The translations under genes were made by a program, and so were the position numbers. The notes beneath the pieces are model-generated. The model saw only the letters and a program-made list of their open reading frames with translations, was not told the origin of the DNA and did not search any database. 64,000 bases of DNA from Porticoccaceae bacterium (lineage in GTDB: Bacteria; Pseudomonadota; Gammaproteobacteria; Pseudomonadales; Porticoccaceae): the NCBI GenBank assembly GCA_018069525.1, contig JAGPUQ010000024.1, positions 13,748 through 77,747 on the forward strand. The letters are read 5' to 3'. This document shows, piece by piece, positions 1 to 64,000 of this stretch (position 1 is its first letter; the number at the start of each line of letters is the position of its first letter).

Positions 1-640
1 TTTCAGTTCCTGGAGTGGTGGCCTTGGCGAGATCAACCGGGTTTTGCATTTGGCTGATGCCGCCGCCGATGATATTGCTTTCGCCCCAGGAAATAACCTG
101 TTTGCCGGCGCGGATACTCAGAGGGTGGTCGCCAAAGTGCCAGGTATTAAATACAAATAGATCGAGTAATCGAAATTTGTTACCGGCAAGATGCTGAGCG
201 TCGTCATCAATGCCGTTGGCTAGCGTTCGCGGTGTTGGGCGAGAGCAGTTACTGCAATCTCTGTTGACGATGGTGTTATCGTAAACGTAGGATGCGCGCG
301 CAAAAAATCCCATGTCGCCTTTACTACCGCTGATATCCGTAATCAGGGATAACGGCGTGCTGTAAATATCGCCGCCGTCTGGGAATACCGTTCGATTACC
401 CGAGGCGGAACCATTTTGGGCGCTTTGCAGCCGCATCGCAGCGCTGGCGGAAAATGTGGAGTCAATAAAAAAATGGATATCCCTGTCGTCAAAGCGTATC
501 TGTAATGCGTGGGCTTGTGGTACCGGTAGTAACAAGGTGCTCAGAACAGTAAGAAAAAGTAGAAAAAACTGCCAATTGATCGCGTGGATTTTATTGATCC
601 CCCGCTGATGTGCAAGGTTTAAGTCACTGACGTTAGACAA
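1..640 (-). CDS. DUF1302-like outer-membrane protein, N-terminal portion (3' end lies beyond window start)
   Basis: Absent from the ORF track because there is no stop in the window. My translation of the minus strand from TTG at 640 gives LSNVSDLNLAHQRGINKIHAINWQFFLLFLTVLSTLLLPVPQAHA (signal peptide). It continues LQIRFDDRDIHFFIDSTFSASAAMRLQ...RAGKQVISWGESNIIGGGISQMQNPVDL and stays open to position 1. It lies 45 nt downstream of a DUF1329 gene, its usual partner. Confidence 0.6.
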   Translation of the reverse strand, partial: MSNVSDLNLAHQRGINKIHAINWQFFLLFLTVLSTLLLPVPQAHALQIRFDDRDIHFFIDSTFSASAAMRLQSAQNGSASGNRTVFPDGGDIYSTPLSLITDISGSKGDMGFFARASYVYDNTIVNRDCSNCSRPTPRTLANGIDDDAQHLAGNKFRLLDLFVFNTWHFGDHPLSIRAGKQVISWGESNIIGGGISQMQNPVDLAKATTPGTE

Positions 641-685
641 GCTGAACCCCTAAATGTGTTTTTCTATTCATCCTTTACTCTGCAA

Positions 686-2068
686 TTAGCGCTTGGCCTT
701 CATTTTTAATCTGCCGGGCATAAAGTAGCTGTCGTTTCGATTAAAAGAAAAATCATAGGGCGGATAGGCATTATCGATATGAGTAAGAAAATATCGATCC
801 GAATCTAGTTTGTAAAAAGTGTTTAAGGTCGCAAGAAACACCGGTACTTCGTAATAGTTAATGTTGTGGGCTTCGCTGAATCGACTGACGTGGCCACCAT
901 CATCGTAGTGTTCCGCCAACAGTATTTTCCAGGAATCTTCGTCGACATAGTAACGACGTTGTCGGTAATGATGTGCCACTCCCTCTTTTCTGACAGCCTC
1001 GACCACCCAGACGCGGTGCAATTCGTAGCGCGCCAGATCTTGATTGATGTGGCGAGGTTTGACTATGGTGTCGGTATTTTGAGCGTCACTGTGCAATTGA
1101 TAGGCATTATAGGGCACGTATAATTCCTGTTTGCCCAGCAATGTCCAGTTGAAGTTGGTAATCGGGCCGCGGAACATACTCCCCTGATCGTATAAGTTAA
1201 TGCCCTCCGAGCGACCGCTGGGTTGGTCTGCAGGTGTCATTGTGGAACGCTTTACTCGGCGCTTGCCCGGGTTATAACTCCAATTTCGCCGCTCCTGTGT
1301 CTTACTATTGATATAGCGGTAGTATAAAAATATGGTGCCCGCGTCTTTCGCCGGGCGCAGTGTGTGCAATAGCCCGCGAAGTTTGACGTTATTCAGGTTT
1401 TCTAGCGTGGTGTTGTCATCACCGTATGGGTATTTAATTTCCTGTAGCCACACGCTGTGTTGGTAGGAGCCATCGCTGGCGGTCAGGATATTACCAAGGT
1501 AACCACGGTAACCGCCGGTTTTGTAGCTGAGTCGCGCATTCCAAATGACTTGCTCGCCGTTCTCCGGGTGGGGGAAGGGGACGCCGCGCACGATACCTTC
1601 CACCCCGGCGCCGGTATCGACGATACGGGCTTGCCCGCTATATTTAATGGTGGCGTCGAGTACGGATTGTGGGTGAGAGGCGCTACGTTGAGTGGGGTAA
1701 ATATTCAGACGGTAGCTGTCGGGGTATTTTTCCAGCAGAGCCAGATGTCCGGTCGAGAGCCGGTGCTTAAATTGTGCGGCGTTACTTTGGTCAATAGTGA
1801 ATAGAATTTCATCGTTTTTGTAAGGATCGGGGTGGCGATCCCCGGGTTGGTAGGCCGTAGGTGGGATGCGGATACCGCCTTTCCAGGGCGGAATGCTGCC
1901 TTCGGTATTTCCGGCCCGTTCTGCGCCTACCGTAGTCAGGCTGGGGTCGTGATTAGCCAGAGCGAGAGTTGCAAATAGAACTAAGACCAAGGCTATCATC
2001 GAGCTGATAGCGGCGTTGCCGACAAGTTCCGAGCTGGTGGTGAGTGGTGCTCTCAAGGTGATAATCAT
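686..2068 (-). CDS. DUF1329-family periplasmic/outer-membrane protein
   Basis: The ORF 686..2137 has a hydrophobic signal segment (MIALVLVLFATLALA) followed by GNTEGSIPPWKGG, which I recognise as the DUF1329 N-terminal signature. I trimmed the start to Met-24 (2068); the start is uncertain. Confidence 0.65.
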   Translation of the reverse strand: MIITLRAPLTTSSELVGNAAISSMIALVLVLFATLALANHDPSLTTVGAERAGNTEGSIPPWKGGIRIPPTAYQPGDRHPDPYKNDEILFTIDQSNAAQFKHRLSTGHLALLEKYPDSYRLNIYPTQRSASHPQSVLDATIKYSGQARIVDTGAGVEGIVRGVPFPHPENGEQVIWNARLSYKTGGYRGYLGNILTASDGSYQHSVWLQEIKYPYGDDNTTLENLNNVKLRGLLHTLRPAKDAGTIFLYYRYINSKTQERRNWSYNPGKRRVKRSTMTPADQPSGRSEGINLYDQGSMFRGPITNFNWTLLGKQELYVPYNAYQLHSDAQNTDTIVKPRHINQDLARYELHRVWVVEAVRKEGVAHHYRQRRYYVDEDSWKILLAEHYDDGGHVSRFSEAHNINYYEVPVFLATLNTFYKLDSDRYFLTHIDNAYPPYDFSFNRNDSYFMPGRLKMKAKR

Positions 2069-2177
2069 GAATGTTTTTACTAATCTCGAAAAAGGTAACA
2101 GCTTGTCATTATTTGCGATTATGCAGCGTTTTGGCAAGTGTTACGACAGGCAGCTTACGGCTATCAGGTAAGGGTTA

Positions 2178-3071
2178 TCATTTTTTGTTGGTATAACTCT
2201 CCTCGCGAGCCATATCTACAAGAGCAAATAAATCAGGTTCTTCGCGACCACTGGTCGTCGCTTGATCTAAATAACTGTTCAGCACTTCGGCTAGCGGCAA
2301 CTTAATTCCCACATCTTGCGCGCTTTGTAGCACCGCTTTAATGTCTTTGTGACCCAGCTTTAAAGTACCCTGGCCTTGATCGAAGGAGTCGCGATTGGCC
2401 AGGGGAATCATAAAGTCGATGACGTGCCGAGGTGCAACGCAATCGGTTAATACCCTGAGTACAGTTTCGGCGTTGAGGTCATTGCGCTCCGCAAAGGCGA
2501 TGGCCTCGGCGAGTCCGGTAAGGGTCGCAACGAAAGTGAGTTGATGGCACAGCTTTAGCAGTTGGCCGTTGCCACTTTTGCCCAGGTAGTGAAGTTTGTT
2601 ACTGAAACTTGCTAGTACTGGACGTGCGCGGGCAAACGCGTTTTCGTTACCGCCCACCATCATGCTTAGTTCGCCGAGTTCAGCCCAGGGCGTAGAGCCG
2701 CTCACCGGCGCATCGAGAAAATACTTGCCCTGTTGTTTCGCTCGCGCCGCCAGCTCTCGGCATTGAGCGCTGGGCGTGGTGCCCAAATCTACAATAATGC
2801 CGCCAGTACGCATGCTGGCGAGCAAGCCGTCCGGCGCGCAGATAACGGCTTCGGTTAAATCGGCGTTGGATACGCTGATCAACACCAGGTCTTTGTCTGC
2901 GCCCAATTCGCCGATGTTTTGAGCACTGGACGCGCCTTTGGCCTGCGCTTGCTGGAGGACGGTTTTATCGCGATCGTAAACTTGCAAAGCGAAGCCCGCC
3001 GCAAGAATTCGGTTTACCATCGCCTGGCCCATAGCGCCCAGGCCGATGAAGCCCAGTTTAAGATCACTCAT
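2178..3071 (-). CDS. NAD(P)-dependent beta-hydroxyacid dehydrogenase (3-hydroxyisobutyrate dehydrogenase family)
   Basis: 297 aa with an N-terminal Rossmann motif (LGFIGLGAMGQAM). Length and overall pattern are typical of the HIBADH/6-PGDH-like family. Confidence 0.8.
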   Translation of the reverse strand: MSDLKLGFIGLGAMGQAMVNRILAAGFALQVYDRDKTVLQQAQAKGASSAQNIGELGADKDLVLISVSNADLTEAVICAPDGLLASMRTGGIIVDLGTTPSAQCRELAARAKQQGKYFLDAPVSGSTPWAELGELSMMVGGNENAFARARPVLASFSNKLHYLGKSGNGQLLKLCHQLTFVATLTGLAEAIAFAERNDLNAETVLRVLTDCVAPRHVIDFMIPLANRDSFDQGQGTLKLGHKDIKAVLQSAQDVGIKLPLAEVLNSYLDQATTSGREEPDLFALVDMAREESYTNKK

Positions 3072-3120
3072 GAAGGTAGCAACCCACGTTGATAGTTGGC
3101 CATTGGTTTGGCGATCTGCT

Positions 3121-3132
3121 CACTATATAGTG
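3121..3132. promoter_or_regulatory. Perfect 12-bp palindrome CACTATATAGTG in a divergent promoter region
   Basis: Read directly. It lies 50 nt upstream of the minus-strand dehydrogenase start. A second palindrome GTCCAC-A-GTGGAC is at 3211-3223, and a direct repeat TAAGACGTA is at 3260-3268 and 3274-3282. Confidence 0.25.
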
Positions 3133-3333
3133 TATTTTCGCCATGCTATTTTTCATTTGCACTAGAATTTTTATTCATAGTACAATCTTTTATCCTTAGT
3201 GCAACGTGTTGTCCACAGTGGACTTTGACCAAATGGGGCAGAGCGTTAAGACCGATTAATAAGACGTACTGACTAAGACGTAAACATAAGGTAGACAATT
3301 AAAACTGATAATTAAAACAGGGGCTTAGCATCT

Positions 3334-4596
3334 ATGAAAGTATTGGCATTTGAGCAACTCAGTTACCGGCATTTACCCGACGACTTTACCCAAAAATACA
3401 ACTCGGTGGTTGATACTCCCTACCACGAACTGGTGGATAGGGATTTGATGCATCAGGACCACGTCGATTTTCTCGACGAGATGCTCTACGCCGCGCGCAT
3501 GGGCTTCGATGGCATCGCTACTACCGAACACAGCCAGGCTTCTTACGATGTGCTGCCCAACCCCAACCTGCAAATGTCGGCACTCGCTTACGCAACAGAG
3601 CAGGAAAAACTGGATGTGGCATTAGCCGTGCTCGGCCGCTCTCTGGGTAAGTCTCGTGAACCGATACGCATTGCCGAAGAGTATGCAGCTATTGACCAAA
3701 TTAGTGGTGGTCGTCTGGTGGCCGGCTTTCCGGTTGCCTTGAGCTACGACGCTTCACAAAATGCTGGGCATCCCCCTATCGAAACCCGGGAGCGCTACGA
3801 GGACAATCGTCGTCTGATCGAGCGAGCCTGGGCTGCCAAAGAGCCCTTTGCCTGGAATAGCAAATACAACCGTTACCCCAATGTGAATCCCTGGCCGCGG
3901 CCCTATCAGGAAAAGCCTCCTATCTGGTCGCCGTCCATTGGTACGCCGAGCAGTCTGGCCCGAATCCTCAATGATGATGACGTATTCCTCTATCTGAGCT
4001 GGTTCGGCCCCAAGTACACCGGCCCACGTATTTTTGATCGCTACTGGGATCTGGCTACTGAAATGGGTAAAGAAGCAAATCCTTATCGTCTGGCCTTTGT
4101 ACAGGGCGTTGTGGTGGGCGAAACCGACGAAATCGCCCACAAAGAATATGGGCCGCATGTCGAGCGGGGCTATCAACAGGGTCTGGGTTCGGTGCCTTTG
4201 TCCGGGCTTGGGTTGCCGGGTTACGTGGATATTAATGGCGTCGAAGCTATGGTGAAAGATCCAGGCGATTTCGGCATTGTTCCTAAAATGAAAACTATTA
4301 AATACTCGGAATTGGTTGATGCTCAGTGCGTCATCGCGGGCAGCCCCGCCACAGTTACCGAGCAGCTGGTAGAAATGATACGCCGCTTCCGCATTGGTAA
4401 TTTAATCTTGATGGTGCAGATGGGCTCTATGCCCAAAGAGCTGGTGAAGAAAAATATTACGTTGCTTTCCGAACAGGTACTGCCGACCTTGCGCAAAGAA
4501 TGGCAGGACGATAACTGGGAACATCGTTGGTGGCCCACGGGTGCGAATAAGTCCGCAAACAAATCCGCAAATAAAAAGCCTAGGGCGGGAGAATAA
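3334..4596 (+). CDS. LLM-class (luciferase-like) flavin-dependent monooxygenase/oxidoreductase
   Basis: 420 aa. The pattern GFDGIATTEHS...ISGGRLVAGFPV is typical of the luciferase-like monooxygenase fold. The C-terminus carries a repeat-derived tail (ANKSANKSANKK). Confidence 0.75.
   Translation: MKVLAFEQLSYRHLPDDFTQKYNSVVDTPYHELVDRDLMHQDHVDFLDEMLYAARMGFDGIATTEHSQASYDVLPNPNLQMSALAYATEQEKLDVALAVLGRSLGKSREPIRIAEEYAAIDQISGGRLVAGFPVALSYDASQNAGHPPIETRERYEDNRRLIERAWAAKEPFAWNSKYNRYPNVNPWPRPYQEKPPIWSPSIGTPSSLARILNDDDVFLYLSWFGPKYTGPRIFDRYWDLATEMGKEANPYRLAFVQGVVVGETDEIAHKEYGPHVERGYQQGLGSVPLSGLGLPGYVDINGVEAMVKDPGDFGIVPKMKTIKYSELVDAQCVIAGSPATVTEQLVEMIRRFRIGNLILMVQMGSMPKELVKKNITLLSEQVLPTLRKEWQDDNWEHRWWPTGANKSANKSANKKPRAGE
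4543..4578 (+). repeat. 12-bp x3 tandem repeat inside the 3' end of the LLM gene
   Basis: gcgaataagtcc / gcaaacaaatcc / gcaaataaaaag, read directly. It encodes ANKS ANKS ANKK. Confidence 0.8.
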
Positions 4597-4598
4597 AA

Positions 4599-5417
4599 AT
4601 GAGCGCAATAAATATTAAAGGCCCGGAACGCACCGAAATTCTCGACGTACACAATGGGCGTATTAAATTACAGGTAAAAATTGCCGGTTCTGGCCCCGCT
4701 CTGGTGTATTTTCATCCTGCGGCAGGTTTGTACTGGGATGAATTTCTCGATCAGTTGGCCGAAACCCACACTGTTTATGCGCCGGAATTACCCGGCACCT
4801 CCGCAGGTGATCCCTACGCGATTAAACAAGTGGATAATTTTGCAGACTTGCTGTTGATCTATGAAGAAGCACTCAACATGCTGGGCCTGAAGCAAGCTAT
4901 TGCTGTGGGGCAGTCTCTCGGCGGTATGATCGCGGTGGATCTTGCGGCGCATTTCCGCGACCTTTTCAGCCGCATGGTGCTGCTGGCTCCCGGTGGCTTG
5001 TGGCGCGAAGACCTGCCCTACAAGTTACTTGAGTTGTACGCCGCACCACCGGAAGAAATTCCTGGCTATTTGTTTCACGACTTCAGTATTCCCCGCGCCC
5101 AGGCCATGTTGGCGCTGCCGGAAAACCCGGAGCTGATTCCCAAGCACATCGCGGCCAGCGTTTGGGCCCTGGGTTGTTCGGGTAAGTTTCTCTGGCCCTT
5201 TGCCGAGCAGGGTTTGGCTAAACGAATCCATCGTATTACTACGCCCACTTTAGTGGTGTGGGGGAAAAATGACGTACTGGTACCGGTAGGATACGCTGAG
5301 TTATTTAAACAGGGTATTAAAGATTGCCAGCTTAAAGTATTCGATAACTGCGGACATATTCCTCAAATTGAGAAATTTGAGGAAACTACCAAACTGGTTA
5401 AGAAGTTTATTGTCTAG
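4599..5417 (+). CDS. alpha/beta-fold hydrolase
   Basis: 272 aa with the nucleophile elbow GQSLGG and a C-terminal catalytic His context (NCGHIPQIE). It starts 2 nt after the upstream stop, so it is probably co-transcribed with the LLM gene. Confidence 0.8.
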   Translation: MSAINIKGPERTEILDVHNGRIKLQVKIAGSGPALVYFHPAAGLYWDEFLDQLAETHTVYAPELPGTSAGDPYAIKQVDNFADLLLIYEEALNMLGLKQAIAVGQSLGGMIAVDLAAHFRDLFSRMVLLAPGGLWREDLPYKLLELYAAPPEEIPGYLFHDFSIPRAQAMLALPENPELIPKHIAASVWALGCSGKFLWPFAEQGLAKRIHRITTPTLVVWGKNDVLVPVGYAELFKQGIKDCQLKVFDNCGHIPQIEKFEETTKLVKKFIV

Positions 5418-5533
5418 TTGGTTTTACAGTGAAACCGACGATCAAAAATCATGGCCAGGCAATTATACAGCCGCGTTTTTGGAGGCGTCAACAGCCTGCG
5501 TTTGGGTGATTAAATTCAAAGAGTAAACGCTTA

Positions 5534-5989
5534 ATGAGCGCTGGTTCCTTAATAAAACTGAGCTGCAATTTTTTTCTACCCCAGTCGGATAGCGATGGTT
5601 TTATTTACAGCGGCCTGGAGAAGGGTTTTAAGGTCTTTGTTTTTAGTATTAAGTGTTCAGAGTGCAACCATATTTCTAATATTGCCAGACTTGACCGCAA
5701 AGGCGCTTATTTAAATTTGATTGCCGACCAACGATTTTTTCTTCTGTTAATGACAAATTTAAAAGTTGAAAGAAATTTGGCTGGCGGCGAAGTACTAAAA
5801 ACCTCACAAGGCTTACGCCCTAAAATCTATTCCTTGATTTGCGAACGATGCGAGGAAAGCTATTCGATCGTCTATGCAGTCGATGAGAATGGAGCAAGCG
5901 GATATCAAATCGAATTGCTGGGTGTGTTTAAAGAAGCGTTATTAATTGGAGGCCCGGAAAGAAAAATTCCGAAACGAGTTGAATTCTGA
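5534..5989 (+). CDS. hypothetical protein with two CxxC pairs (zinc-ribbon-like)
   Basis: 151-aa ORF, visibly AT-richer than its neighbours. CSEC and CERC pairs are about 70 aa apart. I recognise no family. Confidence 0.4.
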   Translation: MSAGSLIKLSCNFFLPQSDSDGFIYSGLEKGFKVFVFSIKCSECNHISNIARLDRKGAYLNLIADQRFFLLLMTNLKVERNLAGGEVLKTSQGLRPKIYSLICERCEESYSIVYAVDENGASGYQIELLGVFKEALLIGGPERKIPKRVEF

Positions 5990-5992
5990 AGT

Positions 5993-6022
5993 TGGCGCAT
6001 CGGCCAATTTCACTACTTGAGC
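5993..6022 (-). pseudogene. Degenerate stub of the 5' part of a tRNA-Leu gene
   Basis: ccaatttcactacttgagcc aligns with ccaatttcaccacctgggcc, the 5' acceptor/D-arm end of the intact tRNA-Leu at 11101-11120. The remainder of the tRNA is missing. Confidence 0.6.
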
Positions 6023-6211
6023 CTACACGGAAATCCTATTCGTACTGGAGCGGCACTTTACTGGCGGTTTTAAAGGTTCTCAATCTACGATGCTGGAAGG
6101 GTATGATAGTCGTAGAGTTGATGGTGCCTTATAAGGATTGACTAGCTGTATGCGCAAACAAAACCTCAGGCGGGACCTCCGCGCCGATAAGGAGGCAGCC
6201 CGGTACGAGCA
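5993..6211. repeat. Left copy of a ~215-bp degenerate direct repeat (tRNA-Leu stub + intergenic + first ~21 rnr codons)
   Basis: Hand alignment to 11091-11309 is ungapped with a constant offset of 5098 nt. I counted about 40 mismatches in about 209 aligned positions (about 80% identity). Confidence 0.8.
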
Positions 6212-6311
6212 GGTCGACGCGGTGGTTAATAAGACCGTGGCCTATACAGGTGTGTCCGAAATGCTGTATTTGAGCAGTGTGTCTGGAATAATAAATAAGG
6301 TATGCCTGTGA
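6150..6311 (+). pseudogene. Remnant of an rnr 5' end (first ~21 codons homologous, then unrelated, 53 codons)
   Basis: Translation MRKQNLRRDLRADKEAARYEQV... compares with authentic RNase R MRKKHLKRDPHADREAARYEQP.... Similarity stops abruptly after codon 21. Confidence 0.65.
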
Positions 6312-7153
6312 ATCAGGAAATTAATGGGGCGCAAGCCCCTGATAGTGCCGCTGGCGCCATAGCTATGGAGGGTAGTGTGGATCTTGCGAACAAAAAAAAT
6401 AGATCTGGGCCAGATAGACCGCTCGTCACCATTATTACCTCAACCTATAATGCTGCGGAGCATTTACCGAGTGCGATCAAATCTATTCGAAATCAGTCGT
6501 ATAGCAATGTCGAGTGGATTGTTGTTGACGGTGCATCCAAAGACGGCACGCTCGATATCCTTCGTCAAAACCAGGATGTGGTCGATCATTGGGTCAGTGA
6601 GCCCGACGCCGGTATTTACGATGCCTGGAACAAGGGGCTTAGGCTAGCACATGGCGAATGGGTATGGTTTCTTGGAGCGGACGACGAGATGGTCACTGAT
6701 GCTATCGAAGTCATGATGGAAGTGGTTAGGAACTCACCCATTCCGCTCGATTTTGTTTGTGGGAAGGTCGAGTTATATCGTGGCCCTTCCCGAATTAGGG
6801 CTATAGGTAAGCCGTGGTCCTGGCGTAGATTCAAAAAATATATGTGTGTCGCTCACACGGGTGCGATGCATCGAGCCTCATATTTTGATCGCTACGGAGA
6901 GTTTGATGATTCGTTTAGAATATCTGGTGACTATGAAATATTACTCAGGGCCGGCGCTGAGCTAAAGGCTGGTTTTACGCAAAACGTATTAGCGCGGATG
7001 CAAGTCGGCGGTGAAAGCAACCGGAACCCAATAGTTTTTCAGGAGGCGCTACGAGCCAGGCTTAAACACGCTGTGACATCACCATGGGGCGGTCGCGTCG
7101 ATGCTTTGTGGGCGGAATGTAAATGGAATATCCGACGTTTCTTTGGACTTTAG
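6302..7153 (+). CDS. family-2 glycosyltransferase
   Basis: VTIITSTYNAAEHLPSAIKSIRNQSYSNVEWIVVDGASKDGT plus GADDE (DxD-like) match the classic GT2 N-terminal pattern. The start could instead be Met-22 (6365). Confidence 0.8.
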   Translation: MPVNQEINGAQAPDSAAGAIAMEGSVDLANKKNRSGPDRPLVTIITSTYNAAEHLPSAIKSIRNQSYSNVEWIVVDGASKDGTLDILRQNQDVVDHWVSEPDAGIYDAWNKGLRLAHGEWVWFLGADDEMVTDAIEVMMEVVRNSPIPLDFVCGKVELYRGPSRIRAIGKPWSWRRFKKYMCVAHTGAMHRASYFDRYGEFDDSFRISGDYEILLRAGAELKAGFTQNVLARMQVGGESNRNPIVFQEALRARLKHAVTSPWGGRVDALWAECKWNIRRFFGL

Positions 7154-7166
7154 ATACGGAAATTTC

Positions 7167-8285
7167 ATGCCTAAACGATTAGTTGTGTCCGCAGTTAATT
7201 TGGTCGAAGGTGGGACGCTTACAGTGTTGCGCGATTGCCTTGCAGCGGCGGTCGAAACGCTCCCCCCTGAGTGGGAAATTATTGCCGTGGTACATGATCG
7301 TAAGCTGTTTTCTGCTGAACGAGTGCGGTTTATCGATTTTCCTGATGTTAAGCGATCATGGTTGCGACGCTTGTACCATGAGTTTTTTCAACTTGGAAAA
7401 CTTTCCCGAGAACTTAAACCCGATGTATGGTTTTCCCTTCACGACATGTCACCTCGGGTTCAGGCACCACGGCAAGTGGTTTACTGCCACAACCCCTCGC
7501 CGTTCTATCGACCGCGGCTACGCGAGGCTTTGTGGGAACCGAAGTTTTTTCTATTTACACTTTTTTATCGTTATCTGTATCGCATCAATATTCACGCGAA
7601 CACTTTAGTTGTGGTACAGCAAGACTGGATTCGTAGAGAGTTTCAGCGCATGTATGGCGTGGATCATGTGGCCGTGGCCCACCCGGTTATCAATGAATCT
7701 CCAAGACAAAATACGCGCGCACTTTCTGAGCGGCCGGACGTGTTTTTTTATCCATCCTTGCCGAGAGTATTCAAGAATTTCGAAGTGCTGTGCGAGGCTG
7801 CGCAGATTCTCTATCGACGGCTGGGGGATGTGTTTGAAGTGCGTTTAACTCTCTCCGGGAACGAATCGCGTTATGCAGCCTATCTCCACCGGCGTTACTC
7901 CACCTCGCCAGTTATTCGTTTCATTGGGCTACAAAATAAGGAACAAATGATACAGCAATACCAGGAGGCTTCTACAGTTGTGTTTCCGTCTCGACTTGAG
8001 ACCTGGGGCTTGCCAATTTCGGAAGCCAAACATTGGGGTAAAACACTTCTGGTTGCCGATTTACCGTATGCACACGAAACGGTAGGAGATTATGGCAAGG
8101 TGATTTTTTTTGACTCTCTTGACCCCAACCAATTGGCTGATTTTATGGAGGCCCAGCTTGAAAATGAGCTGCAGGTTGGTGTGCACACACAGTCCGACAT
8201 TGCCCAGCCGTTCGCGGCGAATTGGGATGAGCTTATTCGCCTTGTAATTGGCGAGCCTGTCAGCCCAGTAGCCGAACGACCGTGA
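7167..8285 (+). CDS. family-1/4 (GT-B) glycosyltransferase
   Basis: EX7E-type motif FPSRLETWGLPISEAKHWGKTLLV. I trimmed the start from 7101 to ATG 7167 (MPKRLVVSAVNLVEGG), 14 nt after the upstream stop. Confidence 0.75.
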   Translation: MPKRLVVSAVNLVEGGTLTVLRDCLAAAVETLPPEWEIIAVVHDRKLFSAERVRFIDFPDVKRSWLRRLYHEFFQLGKLSRELKPDVWFSLHDMSPRVQAPRQVVYCHNPSPFYRPRLREALWEPKFFLFTLFYRYLYRINIHANTLVVVQQDWIRREFQRMYGVDHVAVAHPVINESPRQNTRALSERPDVFFYPSLPRVFKNFEVLCEAAQILYRRLGDVFEVRLTLSGNESRYAAYLHRRYSTSPVIRFIGLQNKEQMIQQYQEASTVVFPSRLETWGLPISEAKHWGKTLLVADLPYAHETVGDYGKVIFFDSLDPNQLADFMEAQLENELQVGVHTQSDIAQPFAANWDELIRLVIGEPVSPVAERP

Positions 8286-9031
8286 TTTCCATATCAATTG
8301 TCAGTCATGGCCAAGCTAAATTGATTGCAAGGGTGATGGCTGACCTGGCGGCAATTGCGGGCTCGTTAAACTTTGAACTCATTTTAACTAAAAATATTCC
8401 AGAGCAGTGGACCTTCTTGATGGAGGAGCTACCCTATCCTGTAAAAATTATCGAGAACGCAACTCCCAGGGGTTTCGGTGCAAACCATAATGCTGCGTTT
8501 CAGCTGGCGGGAGGTAAGTGGTTTTGCGTGCTGAACCCCGATATTCGTATGCCGACGAACCCGTTTCCACTTTTACTCGAGGCGCTAACAGGACCATCTG
8601 CATGCGTAGTGGCACCAGCGATCCTTGCGCCGACCGGACAGATTGAAGACAGCGTACGACGATTCCCCACTCCGCTTTCACTATTTATGAAAACCTGGGG
8701 GAAGGGAGACGGTCGATATTTGTTTTCGGTGAATGATGCGCCGTTTTCAGTCGATTGGGTGGGGGGAATGTTTATGTTGTTCGGCGCCGAAAATTACAGG
8801 CGTGTGGGTGGTTTTGACGAGGGGTTTTTCCTCTATTATGAAGATGTGGATATTTGCGTACGTTTACAAAAGTTCGGTGGTCGAGTGATAGCTTGTCCGC
8901 AAGCTCAAGTCATTCACGATGCGCGTCGCTCTAGCCGGAGCGATTTTAGGTACTTGCGTTGGCATATTGCCAGCCTGGTGCGCTATCTTGTCAAACATTG
9001 GTTGCGGTTGCCGAAAACAGATAAGTTGTGA
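8282..9031 (+). CDS. family-2 glycosyltransferase (rhamnosyltransferase-like)
   Basis: SIVSHGQ...NPD...GGFDEGFFLYYEDVDICVRL is typical of the GT2 WbbL-like group. The GTG start overlaps the upstream stop (GTGA). Confidence 0.7.
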   Translation: MISISIVSHGQAKLIARVMADLAAIAGSLNFELILTKNIPEQWTFLMEELPYPVKIIENATPRGFGANHNAAFQLAGGKWFCVLNPDIRMPTNPFPLLLEALTGPSACVVAPAILAPTGQIEDSVRRFPTPLSLFMKTWGKGDGRYLFSVNDAPFSVDWVGGMFMLFGAENYRRVGGFDEGFFLYYEDVDICVRLQKFGGRVIACPQAQVIHDARRSSRSDFRYLRWHIASLVRYLVKHWLRLPKTDKL

Positions 9032-9090
9032 CGTTGGTTCAGCCAGAGTAACTTGGCGGTTTTGAAATAAATAGGAGTGCTTGTAGCCGG

Positions 9091-9615
9091 ATGAAAAATA
9101 ATAAGACTGAAGGAAATAACGGAGTCACTTTTGAGTTTGTTTGGGAAAATATTGGTCCTGAATTGATTGAGAAGGTGATAAGTTTCTGGGTCTCCGAAAA
9201 CGCATTTCAGGGTGATAGAGCAATAATGGAATCCCGAGCTCGGCAGTTAATTGTTGTGGCCAGAGATGCAGATAAAAATATAATAGCGGTGAATACGGCG
9301 GAGCGAATGAAGATTCCCTTATTGCTGAATAACTGGTTTTATTTTTATCGTGTTTTCGTTTCGCCTGCCTATCGAAAAAAAGGAGTGATGATGGCTGTTT
9401 CTCATAGAGCTAGAGAGTATTTACATCAACGTTTTATAAGTGGCGAGGATACGGTAGCAAAAGGTTTCTATACTGCAGCAGAAAATTCTATCTTGCAAAA
9501 AGTGCAGACTCAGGCCGTCATGGTTATTGGCGGTATCGATCACCCATTTATCGGCGTAGATAAAAAAGGGCGTCATCTGCGTGTCGGCTGGTTTGATGGG
9601 GCTACAATAGACTGA
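9091..9615 (+). CDS. hypothetical protein, GNAT-like fold suspected (tandem paralogue 1)
   Basis: 174 aa. YFYRVFVSPAYRKKGVMMAVSHRAREYL resembles GNAT motif A. It is about 45% identical by eye to the next ORF. Confidence 0.45.
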   Translation: MKNNKTEGNNGVTFEFVWENIGPELIEKVISFWVSENAFQGDRAIMESRARQLIVVARDADKNIIAVNTAERMKIPLLLNNWFYFYRVFVSPAYRKKGVMMAVSHRAREYLHQRFISGEDTVAKGFYTAAENSILQKVQTQAVMVIGGIDHPFIGVDKKGRHLRVGWFDGATID

Positions 9616-9692
9616 TTGTATAAACTCGCGGGTAATGAAAAATTTTACAAATAATGTATGTCCGGCGCTTGGTTTTAAAGGGGAGGTAAAAA

Positions 9693-10226
9693 ATGGAAGA
9701 AAACGTATTAGGTCACATAGATAAGGTGTTCGAGGGAGTAGCCTTCGAGTTCGTATGGCAAAATATTACCCCTGAATTGATTGAAGAAGCAAAAAATTTC
9801 TGGGTTTCTGAAAATGCAATTCCAGCGAGCGGAGATGTCGAGTCCAGAGCTCGTCAATTGATGGTTGTAGTCAGGGACTCTGAGCATAAAATCATTGCGG
9901 TAAGTACCGCAGAATGCCTGCCAATTCCTCAGTTACTTAATAATATGTTTTATTATTTCCGCTGCTTTGTTTCCTCAAGCCGTCGTCAGGAAGGGCTGCT
10001 TATGGAGATGTCTCACAAGGCCAGAGAGTATACGCATCCGCAGTTCTTAAGCGGTGAAAACACTGAAGCGAAAGGGTTCTACTACTCGCTGGAGAGCGAG
10101 ATACTCAAAGAAGCGATGACTGAGGCGGTTTTAACTGTAGGCGGTTTAGATCATTCGTTTATTGGGCTTGATAACAGAGGGCGCCGTTTGTTCGTCGGCT
10201 GGTTTGATGGTGCCAAAATAGATTGA
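9693..10226 (+). CDS. hypothetical protein, GNAT-like fold suspected (tandem paralogue 2)
   Basis: 177 aa. It shares FEFVW-NI-PELIE...FWVSENA...SRARQL-VV-RD...IIAV-TAE...VGWFDGA-ID with 9091..9615. Confidence 0.45.
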   Translation: MEENVLGHIDKVFEGVAFEFVWQNITPELIEEAKNFWVSENAIPASGDVESRARQLMVVVRDSEHKIIAVSTAECLPIPQLLNNMFYYFRCFVSSSRRQEGLLMEMSHKAREYTHPQFLSGENTEAKGFYYSLESEILKEAMTEAVLTVGGLDHSFIGLDNRGRRLFVGWFDGAKID

Positions 10227-10299
10227 CCAGGCGTATTAGTTTAGATTTAGCACGCCTCGTGGTGCGTTTATAAATTAATGCCTATTGACCAAAGGGCTG

Positions 10300-10872
10300 T
10301 CAATGAACCTTGTCCCGGGTTAGCTGTTCCATTGTTTGTATAGCGAAATCCGTTCGCTCTTCGACGGAGCCACGGAGTTCGATTAATTCTATGTCGAAGT
10401 CTCTGGCAGTTTTGATTATCGCGTCTTCAATATCGGTTCGATGCTTTTCTGAAGAAGGACGGTTGCCGCCCAGTTCCAGAGGAATTTCGGTCGGGAGAAA
10501 AAACACAAAATCGAAGTGACCGAGGTACCACGGGAGCAACTGGTCGATAGCATTTTTTAGCTGAGAGTTTTTGGGGCCTTCGATTTTTAGATATGCCGCG
10601 TAATCGAGTAGGGTACGGTCGTAGATGATGTACTGATTAGCGGATTGCTCCAGCCGGCGAAGGTGTTCCCCCAGCAGTAGATAATATATGTGGTCGGATG
10701 TCAGAGGCGGTTTTTGTTTACTCAGCAATGGACGTAATACATCGATGGGTTCAGGTCGCAGCTCTACGTTTGCGCCGTCGTCACGCAAGGCCCTGGTGAG
10801 AGAACTTGCGAGCGTTGATTTGCCGGAGCAATGACTGCCGGATATGCCGATGCGCCACAGCTCTTTGTTCAC
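10300..10872 (-). CDS. P-loop ATPase/kinase (AAA_28 / NadR-kinase-like)
   Basis: 190 aa. The Walker A motif GISGSHCSGKST sits at the extreme N-terminus. It is a small single-domain protein. Confidence 0.6.
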   Translation of the reverse strand: MNKELWRIGISGSHCSGKSTLASSLTRALRDDGANVELRPEPIDVLRPLLSKQKPPLTSDHIYYLLLGEHLRRLEQSANQYIIYDRTLLDYAAYLKIEGPKNSQLKNAIDQLLPWYLGHFDFVFFLPTEIPLELGGNRPSSEKHRTDIEDAIIKTARDFDIELIELRGSVEERTDFAIQTMEQLTRDKVH

Positions 10873-10983
10873 AGTATTGGGGCCACAGAGTGTTGGTTCA
10901 TGACGGGGACGAATGTCTCGAGCTTGTATCCAAAAGAAATCGTACCAAGTTCAGCATCCCTTGTAAGGCTTTGACGGTTTAAT

Positions 10984-11012
10984 CAGAATAGAAAGCCTGG
11001 TGGGCTATTCTG
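10984..11012 (-). terminator. Stem-loop just downstream of tRNA-Leu
   Basis: cagaatag-N13-ctattctg forms an 8-bp perfect stem, 22 nt beyond the tRNA 3' end. There is no clear U-tract. Confidence 0.3.
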
Positions 11013-11033
11013 TTGATTACTTGAACTTATTAT

Positions 11034-11120
11034 TGGTGCCCAGGAGAGGACTTGAACCTCCACGACCTTGCGATCACTAGCACCTGAAGCTAGCGTGTCT
11101 ACCAATTTCACCACCTGGGC
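11034..11120 (-). tRNA. tRNA-Leu (anticodon CAG)
   Basis: The reverse complement folds by hand. The acceptor stem is GCCCAGG/CCTGGGC. The anticodon stem CTAGC/GCTAG has loop TTCAGGT. There is a long variable arm, a TTCAAGT T-loop, and an encoded CCA. Length is 87 nt. Confidence 0.9.
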
Positions 11121-11309
11121 CTGTACGGAAATACTATCCGACGGGGAGCGGCACTTTACTGGCCGCTTTAAAGGTTGTCAATCAGTCATGCTGGAAGGGT
11201 ATGATAGCCGCAGAATTGATTGTGGCAAATAAGGATTAACTAGCTGTATGCGTAAAAAACACCTCAAGCGGGATCCCCACGCGGATCGGGAAGCGGCTCG
11301 GTACGAGCA
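11091..11309. repeat. Right (functional) copy of the ~215-bp direct repeat
   Basis: See 5993-6211. This copy contains the intact tRNA 5' end, the rnr promoter region and the true rnr start. Confidence 0.8.
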
Positions 11310-13743
11310 ACCCATTACCAGCCGGGAGTATATCCTCTCTCTACTCTCTAAAAGCGTTGGGCCAATGACCCAGGAAGAGCTGTGCCGTGAGTTCGGTATG
11401 GACGACACGGATCAGATAGAGGCCCTGCGGAGACGCCTACAGGCCATGGTGCGCGACGGACAGATCGTGCGCAATCGCTCTGGGGCTTTTGGCGCGCTGG
11501 ATAAGATGAATGTGATTAAGGGCCGGGTGAGTGGTCATCCGGAGGGTTTTGGCTTTGTGATTACCGGTAGTGGCGAGGCGGATATTTTCCTGTCCAGCCG
11601 GCAGATGCGTCGAGTCTTGAGTGGCGACGAAGTATTAGTGCGTATAGAGGGTTTTGATCGCAAGGGACGCCCGGAAGGTTCCATTGTGGAGGTGGTGGAT
11701 CACCGCACTCAGCAGCTGGTCGGGCGCTACTTTACCGAGGGCGGAATTCATTTTGTACGGCCCGATAACCCCAGTATTAGCCAGGATGTATTGATTGGTT
11801 CCGAGGACACCAGCGGCGCCAGTGCCGGGCAGATTGTGCTGGTAGACATTACGCGTCAGCCCTCGCGCAATAATCAGCCTGCCGGGCGTGTGTCGCGGGT
11901 GCTGGGTGACCATATGGCTCCGGGCCTGGAGATTGAAGTCGCCATCCATAGCTTTGGTATCCCTCAGGCCTGGTCGGAAGGCTTACAGGCGGATGTCGAT
12001 GCCATTCCGGATCACGTGCAGGAAAAGGATTGCGAGGGTCGGGCCGATCTACGCCATTTGCCGCTGGTGACGATCGATGGCGAAGACGCTCGGGATTACG
12101 ATGATGCCGTTTACTGCGAGCCGGTTAAAGGCCGTGGCTGGAATCTGTATGTGGCGATTGCGGATGTGTCCCACTATGTGAAACCCGATTCTGAGCTGGA
12201 TCGAGAGGCCTATCAGCGCGGCAACTCCGTGTACTTTCCAGACCACGTGGTTCCTATGCTGCCGGAGAAACTCTCCAATGGTTTGTGCTCGCTCAAACCC
12301 GAAGTGGATCGGCTGTGCATGGTCTGCGAGATGCGCATCGACACCAAAGGTAAGATTAAGCGCTTCCAGTTTTACGATGCAGTGATGTGTTCCCGCGCGC
12401 GGCTCACTTATACCCAAGTGGCCTCGATGATTGCTCAGCGCGGTGACGCTGATAGCGGAGTGCGCAAGCAGTTTCAGGGCGTGGTTGAGCACGTTGATGA
12501 TTTGTACAATCTGTATGGTGCTTTGCATAGCGCTCGCGACCGCCGTGGCGCGATTGATTTTGAGACCGGTGAAAGTCGCATACTGTTTGATGCCGAACGC
12601 AAAATTGAACAAATTATTCCCACCGAGCGCACCGACGCTCATCGGCTGATTGAAGAGTGCATGTTAGCGGCCAATGAGTGCACCGCTATTTTGCTCGAAA
12701 AAAGTAAATTGCCGGTGCTGTACCGAGTTCACGAGGGGCCAAAAGAAGAAAAGCTCGCCAACCTTAGAGAGTTTCTTGGTGAGATTGGTTTGGGTTTACC
12801 GGGTGGCGATAAGCCATCCCCAGAAGATTATCAGGCGGTGTTGCGTAAAATTCGCGAACGACCGGACGCCAGTATTGTTCAGTCGGTGATGCTGCGCTCG
12901 ATGAGTCAGGCGGTGTATCAGCCGGAGAATAAAGGGCATTTTGGCTTAAATTACGAGGCTTATACCCATTTTACCTCGCCGATTAGACGTTATGCCGATT
13001 TATTGGTGCATCGCGCTATTCGTGGTTTGTTACTCAGTAAACGCCGAGTTGCCCACTTAAACCGGCATAAAAAGGCTAAACGGCTGCCGCTGGAAACCAG
13101 CTACCCTTACGATGCCGTGAATATGGTCGATGCCGGTGTGCAAACTTCCATGAGTGAGCGCCGTGCCGACGACGCCACCCGCAGTGTAGTGAACTGGCTG
13201 AAGTGCGAATACCTTGTCGACCATATCGGCGACGAGTTTGCCGGAATAGTTACCGGGGTTACCGGCTTTGGTTTATTTGTCGAGCTGGAAGGTCTTTATA
13301 TTGACGGCCTGGTGCATATCACCGGGCTACCGAAAGATTATTATCATCACGAGCCTGCCCACCATCGTTTGGTGGGTGAGCGCACCCGGCGAGTGTTTCG
13401 TTTGGGTGATCGCCTGCAAGTGAACGTAGCGCGGGTTGATCTGGAAGAACGCAAAATTGATTTCGAACTCGTAGAAACCGCAGGAGAGAAAGGCTCTACT
13501 CGGCGTCAACCGAATCAAGGTAAAGCGGGTCCAGGTAAAGGCGGGCAAGGGCAAAGTAAAAGTAAAGGTAAACCGGGTACCGGTAAGTCTGGTAAGCGTG
13601 AAGGTGGGCAAAATAAAAAAAGGCGCAGTAGAAATACTGGCGGTTCAACTTCTGGTCAAAAGCCATCGTCTAAAAACGTATCAGGTAAAAAATCGCCAGG
13701 GAAAAACATATCGAGTAAAAAGCCCAGCAAAAAAAGCCGCTAA
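11248..13743 (+). CDS. rnr: ribonuclease R
   Basis: 831 aa with RNB-domain motifs (TIDGEDARDYDDAV, HFGL..YTHFTSPIRRYADLLVHR), a C-terminal S1 domain and a Lys/Gly-rich basic tail. Confidence 0.95.
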   Translation: MRKKHLKRDPHADREAARYEQPITSREYILSLLSKSVGPMTQEELCREFGMDDTDQIEALRRRLQAMVRDGQIVRNRSGAFGALDKMNVIKGRVSGHPEGFGFVITGSGEADIFLSSRQMRRVLSGDEVLVRIEGFDRKGRPEGSIVEVVDHRTQQLVGRYFTEGGIHFVRPDNPSISQDVLIGSEDTSGASAGQIVLVDITRQPSRNNQPAGRVSRVLGDHMAPGLEIEVAIHSFGIPQAWSEGLQADVDAIPDHVQEKDCEGRADLRHLPLVTIDGEDARDYDDAVYCEPVKGRGWNLYVAIADVSHYVKPDSELDREAYQRGNSVYFPDHVVPMLPEKLSNGLCSLKPEVDRLCMVCEMRIDTKGKIKRFQFYDAVMCSRARLTYTQVASMIAQRGDADSGVRKQFQGVVEHVDDLYNLYGALHSARDRRGAIDFETGESRILFDAERKIEQIIPTERTDAHRLIEECMLAANECTAILLEKSKLPVLYRVHEGPKEEKLANLREFLGEIGLGLPGGDKPSPEDYQAVLRKIRERPDASIVQSVMLRSMSQAVYQPENKGHFGLNYEAYTHFTSPIRRYADLLVHRAIRGLLLSKRRVAHLNRHKKAKRLPLETSYPYDAVNMVDAGVQTSMSERRADDATRSVVNWLKCEYLVDHIGDEFAGIVTGVTGFGLFVELEGLYIDGLVHITGLPKDYYHHEPAHHRLVGERTRRVFRLGDRLQVNVARVDLEERKIDFELVETAGEKGSTRRQPNQGKAGPGKGGQGQSKSKGKPGTGKSGKREGGQNKKRRSRNTGGSTSGQKPSSKNVSGKKSPGKNISSKKPSKKSR

Positions 13744-13762
13744 ACCTACGAGTAACGTGTGT

Positions 13763-13802
13763 AAAAAAACCGGTAGCGTTGTTAACGTTACCGGTTTTTT
13801 TG
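13763..13802. terminator. Bidirectional intrinsic terminator between convergent rnr and LLM genes
   Basis: aaaaaaaCCGGTAgCGTTgttAACGtTACCGGttttttt is a GC-rich hairpin flanked by an A-run and a T-run. Confidence 0.8.
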
Positions 13803-13847
13803 ATTGGTTTTTTAATAAACCTATTTTAACAAAACTTGAACCCGGTC

Positions 13848-14954
13848 TTAGCTGGCAATTGCGGTGGGTATGGTTCGTCCTAATAACGGTTCGCCGGGTA
13901 ATTTTTGCAATTCTGGCATCACTTCTTTGGCGAATAAACGCATGCTTTGTTCGGCTTCGCTATGGGACATACCGCCATAGCTGAACACGCCGTTAAAGGC
14001 GCACGCGCCGGTGCGACCGAGGAAGTCGTGAAGGGTATTGAGACATTTTTCCGGGGTGCCCCACACCTGTAGGCTCATAAAGAACTTGATTGCACCTTCG
14101 ATATCGGCGGCAACGTGGTCTTGCATGCTGGCGTAGGCCTCGTAACCTTTGGTTTTTTTAAGATGTTCACCGGCCATTTCGTAATGATCGATAACGGAAC
14201 GATAATAATTACCAATGTACTTTTCCGCCATTTCTTCGGCTTTATCGGCACTTTCGTGGCAGTAGGTCCAGCCGGCGAGAATCGGGGCGGGGGCATCAAC
14301 ACCGTTCACCTCGAGGTAGATGTTCCGGTAGGCGGTCATTTCACGTTCAACGTGTTCCCAGGGTTTTTGCGGAATCACTAATAAACCGATGCCGAGTTTG
14401 GCCATGATGGGTGAGGACTCGGGAGACACCGCGGCAGCGTAGGTGCGACCCTTAAAGGTGTTGAAAGGGCGCGGACGCAGTTCGCGGCGCACTTGTTTCA
14501 CCTGCTTGCCATCGTATTCACAGAAGCCGCTTTCGAGACCTTCGAGAATCATTTCCGCCGACTCGGTAAAGGTTTCCCGAGAGGTATTCATATCGCGACC
14601 AAAGCCTTCAAACTCTACTCGGCCCAGGCCTCGACCGATACCGAGAATCACCCGGCCATTGGACATATTGTCGAGCATGACGATTTCTTCGGCGACGCGA
14701 ATGGGGTCGTGCCAGGGTAGTACCATCACCATAGTACCGAGGCCGATGTCGGGATTACGTCCGGCCCAGTAGGACAGAAACTGGGTGACATCAGGACACA
14801 TGGTGTAGTCGGTGAAATGGTGCTCCACGCCCCAAATCGACTGGAAGCCCAGCTCAATACCGAGATCGCCGAGCTTGAGATCTTCGTGGTACACCTGTTG
14901 ATCAGTCGTGTTGGGGTTGAGGCCTTGAAAGATTAAAGAAAGTCCGACGTCCAC
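13848..14954 (-). CDS. LLM-class (luciferase-like) flavin-dependent monooxygenase
   Basis: 368 aa. GFQSIWGVEHHFTDY...SNGRVILGIGRGLGRVEFEGFG resembles the LuxA/alkanal-monooxygenase pattern. Confidence 0.8.
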   Translation of the reverse strand: MDVGLSLIFQGLNPNTTDQQVYHEDLKLGDLGIELGFQSIWGVEHHFTDYTMCPDVTQFLSYWAGRNPDIGLGTMVMVLPWHDPIRVAEEIVMLDNMSNGRVILGIGRGLGRVEFEGFGRDMNTSRETFTESAEMILEGLESGFCEYDGKQVKQVRRELRPRPFNTFKGRTYAAAVSPESSPIMAKLGIGLLVIPQKPWEHVEREMTAYRNIYLEVNGVDAPAPILAGWTYCHESADKAEEMAEKYIGNYYRSVIDHYEMAGEHLKKTKGYEAYASMQDHVAADIEGAIKFFMSLQVWGTPEKCLNTLHDFLGRTGACAFNGVFSYGGMSHSEAEQSMRLFAKEVMPELQKLPGEPLLGRTIPTAIAS

Positions 14955-15041
14955 GATGTTTTCCTCCGGGTTTAATCGTTAAGAGAGATAAGAATGTTTG
15001 ATGATTAAAGTTTTGGGATGTTCTTGTTAAAAACTACTCCG

Positions 15042-15809
15042 CTAAATGGCCAGGGAAAACCCGCCATCGACGACAATCAAAGCACCGGTGACAAAGTCGG
15101 ACGATTTGCTTGCCAGAAAGATGGAAAGCCCTTCGAGATCTGCAGGTAATCCAGCACGCTTGGCGGGTGTTTTTTCGATCATGTAGGTGAGAACCGGCGC
15201 AGGTTCGGGAACCGAGCAAGGGTTCATGTCCGTGTCGAACAAACCACAGACGATGACGTTAACCTGAATGTTATCTTTGCCCCAGCCCTCAGCCAGGCTT
15301 TGACTCATATGATCCATGCCACCTTTTGCGGCGGCGTAGTGTGCCAACTTGCCGAAGCCTTTTTTGGTAATAAATGAGCTGATGTTGATGATTTTTCCGC
15401 CACCGGCTTTGACCATTTCGGGATAACAGGCTTTGGAGCACAGGAATACAGAGGTTAAATCGACGGCCATGAATTTGTCCCATAATTCCAGCGACATTTC
15501 CTCGGTTTTTACGCCCCAGCTAATACCGGCATTGTTGACCAGGGTATCCACACGCCCGAAATGCTCGACAGTTTCTTTCACCATGCGGTTGACGTCGTCT
15601 TCTATAGAGACGTCGGCCTGTACGGTTAATACCTGCGCGCCGATGGCCTTCAGTTCTGCGCTGGCAGAGTCGAGTTTGTCCTGGTTGCGGCCGACAATAG
15701 CCACTGCAGAACCGGCTTTGGCCAGGCCCTTGGCGATGCCCAAACCGAGGCCACCGTTGCCGCCGGTAATAATGGCCACTTTCCCGTTTAAATCAAATGC
15801 ATTCAACAT
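15042..15809 (-). CDS. SDR-family oxidoreductase (FabG/gluconate-5-dehydrogenase-like), array member 1
   Basis: TGGNGGLGLG cofactor motif, NNAGI, and the catalytic S...YAAAK. This is the most divergent of the four tandem copies. Confidence 0.85.
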   Translation of the reverse strand: MLNAFDLNGKVAIITGGNGGLGLGIAKGLAKAGSAVAIVGRNQDKLDSASAELKAIGAQVLTVQADVSIEDDVNRMVKETVEHFGRVDTLVNNAGISWGVKTEEMSLELWDKFMAVDLTSVFLCSKACYPEMVKAGGGKIINISSFITKKGFGKLAHYAAAKGGMDHMSQSLAEGWGKDNIQVNVIVCGLFDTDMNPCSVPEPAPVLTYMIEKTPAKRAGLPADLEGLSIFLASKSSDFVTGALIVVDGGFSLAI

Positions 15810-15946
15810 GGGCCTACCTGTGTAATCGAAGGGGAGGTCCGCCCCGATTTCTTAATTTCTGATTCAACCAATAAAAAAGAGCATCTATAAGTGTTCGTTA
15901 AACTGGGGGAGGTTCACTCCAGCCCCCTAAAAATTATCTCATCAGA

Positions 15947-16726
15947 TTACATTGCCAAACTTACGCCACCATCGGCCACGATAATAGCACCGGTAATAAA
16001 GTCCGACGCCGGGCTAGCCAGTAACTGGGTCAAGCCTTCGAAATCAGCGGGGACACCAAAGCGCTTACAGGCCGATTTGTCGATGGCATGGTCGACAAAA
16101 CTTCCCATTTTATTGGGGCCGGTGCAGGGCATCATTTCGGTATCTACTAAACCGGGGCAAATCACGTTGACCTGTATGTTCTCTTTACCCCAGCCGCGAG
16201 CCAGGCTTTGGCTCATATGATCCATGCCGCCTTTGGCCGCGGCATAGTGGGTGAGTTTGCCGAAACCGATTTGGGTAATGATCGAACTAATATTAATAAT
16301 TTTGCCGCCACCAACTTTGACCATCTCCGGGTACACTGCCTTACAACAAAGGAAGCACGAGGTTAGATTGATTTTGATAAAGGTATTCCAGGTCTCAAGT
16401 GGCAACTCTTCCGTGGGAACCCCCCAGCTAATTGCCGCGTTGTTAACCAGGATGTCGATGCGACCAAAGCGCGCAACGGTTTCGGCCACCATACGATTCA
16501 CGTCATCCTCGGAAGACACATCGGCTTGAATCGGTAAGACCTCGTAACCCTCGGATTTCAGCTCGGCCTCTGCTTTATCGAGTTTTTCCTGTTTACGGCC
16601 CACAATCGCGACCTTGGCACCGACTCTCGCCAGGCCTTTCGCGATACCCAGACCCAAACCGCCGTTGCCGCCGGTGATAATGGCAACTTTCCCGGTTAAA
16701 TCAAAAATATTACCTTGGTTTACCAT
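15947..16726 (-). CDS. SDR-family oxidoreductase, array member 2
   Basis: Same motifs, with NNAAI. I count about 28 differences in about 253 aligned residues against member 4. Confidence 0.85.
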   Translation of the reverse strand: MVNQGNIFDLTGKVAIITGGNGGLGLGIAKGLARVGAKVAIVGRKQEKLDKAEAELKSEGYEVLPIQADVSSEDDVNRMVAETVARFGRIDILVNNAAISWGVPTEELPLETWNTFIKINLTSCFLCCKAVYPEMVKVGGGKIINISSIITQIGFGKLTHYAAAKGGMDHMSQSLARGWGKENIQVNVICPGLVDTEMMPCTGPNKMGSFVDHAIDKSACKRFGVPADFEGLTQLLASPASDFITGAIIVADGGVSLAM

Positions 16727-16790
16727 AATGTCTACCTTTTGAAGAGCTGGTTTTAAGTCTGTGTATCTCGAGTGGGCATTGTTCGATGCT

Positions 16791-16838
16791 TACTACTTTC
16801 TGGAGCTACTACTTTCGAGAGCCACTACTTTCGAGAGT
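16791..16838. repeat. 16-bp x3 tandem repeat in the spacer between SDR copies 2 and 3
   Basis: tactactttctggagc / tactactttcgagagc / cactactttcgagagt. Confidence 0.8.
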
Positions 16839-16848
16839 TAACTAACAG

Positions 16849-16880
16849 TCGCCACTACCACCGGGTGGAGGTAGTGGCGA
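16849..16880. terminator. 11-bp perfect stem-loop inside the SDR array
   Basis: tcgccactacc-N10-ggtagtggcga. The T-run (tgcttttta) follows on the plus strand only, which is antisense to the SDR genes. Confidence 0.35.
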
Positions 16881-16950
16881 TGCTTTTTATCTATTGCGTC
16901 TTGCGTATCACCCTACATCAATGACGGGTAAAACTTTTAGACCCTTACGT

Positions 16951-17721
16951 TTAGACCGTCAGAGTCATACCGCCATCAGCGACGATAACGGCCCCGGTAA
17001 TAAAGTCCGACGCCGGGCTGGCCAATAACACGGCCAAACCTTCAAAGTCGGCGGGCATGCCATGGCGCTTAACGGGGGTTTTGTTGACGATGTAGTCGAT
17101 GATGGCGCCACGGTGATCAGGGCCTTCACAGGGCATCATTTCAGTGTGAACCAGACCGGGACATACCACGTTGACCTGGATATTATCTTTACCCCAGCCT
17201 TGCGCTAAACTTTGGGTCATATGATCCATGCCGCCTTTAGCCGCCGCATAATGTACCAGTTTACCAAAGCCTTTTTGGGTGATTGCCGAACTGATATTAA
17301 TGATCTTGCCGCCACCGGCTTTGATCATTTCCGGATAAACTGCTTTGGAACACAAGAAGCACGAGGTGAGGTTAATATCGATAAATTGATTCCAGGTTTC
17401 CAGCGGCATGGTTTCTGTGGCCACGCCCCAGCTAATCGCCGCATTGTTGACCAGGATGTCCACGCGACCAAAATGGTCTACAGTTTCTTTCACCATCCGG
17501 TTAACGTCGTCCTCCAGGGAAACATCTGCTTGCACCGATAAGACTTCAAAGCCCTCGGCTTTGAGCTCGGCCTCGGCTTTATCGAGTTTTTCTTGTTTGC
17601 GACCGACAATGGCGACCTTGGCACCGGCCTTCGCCAGGCCGCGGGCGATACCCAACCCTAAGCCACCGTTGCCGCCGGTGATAATGGCGACTTTTCCTGT
17701 AATATCAAACATATCCAACAT
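16951..17721 (-). CDS. SDR-family oxidoreductase, array member 3
   Basis: Same motifs as the other members, 256 aa. Confidence 0.85.
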   Translation of the reverse strand: MLDMFDITGKVAIITGGNGGLGLGIARGLAKAGAKVAIVGRKQEKLDKAEAELKAEGFEVLSVQADVSLEDDVNRMVKETVDHFGRVDILVNNAAISWGVATETMPLETWNQFIDINLTSCFLCSKAVYPEMIKAGGGKIINISSAITQKGFGKLVHYAAAKGGMDHMTQSLAQGWGKDNIQVNVVCPGLVHTEMMPCEGPDHRGAIIDYIVNKTPVKRHGMPADFEGLAVLLASPASDFITGAVIVADGGMTLTV

Positions 17722-17761
17722 AGTACTTACCTTGTTTATTTAGCTAATTTATATAGAAAGA

Positions 17762-18529
17762 TTACATTGCCAGGCTAAGACCGCCGTCGGCCACGATAAT
17801 GGACCCGGTAATAAAATTGGAAGCTGGGCTGGCCAGCAATTGGGTCAAGCCTTCGAAGTCGGCGGGGACACCAAAGCGATTACAGGCAGATTTTTTAATC
17901 GCGTAATCGACGATGCCGCCGATTTTGTCAGGGCCGGTACAAGGCATCATCTCCGTGTCGACCAAACCCGGCAGAATCACGTTGACTTGGATGTTTTCCT
18001 TACCCCAGCCGCGAGCCAGGCTTTGACTCATATGATCCATGCCGCCTTTGGCCGCGGCATAATGCACGAGCTTGCCGAAACCGAGTTTGGTGATAATCGA
18101 ACTCACATTAATAATTTTGCCGCCACCGACTTTGACCATTTCGGGGTACACCGCCTTACAGCAGAGGAAACAGGAGGTCAGGTTGATGCTGATAAACTTA
18201 TTCCAGGTTTCCAGCGACATTTCTGCGGTGGGTACGCCCCAACTAATGGCTGCGTTGTTGACCAGAATGTCGACGCGACCAAAGCGCTCGACGGTTTCGG
18301 CCACCATACGATTCACGTCATCCTCGGAAGACACATCGGCTTGAATCGGTAAGACCTCATAACCTTCAGCTTTCAGCTCGGCTTCGGCTTTATCGAGTTT
18401 TTCTTGTTTGCGTCCGACGATGGCGACTTTAGCGCCGATTTTAGCTAGACCTCTGGCCATGCCGAGGCCCAAACCGCCATTACCGCCGGTGATAATGGCC
18501 ACTTTTCCCGTTAAATCAAACGTATTCAA
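17762..18529 (-). CDS. SDR-family oxidoreductase, array member 4
   Basis: Same motifs, 255 aa. It is the first gene of the array in transcription order. Confidence 0.85.
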   Translation of the reverse strand: MNTFDLTGKVAIITGGNGGLGLGMARGLAKIGAKVAIVGRKQEKLDKAEAELKAEGYEVLPIQADVSSEDDVNRMVAETVERFGRVDILVNNAAISWGVPTAEMSLETWNKFISINLTSCFLCCKAVYPEMVKVGGGKIINVSSIITKLGFGKLVHYAAAKGGMDHMSQSLARGWGKENIQVNVILPGLVDTEMMPCTGPDKIGGIVDYAIKKSACNRFGVPADFEGLTQLLASPASNFITGSIIVADGGLSLAM

Positions 18530-18796
18530 AATGAAAGCTCCTCATTGATCACAGGGTAGGCCCCTGTAGTTTAGTTATATTGGTCGGACTGACACCTTTG
18601 GTATAGGCCAACGCCAAAGTAAAGTGCCTTGCCTGTAATTTGTTATCAGGTCAGTGGATCGATGATCTACGTGACGGAGGCTATTCTGAGTAAAATCCAG
18701 ACAAAAATCTACCCTCTGGTAACATTTAATTTACGGTGGGTAACCCGCAGGCGGGGTTAGCGGTTTCGTGGAGGGGAAGTTAGGAGTGGGGAATAC

Positions 18797-19882
18797 CTAG
18801 CGCGCCGCCGCAATCCCCAGGCCCACTGGCACCCCGTCTTCGATTTGATCCAGATATTCAGACAGGCCGTAGCCGGTTTTGCCCTTGCAGCGATATTCGG
18901 TCATGGCTTCGGTGATACGGGTATTTAACTGCGTTCCATCCTCTGCCTTGCGGCGATTTCGTAGAGGAATCAAGGAGATAACCTTCCCGGTAAACTCAAA
19001 TTCTTCGCCGCGTTCGGTTTTGCACCAGGCTGTCATACCGGTTTGGTAATGATTCTCATCCCACTGGGAATCGACTCGGGCATCCACAATTAAATCATAG
19101 CGACCTTCGGTAAAGACCATGCCGCCGCAATCAAAGCTGCCATCGCGCATGCCCATGGTCATGATCATCGCCCCTAAATTCGGGCCCAGTGAAATCGGCA
19201 GCCAGCGATACCAGTAGATATTCTGCCAGTAGCGCGGGCCCCAACTGTGGTCGCGCAGACCGTAACCGTCAATCTGCCATTTTTCCTTGCCGACACGAAT
19301 AGAGCCGCTGGCCGAGACATGCTGCTCGAAGTGGGCTCGGGCCATGGCAATCGTGGTATCCAGCTGGAGAGGAGAGCCATCGGCGTTTAAATGTTCGCCG
19401 CCGTACATAGGCGACAGGCCACGGTAGTCGAGGTCGATATTACAATCTTCGAGACTATTATTCTTAAAGGCTTTACCGGGATCGATCATCTCGTGGGGAT
19501 TATCCAGCACCAGGATTTTCCCGCTGTAGCTCACCTTTTGTTGTTTAAAAGGTTCGATAATTTTAAATTCGGCACCACCGGCCCTGAGCACTTCGTTCGT
19601 GTCGATCTCGGAGCGATGAAAGATAAACCCGACTCGGCCACCGGGCAGATAAAGGCAGATAGACACTTCTGCGTAACCCTCGTTTACCCGGTTGCCGATG
19701 CGTAGCCAGCCGCCGACCTGTTGCTTACCGTCGTAAATATTGTAGTAGGCGCTCTCGTTGAAATTGGCTACCGGCTCTGGGGCGTGGTTGTATTCATCCT
19801 CGGGATCGAGTCGCACATTGTTACCGGGCTTGGTGATAAATACGTGTTTTGAGGGTAGGTATTTTGGGGATAGGTTTGTCAT
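18797..19882 (-). CDS. conserved hypothetical protein (RDHSWGPRYW-motif family), paralogue 1
   Basis: I trimmed the start to ATG 19882 (MTNLSPKY...), which has GAGGAAG 6 nt upstream. It shares NFNES.Y...GGW.R.GNR.NEG.AE.S.C.YLP.GRV and G.G.RDHSWGPRYW with 20085..21089. Confidence 0.6.
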   Translation of the reverse strand: MTNLSPKYLPSKHVFITKPGNNVRLDPEDEYNHAPEPVANFNESAYYNIYDGKQQVGGWLRIGNRVNEGYAEVSICLYLPGGRVGFIFHRSEIDTNEVLRAGGAEFKIIEPFKQQKVSYSGKILVLDNPHEMIDPGKAFKNNSLEDCNIDLDYRGLSPMYGGEHLNADGSPLQLDTTIAMARAHFEQHVSASGSIRVGKEKWQIDGYGLRDHSWGPRYWQNIYWYRWLPISLGPNLGAMIMTMGMRDGSFDCGGMVFTEGRYDLIVDARVDSQWDENHYQTGMTAWCKTERGEEFEFTGKVISLIPLRNRRKAEDGTQLNTRITEAMTEYRCKGKTGYGLSEYLDQIEDGVPVGLGIAAAR

Positions 19883-20084
19883 GGTTGGCTTCCTCGTATC
19901 AACAGTTCGCACCAGGCGTTTTATACCGATGTGTTTTAGAAACAGGTCGGCAGTAAGCATAGGCTTCGAATTTTCTAGACGCAATTACCAAAGGGAAATA
20001 AAACTTACCCGGCGTTTGCCTCAATAAGCGGATCGGTTATAGTTCGTCGTCTTCCGCTAGGCATTTATATGTTGGGGACATGCA

Positions 20085-21089
20085 ATGACAGCAATTAGGC
20101 TCGATCCAATCGACGAATACGGCCACGCGCCGAGTGAAGATAGTAACTTTAACGAGAGCGTGTATTCCAGCGGCTGGGATCCAAGGGCCAGGCTGGGCGG
20201 CTGGATGCGTCTGGGTAATCGGATCAACGAAGGTCACGCTGAATTATCGGTGTGCATGTATTTGCCCGATGGCCGAGTAGCCTGTCAATTCTTACGCCCC
20301 GAAATTGATACTAATGACAAGCACTCCGCCGGGGGGCTTGATTATCAGGTGGTCGAGCCTTTTAAGGCCGTCAACATGCACTATCACGGTGAATTGATGG
20401 TGCTCGACGATCCCCAACTGCTGCGCAATCCCGGTAAACTCTTTAAAACCGCACCTCGGGTTGATGGCGAGGTGATTTTTAATCACACCGGAGTGTCCCC
20501 CATGCACGGCGGCGAGCCGATGGAGCCGGAGCTGGAGACCATGTACGGGCGGGATTTTTCCCTCGGCCACTTTAATCAACATATACGAACCACCGGCAGT
20601 TTGCGGGTCGGCGATGAGTCCTGGAATATCGATGGCTTTGGTTGGCGCGACCACTCCTGGGGTCCGCGCTACTGGACTAATATTAATTTCTACCGTTTGT
20701 TTGTCGCCAACTTTGGCGCGGATCGCGGCTTTATGGTGTTGAAACGCACCGATCGACAAAACCGCGTGCATCGCAAGGGCGTACTGTTATTCGATGGTGA
20801 TTACGAAGAAGTGATTGATATCGATGTGATGACGGAGTGGACGGAATCGAAAGACCCAGCCGCTGTGACCATTGGTGTGCGTACCGAAAAACGTGCAGTG
20901 CGGATTGAAGGAAAAATTATCACCATGGCTCCGTTAAGCAATCGCCGCCAGGTCGGTGATGAAACCTTGAGCTGCCGTATTGCCGAGGGTTTTACCCAGT
21001 GGCGTTGGGACGATGGTCGGGAAGGTCTGGGCATTACCGAGTACATCGAATTTTTGGAAGACGGTGAACCGGTGGGTTATCCACTTTGA
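20085..21089 (+). CDS. conserved hypothetical protein (RDHSWGPRYW-motif family), paralogue 2
   Basis: 334 aa, divergently transcribed from paralogue 1. It is the first gene of the plus-strand operon 20085-26679. Confidence 0.6.
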   Translation: MTAIRLDPIDEYGHAPSEDSNFNESVYSSGWDPRARLGGWMRLGNRINEGHAELSVCMYLPDGRVACQFLRPEIDTNDKHSAGGLDYQVVEPFKAVNMHYHGELMVLDDPQLLRNPGKLFKTAPRVDGEVIFNHTGVSPMHGGEPMEPELETMYGRDFSLGHFNQHIRTTGSLRVGDESWNIDGFGWRDHSWGPRYWTNINFYRLFVANFGADRGFMVLKRTDRQNRVHRKGVLLFDGDYEEVIDIDVMTEWTESKDPAAVTIGVRTEKRAVRIEGKIITMAPLSNRRQVGDETLSCRIAEGFTQWRWDDGREGLGITEYIEFLEDGEPVGYPL

Positions 21090-21126
21090 TTTGAGTATGG
21101 GTGTTAGTTGTGGAAAAGAGCAGTAA

Positions 21127-22149
21127 ATGTCAGTAGTCGAGTCTCCCGTTACCGATTCTTTAGAGGGCATTATCGTTAGGCTTGAGGCTGCGGTACGCCG
21201 TCGGTTTGGCGGCGATGCCAGTATTGTCAACGTGGACGTCGCAACGTTGGGGGCGTCTAACCGAACTTTATTATTTGATTTGCTCGACGGTAATACCACA
21301 AGGCGGCTGGTACTGCGCCAGGAAACCTATCGCTCGCCGGTGTCGCCATTTCTGTCACCCCACGATCAATATCGCATTCACCAGGTAGTGCATAGCCACG
21401 GGCTGGCTATTCCCGAACCGATCTTCGAATTAGACGAAACCGACGATCTGGATCGGGGCTTTGTAGTGGCTTGCATTGACGGTGAAACCCTGCCCAAAAC
21501 TTTATTGGGCGATCCCGCATTCGCCTCGGCGCGATCTTGCTTTGCCACCCAGAGTGGCGAATTTTTTGCCCGCCTGCACGCTATCCCGGTCGCTGAGCTG
21601 CCCTTTCTGGCAGACTCCGCGGATAGTATCGATCCCCTGAATGCGCAGCGGCAGCGCTACGATAGCTACCAGGAATCCCACCCCGGCATCGAGGTGGGAT
21701 TGCGTTGGCTAGAAAATAATCGCCCTCAGGAGCGCGCGCCGAAATTGATTCACGGCGACTATCGCGTGGGCAATTTGTTGCTCAATCATCAGGGCATTAC
21801 CGGCGTACTGGATTGGGAATGTGCTCACCAGGGTAATGCCATGGAGGACATAGGCTGGTTATGTTTACGATCCTGGCGTTTTGGTCGTATCGATAAACCC
21901 GTCGGCGGTATGGGGCCGCGTAGCGAACTCTATGCCGCTTACTCAGCCAACGGCGGCGAGACGGTAGATCCGGAAGAGGTTAGGTGGTGGGAAATTTTTG
22001 CCTCGCTGAAATGGGCGATATTAAATATCATGCAGGCCGATGGTCACGTGCGCGGGGAGCGACGCTCGCTACCCTTTGCCTGCTGCGGACGTAACGCCGC
22101 TATGATTGAGTACGATATGTTGATGACCATTAGTGGGCGTTTCCAGTGA
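21127..22149 (+). CDS. APH-fold phosphotransferase (LvaA / ACAD10-11 kinase-domain-like)
   Basis: Brenner motif LIHGDYRVGNLL followed by VLDWECAHQGNAMEDIG. 340 aa. Confidence 0.75.
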   Translation: MSVVESPVTDSLEGIIVRLEAAVRRRFGGDASIVNVDVATLGASNRTLLFDLLDGNTTRRLVLRQETYRSPVSPFLSPHDQYRIHQVVHSHGLAIPEPIFELDETDDLDRGFVVACIDGETLPKTLLGDPAFASARSCFATQSGEFFARLHAIPVAELPFLADSADSIDPLNAQRQRYDSYQESHPGIEVGLRWLENNRPQERAPKLIHGDYRVGNLLLNHQGITGVLDWECAHQGNAMEDIGWLCLRSWRFGRIDKPVGGMGPRSELYAAYSANGGETVDPEEVRWWEIFASLKWAILNIMQADGHVRGERRSLPFACCGRNAAMIEYDMLMTISGRFQ

Positions 22150-22159
22150 GTATTTGTTT

Positions 22160-22561
22160 ATGAGCCACGATCGCCCGGACATCCCGGAAATATTGGCTAC
22201 ACTGAAGGAGTTTACCCGTGGAGTCGCCGATAAAGCTCGGGGCAGCGAACGCTACGACGCTTTGTGCGCCGGGTTTTTAGTCGATGTGGTTAAGCGCGAG
22301 TTGGTCTGTGTCGAAGCTCAGGATAAAAGTCAGGCACAGCGCCTGACGGCGATCACTGGGCAGTCGGGCGAACTCGAACAGCTCTATGAGGCCTTCTGTC
22401 AAAACGTGCGCGGCGGTCGTCTCGACCAACAATGGGACGAGGTCTTTGATTTTGCCCTGCAACAGGTGATTGATAAAGTTGCGGTGACTAAGCCCGATTA
22501 TTTGGCGCCAGAGCATCAAGCTGATGCGCTGACTGGGAATGTAAAAAAACAGCTTGAATAA
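22160..22561 (+). CDS. small partner protein of the APH-type kinase (LvaB-like position)
   Basis: 133 aa from ATG 22160, 11 nt after the kinase stop. No motif is recognisable. The assignment rests on size and position only. Confidence 0.4.
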   Translation: MSHDRPDIPEILATLKEFTRGVADKARGSERYDALCAGFLVDVVKRELVCVEAQDKSQAQRLTAITGQSGELEQLYEAFCQNVRGGRLDQQWDEVFDFALQQVIDKVAVTKPDYLAPEHQADALTGNVKKQLE

Positions 22562-22617
22562 AAACGGGACTAATTTTTTAAACTAAAATTCTTTTTAATT
22601 AAAAATAGGAGCAGGTA

Positions 22618-23382
22618 ATGGTTGGAAGAGTAGAAGGTAAGGTGGCGGTAGTCACCGGTGCTGGCGGCGGTATTGGTCGCGCAGCCAGTGAAATATTTGG
22701 GCGGGAGGGTGCTAGTGTCGTCATTGCCGATATTAACGTGACAAGCGGCGAAGAAACCGCGCATTTAGTAGAGAAAGCGGGAGGCAAAGCGATTTTTCTA
22801 AAATGCGATGTTTCCAAAGCCGAAGATGCCGAAGCCTTAACCAGGGCCGCAGTGGTTAATTTTGGCGGCCTGCACTGCGCTTTTAATAATGCGGGGGTGG
22901 AGGGCGAATACGCCAGAATAGCCGACGCCACCGAAGAAAATTTTATGCTCAACTATCAGGTCAATATGCTCGGCGTATTTTTGTGCATGAAATATCAAAT
23001 TCGACAAATGCTCACCCAAAGCGAAGGCGGAGCGATTGTAAATACCGCATCCGATGCGGGCTTAGTTGGTGTTAAAAATCTCGGTCAATATTCGGCTTCC
23101 AAGCACGCGGTGATCGGTCTAACTAAATCTGCAGCACTGGATTACGCGACTAAACATATCCGCGTCAATGCGGTGTGCCCGGGTCCGATCCGCACGCCGA
23201 TGCTGGAGCGGATTTTCGAAGAAAATCCCAGAATTGGTGAAGCCATGATCGCAGCGCAGCCCATTAAGCGCCTGGGTGAACCCCATGAAATCGGCGACGC
23301 AGCGGTGTATTTGTGCTCCGATGCCGCATCGTACATAACCGGTCACGCGATGCCGGTGGACGGCGGTTATATGGCTACCTAA
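22618..23382 (+). CDS. SDR-family oxidoreductase (classical; glucose-1-dehydrogenase-like)
   Basis: TGAGGGIGRA, NNAGV, YSASKHA. An AGGAG RBS lies 6 nt upstream. Confidence 0.85.
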   Translation: MVGRVEGKVAVVTGAGGGIGRAASEIFGREGASVVIADINVTSGEETAHLVEKAGGKAIFLKCDVSKAEDAEALTRAAVVNFGGLHCAFNNAGVEGEYARIADATEENFMLNYQVNMLGVFLCMKYQIRQMLTQSEGGAIVNTASDAGLVGVKNLGQYSASKHAVIGLTKSAALDYATKHIRVNAVCPGPIRTPMLERIFEENPRIGEAMIAAQPIKRLGEPHEIGDAAVYLCSDAASYITGHAMPVDGGYMAT

Positions 23383-23430
23383 ATAGCTACCTGGATAGTT
23401 AGGTAATCAGCCACGTAACTAGCCAAAAAA
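23371..23430 (+). repeat. 12-bp x5 degenerate tandem repeat starting with the last 3 codons + stop of the SDR gene
   Basis: atggctacctaa / atagctacctgg / atagttaggtaa / tcagccacgtaa / ctagccaaaaaa. Confidence 0.75.
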
Positions 23431-23473
23431 ATTAAGATATAAATTTTAAGTTTTCATTTAAAGGAGTTAAACA

Positions 23474-24577
23474 ATGCGCATTCAAGCCGCAGTATTGCGG
23501 GAGTTAGGCCAGGCCTTCGAAATCGAAGAGCTGGAGCTGGCCCCGCCAAAAGCAAACGAGGTACTGGTACGTACGGTTGCCAGTGGTATTTGCCACAGTG
23601 ATTATTCCGTTGTCCACGGGGTGTTGCGTTCACCTTTGCCGGTGGTGTTGGGCCACGAAGGTGCGGGTATTATTGAGGAAGTCGGCCCCGGTGTGACGCA
23701 CCTTAAACCCGGTGACAAAGTGATTGCTTCGCTGACGCCCAGCTGTGGCCAGTGCACTATGTGTAAAGAGTTGAAACCGTTTATGTGTTCGCAAATGGGT
23801 AAGTTGCTTACTGACTGCACTCAGCTGGATGGTACGACTCGCCACAAAACCCTGGGTGGTGAAGATGTTTACGCCTTGTGTGGCGTTGGTTCCTTCGGTT
23901 CTCATATGGTGATGCCCGCCGGTAGTGCCATTAAAGTCCCTGAGGATACTCCGCTCGAAACCACTTGCCTGATTGGCTGTGGCGTCACCACCGGTACTGG
24001 TGCCGCGCTCAATACCGCGAATGTACAACCCGGAGAAGCGACTGCGGTGATTGGTTGTGGCGGCGTGGGCCTGTCGATTATTCAGGGTTGCCGCATTGGT
24101 GGTGCGACTATCATTATTGCCATTGACCCGATGGAAGAAAAGCGCGATCTGGCGATGGATATGGGCGCTACGCACACCATTAACCCCTTTGAAGAAGACC
24201 CCATTGCCCGGGTGAAAGAAATTACCGGTGGTATCGGTGTTCACTACGCCTTTGAAGCGCTAGGGAGGGTGGAAACCATGGAGCAGACCTGGGGCATGAT
24301 CCGTCCTACCGGCACGGCAGTGATTGTCGGTGTCGCGTCATTAGATCAATCGGTAAAAATTCCGGCAGCGGGTTTGTTGGCGGAGTACGAAATCCAGGGT
24401 TCCTGCTACGGTTCGTCGACCCCGAAAAAAGATATCCCCCGATTTGTTGAGCTGTATAAATCCGGTGAATTAAAGCTGGACGAAATGATTACTCAGCGCA
24501 TCGAATTAAAAGAGATTAACCGTGCCTTTGACGAAATGGGTCGCGGTGAAGGTGCGCGTTCGGTCATTATGTATTAA
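23474..24577 (+). CDS. Zn-dependent alcohol dehydrogenase (MDR family)
   Basis: GICHSD, GHEGAG, the structural-Zn cysteine cluster (CGQCTMCK..C) and GCGGVGLS. Confidence 0.85.
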   Translation: MRIQAAVLRELGQAFEIEELELAPPKANEVLVRTVASGICHSDYSVVHGVLRSPLPVVLGHEGAGIIEEVGPGVTHLKPGDKVIASLTPSCGQCTMCKELKPFMCSQMGKLLTDCTQLDGTTRHKTLGGEDVYALCGVGSFGSHMVMPAGSAIKVPEDTPLETTCLIGCGVTTGTGAALNTANVQPGEATAVIGCGGVGLSIIQGCRIGGATIIIAIDPMEEKRDLAMDMGATHTINPFEEDPIARVKEITGGIGVHYAFEALGRVETMEQTWGMIRPTGTAVIVGVASLDQSVKIPAAGLLAEYEIQGSCYGSSTPKKDIPRFVELYKSGELKLDEMITQRIELKEINRAFDEMGRGEGARSVIMY

Positions 24578-24672
24578 TAAAAATGTCTGGCCGAATACAA
24601 AAAAATATTCCCGATTAAATAGTTATCAATTTAATGATTGTTGTCGGTGAAAAAACCGATCAGGAGAAAAAC

Positions 24673-25776
24673 ATGAAAACTAAAGCCGCAGTGCTTTATG
24701 AAATAGGCGGACCGCTCGTTATTGAAGAATTGGAGTTGTCGCCACCACAGGCAGGGGAAGTGCTGATTAAGTATGCTGCCAGCGGTATTTGCCACAGCGA
24801 TGTGTCGTTCCGGGACGGCGTACTGGAAACCGCGCTGCCCGCTGTGCTCGGTCACGAAGGTTCCGGCGTGATTGAAGCGGTAGGAGATGGCGTTACTAAT
24901 GTTAAGGTCGGCGATCACGTGATTGTTTCGCTGACACCGCAGTGTGGCGAATGTTTATTTTGCAAAGAAGGTAAGCCCTTCTTGTGTGCGCAAATGGGCG
25001 AGGTTATCTGGAAGGCGTCTTTACTCGATGGCTCCAAGCGGCTTAAAAATGCGAAAGGCGATGAAATTGGCCAGCTAGTGTGTGTGGGCACTTTCGCCGA
25101 GCGTGCGGTGATTCCCGCAGGCATGGCCTCAAAAATTAATCCTGATGCGCCACTGGAAACGGTTTGTTTGATTGGTTGTGGGGTAACCACCGGCGTGGGC
25201 GCGGCCCTCAATACCGTGAAAATGGAAGTCGGTGATAGCTGTGCGGTGATTGGTTGCGGCGGCGTCGGTTTGTCTGTTATTCAGGGCGCCCGCATTGCCG
25301 GTGCAGGTACGATTATTGCGATTGATCCGGTGCCACAAAAGCGCGAGCTAGCCTTATCCCTGGGCGCCACTCACGCCATCGATCCAATGGTTGGTAATGT
25401 CGTTAAGGAAGTGAAAAAAATTCAACGAGGTGGGGTTCATTACGCCTTTGAAGCCCTGGGTCGCAAAGACACCATCGAGCAGGCCTGGTCTATGGCTCGC
25501 GCTACGGGTACCGCAGTCATTGTCGGCGTGCCATCTCCCGATACGGTGTTGGAATTACCCGTGTTAGGGTTCTTTGGTGAGAAGCATTTCAAGGGTTCTG
25601 CCTACGGGACCACTCTGCCATCCCGCGATATTCCCAAATTTGTTGATCTGTATATGAAAGGCGATTTGCGGCTTGACGATATGATCACCAGCCACATTAC
25701 GCTCGAGGATATCAATGATGCTATGGCTGAAATGACTCGTGGAGAAGGTGTGCGTACGGTGATTAAATACGATTAA
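24673..25776 (+). CDS. Zn-dependent alcohol dehydrogenase (MDR family), paralogue
   Basis: Same motifs (GICHSD, GHEGSG, CGECLFCK, GCGGVGLS). I moved the start to ATG 24673, which is preceded by AGGAGA. Confidence 0.85.
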   Translation: MKTKAAVLYEIGGPLVIEELELSPPQAGEVLIKYAASGICHSDVSFRDGVLETALPAVLGHEGSGVIEAVGDGVTNVKVGDHVIVSLTPQCGECLFCKEGKPFLCAQMGEVIWKASLLDGSKRLKNAKGDEIGQLVCVGTFAERAVIPAGMASKINPDAPLETVCLIGCGVTTGVGAALNTVKMEVGDSCAVIGCGGVGLSVIQGARIAGAGTIIAIDPVPQKRELALSLGATHAIDPMVGNVVKEVKKIQRGGVHYAFEALGRKDTIEQAWSMARATGTAVIVGVPSPDTVLELPVLGFFGEKHFKGSAYGTTLPSRDIPKFVDLYMKGDLRLDDMITSHITLEDINDAMAEMTRGEGVRTVIKYD

Positions 25777-25827
25777 TTATTACGTCAGTGTTTATTGAAA
25801 CAAACAGATAACCAAGGAGATATAACA

Positions 25828-26679
25828 ATGCAAGAATTAACAACAAGCCCCTTTGTCGACGACTTTGTGTTTCTTGAAAGCCCACGCTGGCACGATGGCA
25901 AGCTTTGGGTATCCGATATGTTCGGCTGTGCGGTTTACACCATTGCCGCCGATGGCAGCAGAACAGAAGTTGCCAAATTCCCCGAGCGACCTTCGGGCAT
26001 TAACTTTATGCCGGACGGCTCCGTGGTGATCGTGTCTATGGCCGATCGTAAGCTAATGAAAGTAGAAAACGGTCAGTTGAGTGAATATGCAGATCTTTCC
26101 GCTATGCTGGCCTACGACATTAATGACTGCGTCTGCGACGCTAAGGGTAATATTTATGTTGGCACCTTTGGTTACGATGTGTTCGCCCATCAGGAACCAC
26201 AGCCAGCAACGCTGACCGTGGTAAAACCCGATGGCAGTATTACTACGGTGGCTGACGATATACATTTCCCCAACGGTTGTGTGATTGCCAACAATGGTAA
26301 AACCCTGGTGGTTGCTGAAACGTTTGTCTGTAGGCTAACGGCCTTTGATATTGAGTCCGACGGTTCATTATCCAATCGACGAGTATTTGCCGATATGGGC
26401 GAGCGTACTCCCGATGGTATTTGTCTCGATGCGGATGGAGCCATCTGGGTGGCCTGTTTTGAGCAGGGCGAATTTGTTCGTGTGCTCGACGGCGGTGAAA
26501 TCACTCATCGTGTTGACGTGGGTGATCGTCGTGCGGTTGCCTGTAACCTGGGTGGCGATGATGGCAAGACACTGTATTGCCTGATTTACGATGGTAGCCT
26601 GGAAGACATCCCTCTGGGTAAGCGCAATGCCTTGATTGAAACCGCCCGGGTGGATGTTGCCGGTGCGGGTTCACCCTAA
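25828..26679 (+). CDS. SMP-30/gluconolactonase/LRE-family lactonase
   Basis: ESPRWHDGKLWVSD...PDG...FPNG...PDGICLDADGAIWVA matches the beta-propeller lactonase pattern. I moved the start to ATG 25828, which is preceded by GGAG. Confidence 0.75.
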   Translation: MQELTTSPFVDDFVFLESPRWHDGKLWVSDMFGCAVYTIAADGSRTEVAKFPERPSGINFMPDGSVVIVSMADRKLMKVENGQLSEYADLSAMLAYDINDCVCDAKGNIYVGTFGYDVFAHQEPQPATLTVVKPDGSITTVADDIHFPNGCVIANNGKTLVVAETFVCRLTAFDIESDGSLSNRRVFADMGERTPDGICLDADGAIWVACFEQGEFVRVLDGGEITHRVDVGDRRAVACNLGGDDGKTLYCLIYDGSLEDIPLGKRNALIETARVDVAGAGSP

Positions 26680-26713
26680 AAGGCGACTTAAATTTGCTAG
26701 AATGGAGTTAATG

Positions 26714-26741
26714 AAACGGAGCCGGGTGCTCCGTTTTTTTA
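26714..26741 (+). terminator. Rho-independent terminator of the 20085-26679 operon
   Basis: ACGGAGC-cgggt-GCTCCGT followed by TTTTTTT. Confidence 0.85.
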
Positions 26742-26773
26742 CCCTGTTGCCTAATCAGAGTAAGAGATACGCA

Positions 26774-27022
26774 GTGACTGAGAGAGAAGAGCACAGGCAG
26801 GTTAACGAAGTCGTCGATACTTCCGGCCTGCGCTGCCCGGAGCCAGTGATGATGTTGCACAACGTTATTAGGAAAGTTGCCGCGGGAGATATTATAAAAG
26901 TGATTGCAACGGACCCCTCGACGCAGCGAGATATTCCCAAGTTTTGCCGTTATCTGGGTCACGAGCTATTGGAAGAGATAGTCACCGAGGACAGCTATCT
27001 TTACTTTATTCGTCGAGCCTAA
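26774..27022 (+). CDS. tusA: sulfurtransferase TusA-family protein
   Basis: DTSGLRCPEPVMMLHNVIRKV..GDIIKVIATDPSTQRDIPKFC matches the TusA/SirA motif. The track ORF starts at 26636, but that start would span the terminator. I placed the start at in-frame GTG 26774 (83 aa); the start is uncertain. Confidence 0.8.
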   Translation: MTEREEHRQVNEVVDTSGLRCPEPVMMLHNVIRKVAAGDIIKVIATDPSTQRDIPKFCRYLGHELLEEIVTEDSYLYFIRRA

Positions 27023-27825
27023 ATATTGGCGAGTTCTTTTAAGCCATCCATGTCAAGAATTTCAATTTCTTTTTTATCGACCTGGAGCAGTTGCTGTTTC
27101 TGAAAGCGACTGAATACTCGGCTCACGGTTTCAACCGTTAGACCCATATAATTACCGATATCCGCGCGGGACATTGGCAGACGGAAACGCTGTTCGGATA
27201 GATTGCGTTTAGCGTTGCGAGCGGAAATGCTGATCAACAAAGTGGCGACACGCTCGTCGGCGCTGTTTTTGCTTAACAAAGTGGCGAGATGTTGGTCGTT
27301 AGTAATTTCCTGACTCATTAATTTAAAGAAGTGCCGTTGCAAGGAAGGCAGGGTAATACTCAGTTCCTCGAGGCGGTGAAACGGAATTTCACACACGGAG
27401 GAAGTTTCCAGCGACACCGCCGAGCTGATGTGGTCGGTGTGAGCGATGCCGTCCATACCAAATACTTCGCCCGGCAAATAAAAACCGGTAACCTGTTCTA
27501 CGCCTTCGTCGTCAGCGGTAAAGGCTTTAATGGCGCCGCTGCGAACCGCAAAAATGGAATGAAATTTATCGCCCGAGCGGTAAATGTACTCGTCTTTTTG
27601 AAAGGGGCGGCCACGCTGCACGATTTTATCGAGCTTTTCGACATCTTCAATTTCCAGTGCCAGGGGCAAACACAAGCTTTTCATGCGGCAATCACCGCAA
27701 CTCATGGCCTGATTGTGGGGACAGGATTGATTACTCATGGCAGTCATCTTGGTTGATGCGAAGGACAGACTGCCGGATTGCAGTGGCTGCGGCTTAACGT
27801 GCGGTTTAACAATGGATAAGCCCAT
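27019..27825 (-). CDS. fnr: FNR/ANR-type oxygen-sensing Crp-family transcriptional regulator
   Basis: N-terminal Cys cluster (C-x7-C-x2-C-x5-C: SCPHNQAMSCGDCRMKSLC) plus an internal Cys (SSVCEIPF). The C-terminal HTH is RADIGNYMGLTVETVSRVFSRF. The start is either 27825 (TAATG overlap with the upstream gene) or 27747 (MTAMSNQ, a more typical length). Confidence 0.9.
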   Translation of the reverse strand: MGLSIVKPHVKPQPLQSGSLSFASTKMTAMSNQSCPHNQAMSCGDCRMKSLCLPLALEIEDVEKLDKIVQRGRPFQKDEYIYRSGDKFHSIFAVRSGAIKAFTADDEGVEQVTGFYLPGEVFGMDGIAHTDHISSAVSLETSSVCEIPFHRLEELSITLPSLQRHFFKLMSQEITNDQHLATLLSKNSADERVATLLISISARNAKRNLSEQRFRLPMSRADIGNYMGLTVETVSRVFSRFQKQQLLQVDKKEIEILDMDGLKELANI

Positions 27826-29048
27826 TATAGTTCTCTCTTACTGGAAAGGGTAAATAACAAAATATGGATGGCATAGAGATTTTTAATACCTTCCGATGTT
27901 AAATAGTAGTCATTCCCCGTTTTGACAAGCCACGGGGTGTCGAGCAGACCAGTTGCTTCGGCAAGGTTTTGAAAGTCTTTTGAATTAACCCGGTGTTGGC
28001 TGAGTAAGTGCTGTAAGGCGGCAAAGGCCAATGTGCAGCCAGGTGGTTGTCGAAAAATTGTTTTGGGCGGCAGAGAGCGATTATTGATGGCTTCAATATA
28101 ATTTTTCGCTGTGGCATCGGTGCGGTAGTAAGTGTTGTGTAAGCGTCCCATGGCCTCAATACCCAGGCCAAGCCATTGTTGTTGCCGCTCTTGCTGGAAG
28201 CCCCAGGGGCTGAGTTGTAAAGCCTCGCGTTGGGATGCTTCGTGCAGTTTATGGTGTTTTGGGATAAATCGATCGTTGCCCAGTGCGAGCCAATTCTGAT
28301 CGCTCAGCTCGGTGAGGGTTTGGAATAGTAAGTTGGCACCGGTGCTACGTTGGGCAAGCGTTTGAGGTTTACGGTCATCGGTTTGGGCAAGGTGAATTAA
28401 ATCGCAACCGGACTGGATTAAATCCCGTAATAAGCGGCTAAGAAATGCCGGATGCGAGTCACTGCTAAACAGTATTCGGCATTCCACGCCGATCTGCCCG
28501 AAGTTCGCAAGGTGGGCAAATGCCATATCCAACTTCGACAGACTGCGGTCGTCGCTGGCAATGCTGGCGTCGACAATCAGGTTAATGCGATTGAAACCGA
28601 GGCCGCTCAACAAGGCCAATCGTTCATCGGTGAGCGCCGAGGGTCTGAGTTCGATTCCGCGCACGGTATCGGCGGAGTCGTCGAGGGGGAATTGTTTATT
28701 CAGTCGATAAATCAGCGCGGTGATGGCTTCTGGCGAGAATTGGCGCACGGAGTCACCCCGCAACCACAAAGTATGAGTGATTCTCTGGTTCGGCAGCAAT
28801 TCCTCTAATAGGCTGGCCTCCTGGCAGATGAACTGCTCGTAGTCCTCGACAGTTTGTCGGGGGCAGTAAACGTTAATGCCCAGCGAGTGAGCAATCTCCT
28901 CGCGTCCTGCTAGATCCTGTACCGAGTGGGCAGGGAGCTTTTGTCGCTCGCTGTACCAGGGCAGCACGACGTTATTAAAACCCGCGGGTAGCGCGGGTGC
29001 CGCTGACAACAAGGCTGGGTTTTTTACCATCAATTTGCGCACTACCAC
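27825..29048 (-). CDS. HemN-like protein lacking the radical-SAM CxxxCxxC motif
   Basis: It is collinear with coproporphyrinogen dehydrogenase HemN (..GLGFNRINLIV.., and the C-terminal HemN_C-like region). The segment where HemN carries CxxxCxxC reads INVYCPRQTVEDYEQFICQE. No CxxxCxxC occurs anywhere in the 407 aa. Confidence 0.6.
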   Translation of the reverse strand: MVVRKLMVKNPALLSAAPALPAGFNNVVLPWYSERQKLPAHSVQDLAGREEIAHSLGINVYCPRQTVEDYEQFICQEASLLEELLPNQRITHTLWLRGDSVRQFSPEAITALIYRLNKQFPLDDSADTVRGIELRPSALTDERLALLSGLGFNRINLIVDASIASDDRSLSKLDMAFAHLANFGQIGVECRILFSSDSHPAFLSRLLRDLIQSGCDLIHLAQTDDRKPQTLAQRSTGANLLFQTLTELSDQNWLALGNDRFIPKHHKLHEASQREALQLSPWGFQQERQQQWLGLGIEAMGRLHNTYYRTDATAKNYIEAINNRSLPPKTIFRQPPGCTLAFAALQHLLSQHRVNSKDFQNLAEATGLLDTPWLVKTGNDYYLTSEGIKNLYAIHILLFTLSSKREL

Positions 29049-29165
29049 GGAATGGTCATCATAAGGTCTGGACTAAACATGCTGGTTTAACGGCGCGGCC
29101 CCACACCTAAACCCTTCCCAGGGCCGACTCCCATACCTCTTATTCATTAGCGGTCTCCGAGAATG

Positions 29166-29200
29166 TGGTCTATGGTCTATGGTCTATGGTCTATGGTCTA
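29166..29200. repeat. Perfect heptanucleotide repeat (TGGTCTA)x5
   Basis: Read directly. It lies in the 342-bp divergent intergenic region between the hemN-like and usp genes. Confidence 0.95.
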
Positions 29201-29321
29201 GTGACACGTGATCTATGCCCTGCAGCAGGAAAAAAACCAAGCTGGTTTTGGCAAGTAGCCCGTCGTCTTTACAGCATAGGATACGAGGGAAGTAATGTAA
29301 TGCGACGGCGCTGTTACTGGA

Positions 29322-29335
29322 ATGACCTGCATCAA
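29322..29335. promoter_or_regulatory. Candidate FNR/ANR box
   Basis: ATGAC-ctgc-ATCAA matches the consensus TTGAT-N4-ATCAA at 8/10 positions. Its centre is about 63 nt upstream of the usp ATG, and fnr is encoded 1.5 kb away. Confidence 0.35.
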
Positions 29336-29390
29336 TTAAAAACCTTGAGGCCGCCTCTATACTGCCGTTGCGAATATAAGGAGAGTCCGG

Positions 29391-30254
29391 ATGGAAAAAT
29401 TATTAGCGGTGATTAACAGTTGGGAGAGCGCCGATCAGGTGATGGCGAGGACTCAATATTTGGCGAACAAGATGCATACCGGTTTCGCGGTATTTCGGCC
29501 CGTGCACGGGCAGCTAAGCGAAATGGAAAAGTACATCGGTTTTGATGATTTTGAACGCCTGCGCGATCAAATTATGACTGAGGAGCGGCGCTTGCTCGCC
29601 GAGTTCTGTCTCGGCAAAACCGACGATTTCCACACCGAGTGGTGCGAACGCGTGCATGTGGCCGTTGCCGGGGCCGCTGAGCAGCAGGGTTCCGGCCTGG
29701 TGGTAATGGCAGCCAGTGGCAAGGGTGTGTTGTCCAGCTTGATTCACCGAGCCGACGACTGGCACCTGTTGCGAGAAGTGCCCTGTCCGGTGGTGATGTT
29801 GCCGGAAACCTTAGTGGCTCCCGATAAAGTAGTGGTAGCCCTCGATTGCCTGGATGAAGACGATACTCACCAACAACTCGCCGAGCGGGTGCTCGATAGC
29901 GCCAGTGCCTTTGCCAAAGCCTTTGCCGTGCCGCTGACTGCGATTACCGTCATGCCAGACCCCGCGCTGATTTACGCTAACTTGGTCAGCGTACCCTTCG
30001 ATATGGATTTTCAGCAGCGGGCCAGGAAAAGTGCGGAAGAAAACTTACAGCAGTTAATTGCGCGCACCGGCGTTTCCGTCGATCATATTAAAGTTGAGGT
30101 TGGGCGTATTGAAGATATTGTCAGCAAAGCTGCGGAGGGCGGTATTTTGGTGATCGGTAGTGCCGCTAATCGGGGCCTCAAAGGTTTGTTGCTGGGTAAT
30201 ACCGCCGAGCGGGTTTTACAGCATGTACAGACCGAGATGTTGGTGGTGAATTAA
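29391..30254 (+). CDS. tandem-domain universal stress protein (UspE-like)
   Basis: 287 aa with two Usp domains. The C-terminus GSAANRGLKGLLLGNTAERVLQHVQTEMLVV is typical. A GGAG RBS is present. Confidence 0.8.
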   Translation: MEKLLAVINSWESADQVMARTQYLANKMHTGFAVFRPVHGQLSEMEKYIGFDDFERLRDQIMTEERRLLAEFCLGKTDDFHTEWCERVHVAVAGAAEQQGSGLVVMAASGKGVLSSLIHRADDWHLLREVPCPVVMLPETLVAPDKVVVALDCLDEDDTHQQLAERVLDSASAFAKAFAVPLTAITVMPDPALIYANLVSVPFDMDFQQRARKSAEENLQQLIARTGVSVDHIKVEVGRIEDIVSKAAEGGILVIGSAANRGLKGLLLGNTAERVLQHVQTEMLVVN

Positions 30255-30379
30255 CTATTTTGTATTGGCTTCTCAGATAACTCTTTTGGATTCTGTTAAC
30301 CCGGTCAGGGCGTTAACTGTTGGAGGTGTTTCCCGTGCGTGCCTATTACTCAGAGCCCATGTTGGCTGCTGATTTAGGG

Positions 30380-31435
30380 CTAGGGCTTACGCGTTGCAGC
30401 GGCGGTAATGTAGTGGCTCTTGCGAATCAGGAAGCGCTTCTCGACCAAGTGCCACATAGCGATTGAGCTACCTGTAGTTATCACAATAACTGCCATCAAA
30501 AAGTACCACGGGCTTTCATGAAACCAGTTCGAATAAATTAATAGCTGGATGATCGGGAAGTGAAGAATGTAAATTCCATAAGAAAAATCGCCATACTTTC
30601 CAAAGTTACCTAGATATAAGAACAGACCAAAAAAAACAACGACTATTGCGAGCGCTAAGGGCTCAAGAATGAGCAAAGGGAAAAACATGTTTATTAAAAG
30701 AACTAACGTTGCAGCAGTCAGAAAATATCCGGCGCGACGTTCAAATAGAGGCAAAAAATAGTAGATAAAAGCGCCGGCCATAAAGTACGAAAGCTGTCCT
30801 GGCAATTGACGGGCAAGTTCCACGTAAATTCCCGATCCGGTACGCTCCGCAACTACTGCTAAAACTTCTGCATAGGATACGGATGAACAATAGACGAATA
30901 TGAGTACTGGAAGATGGGAGAATTTCCGAAACAAAAAAACGAATACTGGAACGGTTAGGTAGAACATCGCTTCAATTTTTAAGGTCCACAACGCGCCATT
31001 AACGGCGCTCATGTTGTTGGTATCAAAAACGCCTGGAAGTGTTGGCTGCAAGAAGTTTAGGAACGTGAGATTTGAAAAAACGTACTTGATCCAAACAAAT
31101 GAGAAATAGTCCCCGATGTTCTCTGAGCTGACAGCGATTAAACTTAATGCGCAAAGTATTACTACCGTGAAATAGGCAGGGTAGATGCGACAAATGCGTT
31201 TTTTTGCGTACGCGCTAATAGTATCTGTCCGCTCAAAGCTCATGAAAATAAGAAACCCACTAACCACAAAGAACGCCTTCACCGCCACCGCCGATGATAA
31301 AACGCTTGAAATAATGCCTAATTGCTGGAATCCGGAAAGTTGATGGGCATGGACGAGCAAAACGGTTCCTGCAAATAGCAGTCGTAGTAGATCAAAGTTA
31401 TTCTTTTTCAATCGAGGGTTATTGTGCTGTAGCAA
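30380..31435 (-). CDS. acyltransferase-3 family membrane O-acyltransferase
   Basis: 351 aa and polytopic. The N-terminus FDLLRLLFAGTVLLVHA is typical of the OafA/YrhL family. It is visibly AT-rich. Confidence 0.75.
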   Translation of the reverse strand: MLQHNNPRLKKNNFDLLRLLFAGTVLLVHAHQLSGFQQLGIISSVLSSAVAVKAFFVVSGFLIFMSFERTDTISAYAKKRICRIYPAYFTVVILCALSLIAVSSENIGDYFSFVWIKYVFSNLTFLNFLQPTLPGVFDTNNMSAVNGALWTLKIEAMFYLTVPVFVFLFRKFSHLPVLIFVYCSSVSYAEVLAVVAERTGSGIYVELARQLPGQLSYFMAGAFIYYFLPLFERRAGYFLTAATLVLLINMFFPLLILEPLALAIVVVFFGLFLYLGNFGKYGDFSYGIYILHFPIIQLLIYSNWFHESPWYFLMAVIVITTGSSIAMWHLVEKRFLIRKSHYITAAATRKP

Positions 31436-31777
31436 ATCGAGCTCCTGGCGGTTTATTCAATAGCTGTATGCTTTCTAGTTTTTTTGGCCTGGTTTTAAGT
31501 TGACGATACGATTTTATGGTAAATATTGTTTAAAAACAAATGGTTGGGCAATTCTTTCTTGCCCCGTTGGAGCTTTCGTATTAGTCGGAATCCACGTAAA
31601 AAGGCAAGCTCGACACTGTCGATCGTTATTTAAAATCGCATGCTGACCCTGTGTAAATTGTGCAATCGCCTGTAGCCCACAAGGGCTGCGGGTATTATAG
31701 AGGAGCTAAGCCAGGAGGGCGGTATTCTTTATGTATGGCTGTGCGAGTGCAGGGTGAAAAGTTAAAGAGAGTTATTA

Positions 31778-32449
31778 TTAGGGCAAGGGTACTGTGCCTG
31801 CTGATCCCCAGAGCTTATCGAGTCGCTGTTTACGCCCGCAGTTCCACTTATAGAATTTATAGCGTTTGGGGTTTTTTAAATAATAATTCTGGTGATAATC
31901 CTCGGCGGGATAAAAGGTGGTGGCGGCAGTGATTTCGGTTTGGATAGAACCCTTGAGGACTTTGCTTGCCCCGAGTGCGTCTTTGCTCGATTGCGCCAGA
32001 GTGTGCTGGTCTTCGTCGAGATAGAAAATACCGCTGCGGTATTGGCTGCCTTTGTCACAAAACTGACCGCGGGCATCCAGGGGATCTATATTGCGCCAGA
32101 AAACGGCGAGGAGGGTGTCGTAATTAACGGTCTCCGAATCATAGAGTACTTCAATAGCCTCGGTGTGCCCGGTGCCACCGCCGGATACTTGAGGATAGCT
32201 GGGGTTGGGAACATCGCCGCCGATATAACCGGACACGGCTTCGCTGACACCATCGACGGTTTCAAAAGCTTCTTCCATACACCAGAAGCAACCTCCGGCA
32301 AAAATGGCGCGGGCTTCGGCGGCGGTGCTGGCCTGTGCGAAACCCAAAAGCAGGATGAAGGTAGCGGCGAGCAGTGCGCCCAGGCTCAGATTATTGTTTT
32401 CCGAAGAATTATTAGTCTCGGTGGGTAGCATTATTTTGTTGGTTTTCAC
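31778..32449 (-). CDS. msrA: peptide-methionine (S)-S-oxide reductase MsrA with N-terminal signal/anchor
   Basis: GGCFWCME active site and GHTEAIEV. A hydrophobic N-terminal segment (LGALLAATFILLLGFAQA) precedes the domain. Confidence 0.9.
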   Translation of the reverse strand: MKTNKIMLPTETNNSSENNNLSLGALLAATFILLLGFAQASTAAEARAIFAGGCFWCMEEAFETVDGVSEAVSGYIGGDVPNPSYPQVSGGGTGHTEAIEVLYDSETVNYDTLLAVFWRNIDPLDARGQFCDKGSQYRSGIFYLDEDQHTLAQSSKDALGASKVLKGSIQTEITAATTFYPAEDYHQNYYLKNPKRYKFYKWNCGRKQRLDKLWGSAGTVPLP

Positions 32450-32663
32450 AGTTGATCCTTAAGTACGGTGAAGGCTTATGTCAGTGTGGTTTGAGTAAGA
32501 GTTGGGCTTGCAGTTCCCCAAAAGATTTTCGTGTTTGGGTGCCTTTGTCTTATCTAAAGTATTCCATGCTAGTGGCTTGTTGTTTGGCGCATAGAAGTGA
32601 GATAGTGTGATTCTTCATCCGTCCTATCTACCAACACATCAGGCTACAGGCTAAGGTACATTA

Positions 32664-33659
32664 ATGCAGGATACTCGCCCACTGTTGTTGGACACCGCGT
32701 TTCCAGCGCTGCTCCGCAATCAACTCACGACCTTGCAGGTGAATCTCGGCTATCTGTGTAATCTTAGCTGTACTCACTGCCACGTCAATGCCGGGCCGAG
32801 TCGCACGGAGTTGATGGATGCGGATACGGTTGATTTGGTGATTGAGGTGCTGGCGGCGCGCAATATAGCTACACTGGATTTAACCGGTGGCGCGCCAGAA
32901 ATGAACCCGCATTTTCGGCGTTTGGTGGTGGCGGCGCGAGCACTCGGTGTGGAGGTGATTGATCGCTGTAATCTCACTATCTTGCTGGAGCCGGGTTATG
33001 AAGATTTGCCTGAGTTTCTTGCAGCCAATAAGGTGGTGATTACCGCGTCACTACCGTGTTACTCCGAACAAAATGTCGCCGAGCAGCGGGGCAAAGGGGT
33101 ATTTGAGCAAAGCGTTGAGGCGCTACAACAACTTAACCAACTGGGTTATGGCAAAGTGGACTCGGACTTAGAATTGAATTTAGTCTACAACCCCAACGGC
33201 GCGTTTTTGCCGCCGGACCAGGTGACTTTGCAGCGGGAGTATCAGGAATCTCTCGGTAAGGAATACGGCATTGTATTTAACGATTTATTTACCATTACCA
33301 ATATGCCGATTAGTCGTTTTGGTGCGGTGTTGCTGGCGAAGGGTAATTACGAATCTTACATGGGCTTACTGAAAGATAATTTTAATGCCGATAATCTTAA
33401 TGGTTTGATGTGCCGAACCATGGTGAGCGTGGATTGGCAGGGTAATCTTTACGACTGCGATTTTAATCAGATGCTGGAATTTCCGATGCAGTCAAACCTA
33501 CAGCCTTTGGCAGAGTTAATTGGCTCGGATCGCAATACTCGTCATTTGCGCGAATTGTTAGAGCACGATTTAAACGCCAGTCATATTACGGTTGGCGAAC
33601 ACTGCTACGGTTGTACCGCTGGCGCGGGGAGCAGTTGTGGCGGTGCGCTCGACGGCTAG
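32664..33659 (+). CDS. arsS: ArsS-type radical SAM/Cys-rich-domain protein
   Basis: CNLSCTHC (CxxxCxxC) near the N-terminus and a C-terminal CYGCTAGAGSSCGG. I recognise this as the TIGR04167-type family (from memory). Confidence 0.7.
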   Translation: MQDTRPLLLDTAFPALLRNQLTTLQVNLGYLCNLSCTHCHVNAGPSRTELMDADTVDLVIEVLAARNIATLDLTGGAPEMNPHFRRLVVAARALGVEVIDRCNLTILLEPGYEDLPEFLAANKVVITASLPCYSEQNVAEQRGKGVFEQSVEALQQLNQLGYGKVDSDLELNLVYNPNGAFLPPDQVTLQREYQESLGKEYGIVFNDLFTITNMPISRFGAVLLAKGNYESYMGLLKDNFNADNLNGLMCRTMVSVDWQGNLYDCDFNQMLEFPMQSNLQPLAELIGSDRNTRHLRELLEHDLNASHITVGEHCYGCTAGAGSSCGGALDG

Positions 33660-33691
33660 TGTCCGGCGCTTACCCCTGAGCCTATCCCAGT

Positions 33692-34420
33692 ATGTCCCCG
33701 GCACCTGATCATGAGCAGTGTATGACACCTTCTGTTTCTATCATTATCCCCGTGTTGAACGAAGCCGCCACGGTGGCTGCCTGTCTGCAAACTTTGCAAA
33801 GCTTATCTACCTCCGACGCGACAGTGACGCTCGAAATTATTGTCGTCGATGGCGGCAGTAGCGATGCCACGGTCGAGCTGGCCACGCCTTTGGCAGATCA
33901 ATTGATCGTCGCGGGCCAGGGCAGGGCCGGGCAGATGAACACGGGAGCTAAGGCGAGCAGCGGCGAGTATGTGTTGTTTCTACACGCAGACACCCGTTTG
34001 CCGGATGATATTCTTGCGGTGATAGCGAGTTGGCAAAATGCGGAGCTGCCACTCTGGGGGTTTTTCTCCGTACAGTTAAGTGGTTCGGCGCGGCCCCTGC
34101 GCATTGTCGAAACCATGATGAACTGGCGTTCCCGCCTGATGGGAATCGGCACCGGCGATCAATGTTTGTTTGTGAATCGGCAACTATTTAATTCCATTGG
34201 TGGTTTTGCGGATATGCCTTTAATGGAAGATATTGAAATCTGTCAACGACTCAAGCGGATGAATAAACCGCGAGTCGAAATTCATCCCGTAGTGACGTCC
34301 AGCCGCAAGTGGGAACGAGAGGGTATCTGCAAAACGATTGTCCTTATGTGGCGCTTGCGACTGGCCTACTTTTTCGGTGCAAAGCCGGAAGAGCTGGCGC
34401 GCAAGTATTATTCTTCGTGA
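33692..34420 (+). CDS. GT2-like transferase associated with ArsS-type rSAM (TIGR04283-like)
   Basis: SIIIPVLNEA...VVDGGSSD...LHADT matches the GT2 pattern. It lies directly after the rSAM gene. Confidence 0.65.
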   Translation: MSPAPDHEQCMTPSVSIIIPVLNEAATVAACLQTLQSLSTSDATVTLEIIVVDGGSSDATVELATPLADQLIVAGQGRAGQMNTGAKASSGEYVLFLHADTRLPDDILAVIASWQNAELPLWGFFSVQLSGSARPLRIVETMMNWRSRLMGIGTGDQCLFVNRQLFNSIGGFADMPLMEDIEICQRLKRMNKPRVEIHPVVTSSRKWEREGICKTIVLMWRLRLAYFFGAKPEELARKYYSS

Positions 34421-35142
34421 CTGGTTTATATCCCAAAACGTTTTTGTATCCCGAAGCATTAATTATCCAGTTTGCCAAAGCGCCGGTTGTGGGTCAGGTC
34501 AAAACTCGGATGCAGCCCCACCTCAATGCTGAGCAATGCGCGGACTTACACCGACGTCTGGTCAGTCATACCTTCCACAAGTTGATAAGCGAAAAGGTGG
34601 CACCGGTAGAGCTTTGGGTCGGCGGTGAGGATGACGGTGAGGGTGGTGAAGGTTTTTTTACCGAGTTGGTGAGCGGCGCTAAATCGTATGTCGATGTCGA
34701 TGTCGAAGCCGATGGTACTGGTGCTGATGATTCGGGAGAGCCCGGGCGATCGCCAACCATCGTGGCGCAGAGTGGCAAGGATCTTGGCGAGCGCATGTAC
34801 CGTGCTTTTGAGCAGGCTTTAACTCGATCCCGCCCGGTTATTCTGGTGGGCAGCGATTGCCCCTTCTTTAGTAAGGACTATTTCACCACCGCCATTGAGT
34901 TCTTGCACAGCGGGCAAGACGCCGTCCTCGGCCCAGCGGAGGATGGGGGTTACGTGATGATGGGCTTGAATCGAGTCAGCCCTGCGTTGTTCCACAGCAT
35001 CGATTGGGGCTCAGCTCAAGTGCTCGCTCAGACCCGTGAGCGGCTGGCGGAGCAGGGCTGGCAATGGCGCGAAATGCCGCCCCTGGCCGACATTGATGAG
35101 CCAAAAGACCTTGTTAGGCTCGAAGACTTGGGTGTTATCTGA
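34417..35142 (+). CDS. DUF2064/TIGR04282-like transferase
   Basis: LIIQFAKAPVVGQVKTRM...GSDCP...GPAEDGGYVMMGL matches the DUF2064 pattern. The GTG start overlaps the upstream stop (GTGA). An acidic insertion (VDVDVEADGTGADD) is present. Confidence 0.65.
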   Translation: MTGLYPKTFLYPEALIIQFAKAPVVGQVKTRMQPHLNAEQCADLHRRLVSHTFHKLISEKVAPVELWVGGEDDGEGGEGFFTELVSGAKSYVDVDVEADGTGADDSGEPGRSPTIVAQSGKDLGERMYRAFEQALTRSRPVILVGSDCPFFSKDYFTTAIEFLHSGQDAVLGPAEDGGYVMMGLNRVSPALFHSIDWGSAQVLAQTRERLAEQGWQWREMPPLADIDEPKDLVRLEDLGVI

Positions 35143-35319
35143 ACTAGGTCACATAATCTCTTGATTTAGTTGTGATTATAATGCTTGACGTCAGGCCGAT
35201 TTGATCGTAATTTAGCGCTCAACGGCACTGTGTATCGCACTATGTCGTTGATAGTTTGAGGTGTTTGATTAGGTAAGACTTAGTTGTTTAACGAGTTTCG
35301 AGGTTTAGGAGATTTCGAT

Positions 35320-35496
35320 ATGAGTGCAGCAGAGTTAGAACTAGAAGCATCGGATAATTCAGATGAGTTATTCCAAAGTGCACAGGAACGACGCCGGGTG
35401 ATAATTAGCAGTACAGCCCGCCGTCGTCTCGAAGACAAGCTAGAACAGCGACGTCTCGAAAAAGCGATTCAGGAATACGACTTCGATCTTGATTGA
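35320..35496 (+). CDS. small charged hypothetical protein (58 aa)
   Basis: ATG 35320 is preceded by GGAG. The sequence is an acidic N-terminus followed by RRRLEDKLEQRRLEKAIQEYDFD. It resembles small 'PA3496-like' proteins from memory only. Confidence 0.4.
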   Translation: MSAAELELEASDNSDELFQSAQERRRVIISSTARRRLEDKLEQRRLEKAIQEYDFDLD

Positions 35497-35738
35497 GGTT
35501 TAGGTCTAGGTTTAGGGTAATGGGCAGTAAGCCTTGTCCGCGTTGATTTAATGCGAGTTAAGGCAACGCGAATTAAGGTAAGCGGCCCTCCCTAATAAAG
35601 TCTAATTCCTTGAAAACGCCTGCGCCGTGTCACCCTGGCACCGCGCAAAGGTTTTGTTTCCCCTACTTTTCCCGGTTTAGGCCCAAATCAGCTTATAATT
35701 CAGCCTGTCCCTGTGTCGGTTTATCAGAGAGAGGCTAC

Positions 35739-36422
35739 TTGGCCCCCCCACCCTTGTTATCAACAGCAGCATCCACGTTACCCGAGGCTCCATCGGAGTC
35801 CTTGTTGGCGTTCGCTGCGCTCGGTTTTGAGCGCGACGATGTGCCGCTCTTCGATGGCCTTTCGGGAGCTGTCGCTGCGGGCGATATCCTGCAAATCGCA
35901 GGTGGTAACGGCAGTGGTAAAACCACTTTATTACGGATCTTAAGCACCGCTCTAACTGCTACCGAGGGAAGTTTACACTGGCGTGGCATAGCCCTGGCCC
36001 TCCAGCGTGCCGAGTACCTGGCGGATCTGGTGTTTGTTGGGCACTCGCCCGGCATCAAGCTGGCATTGACGCCCAGGGAAAATTTATCCTGGCTGGCGCG
36101 CCTGTACCCGGTTCGAGAGCAGGACATTGCTGAGGCCCTGGTGCGTGTGGGTTTGGCTGGGCTCGAGGATGTTCCTTGCCGCACCCTGTCCGCCGGACAG
36201 CAGCGCCGGGTTGCTCTGGCGCGCCTGGTGATTGCCCGGGCGACTTTATGGATTCTGGATGAACCGATGACTGCCATCGATCAGGATGGCGTGGCATTAA
36301 TTGAGGAACTACTGCGAGCACATGCCGAGGTCGGTGGTGCCGTGATTTTGAGTAGCCACCAAGCTCTGAACATTGATGGGGTTCGAGTGCTTGATCTGGC
36401 GGAGTACGCCTGTCATGACTGA
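35739..36422 (+). CDS. ccmA: heme exporter ATP-binding protein CcmA
   Basis: Walker A GGNGSGKTT, signature LSAGQQRR, Walker B LWILDEP. The track start at 35610 gives an implausibly long N-terminus, so I chose in-frame TTG 35739 after a purine-rich stretch. The start is uncertain. Confidence 0.85.
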   Translation: MAPPPLLSTAASTLPEAPSESLLAFAALGFERDDVPLFDGLSGAVAAGDILQIAGGNGSGKTTLLRILSTALTATEGSLHWRGIALALQRAEYLADLVFVGHSPGIKLALTPRENLSWLARLYPVREQDIAEALVRVGLAGLEDVPCRTLSAGQQRRVALARLVIARATLWILDEPMTAIDQDGVALIEELLRAHAEVGGAVILSSHQALNIDGVRVLDLAEYACHD

Positions 36423-37158
36423 GGCGCTGCGTACTCCAGCTTCCCAGCAAGCGGTTCAGGAACGCTTGCCGCCAGAGCTGTTGCCACCCGGAGAAGGTTT
36501 TGTCGGCATCCTCAAGCGGGATTTATTACTGGCATTCCGGCATCGTGGCGAGCTGGCGAACCCTTTAATATTTTTTATTATGGTCACCGCTTTAATACCG
36601 ATCGCGGTGGGGCCGCAGAAAGCTCTGCTGTCGCAACTGGCACCGGGAATGATTTGGGTGATGGCGCTGTTGGGCACCTTGTTATCGAGTGACAGTCTAT
36701 TTCAAAGCGACTACGCCGATGGCACCCTGGAACAGCTGATTATTTCACCGCAGCCACTGTGGTTACTGGTGCTAGCGAAAATATCGGCGCACTGGCTGGT
36801 GACGGGTTTGCCGATTACACTAGCGGCCCCGATTTTGGGTCTAATGTTGGCGCTGCCTGAAGCCGGTTACGCAACTCTGGTGTTGGGTTTAGCGATGGGG
36901 ACGGCGACCTTCAGTTTATTTGGTGCGATTGGCGCGGCCTTGACCGTCGCCTTGCGCAAAGGCGGTGTGTTACTTTCGCTGATCGTTATGCCGCTGTACT
37001 TTCCGGTACTTATTTTTGGCAGCGCAGCGGTGCAGCGGGTTGTTGATGGCGGTAGCGCAGGCGCGCCTTTGGCCTTACTCGGTGCGGTGTTTGCTTTTGC
37101 TCTACTGTTGTCGCCCTTTGCGACGGCAGCCAGTTTGCGGGCCGGAATAAACGGCTAG
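36415..37158 (+). CDS. ccmB: heme exporter permease CcmB
   Basis: Polytopic membrane protein at the canonical position. ATG 36415 overlaps the ccmA stop (ATGA). Confidence 0.85.
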   Translation: MTEALRTPASQQAVQERLPPELLPPGEGFVGILKRDLLLAFRHRGELANPLIFFIMVTALIPIAVGPQKALLSQLAPGMIWVMALLGTLLSSDSLFQSDYADGTLEQLIISPQPLWLLVLAKISAHWLVTGLPITLAAPILGLMLALPEAGYATLVLGLAMGTATFSLFGAIGAALTVALRKGGVLLSLIVMPLYFPVLIFGSAAVQRVVDGGSAGAPLALLGAVFAFALLLSPFATAASLRAGING

Positions 37159-37162
37159 TGGT

Positions 37163-37218
37163 TTTATTAGGTTTGAATTGTTAGGTTTAAATTGTAAGGT
37201 TTACATTGTAAGGATTAA
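37163..37218 (+). repeat. 14-bp x4 degenerate tandem repeat right after the ccmB stop
   Basis: tttattaggtttga / attgttaggtttaa / attgtaaggtttac / attgtaaggattaa. Confidence 0.75.
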
Positions 37219-37229
37219 TTATCAACACG

Positions 37230-38000
37230 ATGTGGCGTTGGTTTCATAGATTAGGTTCTCCCCGCTGGTTTTATCAAACCAGCGGACGGTGGTTGCCGTG
37301 GTTGGCCGTACTGACGCTGGCATTGCTGGTTATCGGCACGCTTTGGGGACTGGCTTTTGCGCCTGAAGACGCACGGCAGGGCAATAGTTTTCGTATTATT
37401 TATATTCATGTGCCGGTGTCGTTTTTGGCGCTGGCCGGATATTACGTAATGGCGGTAGCCGGAGCTGTTAATCTGATTTGGCGAATTAAATTAGCCGATA
37501 TGGTGATGACAGCTGCTGCGCCATTGGGTGCAGCCTTAACATTTTTGGCACTGTTTACCGGCGCGATCTGGGGCAAGCCCACCTGGGGCACTTACTGGGT
37601 GTGGGATGCGCGTATTACGTCTATGTTGGTGCTGCTGTTTTTGTATTTGGGCGTAGTGGTGTTGCGTAATTCATTCTCGGGGCGGGATACGGCGGGCAAG
37701 GCCTGCGCGATTCTGGCTTTGGTGGGTACCGTCAATATTCCGATTATTTATAAATCGGTGGACTGGTGGTTTACCTTGCATCAGCCCGCGACCATTAAAC
37801 TCAGCGGCGCACCGAGTATGCACCCGGATATGTTTAAGCCCCTGCTGGTCATGATCCTGGCCTATTACTGTTTTTATGCACTGGTACTGATTTTGAATAC
37901 CCGAACCGAAATTCTGCATAGAGAGCGGCGCACGGCATGGGTGAATGACTTGGCAGTGAGTGAATTGGCCGTAACTGAATTGACGAGTAACGAGCAATGA
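37230..38000 (+). CDS. ccmC: heme exporter/heme-handling protein CcmC
   Basis: Trp-rich motif WGTYWVWDARIT. Confidence 0.9.
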   Translation: MWRWFHRLGSPRWFYQTSGRWLPWLAVLTLALLVIGTLWGLAFAPEDARQGNSFRIIYIHVPVSFLALAGYYVMAVAGAVNLIWRIKLADMVMTAAAPLGAALTFLALFTGAIWGKPTWGTYWVWDARITSMLVLLFLYLGVVVLRNSFSGRDTAGKACAILALVGTVNIPIIYKSVDWWFTLHQPATIKLSGAPSMHPDMFKPLLVMILAYYCFYALVLILNTRTEILHRERRTAWVNDLAVSELAVTELTSNEQ

Positions 38001-38212
38001 ATATTCAATTTGACGGCTTTTACTTTGAGAGCCTGGCGGAATTTTTTGCCATGGGTGGTCACGCCACTTATGTGTGGGGAGCCTACGGCGTAGCCCTGGT
38101 GGTTATGGTGTGGCTGGTAGTGCGTCCGCTGCTGCGACGCGCCAGTATTTTGAATGAGCTGCGGCAGAATTTGAAAAAACGTCAACATTCACTATATGAA
38201 GAAAGCCGATAG
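37997..38212 (+). CDS. ccmD: heme exporter protein CcmD
   Basis: 71 aa with a single TM segment. It sits at the canonical position and overlaps the ccmC stop. Confidence 0.8.
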   Translation: MNIQFDGFYFESLAEFFAMGGHATYVWGAYGVALVVMVWLVVRPLLRRASILNELRQNLKKRQHSLYEESR

Positions 38213-38268
38213 CCATAGAAAGCCGAGAGCAATAGATAGCCAATAGCCACAGATAGGAACACGAGATT
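38201..38268 (+). repeat. 17-bp x4 degenerate tandem repeat spanning the ccmD stop
   Basis: gaaagccgatagccata / gaaagccgagagcaata / gatagccaatagccaca / gataggaacacgagatt. Confidence 0.7.
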
Positions 38269-38333
38269 TTTGATGTTTATTTTTGACAAAACAAATCACA
38301 AAACAAGCGGCCGAATAAAATCGGGGAGTACTT

Positions 38334-38846
38334 ATGCATCCCCTACGTAAACGGCGGCTGTTGCTGGTGGTATTTTTAGTGGTGGTGGCTTCCGCGGCGG
38401 TGGGTTTAGTTCTTTATGCGCTAAAAGAAAACATCAGTTTTTTTTATACACCCAGCGCAGTCGCTAACGGTGAAGCACCCCACGGTCCGATAATCCGGGT
38501 CGGTGGTATGGTGGTCGCTAATAGCGTTGAGCGTAACCCTAAGGCTTTAGATGTTAGCTTTAAGGTGAGCGATGGCGCGAATGCCGTATTGATTACTTAC
38601 GCCGGTATTCTGCCGGATATGTTTGCCGAAAATGAAGCGGCGGTGGCGGTGGGTCGTCTGCGCGAAGATGGCGTGTTGGTCGCTGACGAAGTACTGGCCA
38701 AGCACGATGAAAAATATACCCCGCCGGAAGTTGCCGATGCGATGTCGAAAGCCTACGAGGCTCAACAAAAACAAAAAGCGGCATCTGGAAAGTTAGAATT
38801 GGAAAAATCAATTTCTGAAAAAACCGAGAGTGCGATTCAACCATGA
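38334..38846 (+). CDS. ccmE: heme chaperone CcmE
   Basis: N-terminal anchor and the heme-binding His context AKHDEKYTPPEV. Confidence 0.9.
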   Translation: MHPLRKRRLLLVVFLVVVASAAVGLVLYALKENISFFYTPSAVANGEAPHGPIIRVGGMVVANSVERNPKALDVSFKVSDGANAVLITYAGILPDMFAENEAAVAVGRLREDGVLVADEVLAKHDEKYTPPEVADAMSKAYEAQQKQKAASGKLELEKSISEKTESAIQP

Positions 38847-40894
38847 CAGCAGAGTTTGGTCATTTCGCATTAATTTTGGCACTGTGCCTGGCCTTCCTGC
38901 TGGCCCTGTTGCCGCTGCTGGGTAGCGCGCGGGGTAATGTCCTGTGGATGTCGACAGCGCGACCGTTGGCGTTGGGACAGTTCGTGTTTACCGCCATCAG
39001 TTTCGCGTGTCTGGTGTCGGTATTTTTGGGCGATGATTTTTCAGTTAAGTACGTGGCGAATAATTCCCACACCTTATTACCGGATCGCTATAAAGTTAGC
39101 GCGGTGTGGGGTGCTCACGAAGGTTCTCTATTACTGTGGGTGCTTATTCTCTCGGGCTGGACCCTTGCCGTCGCGACGTTCAGCCGTTCTCTACCACTGG
39201 TGTTGCTGGCACGAGTGCTGGCGGTTATGGGGATGATTGGTGTCGGCTTTTATTTGTTCGTGTTGCTTACTTCCAACCCCTTTGAGCGCGCGTTGCCGTT
39301 CTCGGTTGTTGAAGGCGGGGATCTCAATCCCCTGCTGCAGGACATCGGTTTAATTATTCATCCACCTTTGTTGTACATGGGCTATGTGGGCTTTTCGGTG
39401 GGCTTTGCGTTTGCTATCGCCGCCTTGCTGGGTGGCAAACTCGACGCCGCATGGGCGCGCTGGACTCGCCCCTGGATCAACACAGCGTGGGCTTTTCTTA
39501 CCGTTGGTATTGCCCTGGGTAGCTGGTGGGCCTACTACGAATTAGGTTGGGGTGGTTGGTGGTTTTGGGATCCGGTGGAAAATGCATCGTTTATGCCCTG
39601 GCTGGTAGGTACGGCCTTAGTACATTCCTTAGCCGCGACCGAAAAGCGGGGCGTGTTTCGCAGCTGGACATTGTTGTTGGCGATTTTGGCTTTTTCTCTG
39701 AGTTTACTCGGTACGTTTTTAGTACGCTCCGGGGTGCTGACCTCGGTGCATGCCTTTGCGTCTGACCCCACTCGGGGAATTTTTATTCTTGGTTTTCTCG
39801 CAGTGGTGATTGGTGGTTCGCTGCTGCTCTACGCATTGCGTAGTCCGACTTTGAAAAACGCGGTGAGCTACGGGTGGCGTTCGCGAGAAATGTTTTTGCT
39901 CGCCAATAACGCACTGTTGGTAGTGATTGCGACGGTAATTTTATTGGGCACGCTGTACCCCTTATTAGCGGATGTCATGGACTGGGGCACCGTGTCGGTG
40001 GGGCCACCGTATTTCAATCTGTTTTTTGCACCCGTTACTTTAATGCTCGCTCTATTGATGGGCATCGCCGTGTGGTTGCAGTGGAAAGATACCTCGATGG
40101 TTCGCTTGCGCAGTGCCGTGGGTCTGCCGGCCATACTGGCTTTGGCAATGGCGGTACTCGTGCCGGCGTATTTGGGTCTTGGCGAAAAAGGATTCGACGC
40201 CCAGAATTGGCAGTGGAGTGCAATGCTCGCAGTCGGCATGGCGACCTGGGTAGTGGCGATGACGGTGCGCGATGTTTGGCATAAGTCGTCTTCGTCGCAG
40301 GGTCGAAAATACGGTTTGCAAAAACTGCGGGCCAGTTACTGGGGCATGGTGTGTGCACACATTGGTGTGGCCGTGGCAATTGCCGGTGTGGGCATTACCA
40401 CCAGTTACAGCGAGCAACGCGATGTACGCCTGGCACCGGGTGAACATATTCAAGTGGGTGCCTATGAGTTTGTATTTGACGGCGTCAGGAATACTGAGGG
40501 CCCCAATTATCGTGCGCAAACCGGAACGGTGAAGGTAAATCGAAACGGTCACCTGGTAGCAACGCTATACCCGGAAAAACGCCGTTACCTTGCCAGTAAT
40601 CAGGTGATGACCGAAGCCGCTATTGACGGAGGTTTGTTACGGGATATATATGTCGCGCTGGGCGAAGCGCTTACTGACGGAGATGGCCGTGATGGCGGTG
40701 GAGCCTGGGCTTTACGCCTGTATGTGAAACCACTGGTGCGTTGGATATGGTTGGGTGCGCTAATGATTGCCTGCGGTGGTTTATTGGCCGCTGTGGATAA
40801 ACGCTATCGTCGTGTGGTGCCCGGCAGCGCAGTGGCAGCTAAGCCAGCAGATGCAGTTGCTCCGATTCCAACGACCGATGCGGTGAAGGTTTAG
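38843..40894 (+). CDS. ccmF: cytochrome c heme lyase subunit CcmF
   Basis: 683 aa with the WWD motif GWGGWWFWDPVENASFMPW. Confidence 0.95.
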   Translation: MTAEFGHFALILALCLAFLLALLPLLGSARGNVLWMSTARPLALGQFVFTAISFACLVSVFLGDDFSVKYVANNSHTLLPDRYKVSAVWGAHEGSLLLWVLILSGWTLAVATFSRSLPLVLLARVLAVMGMIGVGFYLFVLLTSNPFERALPFSVVEGGDLNPLLQDIGLIIHPPLLYMGYVGFSVGFAFAIAALLGGKLDAAWARWTRPWINTAWAFLTVGIALGSWWAYYELGWGGWWFWDPVENASFMPWLVGTALVHSLAATEKRGVFRSWTLLLAILAFSLSLLGTFLVRSGVLTSVHAFASDPTRGIFILGFLAVVIGGSLLLYALRSPTLKNAVSYGWRSREMFLLANNALLVVIATVILLGTLYPLLADVMDWGTVSVGPPYFNLFFAPVTLMLALLMGIAVWLQWKDTSMVRLRSAVGLPAILALAMAVLVPAYLGLGEKGFDAQNWQWSAMLAVGMATWVVAMTVRDVWHKSSSSQGRKYGLQKLRASYWGMVCAHIGVAVAIAGVGITTSYSEQRDVRLAPGEHIQVGAYEFVFDGVRNTEGPNYRAQTGTVKVNRNGHLVATLYPEKRRYLASNQVMTEAAIDGGLLRDIYVALGEALTDGDGRDGGGAWALRLYVKPLVRWIWLGALMIACGGLLAAVDKRYRRVVPGSAVAAKPADAVAPIPTTDAVKV

Positions 40895-40895
40895 T

Positions 40896-41450
40896 ATGGA
40901 ACGCCTTAAATTATTTATACCGCTGTTGATTTTTATATTACTAGCGGTGGCTTTATATTTCGGTTTGGATCGCGACCCCAGCGCAATGCCTTCGGCATTA
41001 ATCGATAAATCCGTGCCGGCTTTTACGCTGCCCAGTTTGGCGGATGAAGAAACACCCGTTACAGAAACATTCCTTACAGAAAAACTGTTTCAGGGCGAGG
41101 CGGCACTATTAAATGTGTGGGCAACCTGGTGCGTGTCCTGTCGTATGGAACACCGCTATTTAATGGATCTTGCCAAACTGGGTGTGCCGATTGTCGGGTT
41201 GAATTACAAAGATGAGCGCGGCGCCGCACAGCGGTGGCTGGTCGAGCTGGGTGATCCCTACCGGGAAGTGATTTTTGATGCCGAGGGTAGCCTCGGCCTT
41301 GACCTGGGTGTCTTCGGCGCACCGGAAACTTATGTGGTCGATGGGCAAGGCATGATTCGCTACAAGTATGTTGGTGTCGTGGATGAGCGAGTCTGGCAGC
41401 AAAAAATCGCTCCGGTGTTTCACGGCTTACAGGAGTCACCCACTCCTTGA
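40896..41450 (+). CDS. ccmG: thiol:disulfide oxidoreductase DsbE/CcmG
   Basis: Thioredoxin fold with WATWCVSC and GVFGAPETY. Confidence 0.9.
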   Translation: MERLKLFIPLLIFILLAVALYFGLDRDPSAMPSALIDKSVPAFTLPSLADEETPVTETFLTEKLFQGEAALLNVWATWCVSCRMEHRYLMDLAKLGVPIVGLNYKDERGAAQRWLVELGDPYREVIFDAEGSLGLDLGVFGAPETYVVDGQGMIRYKYVGVVDERVWQQKIAPVFHGLQESPTP

Positions 41451-41995
41451 AACGAATACTATTGCCATTGGTTTTTGTTGGCGCGTACTTGTTCAGCTTT
41501 TCATTGACGAGCTTCGCCGCTATTGAGGCAGAAGACTTTAGCTCCGAGGAGTTACGACTGCGCTATCAGACTTTGGTGGATGAAACCCGTTGTCCTAAGT
41601 GTCAAAATCAAAATTTGGCGGGTTCTGATTCGCCGATCTCCGCAGATTTGCGCGGACAAATTCGTCGCTTGCTGCACGAGGGTTCGAGCGATCAGGAAAT
41701 TGCCGATTATCTGGTGGCCCGCTATGGCGATTACGTGCTGTATCGGCCGCGCTGGCAATCCTCTACTTACGTGTTGTGGCTTGGTCCTATTATCTTATTA
41801 CTGCTCGCGGCTGCGGTGGTATTTACCGTAGTGCGCCGTCGTCGCGACGATGCGGTAGGTGAGGGTGATATCGATAAAAAAAATGTACTTAATGCAGCGG
41901 AGCAAGCCGCACTTGATCAGGTGTTAGATCATTCTCCGATAAGCCATTCACCGATAAGCAATGACCGAATAAATAATGAACGGAGCGCGTCCTGA
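41447..41995 (+). CDS. ccmH: cytochrome c maturation protein CcmH
   Basis: RCPKCQNQNL (LRCxxC) motif. The TTG start overlaps the ccmG stop. The C-terminal tail is repeat-derived (HSPISHSPISNDRINNER). Confidence 0.85.
   Translation: MKRILLPLVFVGAYLFSFSLTSFAAIEAEDFSSEELRLRYQTLVDETRCPKCQNQNLAGSDSPISADLRGQIRRLLHEGSSDQEIADYLVARYGDYVLYRPRWQSSTYVLWLGPIILLLLAAAVVFTVVRRRRDDAVGEGDIDKKNVLNAAEQAALDQVLDHSPISHSPISNDRINNERSAS
41930..41989 (+). repeat. 15-bp x4 degenerate tandem repeat forming the last 20 codons of ccmH
   Basis: cattctccgataagc / cattcaccgataagc / aatgaccgaataaat / aatgaacggagcgcg. Confidence 0.75.
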
Positions 41996-43215
41996 TGGTG
42001 TGGCTGGGTTTTGCTGCGATGTTACTTGCCGCTTTGGGTTTTCTCGGCGCAGTGTTTTTTAATAAAAATCTAGATCATCCGGATGATCTAGATTCCGCTG
42101 AAGTCGTCAGGCAATCCAATATTTCCAGTTTTCGAAATAGACAGACCGAGCTGGATGCGCAGTTAGCCAGTGGCGACATAGACAATCTCCAGTATCAAGG
42201 TCTGTTGGTCGAGGCGCAGCGCAGTCTGCTCGATGATGTGGCTGTGGTGGCGTCGAACAATGCTTCCATAAGTGGTCGCTGGTTGTTAACAAGTTGTGGG
42301 GTGTTGGTGATCGCGCTGGCGTCGGTTTTGTATTACTACCTGGGTGCCGCTGCGGACGTGGAGATTCGTCGAGGTTTGGAACAGGTAAGCGATGGCCCTC
42401 AGCCTGCGCTTACCGAGCAAATTCGTGCACGACTTAAGCAGCGGCCGGACAATTTTTTTTATTGGGCTTTATTGGCACGTTTTGATCATCAGGACGGAAA
42501 ATTAGCCGACGCACTTCAGTCCTATCAGCGGGCTTTGATGTTGAGTCCGGAAGACAATACCATTCGTTCAGAATATGCACAGGTACTGTTTATCGCTGCG
42601 GGTAGTGTGGTCACCGAAGCAGTGTCTGCCCAGGTGCAGCAGGTTCTGGCTCGGGATATTAACGATTCCTCAGCACTGGGGCTGCGCGGTATTGGTTTTT
42701 TTGCCGCTGGAAATTATCGTGCGGCACTGGCAGATTGGCAGCATGCCTTACAGAGCTTGCCGCCGCGCTCCGAAGCCGCTGGTGCTATGCGGTCGGGTAT
42801 TGCTGCGGCTCAAGCCCGGCTGGGGGAGAGTGGCGTCGGCAGCGTCGGCGTTCGTGCAAGAGTTGCGCTTAGCGAAGACTTGGCCACAATACTCGAGTCC
42901 GCCCCGGAAACCCTGGTGTTTATTTATGTGCAGGAGTGGCAAGCTATGCCGATGCCGATGATGGCCCGTCGGGTCACGGTTGCCGATTTGCCCTTGGAAA
43001 TCGAATTCAGTAACGACCAGGCTTTAATGCCAGGCCGGGATTTTTCAACAGTGTCCAAGTTTGAAGTCGTCGCCCGGGTTTCCCATGCGGGTACTCCGCT
43101 ACCCGCGTCCGGGGATTATGAGGGGCGACATGGGCCGATAGAGTTGCAAGGTAAGACTGACGCGCCGGGAGAAACTCAGACCTTCTCCTTAATGATTGAT
43201 CGTCGGTTGCCATAG
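41995..43215 (+). CDS. ccmI: c-type cytochrome biogenesis protein CcmI (TPR)
   Basis: N-terminal TM segments followed by TPR-like repeats (YWALLARFDHQDGKLADALQSYQRALMLSPED). It holds the last position of the ccm operon, and its ATG overlaps the ccmH stop. Confidence 0.8.
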   Translation: MVWLGFAAMLLAALGFLGAVFFNKNLDHPDDLDSAEVVRQSNISSFRNRQTELDAQLASGDIDNLQYQGLLVEAQRSLLDDVAVVASNNASISGRWLLTSCGVLVIALASVLYYYLGAAADVEIRRGLEQVSDGPQPALTEQIRARLKQRPDNFFYWALLARFDHQDGKLADALQSYQRALMLSPEDNTIRSEYAQVLFIAAGSVVTEAVSAQVQQVLARDINDSSALGLRGIGFFAAGNYRAALADWQHALQSLPPRSEAAGAMRSGIAAAQARLGESGVGSVGVRARVALSEDLATILESAPETLVFIYVQEWQAMPMPMMARRVTVADLPLEIEFSNDQALMPGRDFSTVSKFEVVARVSHAGTPLPASGDYEGRHGPIELQGKTDAPGETQTFSLMIDRRLP

Positions 43216-43286
43216 AAAATATCAAATCACATCCTAAGGTCGCGCATTAACTAGCGCAAAAATATTTTAAAAGAGGCAACTATTAC

Positions 43287-44054
43287 ATGACAAACAGTGT
43301 ACGTACCGAAAGCCGTGAGGAGTACGCAGCCAAACATTCGGCAACGCAAATTGCCGATCGTCTGGAGGAGGGCCCCGGCTCCCTGTATCTAAAAGATTTT
43401 GTCTACGGCGCTATCGATGGTGCCGTAACCACCTTTGCCGTGGTCGCCGGTGTGGCCGGTGCGGGTTTGTCTCCGGGGATTATTATTATTCTTGGTTTTG
43501 CTAATTTAATCGCCGACGGTTTTAGTATGGCCGTGAGTAACTTCCTCGGTACTCGATCGGAAAACCAATTTCGCCAGCAGACCCGCAAACGGGAGATGGA
43601 TGAAATTGACAAATGGCCGGAGGGCGAACGGGAAGAAATACGACAAATTTATGCCAGCAAGGGTTTTGAGGGCGAGTTGCTGGAGCAAGTGGTGGGAGTG
43701 ATTACATCCGACAAAGAGCGTTGGGTGGATGTGATGATTCAGGAAGAGCACGGTATGTCCCTTCACGACCACGATGCTCGCGCGGCGGGACTTGCCACTT
43801 TTGTCGCTTTTATCGCGATTGGTTTGATTCCTTTGCTGCCCTACCTGTTGAACTGGATTGTGCCAGGATCAATCAATGGCCCATTTTTATGGAGTTGTGT
43901 GATGACCGGTATTGCATTCTTATGGGTGGGCGCGTTAAAGGCGCGCTTTATCAATCAGGCCTGGTTGGTCGGGGCTGTGGAAACCGTAGGTATTGGTGGT
44001 GCCGCCGCCGCTATGGCCTATGGGATTGGGGTGTTACTGAAAGGTTTGGCTTAA
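43287..44054 (+). CDS. VIT1/CCC1-family iron/manganese transporter
   Basis: YGAIDGAVTTFAVVAGVAGA...ANLIADGFSMAVSNFLG is typical of the VIT family. 255 aa. Confidence 0.75.
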   Translation: MTNSVRTESREEYAAKHSATQIADRLEEGPGSLYLKDFVYGAIDGAVTTFAVVAGVAGAGLSPGIIIILGFANLIADGFSMAVSNFLGTRSENQFRQQTRKREMDEIDKWPEGEREEIRQIYASKGFEGELLEQVVGVITSDKERWVDVMIQEEHGMSLHDHDARAAGLATFVAFIAIGLIPLLPYLLNWIVPGSINGPFLWSCVMTGIAFLWVGALKARFINQAWLVGAVETVGIGGAAAAMAYGIGVLLKGLA

Positions 44055-44090
44055 GACGCTGGTTTAAGACGCTGACTTAAGGTGCTGGCT
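44039..44090 (+). repeat. 13-bp x4 degenerate tandem repeat spanning the VIT gene stop
   Basis: gaaaggtttggct / taagacgctggtt / taagacgctgact / taaggtgctggct. Confidence 0.75.
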
Positions 44091-44160
44091 CAAAGAACAT
44101 CGCGAGGCTATTAGTTCTCACTCAGGTAAGGTATATAATCATTCGACGATCAGGTAACAG

Positions 44161-45165
44161 GTGATGTCGGAATCAGTAAAACAATGGTGGCCGGTAGATC
44201 GTCGGGAAACTGAAGGTCGGGAAGTTCAAGATCGAGCGGCGACTGATAAAAGCTGGGAGCAGACTGAACGCAGCTGGGATAAGCGAGCCGCTGAATTGGC
44301 GAATACAACAAGCTTAAGAACCTTCAGAGAAAATCCCAATCTTCCGGGGATCCGCAAGAAAACTCGAAAATACCTCAGTTGGAAAACCCTACATTATTTG
44401 CATTCCCACGACAGTAGTGGATTGTTGCGCAAATACTTTTGGCGGCACCCCTTAAAACACGGGGCCGGGTTAGCGCGGAATCTACTTCGCAGTCTACGAG
44501 GTAAGCCCACCTACATTCGCGATGACGATTTCTTTTTCTATGGTCTGAAAAATACCGAAGAGTTATGCAAAAAACTGGAAAACCCATTGACCTTGTTAGT
44601 GGTCGGCTTCTCGTACTGCCATAAACCCTTTGAATGTCCCGCCGGACGATTTACCGATGCCTGTTACCACGATCCTGCTAACGAAGTCTGTGGCCAGTGT
44701 TTTATCGGCAAGTCGGTACATTTTTTGCCTAAAGACGAGGCAAAGGAAAGAATAATCCCGCTGTTTATTACCACCGTTCATTACCTGGGCGATGAGATGG
44801 TCAAGCTGCGACAAACGCGGCCTGACTACGATCCGCTATTTTTAATTACCGCCTGCGAACTGACCCTGGAAATGTTTGGCTTTGTCGGCGCATCTGTGGG
44901 TTTTAAAGGTATTGGTGTGCGGCTCGATGGCCAAATTTGTAATACCATGCGGGCATTTGAAGCTTCTGAGGAAGGCGTTAAGCCGGGTATGGCCATTGTT
45001 ACCGACCCGACTCAGGCACGGATGATGGAAGTGTATCGGGAAATTAACTTGAGTTTGAAGCCTGAAACCATAATGGGTAATGATGAAGGCGTAGTTGGTA
45101 CTGGTCCGATAAAAAATTCTTCTTTAGCCAGAGAAGCGCTTATCGCTACGGATCGTATTTTTTAA
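44161..45165 (+). CDS. Cys-rich hypothetical protein (possibly DUF116-like)
   Basis: 334 aa. The central LLVVGFSYCHKPFECPAGRFTDACYHDPANEVCGQCFIGK resembles the DUF116 cysteine pattern as I remember it. Confidence 0.4.
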   Translation: MMSESVKQWWPVDRRETEGREVQDRAATDKSWEQTERSWDKRAAELANTTSLRTFRENPNLPGIRKKTRKYLSWKTLHYLHSHDSSGLLRKYFWRHPLKHGAGLARNLLRSLRGKPTYIRDDDFFFYGLKNTEELCKKLENPLTLLVVGFSYCHKPFECPAGRFTDACYHDPANEVCGQCFIGKSVHFLPKDEAKERIIPLFITTVHYLGDEMVKLRQTRPDYDPLFLITACELTLEMFGFVGASVGFKGIGVRLDGQICNTMRAFEASEEGVKPGMAIVTDPTQARMMEVYREINLSLKPETIMGNDEGVVGTGPIKNSSLAREALIATDRIF

Positions 45166-45226
45166 ACCCGGTAAGTGCGAAATAGAATAGAGCACAATAT
45201 TTTGATAGCCGTACGCTACGTGGTTT

Positions 45227-45757
45227 TCAATACTCCTGATCTTCTATTTCAACGACTAAATCACTAGACAAATCTTCAAGACTGCCCTGAACTTGGTCTC
45301 TGGCAAGGGTTGCAGGCAAGGTCAGGGAAGCGCGAAGATTAAATAACAGTTCCCCGGTCATGGGTGCGCTTTCACAATAGGTTTGTAGTTCTTCGACATT
45401 CACCTTTAATCTTGCTAGTCGGGCACTAATCTCTTGCACAATACCGGGTCGATCATTGCCGGTTAGCGTGAGTAGTAGAGGGGTGCCGGTGATCGGCAGA
45501 GTATCGCTGGTGGTTTCCGCATCGACTTCCGTCGTTATACGAATACCTTCCTTGGCGAGTTGTTTGAACGCGGCTTGCAATGCCGCTAGCTGGTCGTCGG
45601 CCAGGGTGATGCTCACAATCCCCGCAAACTTTCCCGCCAGCCGTGAGAGGCTGCTCTCCAGCCAATTACCCTGGTGACTAGTGATGATCTCGGCAAGGCG
45701 CTCAACAATACCGGGACGGTCGTCGGCGATAACGGTGATAACCAGATGATTTTTCAT
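45227..45757 (-). CDS. GcvR-like tandem ACT-domain protein
   Basis: Two ACT-like halves, each starting ..DRPGIV. (VIADDRPGIVERL and LTGNDRPGIVQEI). 176 aa. Confidence 0.7.
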   Translation of the reverse strand: MKNHLVITVIADDRPGIVERLAEIITSHQGNWLESSLSRLAGKFAGIVSITLADDQLAALQAAFKQLAKEGIRITTEVDAETTSDTLPITGTPLLLTLTGNDRPGIVQEISARLARLKVNVEELQTYCESAPMTGELLFNLRASLTLPATLARDQVQGSLEDLSSDLVVEIEDQEY

Positions 45758-45883
45758 GGAATATTGGCCTTATTGTTAACGCAGTATAGCTGACACAGTA
45801 TGCGCTGTGATTACAGGGCGAAACGGGGTATTTTAGTCGATCATACGCCTAGTTAACGCAGCTTACCCGGTGGTAATATTGGG

Positions 45884-45897
45884 TGACCTATAGGTCA
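45884..45897. promoter_or_regulatory. Perfect 14-bp palindrome TGACCTATAGGTCA upstream of the acyl-CoA dehydrogenase array
   Basis: Read directly, 86 nt upstream of the ATG at 45983. The decamer gttaacgcag also occurs twice in the same intergenic region. Confidence 0.35.
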
Positions 45898-45982
45898 GGA
45901 ATTGCTATTGTAAACGCTGTGCCAGCCTTCTATTGTGCAGCGCTGAGTTTTTATTTTAATAGATTATTGTCAGGGTTTTACT

Positions 45983-47146
45983 ATGGATTTTGCGTTGTTA
46001 GACGAACAGAAAATGATTTACCAGTACGGACAAAATATCGCTAAGGACTTTGACCGCAAATACTGGATGGATTGTGCCGACGCCTCTAGATTCCCCGAGG
46101 AGATGTATCAGCGGGTCGCCGACGACGGTTTTGTTGGCTTGATGGTGCCCGAGGCTTATGGCGGATCAGGTTTAGGGATGTTTGAAATGGGCTTGTTTAA
46201 CGAGGGTTTGTCGGAGCAGGGCACACCACTGCTGAGCCTGGTGATCGGTGCCACTATGTGTCTGGGTGCCATTAGTAAGCACGGTACAGAAGAGCAAAAA
46301 CAGCAGTATTTGCCGCCTTCCTGCCGGGGCGAAACACGTTTTTGCTTTGGTATTACCGAAGCCGATGCGGGTACCAATACCATTCGCATTAACACCATTG
46401 CCGCACCCCAGCCGAATGGTCGCTTCAAACTCAATGGTAGCAAAACCTATATTACCGATGCTAAAGAGTCGGACTATATGCTGCTGGTAACGCGCACGAC
46501 TCCGCACACGGAGGTAAAACGCAAAACCGAAGGCTTTACTTTGTTTATCGTCGATACCAAGGCAAAAGGTATCGAAATGCAGCCTATCGACATAAGTGTG
46601 CCAATTCCCGAAATGCAATATCAGATCTTTTTTGACGATGTGGACCTGGGACCCGAGCAGGTATTGGGTGAAGTTGATAAGGGTTTTGAGGTCTTATTCG
46701 ACTCCTTAAACCCCGAGCGTATTCTGGTGGGTTCTATCTGTGTGGGCCTGGGTCGCTACGCATTGGCAAGAGCTGTCGAGTACGCCAGCGAACGCTCGGT
46801 GTTTAAAGGGCCCATAGGAGCTTATCAGGCACTGCAACATCCTTTGGCCCGGGCTAAAACTGAAATTGAAGCGGCGTCGTTATTAACCCATAAAGCGGCG
46901 AGCTTGTTTGACCAGGGCGAGCCCTGTGGCGATGAGGCCAATATGGCGAAATTCGCCGCCTCGGAAGCCTGTGTGAACGCCGTGGATGCCGCGCTCCAGT
47001 GTTTTGGTGGCAATGGGTATACCAAGGAATATGGCATTTTTGACTTATACCCCGTCGCGCGTTTAATGAAGACAATACCGTTCAATAATGAAATGGTGTT
47101 GAATTATATCGGTGAGCGAGTGCTGGGTTTACCGCGATCTTACTAG
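45983..47146 (+). CDS. acyl-CoA dehydrogenase, array member 1
   Basis: 387 aa. ITE.DAGTN, ...KTYITDA..., and a C-terminal ..NEMVLNYIGE (catalytic Glu context). Confidence 0.85.
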   Translation: MDFALLDEQKMIYQYGQNIAKDFDRKYWMDCADASRFPEEMYQRVADDGFVGLMVPEAYGGSGLGMFEMGLFNEGLSEQGTPLLSLVIGATMCLGAISKHGTEEQKQQYLPPSCRGETRFCFGITEADAGTNTIRINTIAAPQPNGRFKLNGSKTYITDAKESDYMLLVTRTTPHTEVKRKTEGFTLFIVDTKAKGIEMQPIDISVPIPEMQYQIFFDDVDLGPEQVLGEVDKGFEVLFDSLNPERILVGSICVGLGRYALARAVEYASERSVFKGPIGAYQALQHPLARAKTEIEAASLLTHKAASLFDQGEPCGDEANMAKFAASEACVNAVDAALQCFGGNGYTKEYGIFDLYPVARLMKTIPFNNEMVLNYIGERVLGLPRSY

Positions 47147-47162
47147 CCACCGGCGCTACTAG
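47131..47162 (+). repeat. 16-bp x2 repeat spanning the ACAD-1 stop
   Basis: accgcgatcttactag / ccaccggcgctactag. Confidence 0.55.
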
Positions 47163-47213
47163 TTTTGCATTCGATTTGCTGGCTATAAACGCGAATTAAT
47201 TTGGAGGAAGAGT

Positions 47214-48377
47214 ATGGACTTTTTACTTTCTGACGAACAAAAAATGATTTACGACTATGGCGAGAGTCTGGCGAAAACCTATGACCGCGCCTACTGGATG
47301 GAACACGCCGAGCGTCGTGCTTTTCCGGTCGATATGTACAAGCAGATAGCCGCCGACGGATTTGTTGGAACCATGGTGCCGGAGCAGTACGGTGGTTCTG
47401 GTCTCGGTATGGTAGAGATGGCGCTGTTTAAAGAAGGGCTCTCCAATCAGGGTGTTCCGCTGTTGAGTTTGGTGGTGGGCGCCTGTATGTCGATGTCGGT
47501 TATTGGTAAATATGGCAGCGAAGAACAGAAACAAAACTATTTGCCCGCCGCCTGTAGCGGCGATATTCGCTTTTGTTTTGCCATTACCGAGCCGGACGCA
47601 GGAACCAATACCATTAAAGCGTCGACCATCGCAAAGCCCACCGCTGACGGTCGTTTTAAATTGACCGGACGTAAAACTTATATCACCGATGCTCTGGAAT
47701 CCGATTACGCTTTAGTGGTAACGCGCACCAAGCCACATACCGAAGTTGCGCGAAAAACCGATGGTTTTACGTTGTTTATTGTCGATACCAAATCGAAAGG
47801 TATTGAGATGCATCCGATCCCGGTAAGTATTCCCTTGCCGGAACTACAGTACCAGGTGTTTTTCGACGATGTGGATCTCGGCCCGGAAAACGTACTCGGT
47901 GAAGTCGATAAAGGTTTCGATATTCTGTTTGATTGCCTGAACCCAGAACGTATTTTGGTGGGTTCGATCAGCTGTGGTATCGGCCGCTTCGCAATGGATA
48001 AAGCCGTGGCCTATGCCAGCGAGCGCACCGTGTTTAAGGGCCCCATCGGGGCCTATCAGGCCTTGCAGCATCCACTGGCCAAAGCTAAAACTGAAATTGA
48101 GCTGGCCTCATTAATGACCCGCAAAGCCGCCTGGATGTACGATCAGAAAATGGAGTGTGGCGGTGAAGCCAGTATGGCGAAATATGCTGCTGCTGAAGCC
48201 TCTATCCACGCGGTGGATGCGTCGTTGCAATGTTTTGGGGGTAACGGTTACACCAAAGAGTATGGCATTTTTGATCTTTATCCGCTGGCGCGTTTGTTTA
48301 AAACTGCGCCGCTGAATAGCGAAATGGTATTGAATTACATCGGCGAGAAAGTACTGGGTTTACCGCGCTCCTATTAG
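47214..48377 (+). CDS. acyl-CoA dehydrogenase, array member 2
   Basis: 387 aa, collinear with member 1 without gaps. Roughly 70% identical by eye. Confidence 0.85.
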   Translation: MDFLLSDEQKMIYDYGESLAKTYDRAYWMEHAERRAFPVDMYKQIAADGFVGTMVPEQYGGSGLGMVEMALFKEGLSNQGVPLLSLVVGACMSMSVIGKYGSEEQKQNYLPAACSGDIRFCFAITEPDAGTNTIKASTIAKPTADGRFKLTGRKTYITDALESDYALVVTRTKPHTEVARKTDGFTLFIVDTKSKGIEMHPIPVSIPLPELQYQVFFDDVDLGPENVLGEVDKGFDILFDCLNPERILVGSISCGIGRFAMDKAVAYASERTVFKGPIGAYQALQHPLAKAKTEIELASLMTRKAAWMYDQKMECGGEASMAKYAAAEASIHAVDASLQCFGGNGYTKEYGIFDLYPLARLFKTAPLNSEMVLNYIGEKVLGLPRSY

Positions 48378-48437
48378 CCGGGCACTTATTAGCCGAGAAC
48401 TTATTAGCTGGGCACTGATTAAGCGCACAGTTATTAA
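48363..48437 (+). repeat. 15-bp x5 in-frame tandem repeat: the last 4 codons + stop of ACAD-2 reiterated
   Basis: ccgcgctcctatTAG / ccgggcacttatTAG / ccgagaacttatTAG / ctgggcactgatTAA / gcgcacagttatTAA. Confidence 0.9.
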
Positions 48438-48472
48438 ATTTTTGTAAAAAATATTATTACTGGAAAAAGCAC

Positions 48473-49636
48473 ATGAATTTCAATTTATCCGACGAACAAA
48501 AAATGATTTACGAGTACGGCCAAAGTCTGGCAAAAGATTTTGATCGTAAATACTGGAGCGAATGCGCCGAGCGCAAGGCCTTTCCTACCGAGATGTATCA
48601 GAAAGTCGCCGACGATGGTTTTGTCGGCATTATGGTGCCGGAAGCCTACGGTGGCTCGGGGCTGGGTATGTTCGAGATGGTGTTGTTCCAGGAAGGTTTG
48701 TCCAATATGGGTATTCCGCTGCTGAGCCTGGTGGTCGGGGCGACGATGTCCCTGTCCCCGATTGGAGATCACGGCACCGAGGAGCAAAAGCAAAAATACC
48801 TACCCGCTGGCTGTACTGGAGATCTGCGGTTTTGTTTCGCGATTACCGAACCGGATGCTGGTACCAATACCATGAAAACCTCCACCATGATTAAAGCAAC
48901 GGGTAATGGTGGCTATCGGCTCAATGGTCGAAAAACATTTATTACCGATGCCAAAGAGTCGGATTACATGTTGGTGGTGACGCGAAACAAGAGTCTCGAT
49001 GAGGTCGAGCGAAAGACCGACGGCTTCACCATTGTGATTGTTGATACCAAAGCCAAGGGTGTCGAAATGCATCCCATCGATGTCAGTATCCCAATGCCGG
49101 AATGTCAGTATCAGGTGTTTTTTGACGACGTTGAGATTGGTTCGGAAAATATTCTTGGTGAGGTCGGACGCGGTTTTGATATTTTGTTTGAATCCTTAAA
49201 CCCGGAGCGAATTATTCTCGCTGCGGTATGTACCGGTATTGGTCGCTACGCCATGGATCAAGCGGTGGCATATGCTAACGAGCGCGTGGTGTTTAAGGGC
49301 CCCATCGGGGCGTATCAAGCTTTGCAGCATCCACTGGCAAAAGGTAAAACCGAAATTGAATTGGCTTCGCTGATGACTCGCAAGGCGGCCTGGTTGTTTG
49401 ATCAAAAATTGCCTTGTGCTGCGGAAGCTAATATGGCGAAGTACGCGGGTGCGGAGGCCTCGATGCACGCCATCGACGCGTCTTTACAATGCTTTGGCGG
49501 TAACGGCTTTACCAAGGAGTACGGTATTTTTGATCTTTATCCCATGGCACGACTGTTGAAAACCGCGCCGCTGAATAGTGAAATGGTGCTGAATTATATT
49601 GGCGAGCATGTGATGGGTTTGCCGCGGTCTTACTAA
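48473..49636 (+). CDS. acyl-CoA dehydrogenase, array member 3
   Basis: 387 aa, collinear with members 1 and 2. Confidence 0.85.
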   Translation: MNFNLSDEQKMIYEYGQSLAKDFDRKYWSECAERKAFPTEMYQKVADDGFVGIMVPEAYGGSGLGMFEMVLFQEGLSNMGIPLLSLVVGATMSLSPIGDHGTEEQKQKYLPAGCTGDLRFCFAITEPDAGTNTMKTSTMIKATGNGGYRLNGRKTFITDAKESDYMLVVTRNKSLDEVERKTDGFTIVIVDTKAKGVEMHPIDVSIPMPECQYQVFFDDVEIGSENILGEVGRGFDILFESLNPERIILAAVCTGIGRYAMDQAVAYANERVVFKGPIGAYQALQHPLAKGKTEIELASLMTRKAAWLFDQKLPCAAEANMAKYAGAEASMHAIDASLQCFGGNGFTKEYGIFDLYPMARLLKTAPLNSEMVLNYIGEHVMGLPRSY

Positions 49637-49680
49637 GCGCGGTAAATTTAGCGCGGCAAATTAAATGCTGCTACTAGAGA
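49621..49680 (+). repeat. 15-bp x3-4 degenerate tandem repeat spanning the ACAD-3 stop
   Basis: gccgcggtcttacta / agcgcggtaaattta / gcgcggcaaattaaa / tgctgctactagaga. Confidence 0.65.
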
Positions 49681-49704
49681 ATGGAAACCATTAAGCGAGC
49701 GTTA

Positions 49705-51549
49705 TTAGGTCTGATGTTGAGTTGTTAGTAGTTCGGTCAATTGCTCAGCGGACAGCGCTTTGCTGAAATAGTAACCCTGCATCAGGTGACAACCGAGCTC
49801 GAGCAGGATATCCAGGTGTTCTTTAGTTTCCACGCCCTCGGCAATCGCCTCGGCGTCGTAGGCTCTGGCCAGGGTTTGTATCGCCGCAACCACGGTTTTG
49901 TCGCGATTACTTTCGGTAATGCCCTGAACAAAACTGCGGTCGATCTTGACGAAGTCGATGGGCAGCTCGCGTAGGCACGAGAGCGCGGCGCGGCCACTGC
50001 CAAAATTATCGATATTAAAGCGCACACCCAGGTTGCGGCAGGAATTCATAATGCGAGAGGCGCGCGCAGTGTCTTCGAGTGCGCCGGTTTCGCTGACCTC
50101 CAGGATAAGGCGATCCGCCGGGAAATCGGTGTGTTCGAGAAGCAGTGATTGCAGGGAGGGCAGAAAATCTTCTTCGAGGAATTCACGCGCAGAAATATTG
50201 ACGGTGACGCTTACCGATAGTTTGGCTTGCTGCCACACCAGGGTTTGCTTCATCGCGGTGCGCAATACGTGACGACCTAGTTCAAGAGTCAGGCGGGGGC
50301 CGTGACGCTCGACGGTGGTGATAAAGTCTTTGGCGTCGCGCATTGAGCCGTCGGGAAGACGCCAGCGAACCAGGGCCTCTACCGCGACAATATGATTATT
50401 TGTTACATCGACCACCGGTTGATAGTAGATGACCAGATCGTCATTTTTAAGTGCGCTGGCAACATTGGCAATCATTTCTTTACGTTGGCGCACAATGGCG
50501 GCGGTGTCGCTGTTGTACAGGCAGACCTGATTACCGCCGAACTGTTTGGCCTGGTACATGGCCAAATCCGCATTTTTCAGCATAGTGTTTGCGTCGCTTG
50601 CGTCTTCCGGATAAATAGCGATGCCGATACTTGGACTTACAGCTAGTGTGTCTTTTATCCCGGGAACTTCGATATTTAGTGCTTCGATAATACGATCGGC
50701 GGCGACCATAGGTTCATCGGGCCAGTCTTTATATTCCAGCAATACGACAAACTCATCGCCGCCGAGCCGACCAACGACGTCGCCAGTGCGCACCACGGAG
50801 TTTAAGCGCAAGGCCACGGTACATAAAAGTTCATCGCCAATAGCGTGACCAACCTGGTCGTTGACGGCCTTAAAACCATCGAGATCGATGACCATTAGCG
50901 CGATCAGGCGATCGTGGCGTTTGGCGCTGTCCAGAGCCGCTTCCAGGCGCGAGATGAAATACCCTCGGCTTGGTAATTTGGTGAGATCATCGTGATTGGC
51001 GCGATAAGTTAGGTTTTGTTCCAACTGAGTGCGTTCCAGGGCCAGGCCGATCTGAGAGGCTATGGTTTCGGTAAAGCTAATCGTGAGATCACTGGGTTGA
51101 GTAGCTTCTTTGCTAAACCAGGACAGCGTTAAGACCCCGATAGCCGTGCCGGCAACGATGATGGGAATGGCCAGATTTGAGCGCATGCCGCTTTCGATAA
51201 AGGCGTCGAGTGATTGGGGGTGGGCGGCGTAGTTAGGCACGAAAATGGACTTCTTCTGGCGTAAAGCTTGTCCGCTTATCCCCTGGCTTTTATTTAGTGT
51301 GAAATCGGTAAAGAGCTGCTGTTTTTCAGGACTCAGTCCGAGAAAGAATTTGTAGGTTAATTGTTTTTTTTCGTTCAGCGTGACCAGAGCGGCGGCATCG
51401 GCACCGACCAGGTCGGCGGCAACTTGTGCGGCTTTGCGGAAAAACTTTTCGAAATCTGTCTCTAACGACAGGGCACTAATAACCTGCCACAGAGCTTCGA
51501 CGCTTGCGGATTCTGGGCTTGTTATTGGATCAACCGCAGGCGTGGTCAT
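49705..51549 (-). CDS. GAF-GGDEF-EAL signalling protein (c-di-GMP turnover)
   Basis: RLGGDEFVVLL (GGDEF) and YYQPVVDV...AVEALVRW (EAL). The N-terminal region is GAF-like. Confidence 0.85.
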   Translation of the reverse strand: MTTPAVDPITSPESASVEALWQVISALSLETDFEKFFRKAAQVAADLVGADAAALVTLNEKKQLTYKFFLGLSPEKQQLFTDFTLNKSQGISGQALRQKKSIFVPNYAAHPQSLDAFIESGMRSNLAIPIIVAGTAIGVLTLSWFSKEATQPSDLTISFTETIASQIGLALERTQLEQNLTYRANHDDLTKLPSRGYFISRLEAALDSAKRHDRLIALMVIDLDGFKAVNDQVGHAIGDELLCTVALRLNSVVRTGDVVGRLGGDEFVVLLEYKDWPDEPMVAADRIIEALNIEVPGIKDTLAVSPSIGIAIYPEDASDANTMLKNADLAMYQAKQFGGNQVCLYNSDTAAIVRQRKEMIANVASALKNDDLVIYYQPVVDVTNNHIVAVEALVRWRLPDGSMRDAKDFITTVERHGPRLTLELGRHVLRTAMKQTLVWQQAKLSVSVTVNISAREFLEEDFLPSLQSLLLEHTDFPADRLILEVSETGALEDTARASRIMNSCRNLGVRFNIDNFGSGRAALSCLRELPIDFVKIDRSFVQGITESNRDKTVVAAIQTLARAYDAEAIAEGVETKEHLDILLELGCHLMQGYYFSKALSAEQLTELLTTQHQT

Positions 51550-51674
51550 TCGAAATAGTCATTCGGAATCAGTTAGTCAAAATCTGGAACGGCCAGTATG
51601 ACAGAACTGTAGTCAAAATATGCGACCATAGTCACACATTCACGGGCTTGCTAAGGTAAGCCGAGAGTGCGGAT

Positions 51675-52478
51675 TTAACCCTGGTCTGGGTCGACATCGC
51701 TACCTTCGTCAACATCATCTTGATTATCTTCGCTGGATTTTTGTTTTGCGCGGTACACCCAGCGACCGAAAAATACGCCGACCTCAAACAGTAACCACAT
51801 GGGTATTGCCAGCATGGCCTGGGAGATCACATCGGGTGGTGTTAGTAGCATGGCGAGAACAAAACAGCCGACGACGATATAAGGCCGTTTGTCAGTGAGG
51901 CCCCTGGGGGTGAGTACACCGGCCCAAATTAGAATGACGGTGGCAATGGGAATTTCAAAGGCGATGCCAAAGGCAAAAAATAATTTAAGTACGAAGTCCA
52001 GATAATAGGAAATGTCGGTCATCACTGCGACGCTTTCCGGGCCGACCTGGGTAAAAAACCCGAACACCGCAGGGAAAACGACGTAATAGGCAAACGCCAT
52101 TCCAGAGTAAAACAAAGCGACGCTGGAGATAAAAAGAGGCAGCACGATATGGCGTTCTTTTTGGTAAAGCCCCGGCGCCACAAAGGCCCATACTTGATAG
52201 AGAATAAACGGCATGGCTGCAAAGAGCGCCAGTATCAGGGTTAATTTAAACGGGGTCAGGAAGGGGGAGGCCACCTGAGTGGCGATCATGGTAGAGCCTT
52301 CCGGCAAGTACACTCTTAGGGGTTCGGAGACAAAAGTATAAAGCTCGTTGGCAAAGGGAAACATGCACAGGAATAACAGCGCGATCACCATCACCATACG
52401 CAGCAGGCGGTCGCGCAATTCGATCAGGTGATCGGCCAGGGCCATATTGTCGGAGGTGTTGGCGCTAGTCTCGCTCAC
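51675..52478 (-). CDS. tatC: twin-arginine translocase subunit TatC
   Basis: Polytopic protein with HLIELRDRLL near the N-terminus. It holds the canonical position after tatB. Confidence 0.9.
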   Translation of the reverse strand: MSETSANTSDNMALADHLIELRDRLLRMVMVIALLFLCMFPFANELYTFVSEPLRVYLPEGSTMIATQVASPFLTPFKLTLILALFAAMPFILYQVWAFVAPGLYQKERHIVLPLFISSVALFYSGMAFAYYVVFPAVFGFFTQVGPESVAVMTDISYYLDFVLKLFFAFGIAFEIPIATVILIWAGVLTPRGLTDKRPYIVVGCFVLAMLLTPPDVISQAMLAIPMWLLFEVGVFFGRWVYRAKQKSSEDNQDDVDEGSDVDPDQG

Positions 52479-52978
52479 TGCTCGGCCTTGCTGTGGTCTA
52501 TATCGGTGTTGTCAGCTTCGCTGCTCAGTTTGTTTGGCTTCTTGTCAGGAAGGTCGTCGGGCAAGTTGTCAGGAGCGTCGTGAGGAAAGCCGTCGGGTAT
52601 CTGATCAGGAAAGTCGTCGGGGAAGTCATCGTCATCGATAAAATCTATATCTTCAGCGTCCTGATCGAGGAGCGATGACTGATCACCGTCAGAGTCAGCG
52701 CCTTTAGCGGACTTGTTTTGCCCTTGATTGAACTGTTCCTCAACTTCCCTGCGCTCTTTGTCGAGTTGCTCAAGCAATAAGCTGTTGTGCACCTCGCGTT
52801 TGATTTCGTCGATGCCGAATTCCCGTTCCATTTCCTGACGGGCATCGCCGACGGTACGGCGCAGCTTGCCCGTCCAGTAGCCGATAAATCGAGCGGCTTC
52901 TGGTAGGCGCTTGGGCCCAATCACAATCAATGCGATCAGGCCAATCAACATTAATTCGGCGAAGCCGATATCGAACAC
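52475..52978 (-). CDS. tatB: twin-arginine translocase subunit TatB
   Basis: MFDIGFAELMLIGLIALIVIGPKRLPE. The C-terminal half is built of PD-rich repeats. Confidence 0.9.
   Translation of the reverse strand: MFDIGFAELMLIGLIALIVIGPKRLPEAARFIGYWTGKLRRTVGDARQEMEREFGIDEIKREVHNSLLLEQLDKERREVEEQFNQGQNKSAKGADSDGDQSSLLDQDAEDIDFIDDDDFPDDFPDQIPDGFPHDAPDNLPDDLPDKKPNKLSSEADNTDIDHSKAEQ
52544..52639 (-). repeat. In-frame 12/24-bp tandem repeats encoding the acidic PDxF/L tail of TatB
   Basis: gtcaggaaggtcgtcgggcaagtt / gtcaggagcgtcgtgaggaaagcc / gtcgggtatctgatcaggaaagtc / gtcggggaagtcatcgtcatcgat (plus-strand reading). Confidence 0.75.
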
Positions 52979-53033
52979 GGGAAGCTCTCTAGCTGATTAG
53001 ATAGGGGGAGTGGGGATGCTTAGGAGGTGAGGC

Positions 53034-53297
53034 CTAAACCTTGGTTTCTTCTTTACTGCTTTCTTCAGCGCTTTCTTCAGCGCTTGCTTCTGCACTTTGC
53101 TGGGTCATATCAGCGGCGTCTTCGCCATCTTCTACCTGTTTTTGCTCGTCGTCTTTGTTGCCCATGGCGTCTTTGAAGCCCTTGATTGCGCCACCGACAT
53201 CGCCACCGATATTTTTAAGCCGCTTGGTGCCGAAAATCAGCAATACGATTGCCAAAATAATCAGCAGTTGCCACATACTAATGCCACCTAAGCCCAT
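53034..53297 (-). CDS. tatA: twin-arginine translocase subunit TatA
   Basis: [27 protein letters not shown]. The C-terminal tail [12 protein letters not shown] comes from 12-bp x3 repeats at 53058-53093. Confidence 0.9.
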
Positions 53298-53310
53298 AAC
53301 GTTCTCCTAA

Positions 53311-53655
53311 TTATTTGTTGCGGCTGGCTTTTTCGTCCAGCCCGGATAGACCGAAACGACGGTCGAGTTCCTGTAGTACAGACCCGGCATTCTCGCCCAG
53401 GTGGGAGAGCATTACCAGTGAATGAAACCAAAGGTCGGCAGTTTCGCTAATCAACTCACTGCAATCGCCACTTTGTGCTGCGTCTTTGGCGGCCAGTACT
53501 GTTTCCGTGCACTCTTCGCCGACTTTTTCGAGGATTTTGTTTAAACCCTTTGCGTGCAGGCTGGCGACGTAGGACTGGTCAGGATCGCCACTCTTCCTGG
53601 CCTCGAGAACCTCGGTGAGTTGTTGCAGGGTGTTGTTGGTCAAAGCATCGCTCAT
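53311..53655 (-). CDS. hisE: phosphoribosyl-ATP pyrophosphatase HisE
   Basis: [31 protein letters not shown]...[13 protein letters not shown]. Confidence 0.9.
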
Positions 53656-53689
53656 GGTGTGTTTACGTCTTGTGTATTGGAATAACTCG

Positions 53690-54163
53690 TCAGGATGAAT
53701 ACAGCTGTTTTGGGTCTTTTAACACGGCGTCTATGGTTTGCCATTTGCCGTCTTCAAATTTCCGGTAAAAACAAGTTGCTCTACCCGTATGACAGGCGAT
53801 GCCGCCGACCTGTTCCACCTGCAGCAAAATAACATCCTGATCGCAATCGAGACGCAATTCGCGGATAAGCTGGATGTTCCCAGATTCTTCGCCTTTGCGC
53901 CATAACTTTTGGCGGGAGCGGGACCAGTACACGGCCCGCTGTTCTGCAACGCTTAGCGCCAGGGCTTCCCGGTTCATCCACGCCACCATCAATACCGTAC
54001 CGCTGCTGGCGTCCTGGGCAATGGCGGGCACCAGACCGTCGGCGTTCCAGCGCACCTCGTCAAGAAACGCGGTATCAGCGGTATCAATAGCGGGGCTTGA
54101 TGGCGCGCCAGTGGCGGGATTTGATGGGGCGCCAGTGGCGGAATTTGATGGAGAATCGGACAC
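53690..54163 (-). CDS. hisI: phosphoribosyl-AMP cyclohydrolase HisI with a repeat-derived N-terminal extension
   Basis: GLVPAIAQD...MVAWMN...[17 protein letters not shown]...[10 protein letters not shown]. The N-terminus [20 protein letters not shown] is encoded by 24-bp repeats. Confidence 0.9.
54094..54163 (-). repeat. 24-bp x~3 in-frame tandem repeat at the 5' end of hisI
   Basis: ttgatgg recurs at 54097, 54121 and 54145. The units encode PSN(S/P)ATGA. Confidence 0.8.
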
Positions 54164-54202
54164 GTTATCGCTGCCAAAAGTGTTGTATTAAAGCTGATTA
54201 TC

Positions 54203-55759
54203 TCAGTTTAGGCCGAGCAGTAACAGCGCGCCACCAGCGGCGACACCGACGGCAATGCCGAGGGAGAAAATTAGCGCAGTCTTAATGCTGAGCCCATTGG
54301 ATGACGCCCGTGCATCGGCAAGGGCTTGCAGCGACTGGTCTATATGACTGATGCGCTCTAAACCTTGAAACATCAACTGCGGGACCTGGGGGAACTGCTC
54401 TAGCCACTCCGGGCCGTGACGTTTGAGTTGCTCCAGCAAGCGAGTGGGTTTAAAGCGTTGTTTGAGCCATTTTTCGAGGAAGGGGTGAGCGGTATCCCAA
54501 AGGTTGAGGTCGGGGTAGAGCTGTCGTCCCAGCCCTTCGATATTGAGCAGTGTTTTCTGCAGCAGGACCAAAGAGGGTTGAATCTCGGTATCAAAGCGGC
54601 GGGCAACTCGAAACAAATTAATAAGCAGATGTGCCAGCGAAATATCTTTGAGAGGGCGTTGGAAAATGGGTTCGCAGACGGTGCGTATGGCACTCTCGAA
54701 CTCGTTTACGGGAGTGCCTTTGGGAACCCAGCCGGAGAGAATATGCAGCTCTGCGACTTGTCGGTAGTCGCGACGAAACACCGCGAGAAAATTGCGTGCC
54801 AGATAATACATATCTGTATCCGACAGTGTGCCCACCACGGCACAATCGATGGCGATGTAGCGAGCGTGTTCCGGCCTACTGGTATCGACAAAAATATTGC
54901 CGGGATGCATATCGGCGTGGAAAAAGTTGTGCTCGAAAACCTGGGTAAAAAAGATTTCGACGCCGCGCTCGGCGAGTACCTTAAAGTCGGTGTTGGCAGC
55001 GCGCAGGGTCTCGATGTCGGTGACCGGAGTGGCGTAGATGCGCTCCATGACCAGTACGTCGGTGTTGGTATAAGGCCAGTACACTTCCGGCACATAGAGC
55101 AGTGGCGAGTGCTCAAAGTTGCGGCGCAAAATCGCAGTGTTGGCGGCTTCTCGCTGTAGATCGAGTTCGTCGAGAATCGTGGTGCGGTAATCGCGGGCGA
55201 CTTCTATGGGCCGCAGTCGCCGGGCTTCGGCACTGTATTTTTCCAGCGTGCGGGCCAGGGCAACAAGGAGAGCACAATCTTGTTTAATGGTTTTCTGGAT
55301 ACCGGGGCGAATGGCTTTAATCACCACTTCGCGACCATCTTCAAGCGTTGCGGCATGAACCTGAGCAACCGATGCGGAGGCCAGAGGCTCGCGCTCAAAA
55401 CTGGCAAACAGAGTGTCGAGGCTCCCGCCAAGGGCGGATTCCACAATAGTCACAAATTGTGCGCTGGGAAAGGGCGGCACGTCGTCCTGCAGTTTGTTGA
55501 GCTCGATGCAAATATCCGCAGGGATTAAGTCGGGTCGGGTCGACAGTAATTGACCGAATTTGATAAATACCGGGCCGAGACGCTCGATGGCCAGACGCAG
55601 GCGAACCCCGCGAGCCTGTTTTGGTTTGGGCAGAATACGCAATAAGGCCAGGGGGTAGCGTAGCGGCCAGGGCAGCTTTAAACCCTCGGGCAGCGTATCG
55701 AGCCGGTAGCGCAGTACCACCCAGAGAATATGCAGCGAGCGCAGCAATGAGGTAATCAT
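54203..55759 (-). CDS. ubiB: ubiquinone biosynthesis regulatory kinase UbiB
   Basis: ABC1/UbiB kinase pattern ([18 protein letters not shown]..., [23 protein letters not shown]). Two C-terminal TM segments. Confidence 0.95.
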
Positions 55760-55760
55760 G

Positions 55761-55814
55761 ATTTAGCGGTCATGCTGAATTTGACGCTCAGGCTGAATTT
55801 AACGCTCATACTGA
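55761..55814 (-). repeat. 18-bp x3 in-frame repeat: ubiJ stop region reiterated (three TGA codons 18 nt apart) up to the ubiB ATG
   Basis: Minus strand: tca gta TGA gcg tta aat / tca gcc TGA gcg tca aat / tca gca TGA ccg cta aat, then cATG (ubiB). Confidence 0.85.
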
Positions 55815-56528
55815 TGGCTCGCGATTGAGCAGGGGCTCTAGTTTGGCGAACACAGCGTCCAGCGGGTTTTTAGGCTTGCCACTTTTTGTTTCGACCCCCT
55901 TGGGGTGGCGCTCCTCGTCGCGGTAGTTTGCGTAACTTTCCCAAACGCGTTGGGCGCCATCATTGGACCAGGCCCTGGCGCTTTCGATACCTTGACTAAA
56001 CAGGTGGGCAGGGATGTCGCCGACCCGATCTTCAATGCGATCGGAGAGTGTGTTTTGCCAATCGATGTCGAGTTGCCGCAGGGTGCTTAAAATTTTCAGC
56101 AGGCGCGCAATATCGCCCTCGACCGTGAGGCCAGAGGGCAGCTCACCGCTGTTTCGCCAGAGCCATTGGCCGAGCGCGAGGGGTGTGCTGTGAACCTTTA
56201 TATCCGCTACAGGGTTATTTATGTCCGACGCTACAGGGCTGTTTATACCCGCCGCTACAGGGCTGTTACCCGAAATCGGTTGCAAGCTAAGTTCGCCGTG
56301 CTGCAGTGTGAGTAATATCGTGCTGATAGTTTCCGGGATAACACCGGCCAGCAGCGGTAACAGGCGAGCGGCCGTATCCGCAGCGGTTCCCCCTGTGGTC
56401 AGATTGAACACCACGGTAGCTTCGCCCAGCGCGGCGAGCTCATCCCGGCGTTTTGGATCTTCGCCAAGGGCCTCGTTGATAAGCGCAGCCGCTCTTTGAC
56501 AGGCGATGTCTTCAGCTACGCTGATCAA
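55806..56528 (-). CDS. ubiJ: ubiquinone biosynthesis accessory factor UbiJ (SCP2-like)
   Basis: It sits between ubiE and ubiB, and its N-terminal region is SCP2-like. An internal 8-aa x3 repeat ([24 protein letters not shown]) is encoded by 24-bp repeats at 56202-56273. Confidence 0.75.
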
Positions 56529-57349
56529 ACTTGTGGGCCCTTTTTACCTTGGGTGCTATTTTGAATGTCTTGTTGAGTGTCTTCTTGGGTGCTTTGTTGA
56601 ACGCCTTTGACACCCTTGTGGAGGGCGACAATGCCGCCGGTCATATTGTGGTATTGGCACTGGGAGAAACCCGCATCTTCCATCATAGTTTGCAGGGTGC
56701 CCTGATCGGGATGCATGCGGATGGATTCGGCGAGATAGCGATAGCTATCGGCATCGCCGGTGATGATTTTGCCTATTTTAGGGAGCAGGTGGAACGAATA
56801 TTGATCGTAGACTTTTTCCAGCACCGGGTTGCCCGGTTTGGAAAACTCCAGCACCAGCAGGCGGCCACCGGGTTTCAGGCACGCTTGCATGGAGCGTAGC
56901 GCGCGGGCTTTGTCGGTGACGTTGCGCAGGCCAAAGGCTATGGTGATGCAGTCGAAGGTGTTGTCGGGGAAAGGTAGCTGCTCGGCGTCGGCAAGAGAGT
57001 AAGCGATATTTCCGGTGACGCCGCGGTTGAGCATGCGATCCCGCCCGACCTTGAGCATGGATTCGTTAATGTCGGCGAGAATCACCTGGCCTTGAGGCCC
57101 GACCTTGCGAGCAAATTTGGCGGCGAGATCGCCAGTACCACCGGCGATATCGAGCACTCGATGTCCCGGTCTGACGGCAGCCATTTCCACCGTGGCCTGT
57201 TTCCAGATGCGATGCAGGCCGCCTGACATCAGGTCGTTCATAACATCGTATTTGGCCGCCACGGAGTCAAATACCTCGGCGACCCGGGAGGACTTCTGCC
57301 CGGTGGCGACTTGTTCAAAGCCGAAATGGGTGGTTTTTTCTTCGTTCAT
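56525..57349 (-). CDS. ubiE: demethylmenaquinone/ubiquinone C-methyltransferase UbiE
   Basis: THFGF...[12 protein letters not shown]...FGLRNVTD. A ~23-aa Gln/Thr-rich C-terminal extension is built of repeats ([17 protein letters not shown]). Confidence 0.95.
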
Positions 57350-57512
57350 ACCGGAGGGTTCCTGGCTCTGGTCACTCAGCGCAAAATTGTTTTAAAAGCA
57401 GCGGTATTGTACACGCACTGATTTAAAAACAGAGCCTGGTATTGAGTGGGGTGCAGCTTTTAAAAGCTTGTTATTTAAAGACGGAGTGCGGGATGAGTGA
57501 ATCGGCAATACC

Positions 57513-59246
57513 TTAACCCGCTCTTTGCGTGGGCTCTGGCTCGAGGTAACGAACTCGTTTTTCCGCTTTGATACGACTCAGGTCGAGGATCATCAGTCCA
57601 TCGACACAGTCAGCAAAGGCCGGGTCGATGTTAAATCCGACAAATTGCACGCCTTCCGGTTCGCAGGCTTCCGTGTATTGTTTATACAGCGTCGGCACCG
57701 ACAGGCCCATGTTGGCGAGTTCGCGTTTTAAACGCCTGAACTCGGCTCGATAATCATTGCCGGGAAAGCGTTGGGTCAGCGCCTTGCGCCGCATGGGAGA
57801 AATAGTAAAGGCATCTACCGGTGCGGCGATGGCCTGCTGCGGGGGGAAGTGCCGCTGATAGAAGTGCACCAGCATTTCCAGGGCGGGGCGAGGATAGGCA
57901 GCGCTCAGACTGACCGGGCCAAACAAGTAGCGGTATTGGGGATTTTCACGCAGGAAAGCACCGATGCCGAACCACAGGTAGTTGAGACTGCGTTTGCCCC
58001 AGTACTTGGGTTGCACGAAACTGCGGCCGAGTTCGAGTCCCTGGGCAAGATAGGGCTGCATACCGGAATCAAACTGGAACAAGGTTTGGGTGTAGAGCGA
58101 ATGTCCGGAGGTGGTGCCGCAAAACCGATAGGCGCCAACAATTTCCGTCTCGGCTTCGTCCCACAGAATTAGATGTTGGTAGTGGCGGTCGAAGTCATCC
58201 AGGTCGCGATCTTGTCCAGAACCTTCCTCGACAGCGCGAAAAGACAATTCTCGTAAACGGCCAATTTCGCGCATGATGCAACTGTCCGTTTGCGGATGAT
58301 GATAGAGATAGATGTGTTTGTTGTCGGAGGTTTCCCCAAGCCGCTGGCAGCGATGTATTTCGGTGCGCAGTTGCTGGCGATTTTCTGGCTGTGCGACCGC
58401 TGTTTCGCCCATAAAGATACCAGCGCGACCCTTGCCAATGCGACCCTTGCCAATGAGGTACGGGTGGCGCTGAAATAAACTGACCTTTTCTTTTAGCGGA
58501 ACGGCTGTGGTCTGGTAGCTTCGAAAACTAATGGCCTCACCGATGCGGATGTCGATGCGTCGTCCCCGTTGTTTAAACATTTCCCGCACCAGCCATAGCG
58601 TAGACAGGGGCAGTGCAAGCCATGACAACAGATAAAAAAAGCTGGAGTTGCGGCCCCCTACAAACACAGGCAGTACGGGTGCTCTGGCGGCGCTGGCAAT
58701 GCGCAGAAAGCCGCTGTGCCATTGCCCGTCGCGAATACCTTTGCGGCCAAAGCGAGAGACTTCTCCCGCTGGGAAAATAATGAGCGCACCGTGGTTTTCC
58801 AGGTGTTGGTGAATCGCCCCGAGCTGTTTACGCGTGGTCTTGCCATTCATATTGTCAACGGGCAGTAATAATGGCGTAAGCGGTTTTACTATTGCGAGTA
58901 ATTTATTGGCGACTATTTTTACGTCGGGGCGCACTGTAGAGACTATTTTTAGTAGCGCAAGACTGTCGAGAGAACCGATGGGGTGGTTGGCAACGATGAC
59001 GACTTTGCCGCGAGCCGGAATGCGCTGGTTTTCGATATCTGGCAGCCAATAATCAAAATCAAAGTAATTGAGTGCCTGCTCGACAAAATCAAAACCGCTT
59101 AGGTGGGGGTGGTCGCGTTCAAATTGTTGTAATTGTTTTTCGTGAAATAACTTGCGCAAGGCGCTAATCACGAGTTTTGCTAGCCAGGGGTGGTTTGCGC
59201 AGAATTGGGGCTGGCGTTTCTGCAGCAAATTCTTTACGTCTAACAT
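57513..59246 (-). CDS. bifunctional acyltransferase: N-terminal PlsC-like + C-terminal GNAT/OlsB-like domain (OlsF-like candidate)
   Basis: 577 aa. VVIVANHPIGSLD acyltransferase motif plus IFPAGEVSR. The C-terminal half resembles N-acyltransferase/hemolysin-like GNAT domains. The domain order matches what I recall for OlsF. Confidence 0.55.
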   Translation of the reverse strand: MLDVKNLLQKRQPQFCANHPWLAKLVISALRKLFHEKQLQQFERDHPHLSGFDFVEQALNYFDFDYWLPDIENQRIPARGKVVIVANHPIGSLDSLALLKIVSTVRPDVKIVANKLLAIVKPLTPLLLPVDNMNGKTTRKQLGAIHQHLENHGALIIFPAGEVSRFGRKGIRDGQWHSGFLRIASAARAPVLPVFVGGRNSSFFYLLSWLALPLSTLWLVREMFKQRGRRIDIRIGEAISFRSYQTTAVPLKEKVSLFQRHPYLIGKGRIGKGRAGIFMGETAVAQPENRQQLRTEIHRCQRLGETSDNKHIYLYHHPQTDSCIMREIGRLRELSFRAVEEGSGQDRDLDDFDRHYQHLILWDEAETEIVGAYRFCGTTSGHSLYTQTLFQFDSGMQPYLAQGLELGRSFVQPKYWGKRSLNYLWFGIGAFLRENPQYRYLFGPVSLSAAYPRPALEMLVHFYQRHFPPQQAIAAPVDAFTISPMRRKALTQRFPGNDYRAEFRRLKRELANMGLSVPTLYKQYTEACEPEGVQFVGFNIDPAFADCVDGLMILDLSRIKAEKRVRYLEPEPTQRAG

Positions 59247-59360
59247 CTTACATCCGGCATCCGCTGTCCACGATTGGCAATCCCTTCTACCAGTGAGTGT
59301 CAGTTATAACAGATATTTGACGGCTGTGTGACCAGAGCTGTGGCTAGTTGATGAGATAGG

Positions 59361-59435
59361 ATTGAACAGGGCTAAGTTAAACAGGGCAGGGTTAAACAGG
59401 ACTGAGTTAAACAGAGCAGAGTTAAAACAGCAGGG
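59361..59435. repeat. 15-bp x5 degenerate tandem repeat between suhB and the OlsF-like gene
   Basis: attgaacagggctaa / gttaaacagggcagg / gttaaacaggactga / gttaaacagagcaga / gttaaaacagcaggg. Confidence 0.85.
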
Positions 59436-59464
59436 CAGAAAAAATAGGTTAAGGCAAAAGCGGT

Positions 59465-60268
59465 CTACTTTAGATGCCCCAGATGTTTGCCGACAATGCT
59501 CAACGTCGGTTTAAACAGGCGAGGAGTGCTAGCGACGATATGACCGGTATCGAGATAACTGTCGCCGCCCTGAAAGTCGCTGATCATGCCGCCAGCTTCA
59601 CGTACTAAGAGTACGCCAGCAGCGATATCCCAGGGCTGTAAGTACATTTCCCAAAAGGCGTCGTAGCGTCCGGCGGCGACATAGGCCAGGTCCAGAGAGG
59701 CCGCACCCATGCGACGAATTCCAGATGAATCATCGGCCAGATCCTTTACGCAGGTCAAATAAGGATCGATATTGTCGAAAGGTTTACTGCTAAACGGAAT
59801 GCCCGTGGCAAATAAAGCTCCGGCCCTGGCGAGCCGCCCCGATACCCGAATGCGCTGGCCATTTAAAAAAGCGCCCTTGCCGCGGCTAGCGGTAAATTCT
59901 TCGCGCTTGATGGGGTCGTAAACCACGGCGTGTTCCAGGCGGCCCTTATAACGGAAGGCAATGGACACCGCATAGTGGGGAATGCCGCGGATAAAATTAG
60001 TGGTGCCGTCCAGGGGATCAATCAGCCACTCGCTGTCCGTGTCCCGACCTGCCTGTGCGCCGAACTCTTCGCTGACAATACTGTGGTCGGGATAGGCTTT
60101 GCGCAGATGCTCGATAATAATGCTTTCGGCATCCCGATCGACTTCGCTGACGTAGTCGTGTTGACCTTTGGCTTCTACTTTAATCCGGTCGAGTCGATCG
60201 GAGGCACGCACGATTTGCACACCAGCGGCGCGAGCGGCTTGCAGTGCAATGGATAGCATCGGTTCCAT
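59465..60268 (-). CDS. suhB: inositol monophosphatase family protein SuhB
   Basis: MEPMLSIALQAARAAG, WLIDPLDGTTNF, WDIAAG. Confidence 0.9.
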   Translation of the reverse strand: MEPMLSIALQAARAAGVQIVRASDRLDRIKVEAKGQHDYVSEVDRDAESIIIEHLRKAYPDHSIVSEEFGAQAGRDTDSEWLIDPLDGTTNFIRGIPHYAVSIAFRYKGRLEHAVVYDPIKREEFTASRGKGAFLNGQRIRVSGRLARAGALFATGIPFSSKPFDNIDPYLTCVKDLADDSSGIRRMGAASLDLAYVAAGRYDAFWEMYLQPWDIAAGVLLVREAGGMISDFQGGDSYLDTGHIVASTPRLFKPTLSIVGKHLGHLK

Positions 60269-60455
60269 AGAATATAGAGATCATGTCGCAATAGAAGGCC
60301 GCGCATCATACCAGAATGGTTTATTGAGAGAGTGGTTTTTACTGATCCTAGAGCCAGTTTCAGTGGTGGCGCGGTGCGTTGCTCACCTGAGATATGCTGT
60401 CAGCATCGGGCAAATATGGGTTCGAGACGTAATTGGCTTAATGACTTGAGCTTTT

Positions 60456-60530
60456 GGGTTCCGGTTAAGGCGCTAAGCTAAAATGGCCCGGTTAAGGCGC
60501 TAGCATGGCCCGGTTAAGGCGCTAGCATGG
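60456..60530. repeat. 22-bp iterons upstream of the mini-peptide gene (two perfect copies + one degenerate)
   Basis: atggcccggttaaggcgctagc occurs at 60483-60504 and identically at 60505-60526. A degenerate copy gggttccggttaaggcgctaagc is at 60456-60478. A 6-1-6 palindrome ATGCTG-T-CAGCAT is at 60394-60406. Confidence 0.9.
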
Positions 60531-60659
60531 ATTGCCCCTCGGCATAATCGGCGCTTGTATACTATTTGCGGGCGTTTTACAATGAGGTTTCGCAACATTT
60601 TGTTGCCTTGGCTTACACGTGCAACCTTATCATATTCCATATGCACAACGGTGAAAGAC

Positions 60660-60878
60660 ATGAAGACTGAGAACGATGTGAAGACAAATATGAAGATAGA
60701 CCTGAAGACCGAGCAGGCTTCGGTACCAGAAGATAATGCTCGCCGGGCTTTCCTGAAACATAGCGCCTATGCGGCCTACACCACGCCAGCTATCCTGTCG
60801 TTGGTGGTTTCGGGTCGCGCGGCTGCGACCTCGCATTTTAATTGCCCGCCTAAGAGTCAAAACCCCGGCTGTCCGTAG
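60660..60878 (+). CDS. 72-aa pre-peptide: Tat-type signal peptide + 16-residue two-Cys C-terminal tail (candidate modified/exported peptide)
   Basis: MKTENDVKTNMKIDLKTEQASVPEDNARRAFLKHSAYAAYTTPAILSLVVSGRAAATSHFNCPPKSQNPGCP. I trimmed the track ORF 60555..60878 to ATG 60660; in-frame alternatives are GTG 60678 and ATG 60690. It lies immediately upstream of the PqqD-like/kinase gene. Confidence 0.5.
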   Translation: MKTENDVKTNMKIDLKTEQASVPEDNARRAFLKHSAYAAYTTPAILSLVVSGRAAATSHFNCPPKSQNPGCP

Positions 60879-60916
60879 CCAAACCCCCGACTGTGTTTGA
60901 CAACTGGATTTGATCG

Positions 60917-60943
60917 GAAGGTTCTCGGTCTCTGCGAACCTTC
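60917..60943 (+). terminator. 8-bp stem-loop after the peptide gene (possible attenuator/processing site)
   Basis: GAAGGTTC-N11-GAACCTTC. No U-tract follows. Confidence 0.3.
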
Positions 60944-61089
60944 AGCGTATTAAAAGATTAGAGATCAAAACAGAGCGAATTAAGGGACTAGGCGTTGTGA
61001 AGAGAAGTAAAGTTTCCCGCTGATCGACACAGTTCTGTATTCGTTGACTTGAGACAGGGCAGCATTAAAGACACTATACTCTGCCCACC

Positions 61090-62322
61090 TTGAAACTCTC
61101 AAAACCTCGCGCTGATATCAATTTCCTACCGTTTTTAGACGGTGCAGTGCTATTCCACGTTGCGACACAAAGGCTGTGGGTCTTGAATAGCTCGCAGACT
61201 TTTATTTGGTGTTGGTTAGAAGAGTGCACAGGTATCGAGCAACTCGCTCACAAGCTCAGCGATACCTTTGATATTAGTCTCAAGCAGGCTAAATCAGATA
61301 CGCAGTTAGCATTTGATAGTCTGGCTGGAAACGGTCTGCTAGAAGGAGGGAGCCTTCTAGCGCCCAGCCCCGAGCCAGCGGGGCAAGATTTACTTGCGCC
61401 GCTGGGCCATACCGTTAAACCAACGCTTAACGAAACCGCATCTAGTCGGCTTCGTCTGAGCATCCTCAACACCTATATTGTGATAACGATAGAGGATCCG
61501 GTTTTACTGGGAGAAATGTTAAGGATATACGCGCCGTTTCTCGATGAGGGCGTTGTTCCTGATGCGTCGTCGGCTGAGCTATCATTAATCGTCCGCGCTG
61601 TATCGCCGGGAGCTACGGGGTTAAATCATTTCGATATTCTTATTGATCATCAAAGCCTGGGTTTAGACATTAGCAGAGAAAGGCTTGTCCCTTACCTGGT
61701 GACTGCGATTTTCCAAAAGGTTTCCAGGCAGCTGGGAGGCCAGGTAGCGCTGCATAGCGCAGCACTTACCCGTGCTGAGACAACCTTGATTTTCCCCGCC
61801 AATTCGGGCGCTGGAAAATCCACTCTTTGTGCTGTGCTGATGTCGAAAGGGTGGGGCTGCTTAAGCGATGAACTGGCTATTCTTAATCCCGTGGAAGCTT
61901 TGGTTACACCACTACCCTTACCGATGAGTATAAAATCTGGATCCATCGATCCCTTACGTCGGTATTACCCAGAGCTAGTAAGCTACCCTTTGCACCATAG
62001 GGCTGACGGCAAGCAGGTGAGATACTTGCCGATTAAGACTCTCGACGCAGTCAATAAACGGGATTCTTACGCTCTTTCAGCGATTGTTTTGCCAACATAT
62101 TCACCGGGTGAAAACACAAAATTATTATCTGTGAGTAAAATAACAGCCCTGGAAAAAATAACGGAAACGGGTTCGTCTGAGCGCCTGCTGACAGTAGAGG
62201 ATATCCGCAGTCTTATTAGTTTGATTGAAAAAATACCCTGTTATCAATTGGTGTATGGGTCAACTGAAGAAGCTGCAGATGTCCTGGACGCGTTTGTGGA
62301 TGGGACGTATCAGGTCAGTTGA
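61090..62322 (+). CDS. PqqD-like (RRE) domain fused to an HPr-kinase-C-like P-loop domain
   Basis: The N-terminus FLPFLDGAVLFHVATQRLWVLNSSQTFIWCWLEE..IEQLAHKLSDTFDISLKQAKSDTQLAFDSLAGNGLLE matches the PqqD pattern. The C-terminal half has LHSAALTRAETTLIFPANSGAGKSTLCAVLMSKGWGCLSDELAIL, as in HprK-related kinases. TTG start. Confidence 0.6.
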   Translation: MKLSKPRADINFLPFLDGAVLFHVATQRLWVLNSSQTFIWCWLEECTGIEQLAHKLSDTFDISLKQAKSDTQLAFDSLAGNGLLEGGSLLAPSPEPAGQDLLAPLGHTVKPTLNETASSRLRLSILNTYIVITIEDPVLLGEMLRIYAPFLDEGVVPDASSAELSLIVRAVSPGATGLNHFDILIDHQSLGLDISRERLVPYLVTAIFQKVSRQLGGQVALHSAALTRAETTLIFPANSGAGKSTLCAVLMSKGWGCLSDELAILNPVEALVTPLPLPMSIKSGSIDPLRRYYPELVSYPLHHRADGKQVRYLPIKTLDAVNKRDSYALSAIVLPTYSPGENTKLLSVSKITALEKITETGSSERLLTVEDIRSLISLIEKIPCYQLVYGSTEEAADVLDAFVDGTYQVS

Positions 62323-62377
62323 ATCTGAAGTCTTTCTACATGCGCCCTAGCTATAAATTTTTTCCGGATTTAGCGAG

Positions 62378-63589
62378 GTGCCCGTGAGATACGACTGGTT
62401 ATCTTTTGCTGGATACTCTAACGTGCTCCCCATGAACAATAGCTACGTCTTGCTCGGTAATTTTTTAGCGCCGGTAAAAAACGGTGAAGTGCTCAATACC
62501 TTAAAAAAAGCGATTACTGAGGAGTCGATCAACTGGGAGAGCTTAGTGCTTCAGGCTAATACCCAGATGTGTACGCCGCTTCTCTTTGCCCGTCTTAAAC
62601 AGGATGACCTGCTGCAATACCTGCCAGAAAATCTGCAGGAATATTTGCGAGTGATCTACGACAGTAATTTGATGCGAAACGAGGCATTGAAAACTGGATT
62701 AGAACCACTCTTGCAAATGTTTGCGGATGAAAATATCGATTCGATACTACTCAAGGGCGCGGCAACCTTTGTGGACGAACTTTATACCGCACCGGGATCG
62801 CGATATATGGGGGATTTGGATATTCTCATACCCGAGGAAAAAATATCCCTCGCCCGCCAATTCTTGATCACTTCGGGCTTTGACGAAATTCACGACCCGT
62901 ATATGGAGTTTTCTGGTCAACCCACTGACGTCCGTCACCACCAGATTCAACGGTATCTGAAACCCGGGACGCCCGTCGCGATTGAGCTGCATTTTAAGCT
63001 TGCCTACGGCCAGGCTGGACGAGTTGTAGAGACTGAGGCGGCCTGGGAGAACGCTGAAAATGTTGTTTTTCGAGGTATAAAGACCAAGGTTTTATCGCCG
63101 ACCTATCGCGTGTTGCATAATGTTATTCACGGATTACTTCCGCATTGTGAATATATAAAGGGAGAGGTATCCCTGCTGCAATTGGCTGAGTTTTCGGCGC
63201 TTGCGGCGCGCTACGGGGAAGAAATTGACGGGCTTGTACCCAAAGTTTTGTGCGCCCGACAAAATCTTAGTAAAGAGTTACGTGGTTACACCGGTCTTGC
63301 TCGAAAATTGATGTTTTTGGAGGCCACCGACTTAGGGAGCGAGGAAATACCGAAATGGCATTTAGACCGCATTGTTAGCGTTGGGGACAGCGGAGCGCAG
63401 CTTGACAATATGGATAAATCTTTTTCTTTAAAGCTTCGACTGTTCACGTACAAAATATATTATTTTATGAAGCTGCCTGGCTGGTTTTGGGATAATGTCA
63501 GTTACGCTGAGGGCGAAGGGGCTTTTTGGAGTCGAATCCGACTGTTGCTCGCTAGATTGTTTAGCTTCAGAAGTTGGAAAAAAATCTGA
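62378..63589 (+). CDS. PF14907-type 'uncharacterised nucleotidyltransferase' family protein
   Basis: ILLKGAATFVDELYTAPGSRYMGDLDILIPEEKISLARQFLITSGF matches the LKG...R...DlDiL signature I associate with NTP_transf_5. The start is GTG 62378 or ATG 62432. Confidence 0.55.
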   Translation: MPVRYDWLSFAGYSNVLPMNNSYVLLGNFLAPVKNGEVLNTLKKAITEESINWESLVLQANTQMCTPLLFARLKQDDLLQYLPENLQEYLRVIYDSNLMRNEALKTGLEPLLQMFADENIDSILLKGAATFVDELYTAPGSRYMGDLDILIPEEKISLARQFLITSGFDEIHDPYMEFSGQPTDVRHHQIQRYLKPGTPVAIELHFKLAYGQAGRVVETEAAWENAENVVFRGIKTKVLSPTYRVLHNVIHGLLPHCEYIKGEVSLLQLAEFSALAARYGEEIDGLVPKVLCARQNLSKELRGYTGLARKLMFLEATDLGSEEIPKWHLDRIVSVGDSGAQLDNMDKSFSLKLRLFTYKIYYFMKLPGWFWDNVSYAEGEGAFWSRIRLLLARLFSFRSWKKI

Positions 63590-63609
63590 GGGTTGATCAT
63601 AGGTAATGA

Positions 63610-64000
63610 TCAAATAGCGATTTGACGACATCTTTCGCTTAACCAATCTTCCATCAAGAATTTCAGGCCCTGGTAAACCGCTCCGGTGCGGATTCTGTCG
63701 CGCTCCAATATTAAATACAGTTGTTTGCTTTGATGTCCGCTACTACTGGCTTTGGTGATCCAGGCGGTGCCCACCGGTTTGTCTTTTGTGCCGCCATCGG
63801 GACCAGCGATGCCGGTAAAGCTGAGTGCGAGATCGGCGTTGAAACGTGTTAATGCCCCCAGGGCCATTTGCTCTGCAGTGGCAGTGTTAAATGGGCCGTC
63901 TAGCTCTAAATCGCTGGCGGAGACATCGAGGAAGTTGGTTTTAACCGCATTGGAGTAGGACACCACGCCACCCAGAAAATACTCGGAAGACCCCGGGCTG
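63610..64000 (-). CDS. CinA-family C-terminal (PncC nicotinamide-nucleotide amidohydrolase) domain, 3' part (start beyond window end)
   Basis: The frame stays open to position 64000. My upstream translation is SPGSSEYFLGGVVSYSNAVK, followed by LSFTGIAGPDGG...PVGTAWI. Confidence 0.75.
   Translation of the reverse strand, partial: SPGSSEYFLGGVVSYSNAVKTNFLDVSASDLELDGPFNTATAEQMALGALTRFNADLALSFTGIAGPDGGTKDKPVGTAWITKASSSGHQSKQLYLILERDRIRTGAVYQGLKFLMEDWLSERCRQIAI

What the first reader, a model, noticed from the sequence alone, without database searches (positions are those of the whole stretch)
60660..60878. Mini-gene encoding a textbook twin-arginine leader followed by only 16 residues (TSHFNCPPKSQNPGCP)
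The translation is MKTENDVKTNMKIDLKTEQASVPEDN-ARRAFLK-HSAYAAYTTPAILSLVVSG-RAAA|TSHFNCPPKSQNPGCP.

- ARRAFLK matches the Tat consensus (S/T-R-R-x-F-L-K) exactly.
- A ~20-aa moderately hydrophobic h-region follows, then an AxA-type (AAA) signal-peptidase site.
- The predicted mature product has only 16 residues. Two Cys bracket an 8-residue Pro-rich loop (C-PPKSQNPG-C-P), and several Ser/Thr could be phosphorylated.

Tat normally exports folded or cofactor-loaded proteins, so a 16-mer cargo is anomalous. I see three readings:
1. The 'leader' is what the adjacent RRE domain binds.
2. The peptide is modified in the cytoplasm and then exported by Tat (tatABC lies at 51675-53297).
3. The ORF is not expressed.

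The 5' end is itself built of 12-nt units that each start with a potential initiation codon. These are atgaagactgag at 60660, gtgaagacaaat at 60678, atgaagatagac at 60690 and ctgaagaccgag at 60702. The true start is therefore ambiguous.
Basis: partly seen in the sequence, partly recalled or inferred. Interest (0 to 1): 0.75.

Follow-up and report, generated by a model that had tools for sequence, protein, structure and literature searches.

The report
Tat-leader precursor peptide for RRE-kinase
This 72-codon gene is real and belongs to an unnamed family of about 190 sequence clusters of mini-proteins, each with a conserved twin-arginine export signal and a short hypervariable tail, always encoded beside a peptide-binding kinase; this suggests a new route in which a peptide is modified in the cytoplasm and then exported by the Tat pathway.

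Summary
ORF 60660-60878 (+) encodes a 72-aa protein with ARRAFLK, a weakly hydrophobic h-region, AAA, and a 16-residue tail with two Cys.

It is a true gene:
- Against relatives the leader has pN 0.07-0.10 and pS 0.73-0.80.
- The 10 codons around the Cys loop are hypervariable between near-identical strains (15/30 vs 3/186 nt, p = 2e-12).

It founds an unnamed family of 186 cluster representatives, with no Pfam or NCBIfam model.
- RR, F, L, YAxYxTP, AxA and a Ser two residues after the predicted cleavage site are nearly invariant.
- Tails are hypervariable, hydrophilic and mostly even in Cys count.
- In all 19 loci examined (the window and 18 others) the gene abuts a fusion of a lasso-B1-like RRE with an HprK-like kinase. 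An NTP_transf_5 enzyme is usually present. No protease, cyclase or transporter is.

If signal peptidase cuts after A56, Y40/P43/I45 fall at -17/-14/-12, the register of the lasso leader motif YxxPxL.

Canonical HprK_rel_A systems carry a Tat-signal protein in the same position (35 of 36 loci).

Best reading: the Tat signal doubles as the RiPP leader, Ser58 is phosphorylated (and perhaps glycosylated), and the peptide is then exported by Tat and cleaved. Nothing has been tested experimentally. The nearby tatABC genes are housekeeping genes, not a specific link.

The parts
60555..60583 (+). Weak candidate sigma-70 promoter: TTGTAT, 17 nt, TACAAT
   Evidence: Read from the sequence. It scores 8 of 12, below the 9-of-12 threshold of the scan. 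In close relatives L006 and L007 the -10 reads TATAAT. Inference only.
60650..60654 (+). Shine-Dalgarno-like GGTGA, 5 nt before ATG 60660
   Evidence: Homologues in other loci have clear AGGAG/GGAGG sites at the same spacing.
60660..60878 (+). Precursor gene (72 codons plus stop): Tat-type leader and 16-residue core
   Evidence: Purifying selection is shown. The family of 186 cluster representatives is shown.
60660..60713 (+). n-region built of four in-frame xTGAAGAy units (M/V/M/L-K-T/I); alternative start ATG at 60690
   Evidence: N-regions of the family are variable and K/E/D-rich, with a median length of 18 aa.
60738..60758 (+). Twin-arginine motif A-R-R-A-F-L-K (residues 27-33)
   Evidence: Family conservation: R28 246/249, R29 249/249, F31 239/251, L32 247/251. 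The only recurrent, though sub-threshold, profile hits of family members are Tat-signal models.
60777..60794 (+). Y40-T-T-P43-A-I45: YxxPx(L/I/M) motif inside the h-region, the putative RRE-binding element
   Evidence: Family conservation: Y40 240/251, T42 219/250, P43 247/250, position 45 I/M/V/L. The motif falls at -17 to -12 if cleavage is after A56, the register of the lasso leader motif YxxPxL (PMC10368454).
60813..60827 (+). c-region G-R-A-A-A with an AxA signal-peptidase-I site (predicted cut after A56)
   Evidence: Family: -1 is Ala in 140-202 of 239 members and -3 is Ser or Ala in 154-201 of 239, depending on which of two adjacent candidate sites is taken. K/R is present in the c-region of 149 of 250 members.
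60831..60833 (+). Ser58 codon: near-invariant Ser at +2 of the predicted mature peptide, the proposed phospho-acceptor
   Evidence: Ser or Thr in 224 of 238 members. In 33 members the tail downstream of this position has no other Ser or Thr. Precedent: BsfK phosphorylates Ser3 of its core peptide. The assignment is an inference.
60828..60875 (+). Core TSHFNCPPKSQNPGCP: two Cys bracket an 8-residue Pro-rich loop; codons 63-72 (60846-60875) are hypervariable
   Evidence: 15/30 nt differ from L006 in codons 63-72, against 3/186 in codons 1-62 (p = 2e-12; alignment). Cys counts in family tails: 0 in 68, 2 in 104, 4 in 51, 6 in 2, odd in 14.
61090..62322 (+). Fusion of an RRE (PqqD-like, about residues 10-85) and an HprK-like P-loop kinase; P-loop SGAGKST at residues 239-245 (61804-61824)
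   Evidence: AF2 model pLDDT 84.8. The N-terminal domain superposes on TbiB1 in complex with its leader (5v1u_B, TMt 0.81, rmsd 2.6 A); the body has a PEPCK/HprK-like fold. The catalytic H...GxGKS...D(D/E) motif aligns with BsfK.
62378..63589 (+). NTP_transf_5 'uncharacterised nucleotidyltransferase' with G-D-L-D (DxD) motif
   Evidence: PF14907 6.3e-39. It co-occurs with the kinase in most loci that extend far enough.

Best explanation
The gene encodes the substrate (precursor) of a compact three-gene peptide-modification and export module. Its N-terminal 56 residues act both as a twin-arginine (Tat) signal peptide and as the RiPP-type leader. The proposed steps are:
1. In the cytoplasm, the lasso-B1-like RRE domain fused to the HprK-like kinase binds the YxxPx(I/L/M) element inside the signal's h-region.
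2. The kinase phosphorylates the near-invariant Ser58, just past the leader.
3. The NTP_transf_5 enzyme probably decorates that phosphate with a hexose or nucleotide-derived group.
4. The RRE releases the peptide to TatBC, much as Tat proofreading chaperones do.
5. The small hydrophilic cargo is exported. Signal peptidase I cuts after AAA, and the two Cys form a disulfide in the periplasm.
6. The product is a strain-variable (phospho/glyco)peptide of about 16 residues.

Shown here: gene reality, the family, linkage to the enzymes, the domain folds, and the signal-peptide anatomy. Inferred: binding, the modification and its site, the export route and cleavage. The biological role of the product is unknown. 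Strain-level hypervariability and frequent polysaccharide-locus neighbours in other taxa hint at a surface, matrix or inter-strain function.
For: - Real gene: pN 0.07-0.10 vs pS 0.73-0.80 against L001 and L002. It is in frame in all relatives, and homologues have SD sites.
- Leader/core architecture: the leader is nearly invariant and the tail hypervariable across 251 members. Between near-identical strains, changes concentrate in the Cys loop (p = 2e-12).
- Linkage: the peptide gene is adjacent to the RRE-HprK gene in the window and in all 18 other loci examined. NTP_transf_5 is present in most. No lasso protease, cyclase or ABC exporter is among the recurrent neighbours.
- RRE: the closest solved sequences and structures are the lasso RREs TbiB1 and TfuB1. 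The leader motif sits in lasso register, -17/-14/-12.
- Kinase precedent: BsfK phosphorylates Ser3 of its core and is strongly accelerated by the RRE BsfB1 (PMC10368454). Its catalytic motif is conserved here. PsmK and PsmN add a phosphate and then a hexose (PMC6993621).
- Tat signal: RRxFL is invariant, h-region hydropathy averages 1.55, and an AxA site is present. Tat-signal models are the only recurrent profile hits. Tails are hydrophilic with even Cys counts. tatABC is present.
- System-wide trait: three substrate families differ in the rest of their sequence but share the RR / h-region / AxA layout beside these enzymes. They are the mini-peptides, the L023-type 96-mers, and the 200-290 aa proteins found in 35 of 36 canonical HprK_rel_A loci.
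- Feasibility: Tat tolerates short unstructured hydrophilic cargo (PMC6708511).
Against: - There is no expression, binding, modification or export data.
- The window peptide itself reaches no Tat-signal model threshold.
- The n- and c-regions are often acidic.
- The RRE and TatBC would compete for the same segment, so a hand-off has to be assumed.
- 14 of 238 members lack Ser or Thr at position 58. One of them (P0184) has no Ser or Thr in the tail after the AxA site, only Tyr.
- In BsfA, alanine replacement of Y/P/L did not abolish phosphorylation.
- That PsmN belongs to PF14907 was not verified here.
Confidence: 0.55

Rival explanations
1. The peptide is exported by Tat but is not itself modified. 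The RRE domain only holds the signal peptide, as a proofreading or escort chaperone, while the kinase and NTase act on another molecule such as a sugar, lipid or polysaccharide precursor.
For: Polysaccharide and nucleotide-sugar genes recur next to the module in other taxa. The NTase family is biochemically undefined. One member has no Ser or Thr in its tail.
Against: RRE-kinase fusion is the typical logic of substrate delivery. The near-invariant Ser58 sits at a fixed distance from the RRE motif. BsfK/BsfB1 and PsmK/PsmN act on peptides. In the window the island has no polysaccharide genes.
Confidence: 0.12
2. The leader is only an RRE-recognition and hydrophobic leader. Its resemblance to a Tat signal is not used for export, and the modified peptide stays in the cell or leaves by another route.
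For: The h-region is far more conserved than ordinary signal peptides are, which suits protein-protein recognition. The window peptide is below the Tat model thresholds.
Against: RR is invariant (249/249) along with F and L, an AxA site and a frequently basic c-region, none of which lasso leaders have. The same Tat layout is found in unrelated substrates of sister systems that lack YxxPxL. Cys counts are even. No dedicated protease or exporter is encoded.
Confidence: 0.12
3. It is an uncleaved signal-anchor: a tiny membrane protein with its N-terminus inside and a 16-residue periplasmic tail. The tail could be a modified surface tag or a primer for a glycan.
For: There is a hydrophobic segment after positive charges. 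Polysaccharide neighbours occur in other taxa. The conserved Ser lies near the membrane boundary.
Against: The h-region is only about 15-16 residues, contains Pro, Tyr and Thr, and has a mean hydropathy of 1.55, which is short and weak for a stable helix. A well-conserved AxA site follows it.
Confidence: 0.1
4. It is an orphan lasso-peptide precursor whose protease and cyclase lie elsewhere in the genome.
For: The RRE is lasso-B1-like, YxxPx(L/I) is in lasso register, and kinase and NTase are known lasso tailoring enzymes.
Against: No B2 or C genes appear in any of the annotated contexts. The core lacks the Gly/Ala/Ser/Cys1 plus Asp/Glu7-9 ring pair (T1...P7 P8 K9). Lasso leaders carry no RR signal.
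Confidence: 0.03
5. It is a chance ORF that is not expressed.
For: No promoter or terminator on the + strand passed the scan. Its only database annotation is 'hypothetical protein'.
Against: Conservation, purifying selection, SD sites, a family of 186 clusters and strict synteny with the enzyme.
Confidence: 0.01

Closest known systems
Phosphorylated lasso-peptide pathway of Bradymonas sediminis (BsfA/BsfB1/BsfK, with an N gene) (PMC10368454)
   Same: An HprK-like kinase with the same H...GxGKS...D(D/E) motif. A PqqD-type RRE strongly boosts phosphorylation. The leader motif YxxPxL is at -17 to -12. The phospho-acceptor is a Ser at the very start of the core (Ser3 there, Ser at +2 here).
   Different: Here the RRE is fused to the kinase. 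There is no B2 protease, C cyclase or D exporter. The leader carries a complete Tat signal. The core cannot form a lasso ring.
PsmK/PsmN tailoring of pseudomycoidin (PMC6993621) and PadeK of paeninodin
   Same: The gene pair 'HprK-family kinase + uncharacterised nucleotidyltransferase' acts on a ribosomal peptide: phosphate on Ser, then hexose(s) on the phosphate.
   Different: Those enzymes modify the C-terminal Ser of a lasso precursor, whereas the window peptide ends in Pro. Membership of PsmN in PF14907 was not verified here.
HPr-rel-A system of NCBIfam/TIGRFAMs (TIGR04352 HprK-related kinase A, TIGR04353 PqqD family peptide chaperone, plus NTP_transf_5)
   Same: The same three enzyme modules and the same gene order. 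The gene in front encodes a protein with a Tat-type signal, followed at once by a Ser-rich conserved stretch.
   Different: In canonical systems the PqqD protein is separate and the front gene encodes a 200-290 aa protein without YxxPxL. The window kinase scores 118 bits against the 200-bit cutoff. I found no paper on this system.
RiPPs whose precursors carry general-secretion signals: bufferins (Sec signal; PMC11626156; see also PMC12710340) and DAG-RiPPs (lipoprotein signal; PMC13056109)
   Same: The precursor uses a housekeeping export signal instead of, or as, the leader, so no dedicated protease or transporter is needed.
   Different: Those use Sec/Lsp signals and MNIO enzymes. Here the signal is of the Tat type, is itself highly conserved, and contains the putative RRE site.
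Tat proofreading chaperones (TorD, DmsD, NapD) and tiny Tat targets such as TIGR02811 'formate dehydrogenase region TAT target'
   Same: A cytoplasmic protein binds a specific Tat signal peptide until the cargo is ready. TIGR02811 is the most frequent, though sub-threshold, profile hit of the family: 26 of 56 members.
   Different: These have different folds and no covalent modification of a peptide cargo. The window peptide scores 13 bits against the 48-bit cutoff of TIGR02811. The comparison with the chaperones rests on my own knowledge.

Membership tests
Twin-arginine (Tat) signal peptide | S/T-R-R-x-F-L-K motif at the n/h boundary | tested here: met
   A-R-R-A-F-L-K at residues 27-33. In the family, RR is 246-249/249, F 239/251 and L 247/251.
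Twin-arginine (Tat) signal peptide | Weakly hydrophobic h-region of about 12-20 aa, and a c-region with an AxA site and often a basic residue | tested here: met
   h-region mean hydropathy is 1.42 in the window peptide and 1.55 +/- 0.31 in the family. K/R is in the c-region of 149 of 250 members.
Twin-arginine (Tat) signal peptide | Match to curated Tat-signal profiles (TIGR01409, PF10518) above cutoff | tested here: inconclusive
   The window peptide has no hit. Family members hit only Tat models, but below threshold: TIGR01409 9/56, PF10518 2/56, PF10399 10/56, TIGR02811 26/56.
Twin-arginine (Tat) signal peptide | Tat machinery present, and export that depends on RR and TatC | not testable with these tools
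   tatA, tatB and tatC are present at 51675-53297. Dependence needs an experiment.
RRE-dependent RiPP precursor | Small gene next to an RRE-containing enzyme; conserved leader and variable core | tested here: met
   Adjacent in the window and in all 18 other loci. Leader/core contrast.
RRE-dependent RiPP precursor | The leader binds the RRE and the core is modified post-translationally | not testable with these tools
   Only a motif and register match to lasso YxxPxL.
Lasso peptide | B2 protease and C macrolactam synthetase in the cluster | tested here: not met
   None in the window island or in the annotated related loci.
Lasso peptide | Core with Gly/Ala/Ser/Cys at position 1 and Asp/Glu at positions 7-9 | tested here: not met
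   The core is T-S-H-F-N-C-P-P-K..., with no acidic residue at positions 7-9.
HPr-rel-A system (TIGR04352/TIGR04353) | Kinase scores above the TIGR04352 cutoff (200 bits) | tested here: not met
   118.2 bits, covering only profile positions 88-279. The Thauera protein scores 343 bits.
HPr-rel-A system (TIGR04352/TIGR04353) | PqqD-family partner and an NTP_transf_5 neighbour | tested here: met
   The PqqD domain is fused to the N-terminus, and PF14907 is the next gene.
HprK/PEPCK-like P-loop kinase | Fold and catalytic H...GxGKS/T...D-D/E motif | tested here: met
   Foldseek hits to PEPCK at 1e-6. H222, G240-A-G-K-S244 and D260-E261 align with the BsfK residues shown there to be essential.
TIGR02811 formate-dehydrogenase-region TAT target | Score above the 48.45-bit cutoff | tested here: not met
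   13.3 bits, and only the signal part aligns.

The most novel reading that the evidence does not exclude
A Tat signal peptide is itself the recognition element of a RiPP-type modification machine. An RRE holds the twin-arginine leader while a fused HprK-like kinase, and then an NTP_transf_5 enzyme, phospho(glyco)sylate a Ser at the signal/cargo junction before hand-off to TatBC. This 'modify, then Tat-export' logic would define a new class of exported ribosomal peptides (about 190 clusters). In the canonical HPr-rel-A systems it would also apply to whole 200-290 aa proteins.
Probability: 0.45. Interest if true: 0.88.

Novelty: new variant of a known kind. Interest (0 to 1): 0.8.

Why it matters
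- It would be the first natural case I could find of a Tat signal serving as a RiPP leader. None turned up in four literature searches.
- It would explain why the module has no dedicated protease or exporter.
- It gives a rationale for using Tat: post-translational export of a cargo that carries a bulky modification.
- It assigns a substrate to the uncharacterised HPr-rel-A / NTP_transf_5 enzyme set.
- It offers a leader that could be used to export enzymatically modified peptides to the periplasm.
- It provides a directly testable three-gene system of about 3 kb.
- The strain-level hypervariability of the Cys loop suggests a role in recognition or competition.

Tried and rejected
- Single-sequence AF2 of the NTase gave pLDDT 32.5 and was unusable. 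A PDB sequence search with the NTase found nothing.
- Pfam and NCBIfam have no model for the peptide, nor for the 200-290 aa Tat proteins.
- Rfam found nothing credible in 60200-61150.
- The 211-nt spacer after the gene folds no better than shuffles (z = 0.59). It has a hairpin but no U-tract, so no attenuator or terminator is claimed.
- The promoter scan found no + strand site upstream. Only a sub-threshold TTGTAT-17-TACAAT was seen.
- Literature searches for the HPr-rel-A system, TIGR04352/3 and RiPPs with Tat leaders found nothing relevant. PF14907 appears only in passing, in a phosphonate survey.
- I rejected a Tat 'hitch-hiker' role, in which the peptide would carry the kinase out. The hypervariable tail is too small to bind a partner, and a kinase needs cytoplasmic ATP.
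- I rejected a lipoprotein reading, since there is no lipobox Cys at +1.
- I rejected the longer TTG start at 60555, because the extra residues are not conserved.
Full report
**1. Observation**

Window 60660-60878 (+) translates to MKTENDVKTNMKIDLKTEQASVPEDNARRAFLKHSAYAAYTTPAILSLVVSGRAAATSHFNCPPKSQNPGCP, exactly as reported. The identical 72-aa sequence is on record as a 'hypothetical protein' of a Porticoccaceae MAG.

The next gene (61090-62322) is a fusion of two domains:
- a PqqD/RRE domain (PF05402, 5.5e-8; lasso_PqqD NF033530, 2.8e-6);
- an HprK-related kinase (TIGR04352, 3.4e-34, but 118 bits against a cutoff of 200).

The gene after that (62378-63589) is an NTP_transf_5 'uncharacterised nucleotidyltransferase' (PF14907, 6e-39).

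The three genes form a small island with lower G+C than its flanks (0.45-0.50 vs 0.53-0.60). The island lies between a suhB-like gene and a cinA/pncC-like gene, both on the minus strand.

tatA, tatB and tatC are confirmed at 51675-53297. They lie in the housekeeping ubiE/ubiB/tat block. From my own knowledge, the same order occurs in E. coli. Their proximity is therefore not a specific link to the mini-gene.

The 5' repeat is real. TGAAGA occurs four times in frame within 48 nt, against 38 sites on both strands of the 64 kb window. It simply encodes the Lys/Glu-rich n-region.

ATG 60660 has the better Shine-Dalgarno sequence (GGTGA) and matches the N-termini of relatives. ATG 60690 remains possible.

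**2. It is a real gene**

Two moderately diverged relatives (P0003 in syntenic locus L001, and P0002) and two near-identical strains (L006, L007) keep the frame.

Over the leader and first core residues, pN is 0.07-0.10 and pS is 0.73-0.80 against L001 and L002.

Between the window and L006, whose kinase genes differ at 48 of 1173 nt, codons 1-62 differ at 3 of 186 nt. Codons 63-72, the loop between the two Cys and the C-terminus, differ at 15 of 30 nt (Fisher p = 2e-12). The leader is frozen while the core is hypervariable.

**3. A large unnamed family**

A profile of six members retrieved 129 proteins. An exhaustive HMMER scan of 1.84 billion cluster representatives gave 186 hits at E <= 1e-3, all 33-131 aa long, and none has a functional name.

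Conservation across 251 aligned members:

| Position | Count |
|---|---|
| R28 | 246/249 |
| R29 | 249/249 |
| F31 | 239/251 |
| L32 | 247/251 |
| S35 | 228/251 |
| Y37 | 230/251 |
| A38 | 236/251 |
| Y40 | 240/251 |
| T42 | 219/250 |
| P43 | 247/250 |
| V50 | 220/250 |
| A55 | 208/244 |
| position 58, Ser or Thr | 224/238 |

The family consensus is xRR(E/D)FLRKSxYAAYATPxITALLVxKASAAxS.

Everything after position 58 is hypervariable. Tails include 2-, 4- and 6-Cys peptides, poly-Pro, GN repeats, His/Gly repeats and Asp/His-rich tails.

Properties of the tails:
- The median predicted mature length is 24 residues (range 10-64).
- They are hydrophilic: Pro 14.5%, Gly 12%, Asn 9%, and few aliphatic residues.
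- Cys counts are strongly even: 0 in 68 members, 2 in 104, 4 in 51, 6 in 2, and odd in 14. This is what is expected of disulfides formed outside the cytoplasm.

Neither Pfam nor NCBIfam (June 2026 release) has a model for the family. The only recurrent hits of members are Tat-signal models, all below threshold:
- TIGR02811: 26 of 56 members
- PF10399: 10 of 56
- TIGR01409: 9 of 56
- PF10518: 2 of 56

Only 9 of 185,579 species genomes carry the family, all in Pseudomonadota or Desulfobacterota lineages (Porticoccaceae, Cycloclasticus, Desulfuromonadales, Geobacteraceae and others).

**4. Genomic linkage**

In the window and in all 18 other loci that hold a family member, the peptide gene abuts a homologue of the RRE-HprK fusion. 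It is usually directly upstream and once directly downstream (L003). Two tandem copies occur in L018.

NTP_transf_5 is present wherever the contig extends far enough in most loci.

No lasso protease, lasso cyclase or ABC exporter recurs. The recurrent neighbours in distant taxa are nucleotide-sugar and exopolysaccharide genes: GDP_Man_Dehyd/Epimerase, RmlD, Bac_transf, Wzy_C, BBP2_2 and Poly_export. VanZ and OmpA/Pal-like genes also recur.

**5. The enzymes**

The AF2 model of the 410-aa protein is confident (pLDDT 84.8, pTM 0.83).
- Its N-terminal 84 residues superpose on TbiB1 in complex with its leader peptide (5v1u_B, TM 0.81, rmsd 2.6 A).
- The rest has the PEPCK/HprK P-loop fold.
- By sequence, the closest solved proteins are the lasso RREs TbiB1 and TfuB1.

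H222, G240-A-G-K-S244 and D260-E261 align with the residues of the lasso kinase BsfK that were shown to be needed for activity.

**6. How it most likely works**

Published work on phosphorylated lasso peptides gives the chemistry:
- BsfK phosphorylates Ser3 of the core of its precursor and is strongly accelerated by the RRE protein BsfB1. Lasso leaders carry YxxPxL at -17 to -12 (PMC10368454).
- PsmK phosphorylates a precursor Ser. PsmN, from 'a family of uncharacterised nucleotidyltransferases', is required to put one or two hexoses on that phosphate (PMC6993621).

In the window peptide, the only cleavage site compatible with the whole family is after A56 (AAA|TS; in the family [A/S]-x-A). 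With that site, Y40, P43 and I45 fall at -17, -14 and -12, and the near-invariant Ser58 is at +2.

In 33 members the tail downstream of position 58 has no other Ser or Thr.

I therefore propose that the RRE binds the YxxPx(I/L/M) element, the fused kinase phosphorylates Ser58, and the NTase decorates the phosphate.

The leader is also a complete Tat signal:
- an invariant RRxFL(K/R);
- a 15-residue h-region of low hydropathy (1.55 +/- 0.31);
- often a basic residue in the c-region;
- an AxA site.

The key argument that these features are used as such comes from the sister systems.
- A metagenome scan with canonical HprK_rel_A kinases returned 65 loci. In 35 of the 36 with at least 1 kb upstream, the gene in front of the PqqD gene encodes a 200-290 aa protein. 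It starts with SRRRLLKGGLAAAPVLMTLASRPVLA, followed at once by CxSPSAxxSGNxS.
- A distant RRE-kinase fusion (L023) has two tandem 96-aa ORFs with SRRDAM...SAFA|Q.

These three substrate families differ in the rest of their sequence but share the RR / h-region / AxA layout.

Tat export of short unstructured hydrophilic polypeptides has been documented (PMC6708511). The absence of any dedicated protease or transporter fits the use of Tat and signal peptidase I.

The RRE and TatBC would bind the same segment. A hand-off is therefore implied, like that of Tat proofreading chaperones. This step is my inference.

**7. Comparison with what is known**

The module works like the A/B1/K/N part of phosphorylated lasso clusters. 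It is not a lasso system: there are no B2 or C genes, and the core cannot form a ring.

It is a sister branch of the bioinformatically defined HPr-rel-A system (TIGR04352, TIGR04353). I found no paper on that system and no substrate model for it.

RiPP precursors that use Sec signals (bufferins) or lipoprotein signals (DAG-RiPPs) are known. I found none with a Tat signal in four searches. One paper only speculates about using Tat for lanthipeptide display and reports failed attempts (PMC5686179).

**8. Verdict**

The ORF is a real, conserved precursor-like gene.

The combined 'RRE-bound leader + Tat export' reading is the best supported, at about 0.55. All biochemical steps are inferred.

I file it as a new variant of a known kind: an RRE-dependent ribosomal peptide pathway with a Tat-type leader. 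Interest: 0.8.

Noticed in passing
window 60450-60520: Three tandem copies of a roughly 22-nt unit (GCTAGCATGGCCCGGTTAAGGC) lie upstream of the peptide gene. Close relatives L006 and L007 have only one copy of the core CCGGTTAAGGC. This may be a local expansion or a regulator site.
   Followed up: partly
L003, L004, L005, L008-L016, L018 (flanks of the peptide/kinase genes): In distant taxa the module sits in or beside exopolysaccharide and nucleotide-sugar loci (Bac_transf/EPS_sugtrans, Wzy_C, EpsL-like BBP2_2, Poly_export, Wzz, GDP-mannose dehydratase, RmlD). VanZ and OmpA/Pal-like genes also recur. This is not the case in the window.
   Followed up: partly
L019:6952-7659, L021:2879-3634 and 35 of the 36 metagenome loci among L024-L078 that have at least 1 kb upstream of the kinase: Canonical HprK_rel_A systems start with an unannotated 200-290 aa protein family. 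It has a Tat-type signal followed at once by CxSPSAxxSGNxS and a GxSPGFW motif. It has no Pfam or NCBIfam model.
   Followed up: partly
L023:7910-8200 and 8381-8671; L018:9658-9930 and 10001-10189: Two tandem precursor genes with the same leader and different tails; in L023 one tail is a long GN repeat. In L023 they lie downstream of a very divergent RRE-kinase + NTase pair.
   Followed up: no
window 60846-60875 vs L006 and L007: The Cys-bracketed loop is replaced almost codon by codon, with multi-nucleotide changes, between strains whose leader and enzymes are near-identical. This suggests diversifying selection or cassette exchange.
   Followed up: partly
window 51675-57349 (-): A housekeeping block, ubiE-like / SCP2-like / ubiB (ABC1) / tatA-tatB-tatC, lies in the order known from E. 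coli. This explains why tat genes lie 8 kb from the finding.
   Followed up: partly
window 60400-63600: The three-gene island has lower G+C (0.45-0.50) than its flanks (0.53-0.60). This is compatible with horizontal acquisition.
   Followed up: no
family members P0189, P0203, P0093: Some tails look like metal-binding or low-complexity peptides: HEGGGH repeats, an Asp/His-rich stretch, and GNGWGNG repeats. The same leader therefore carries very different cargo.
   Followed up: no
L002:328-567: The relative P0002 starts MRSDIMRSDIMK. This is an independent small tandem duplication in the n-region, like the TGAAGA units in the window.
   Followed up: no
window 60916-60943: An 8-bp GC-rich hairpin (GAAGGUUC...GAACCUUC) lies after the peptide stop codon, without a U-tract. 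It is partly conserved in L006 and L007. The spacer as a whole folds no better than shuffled sequence.
   Followed up: partly
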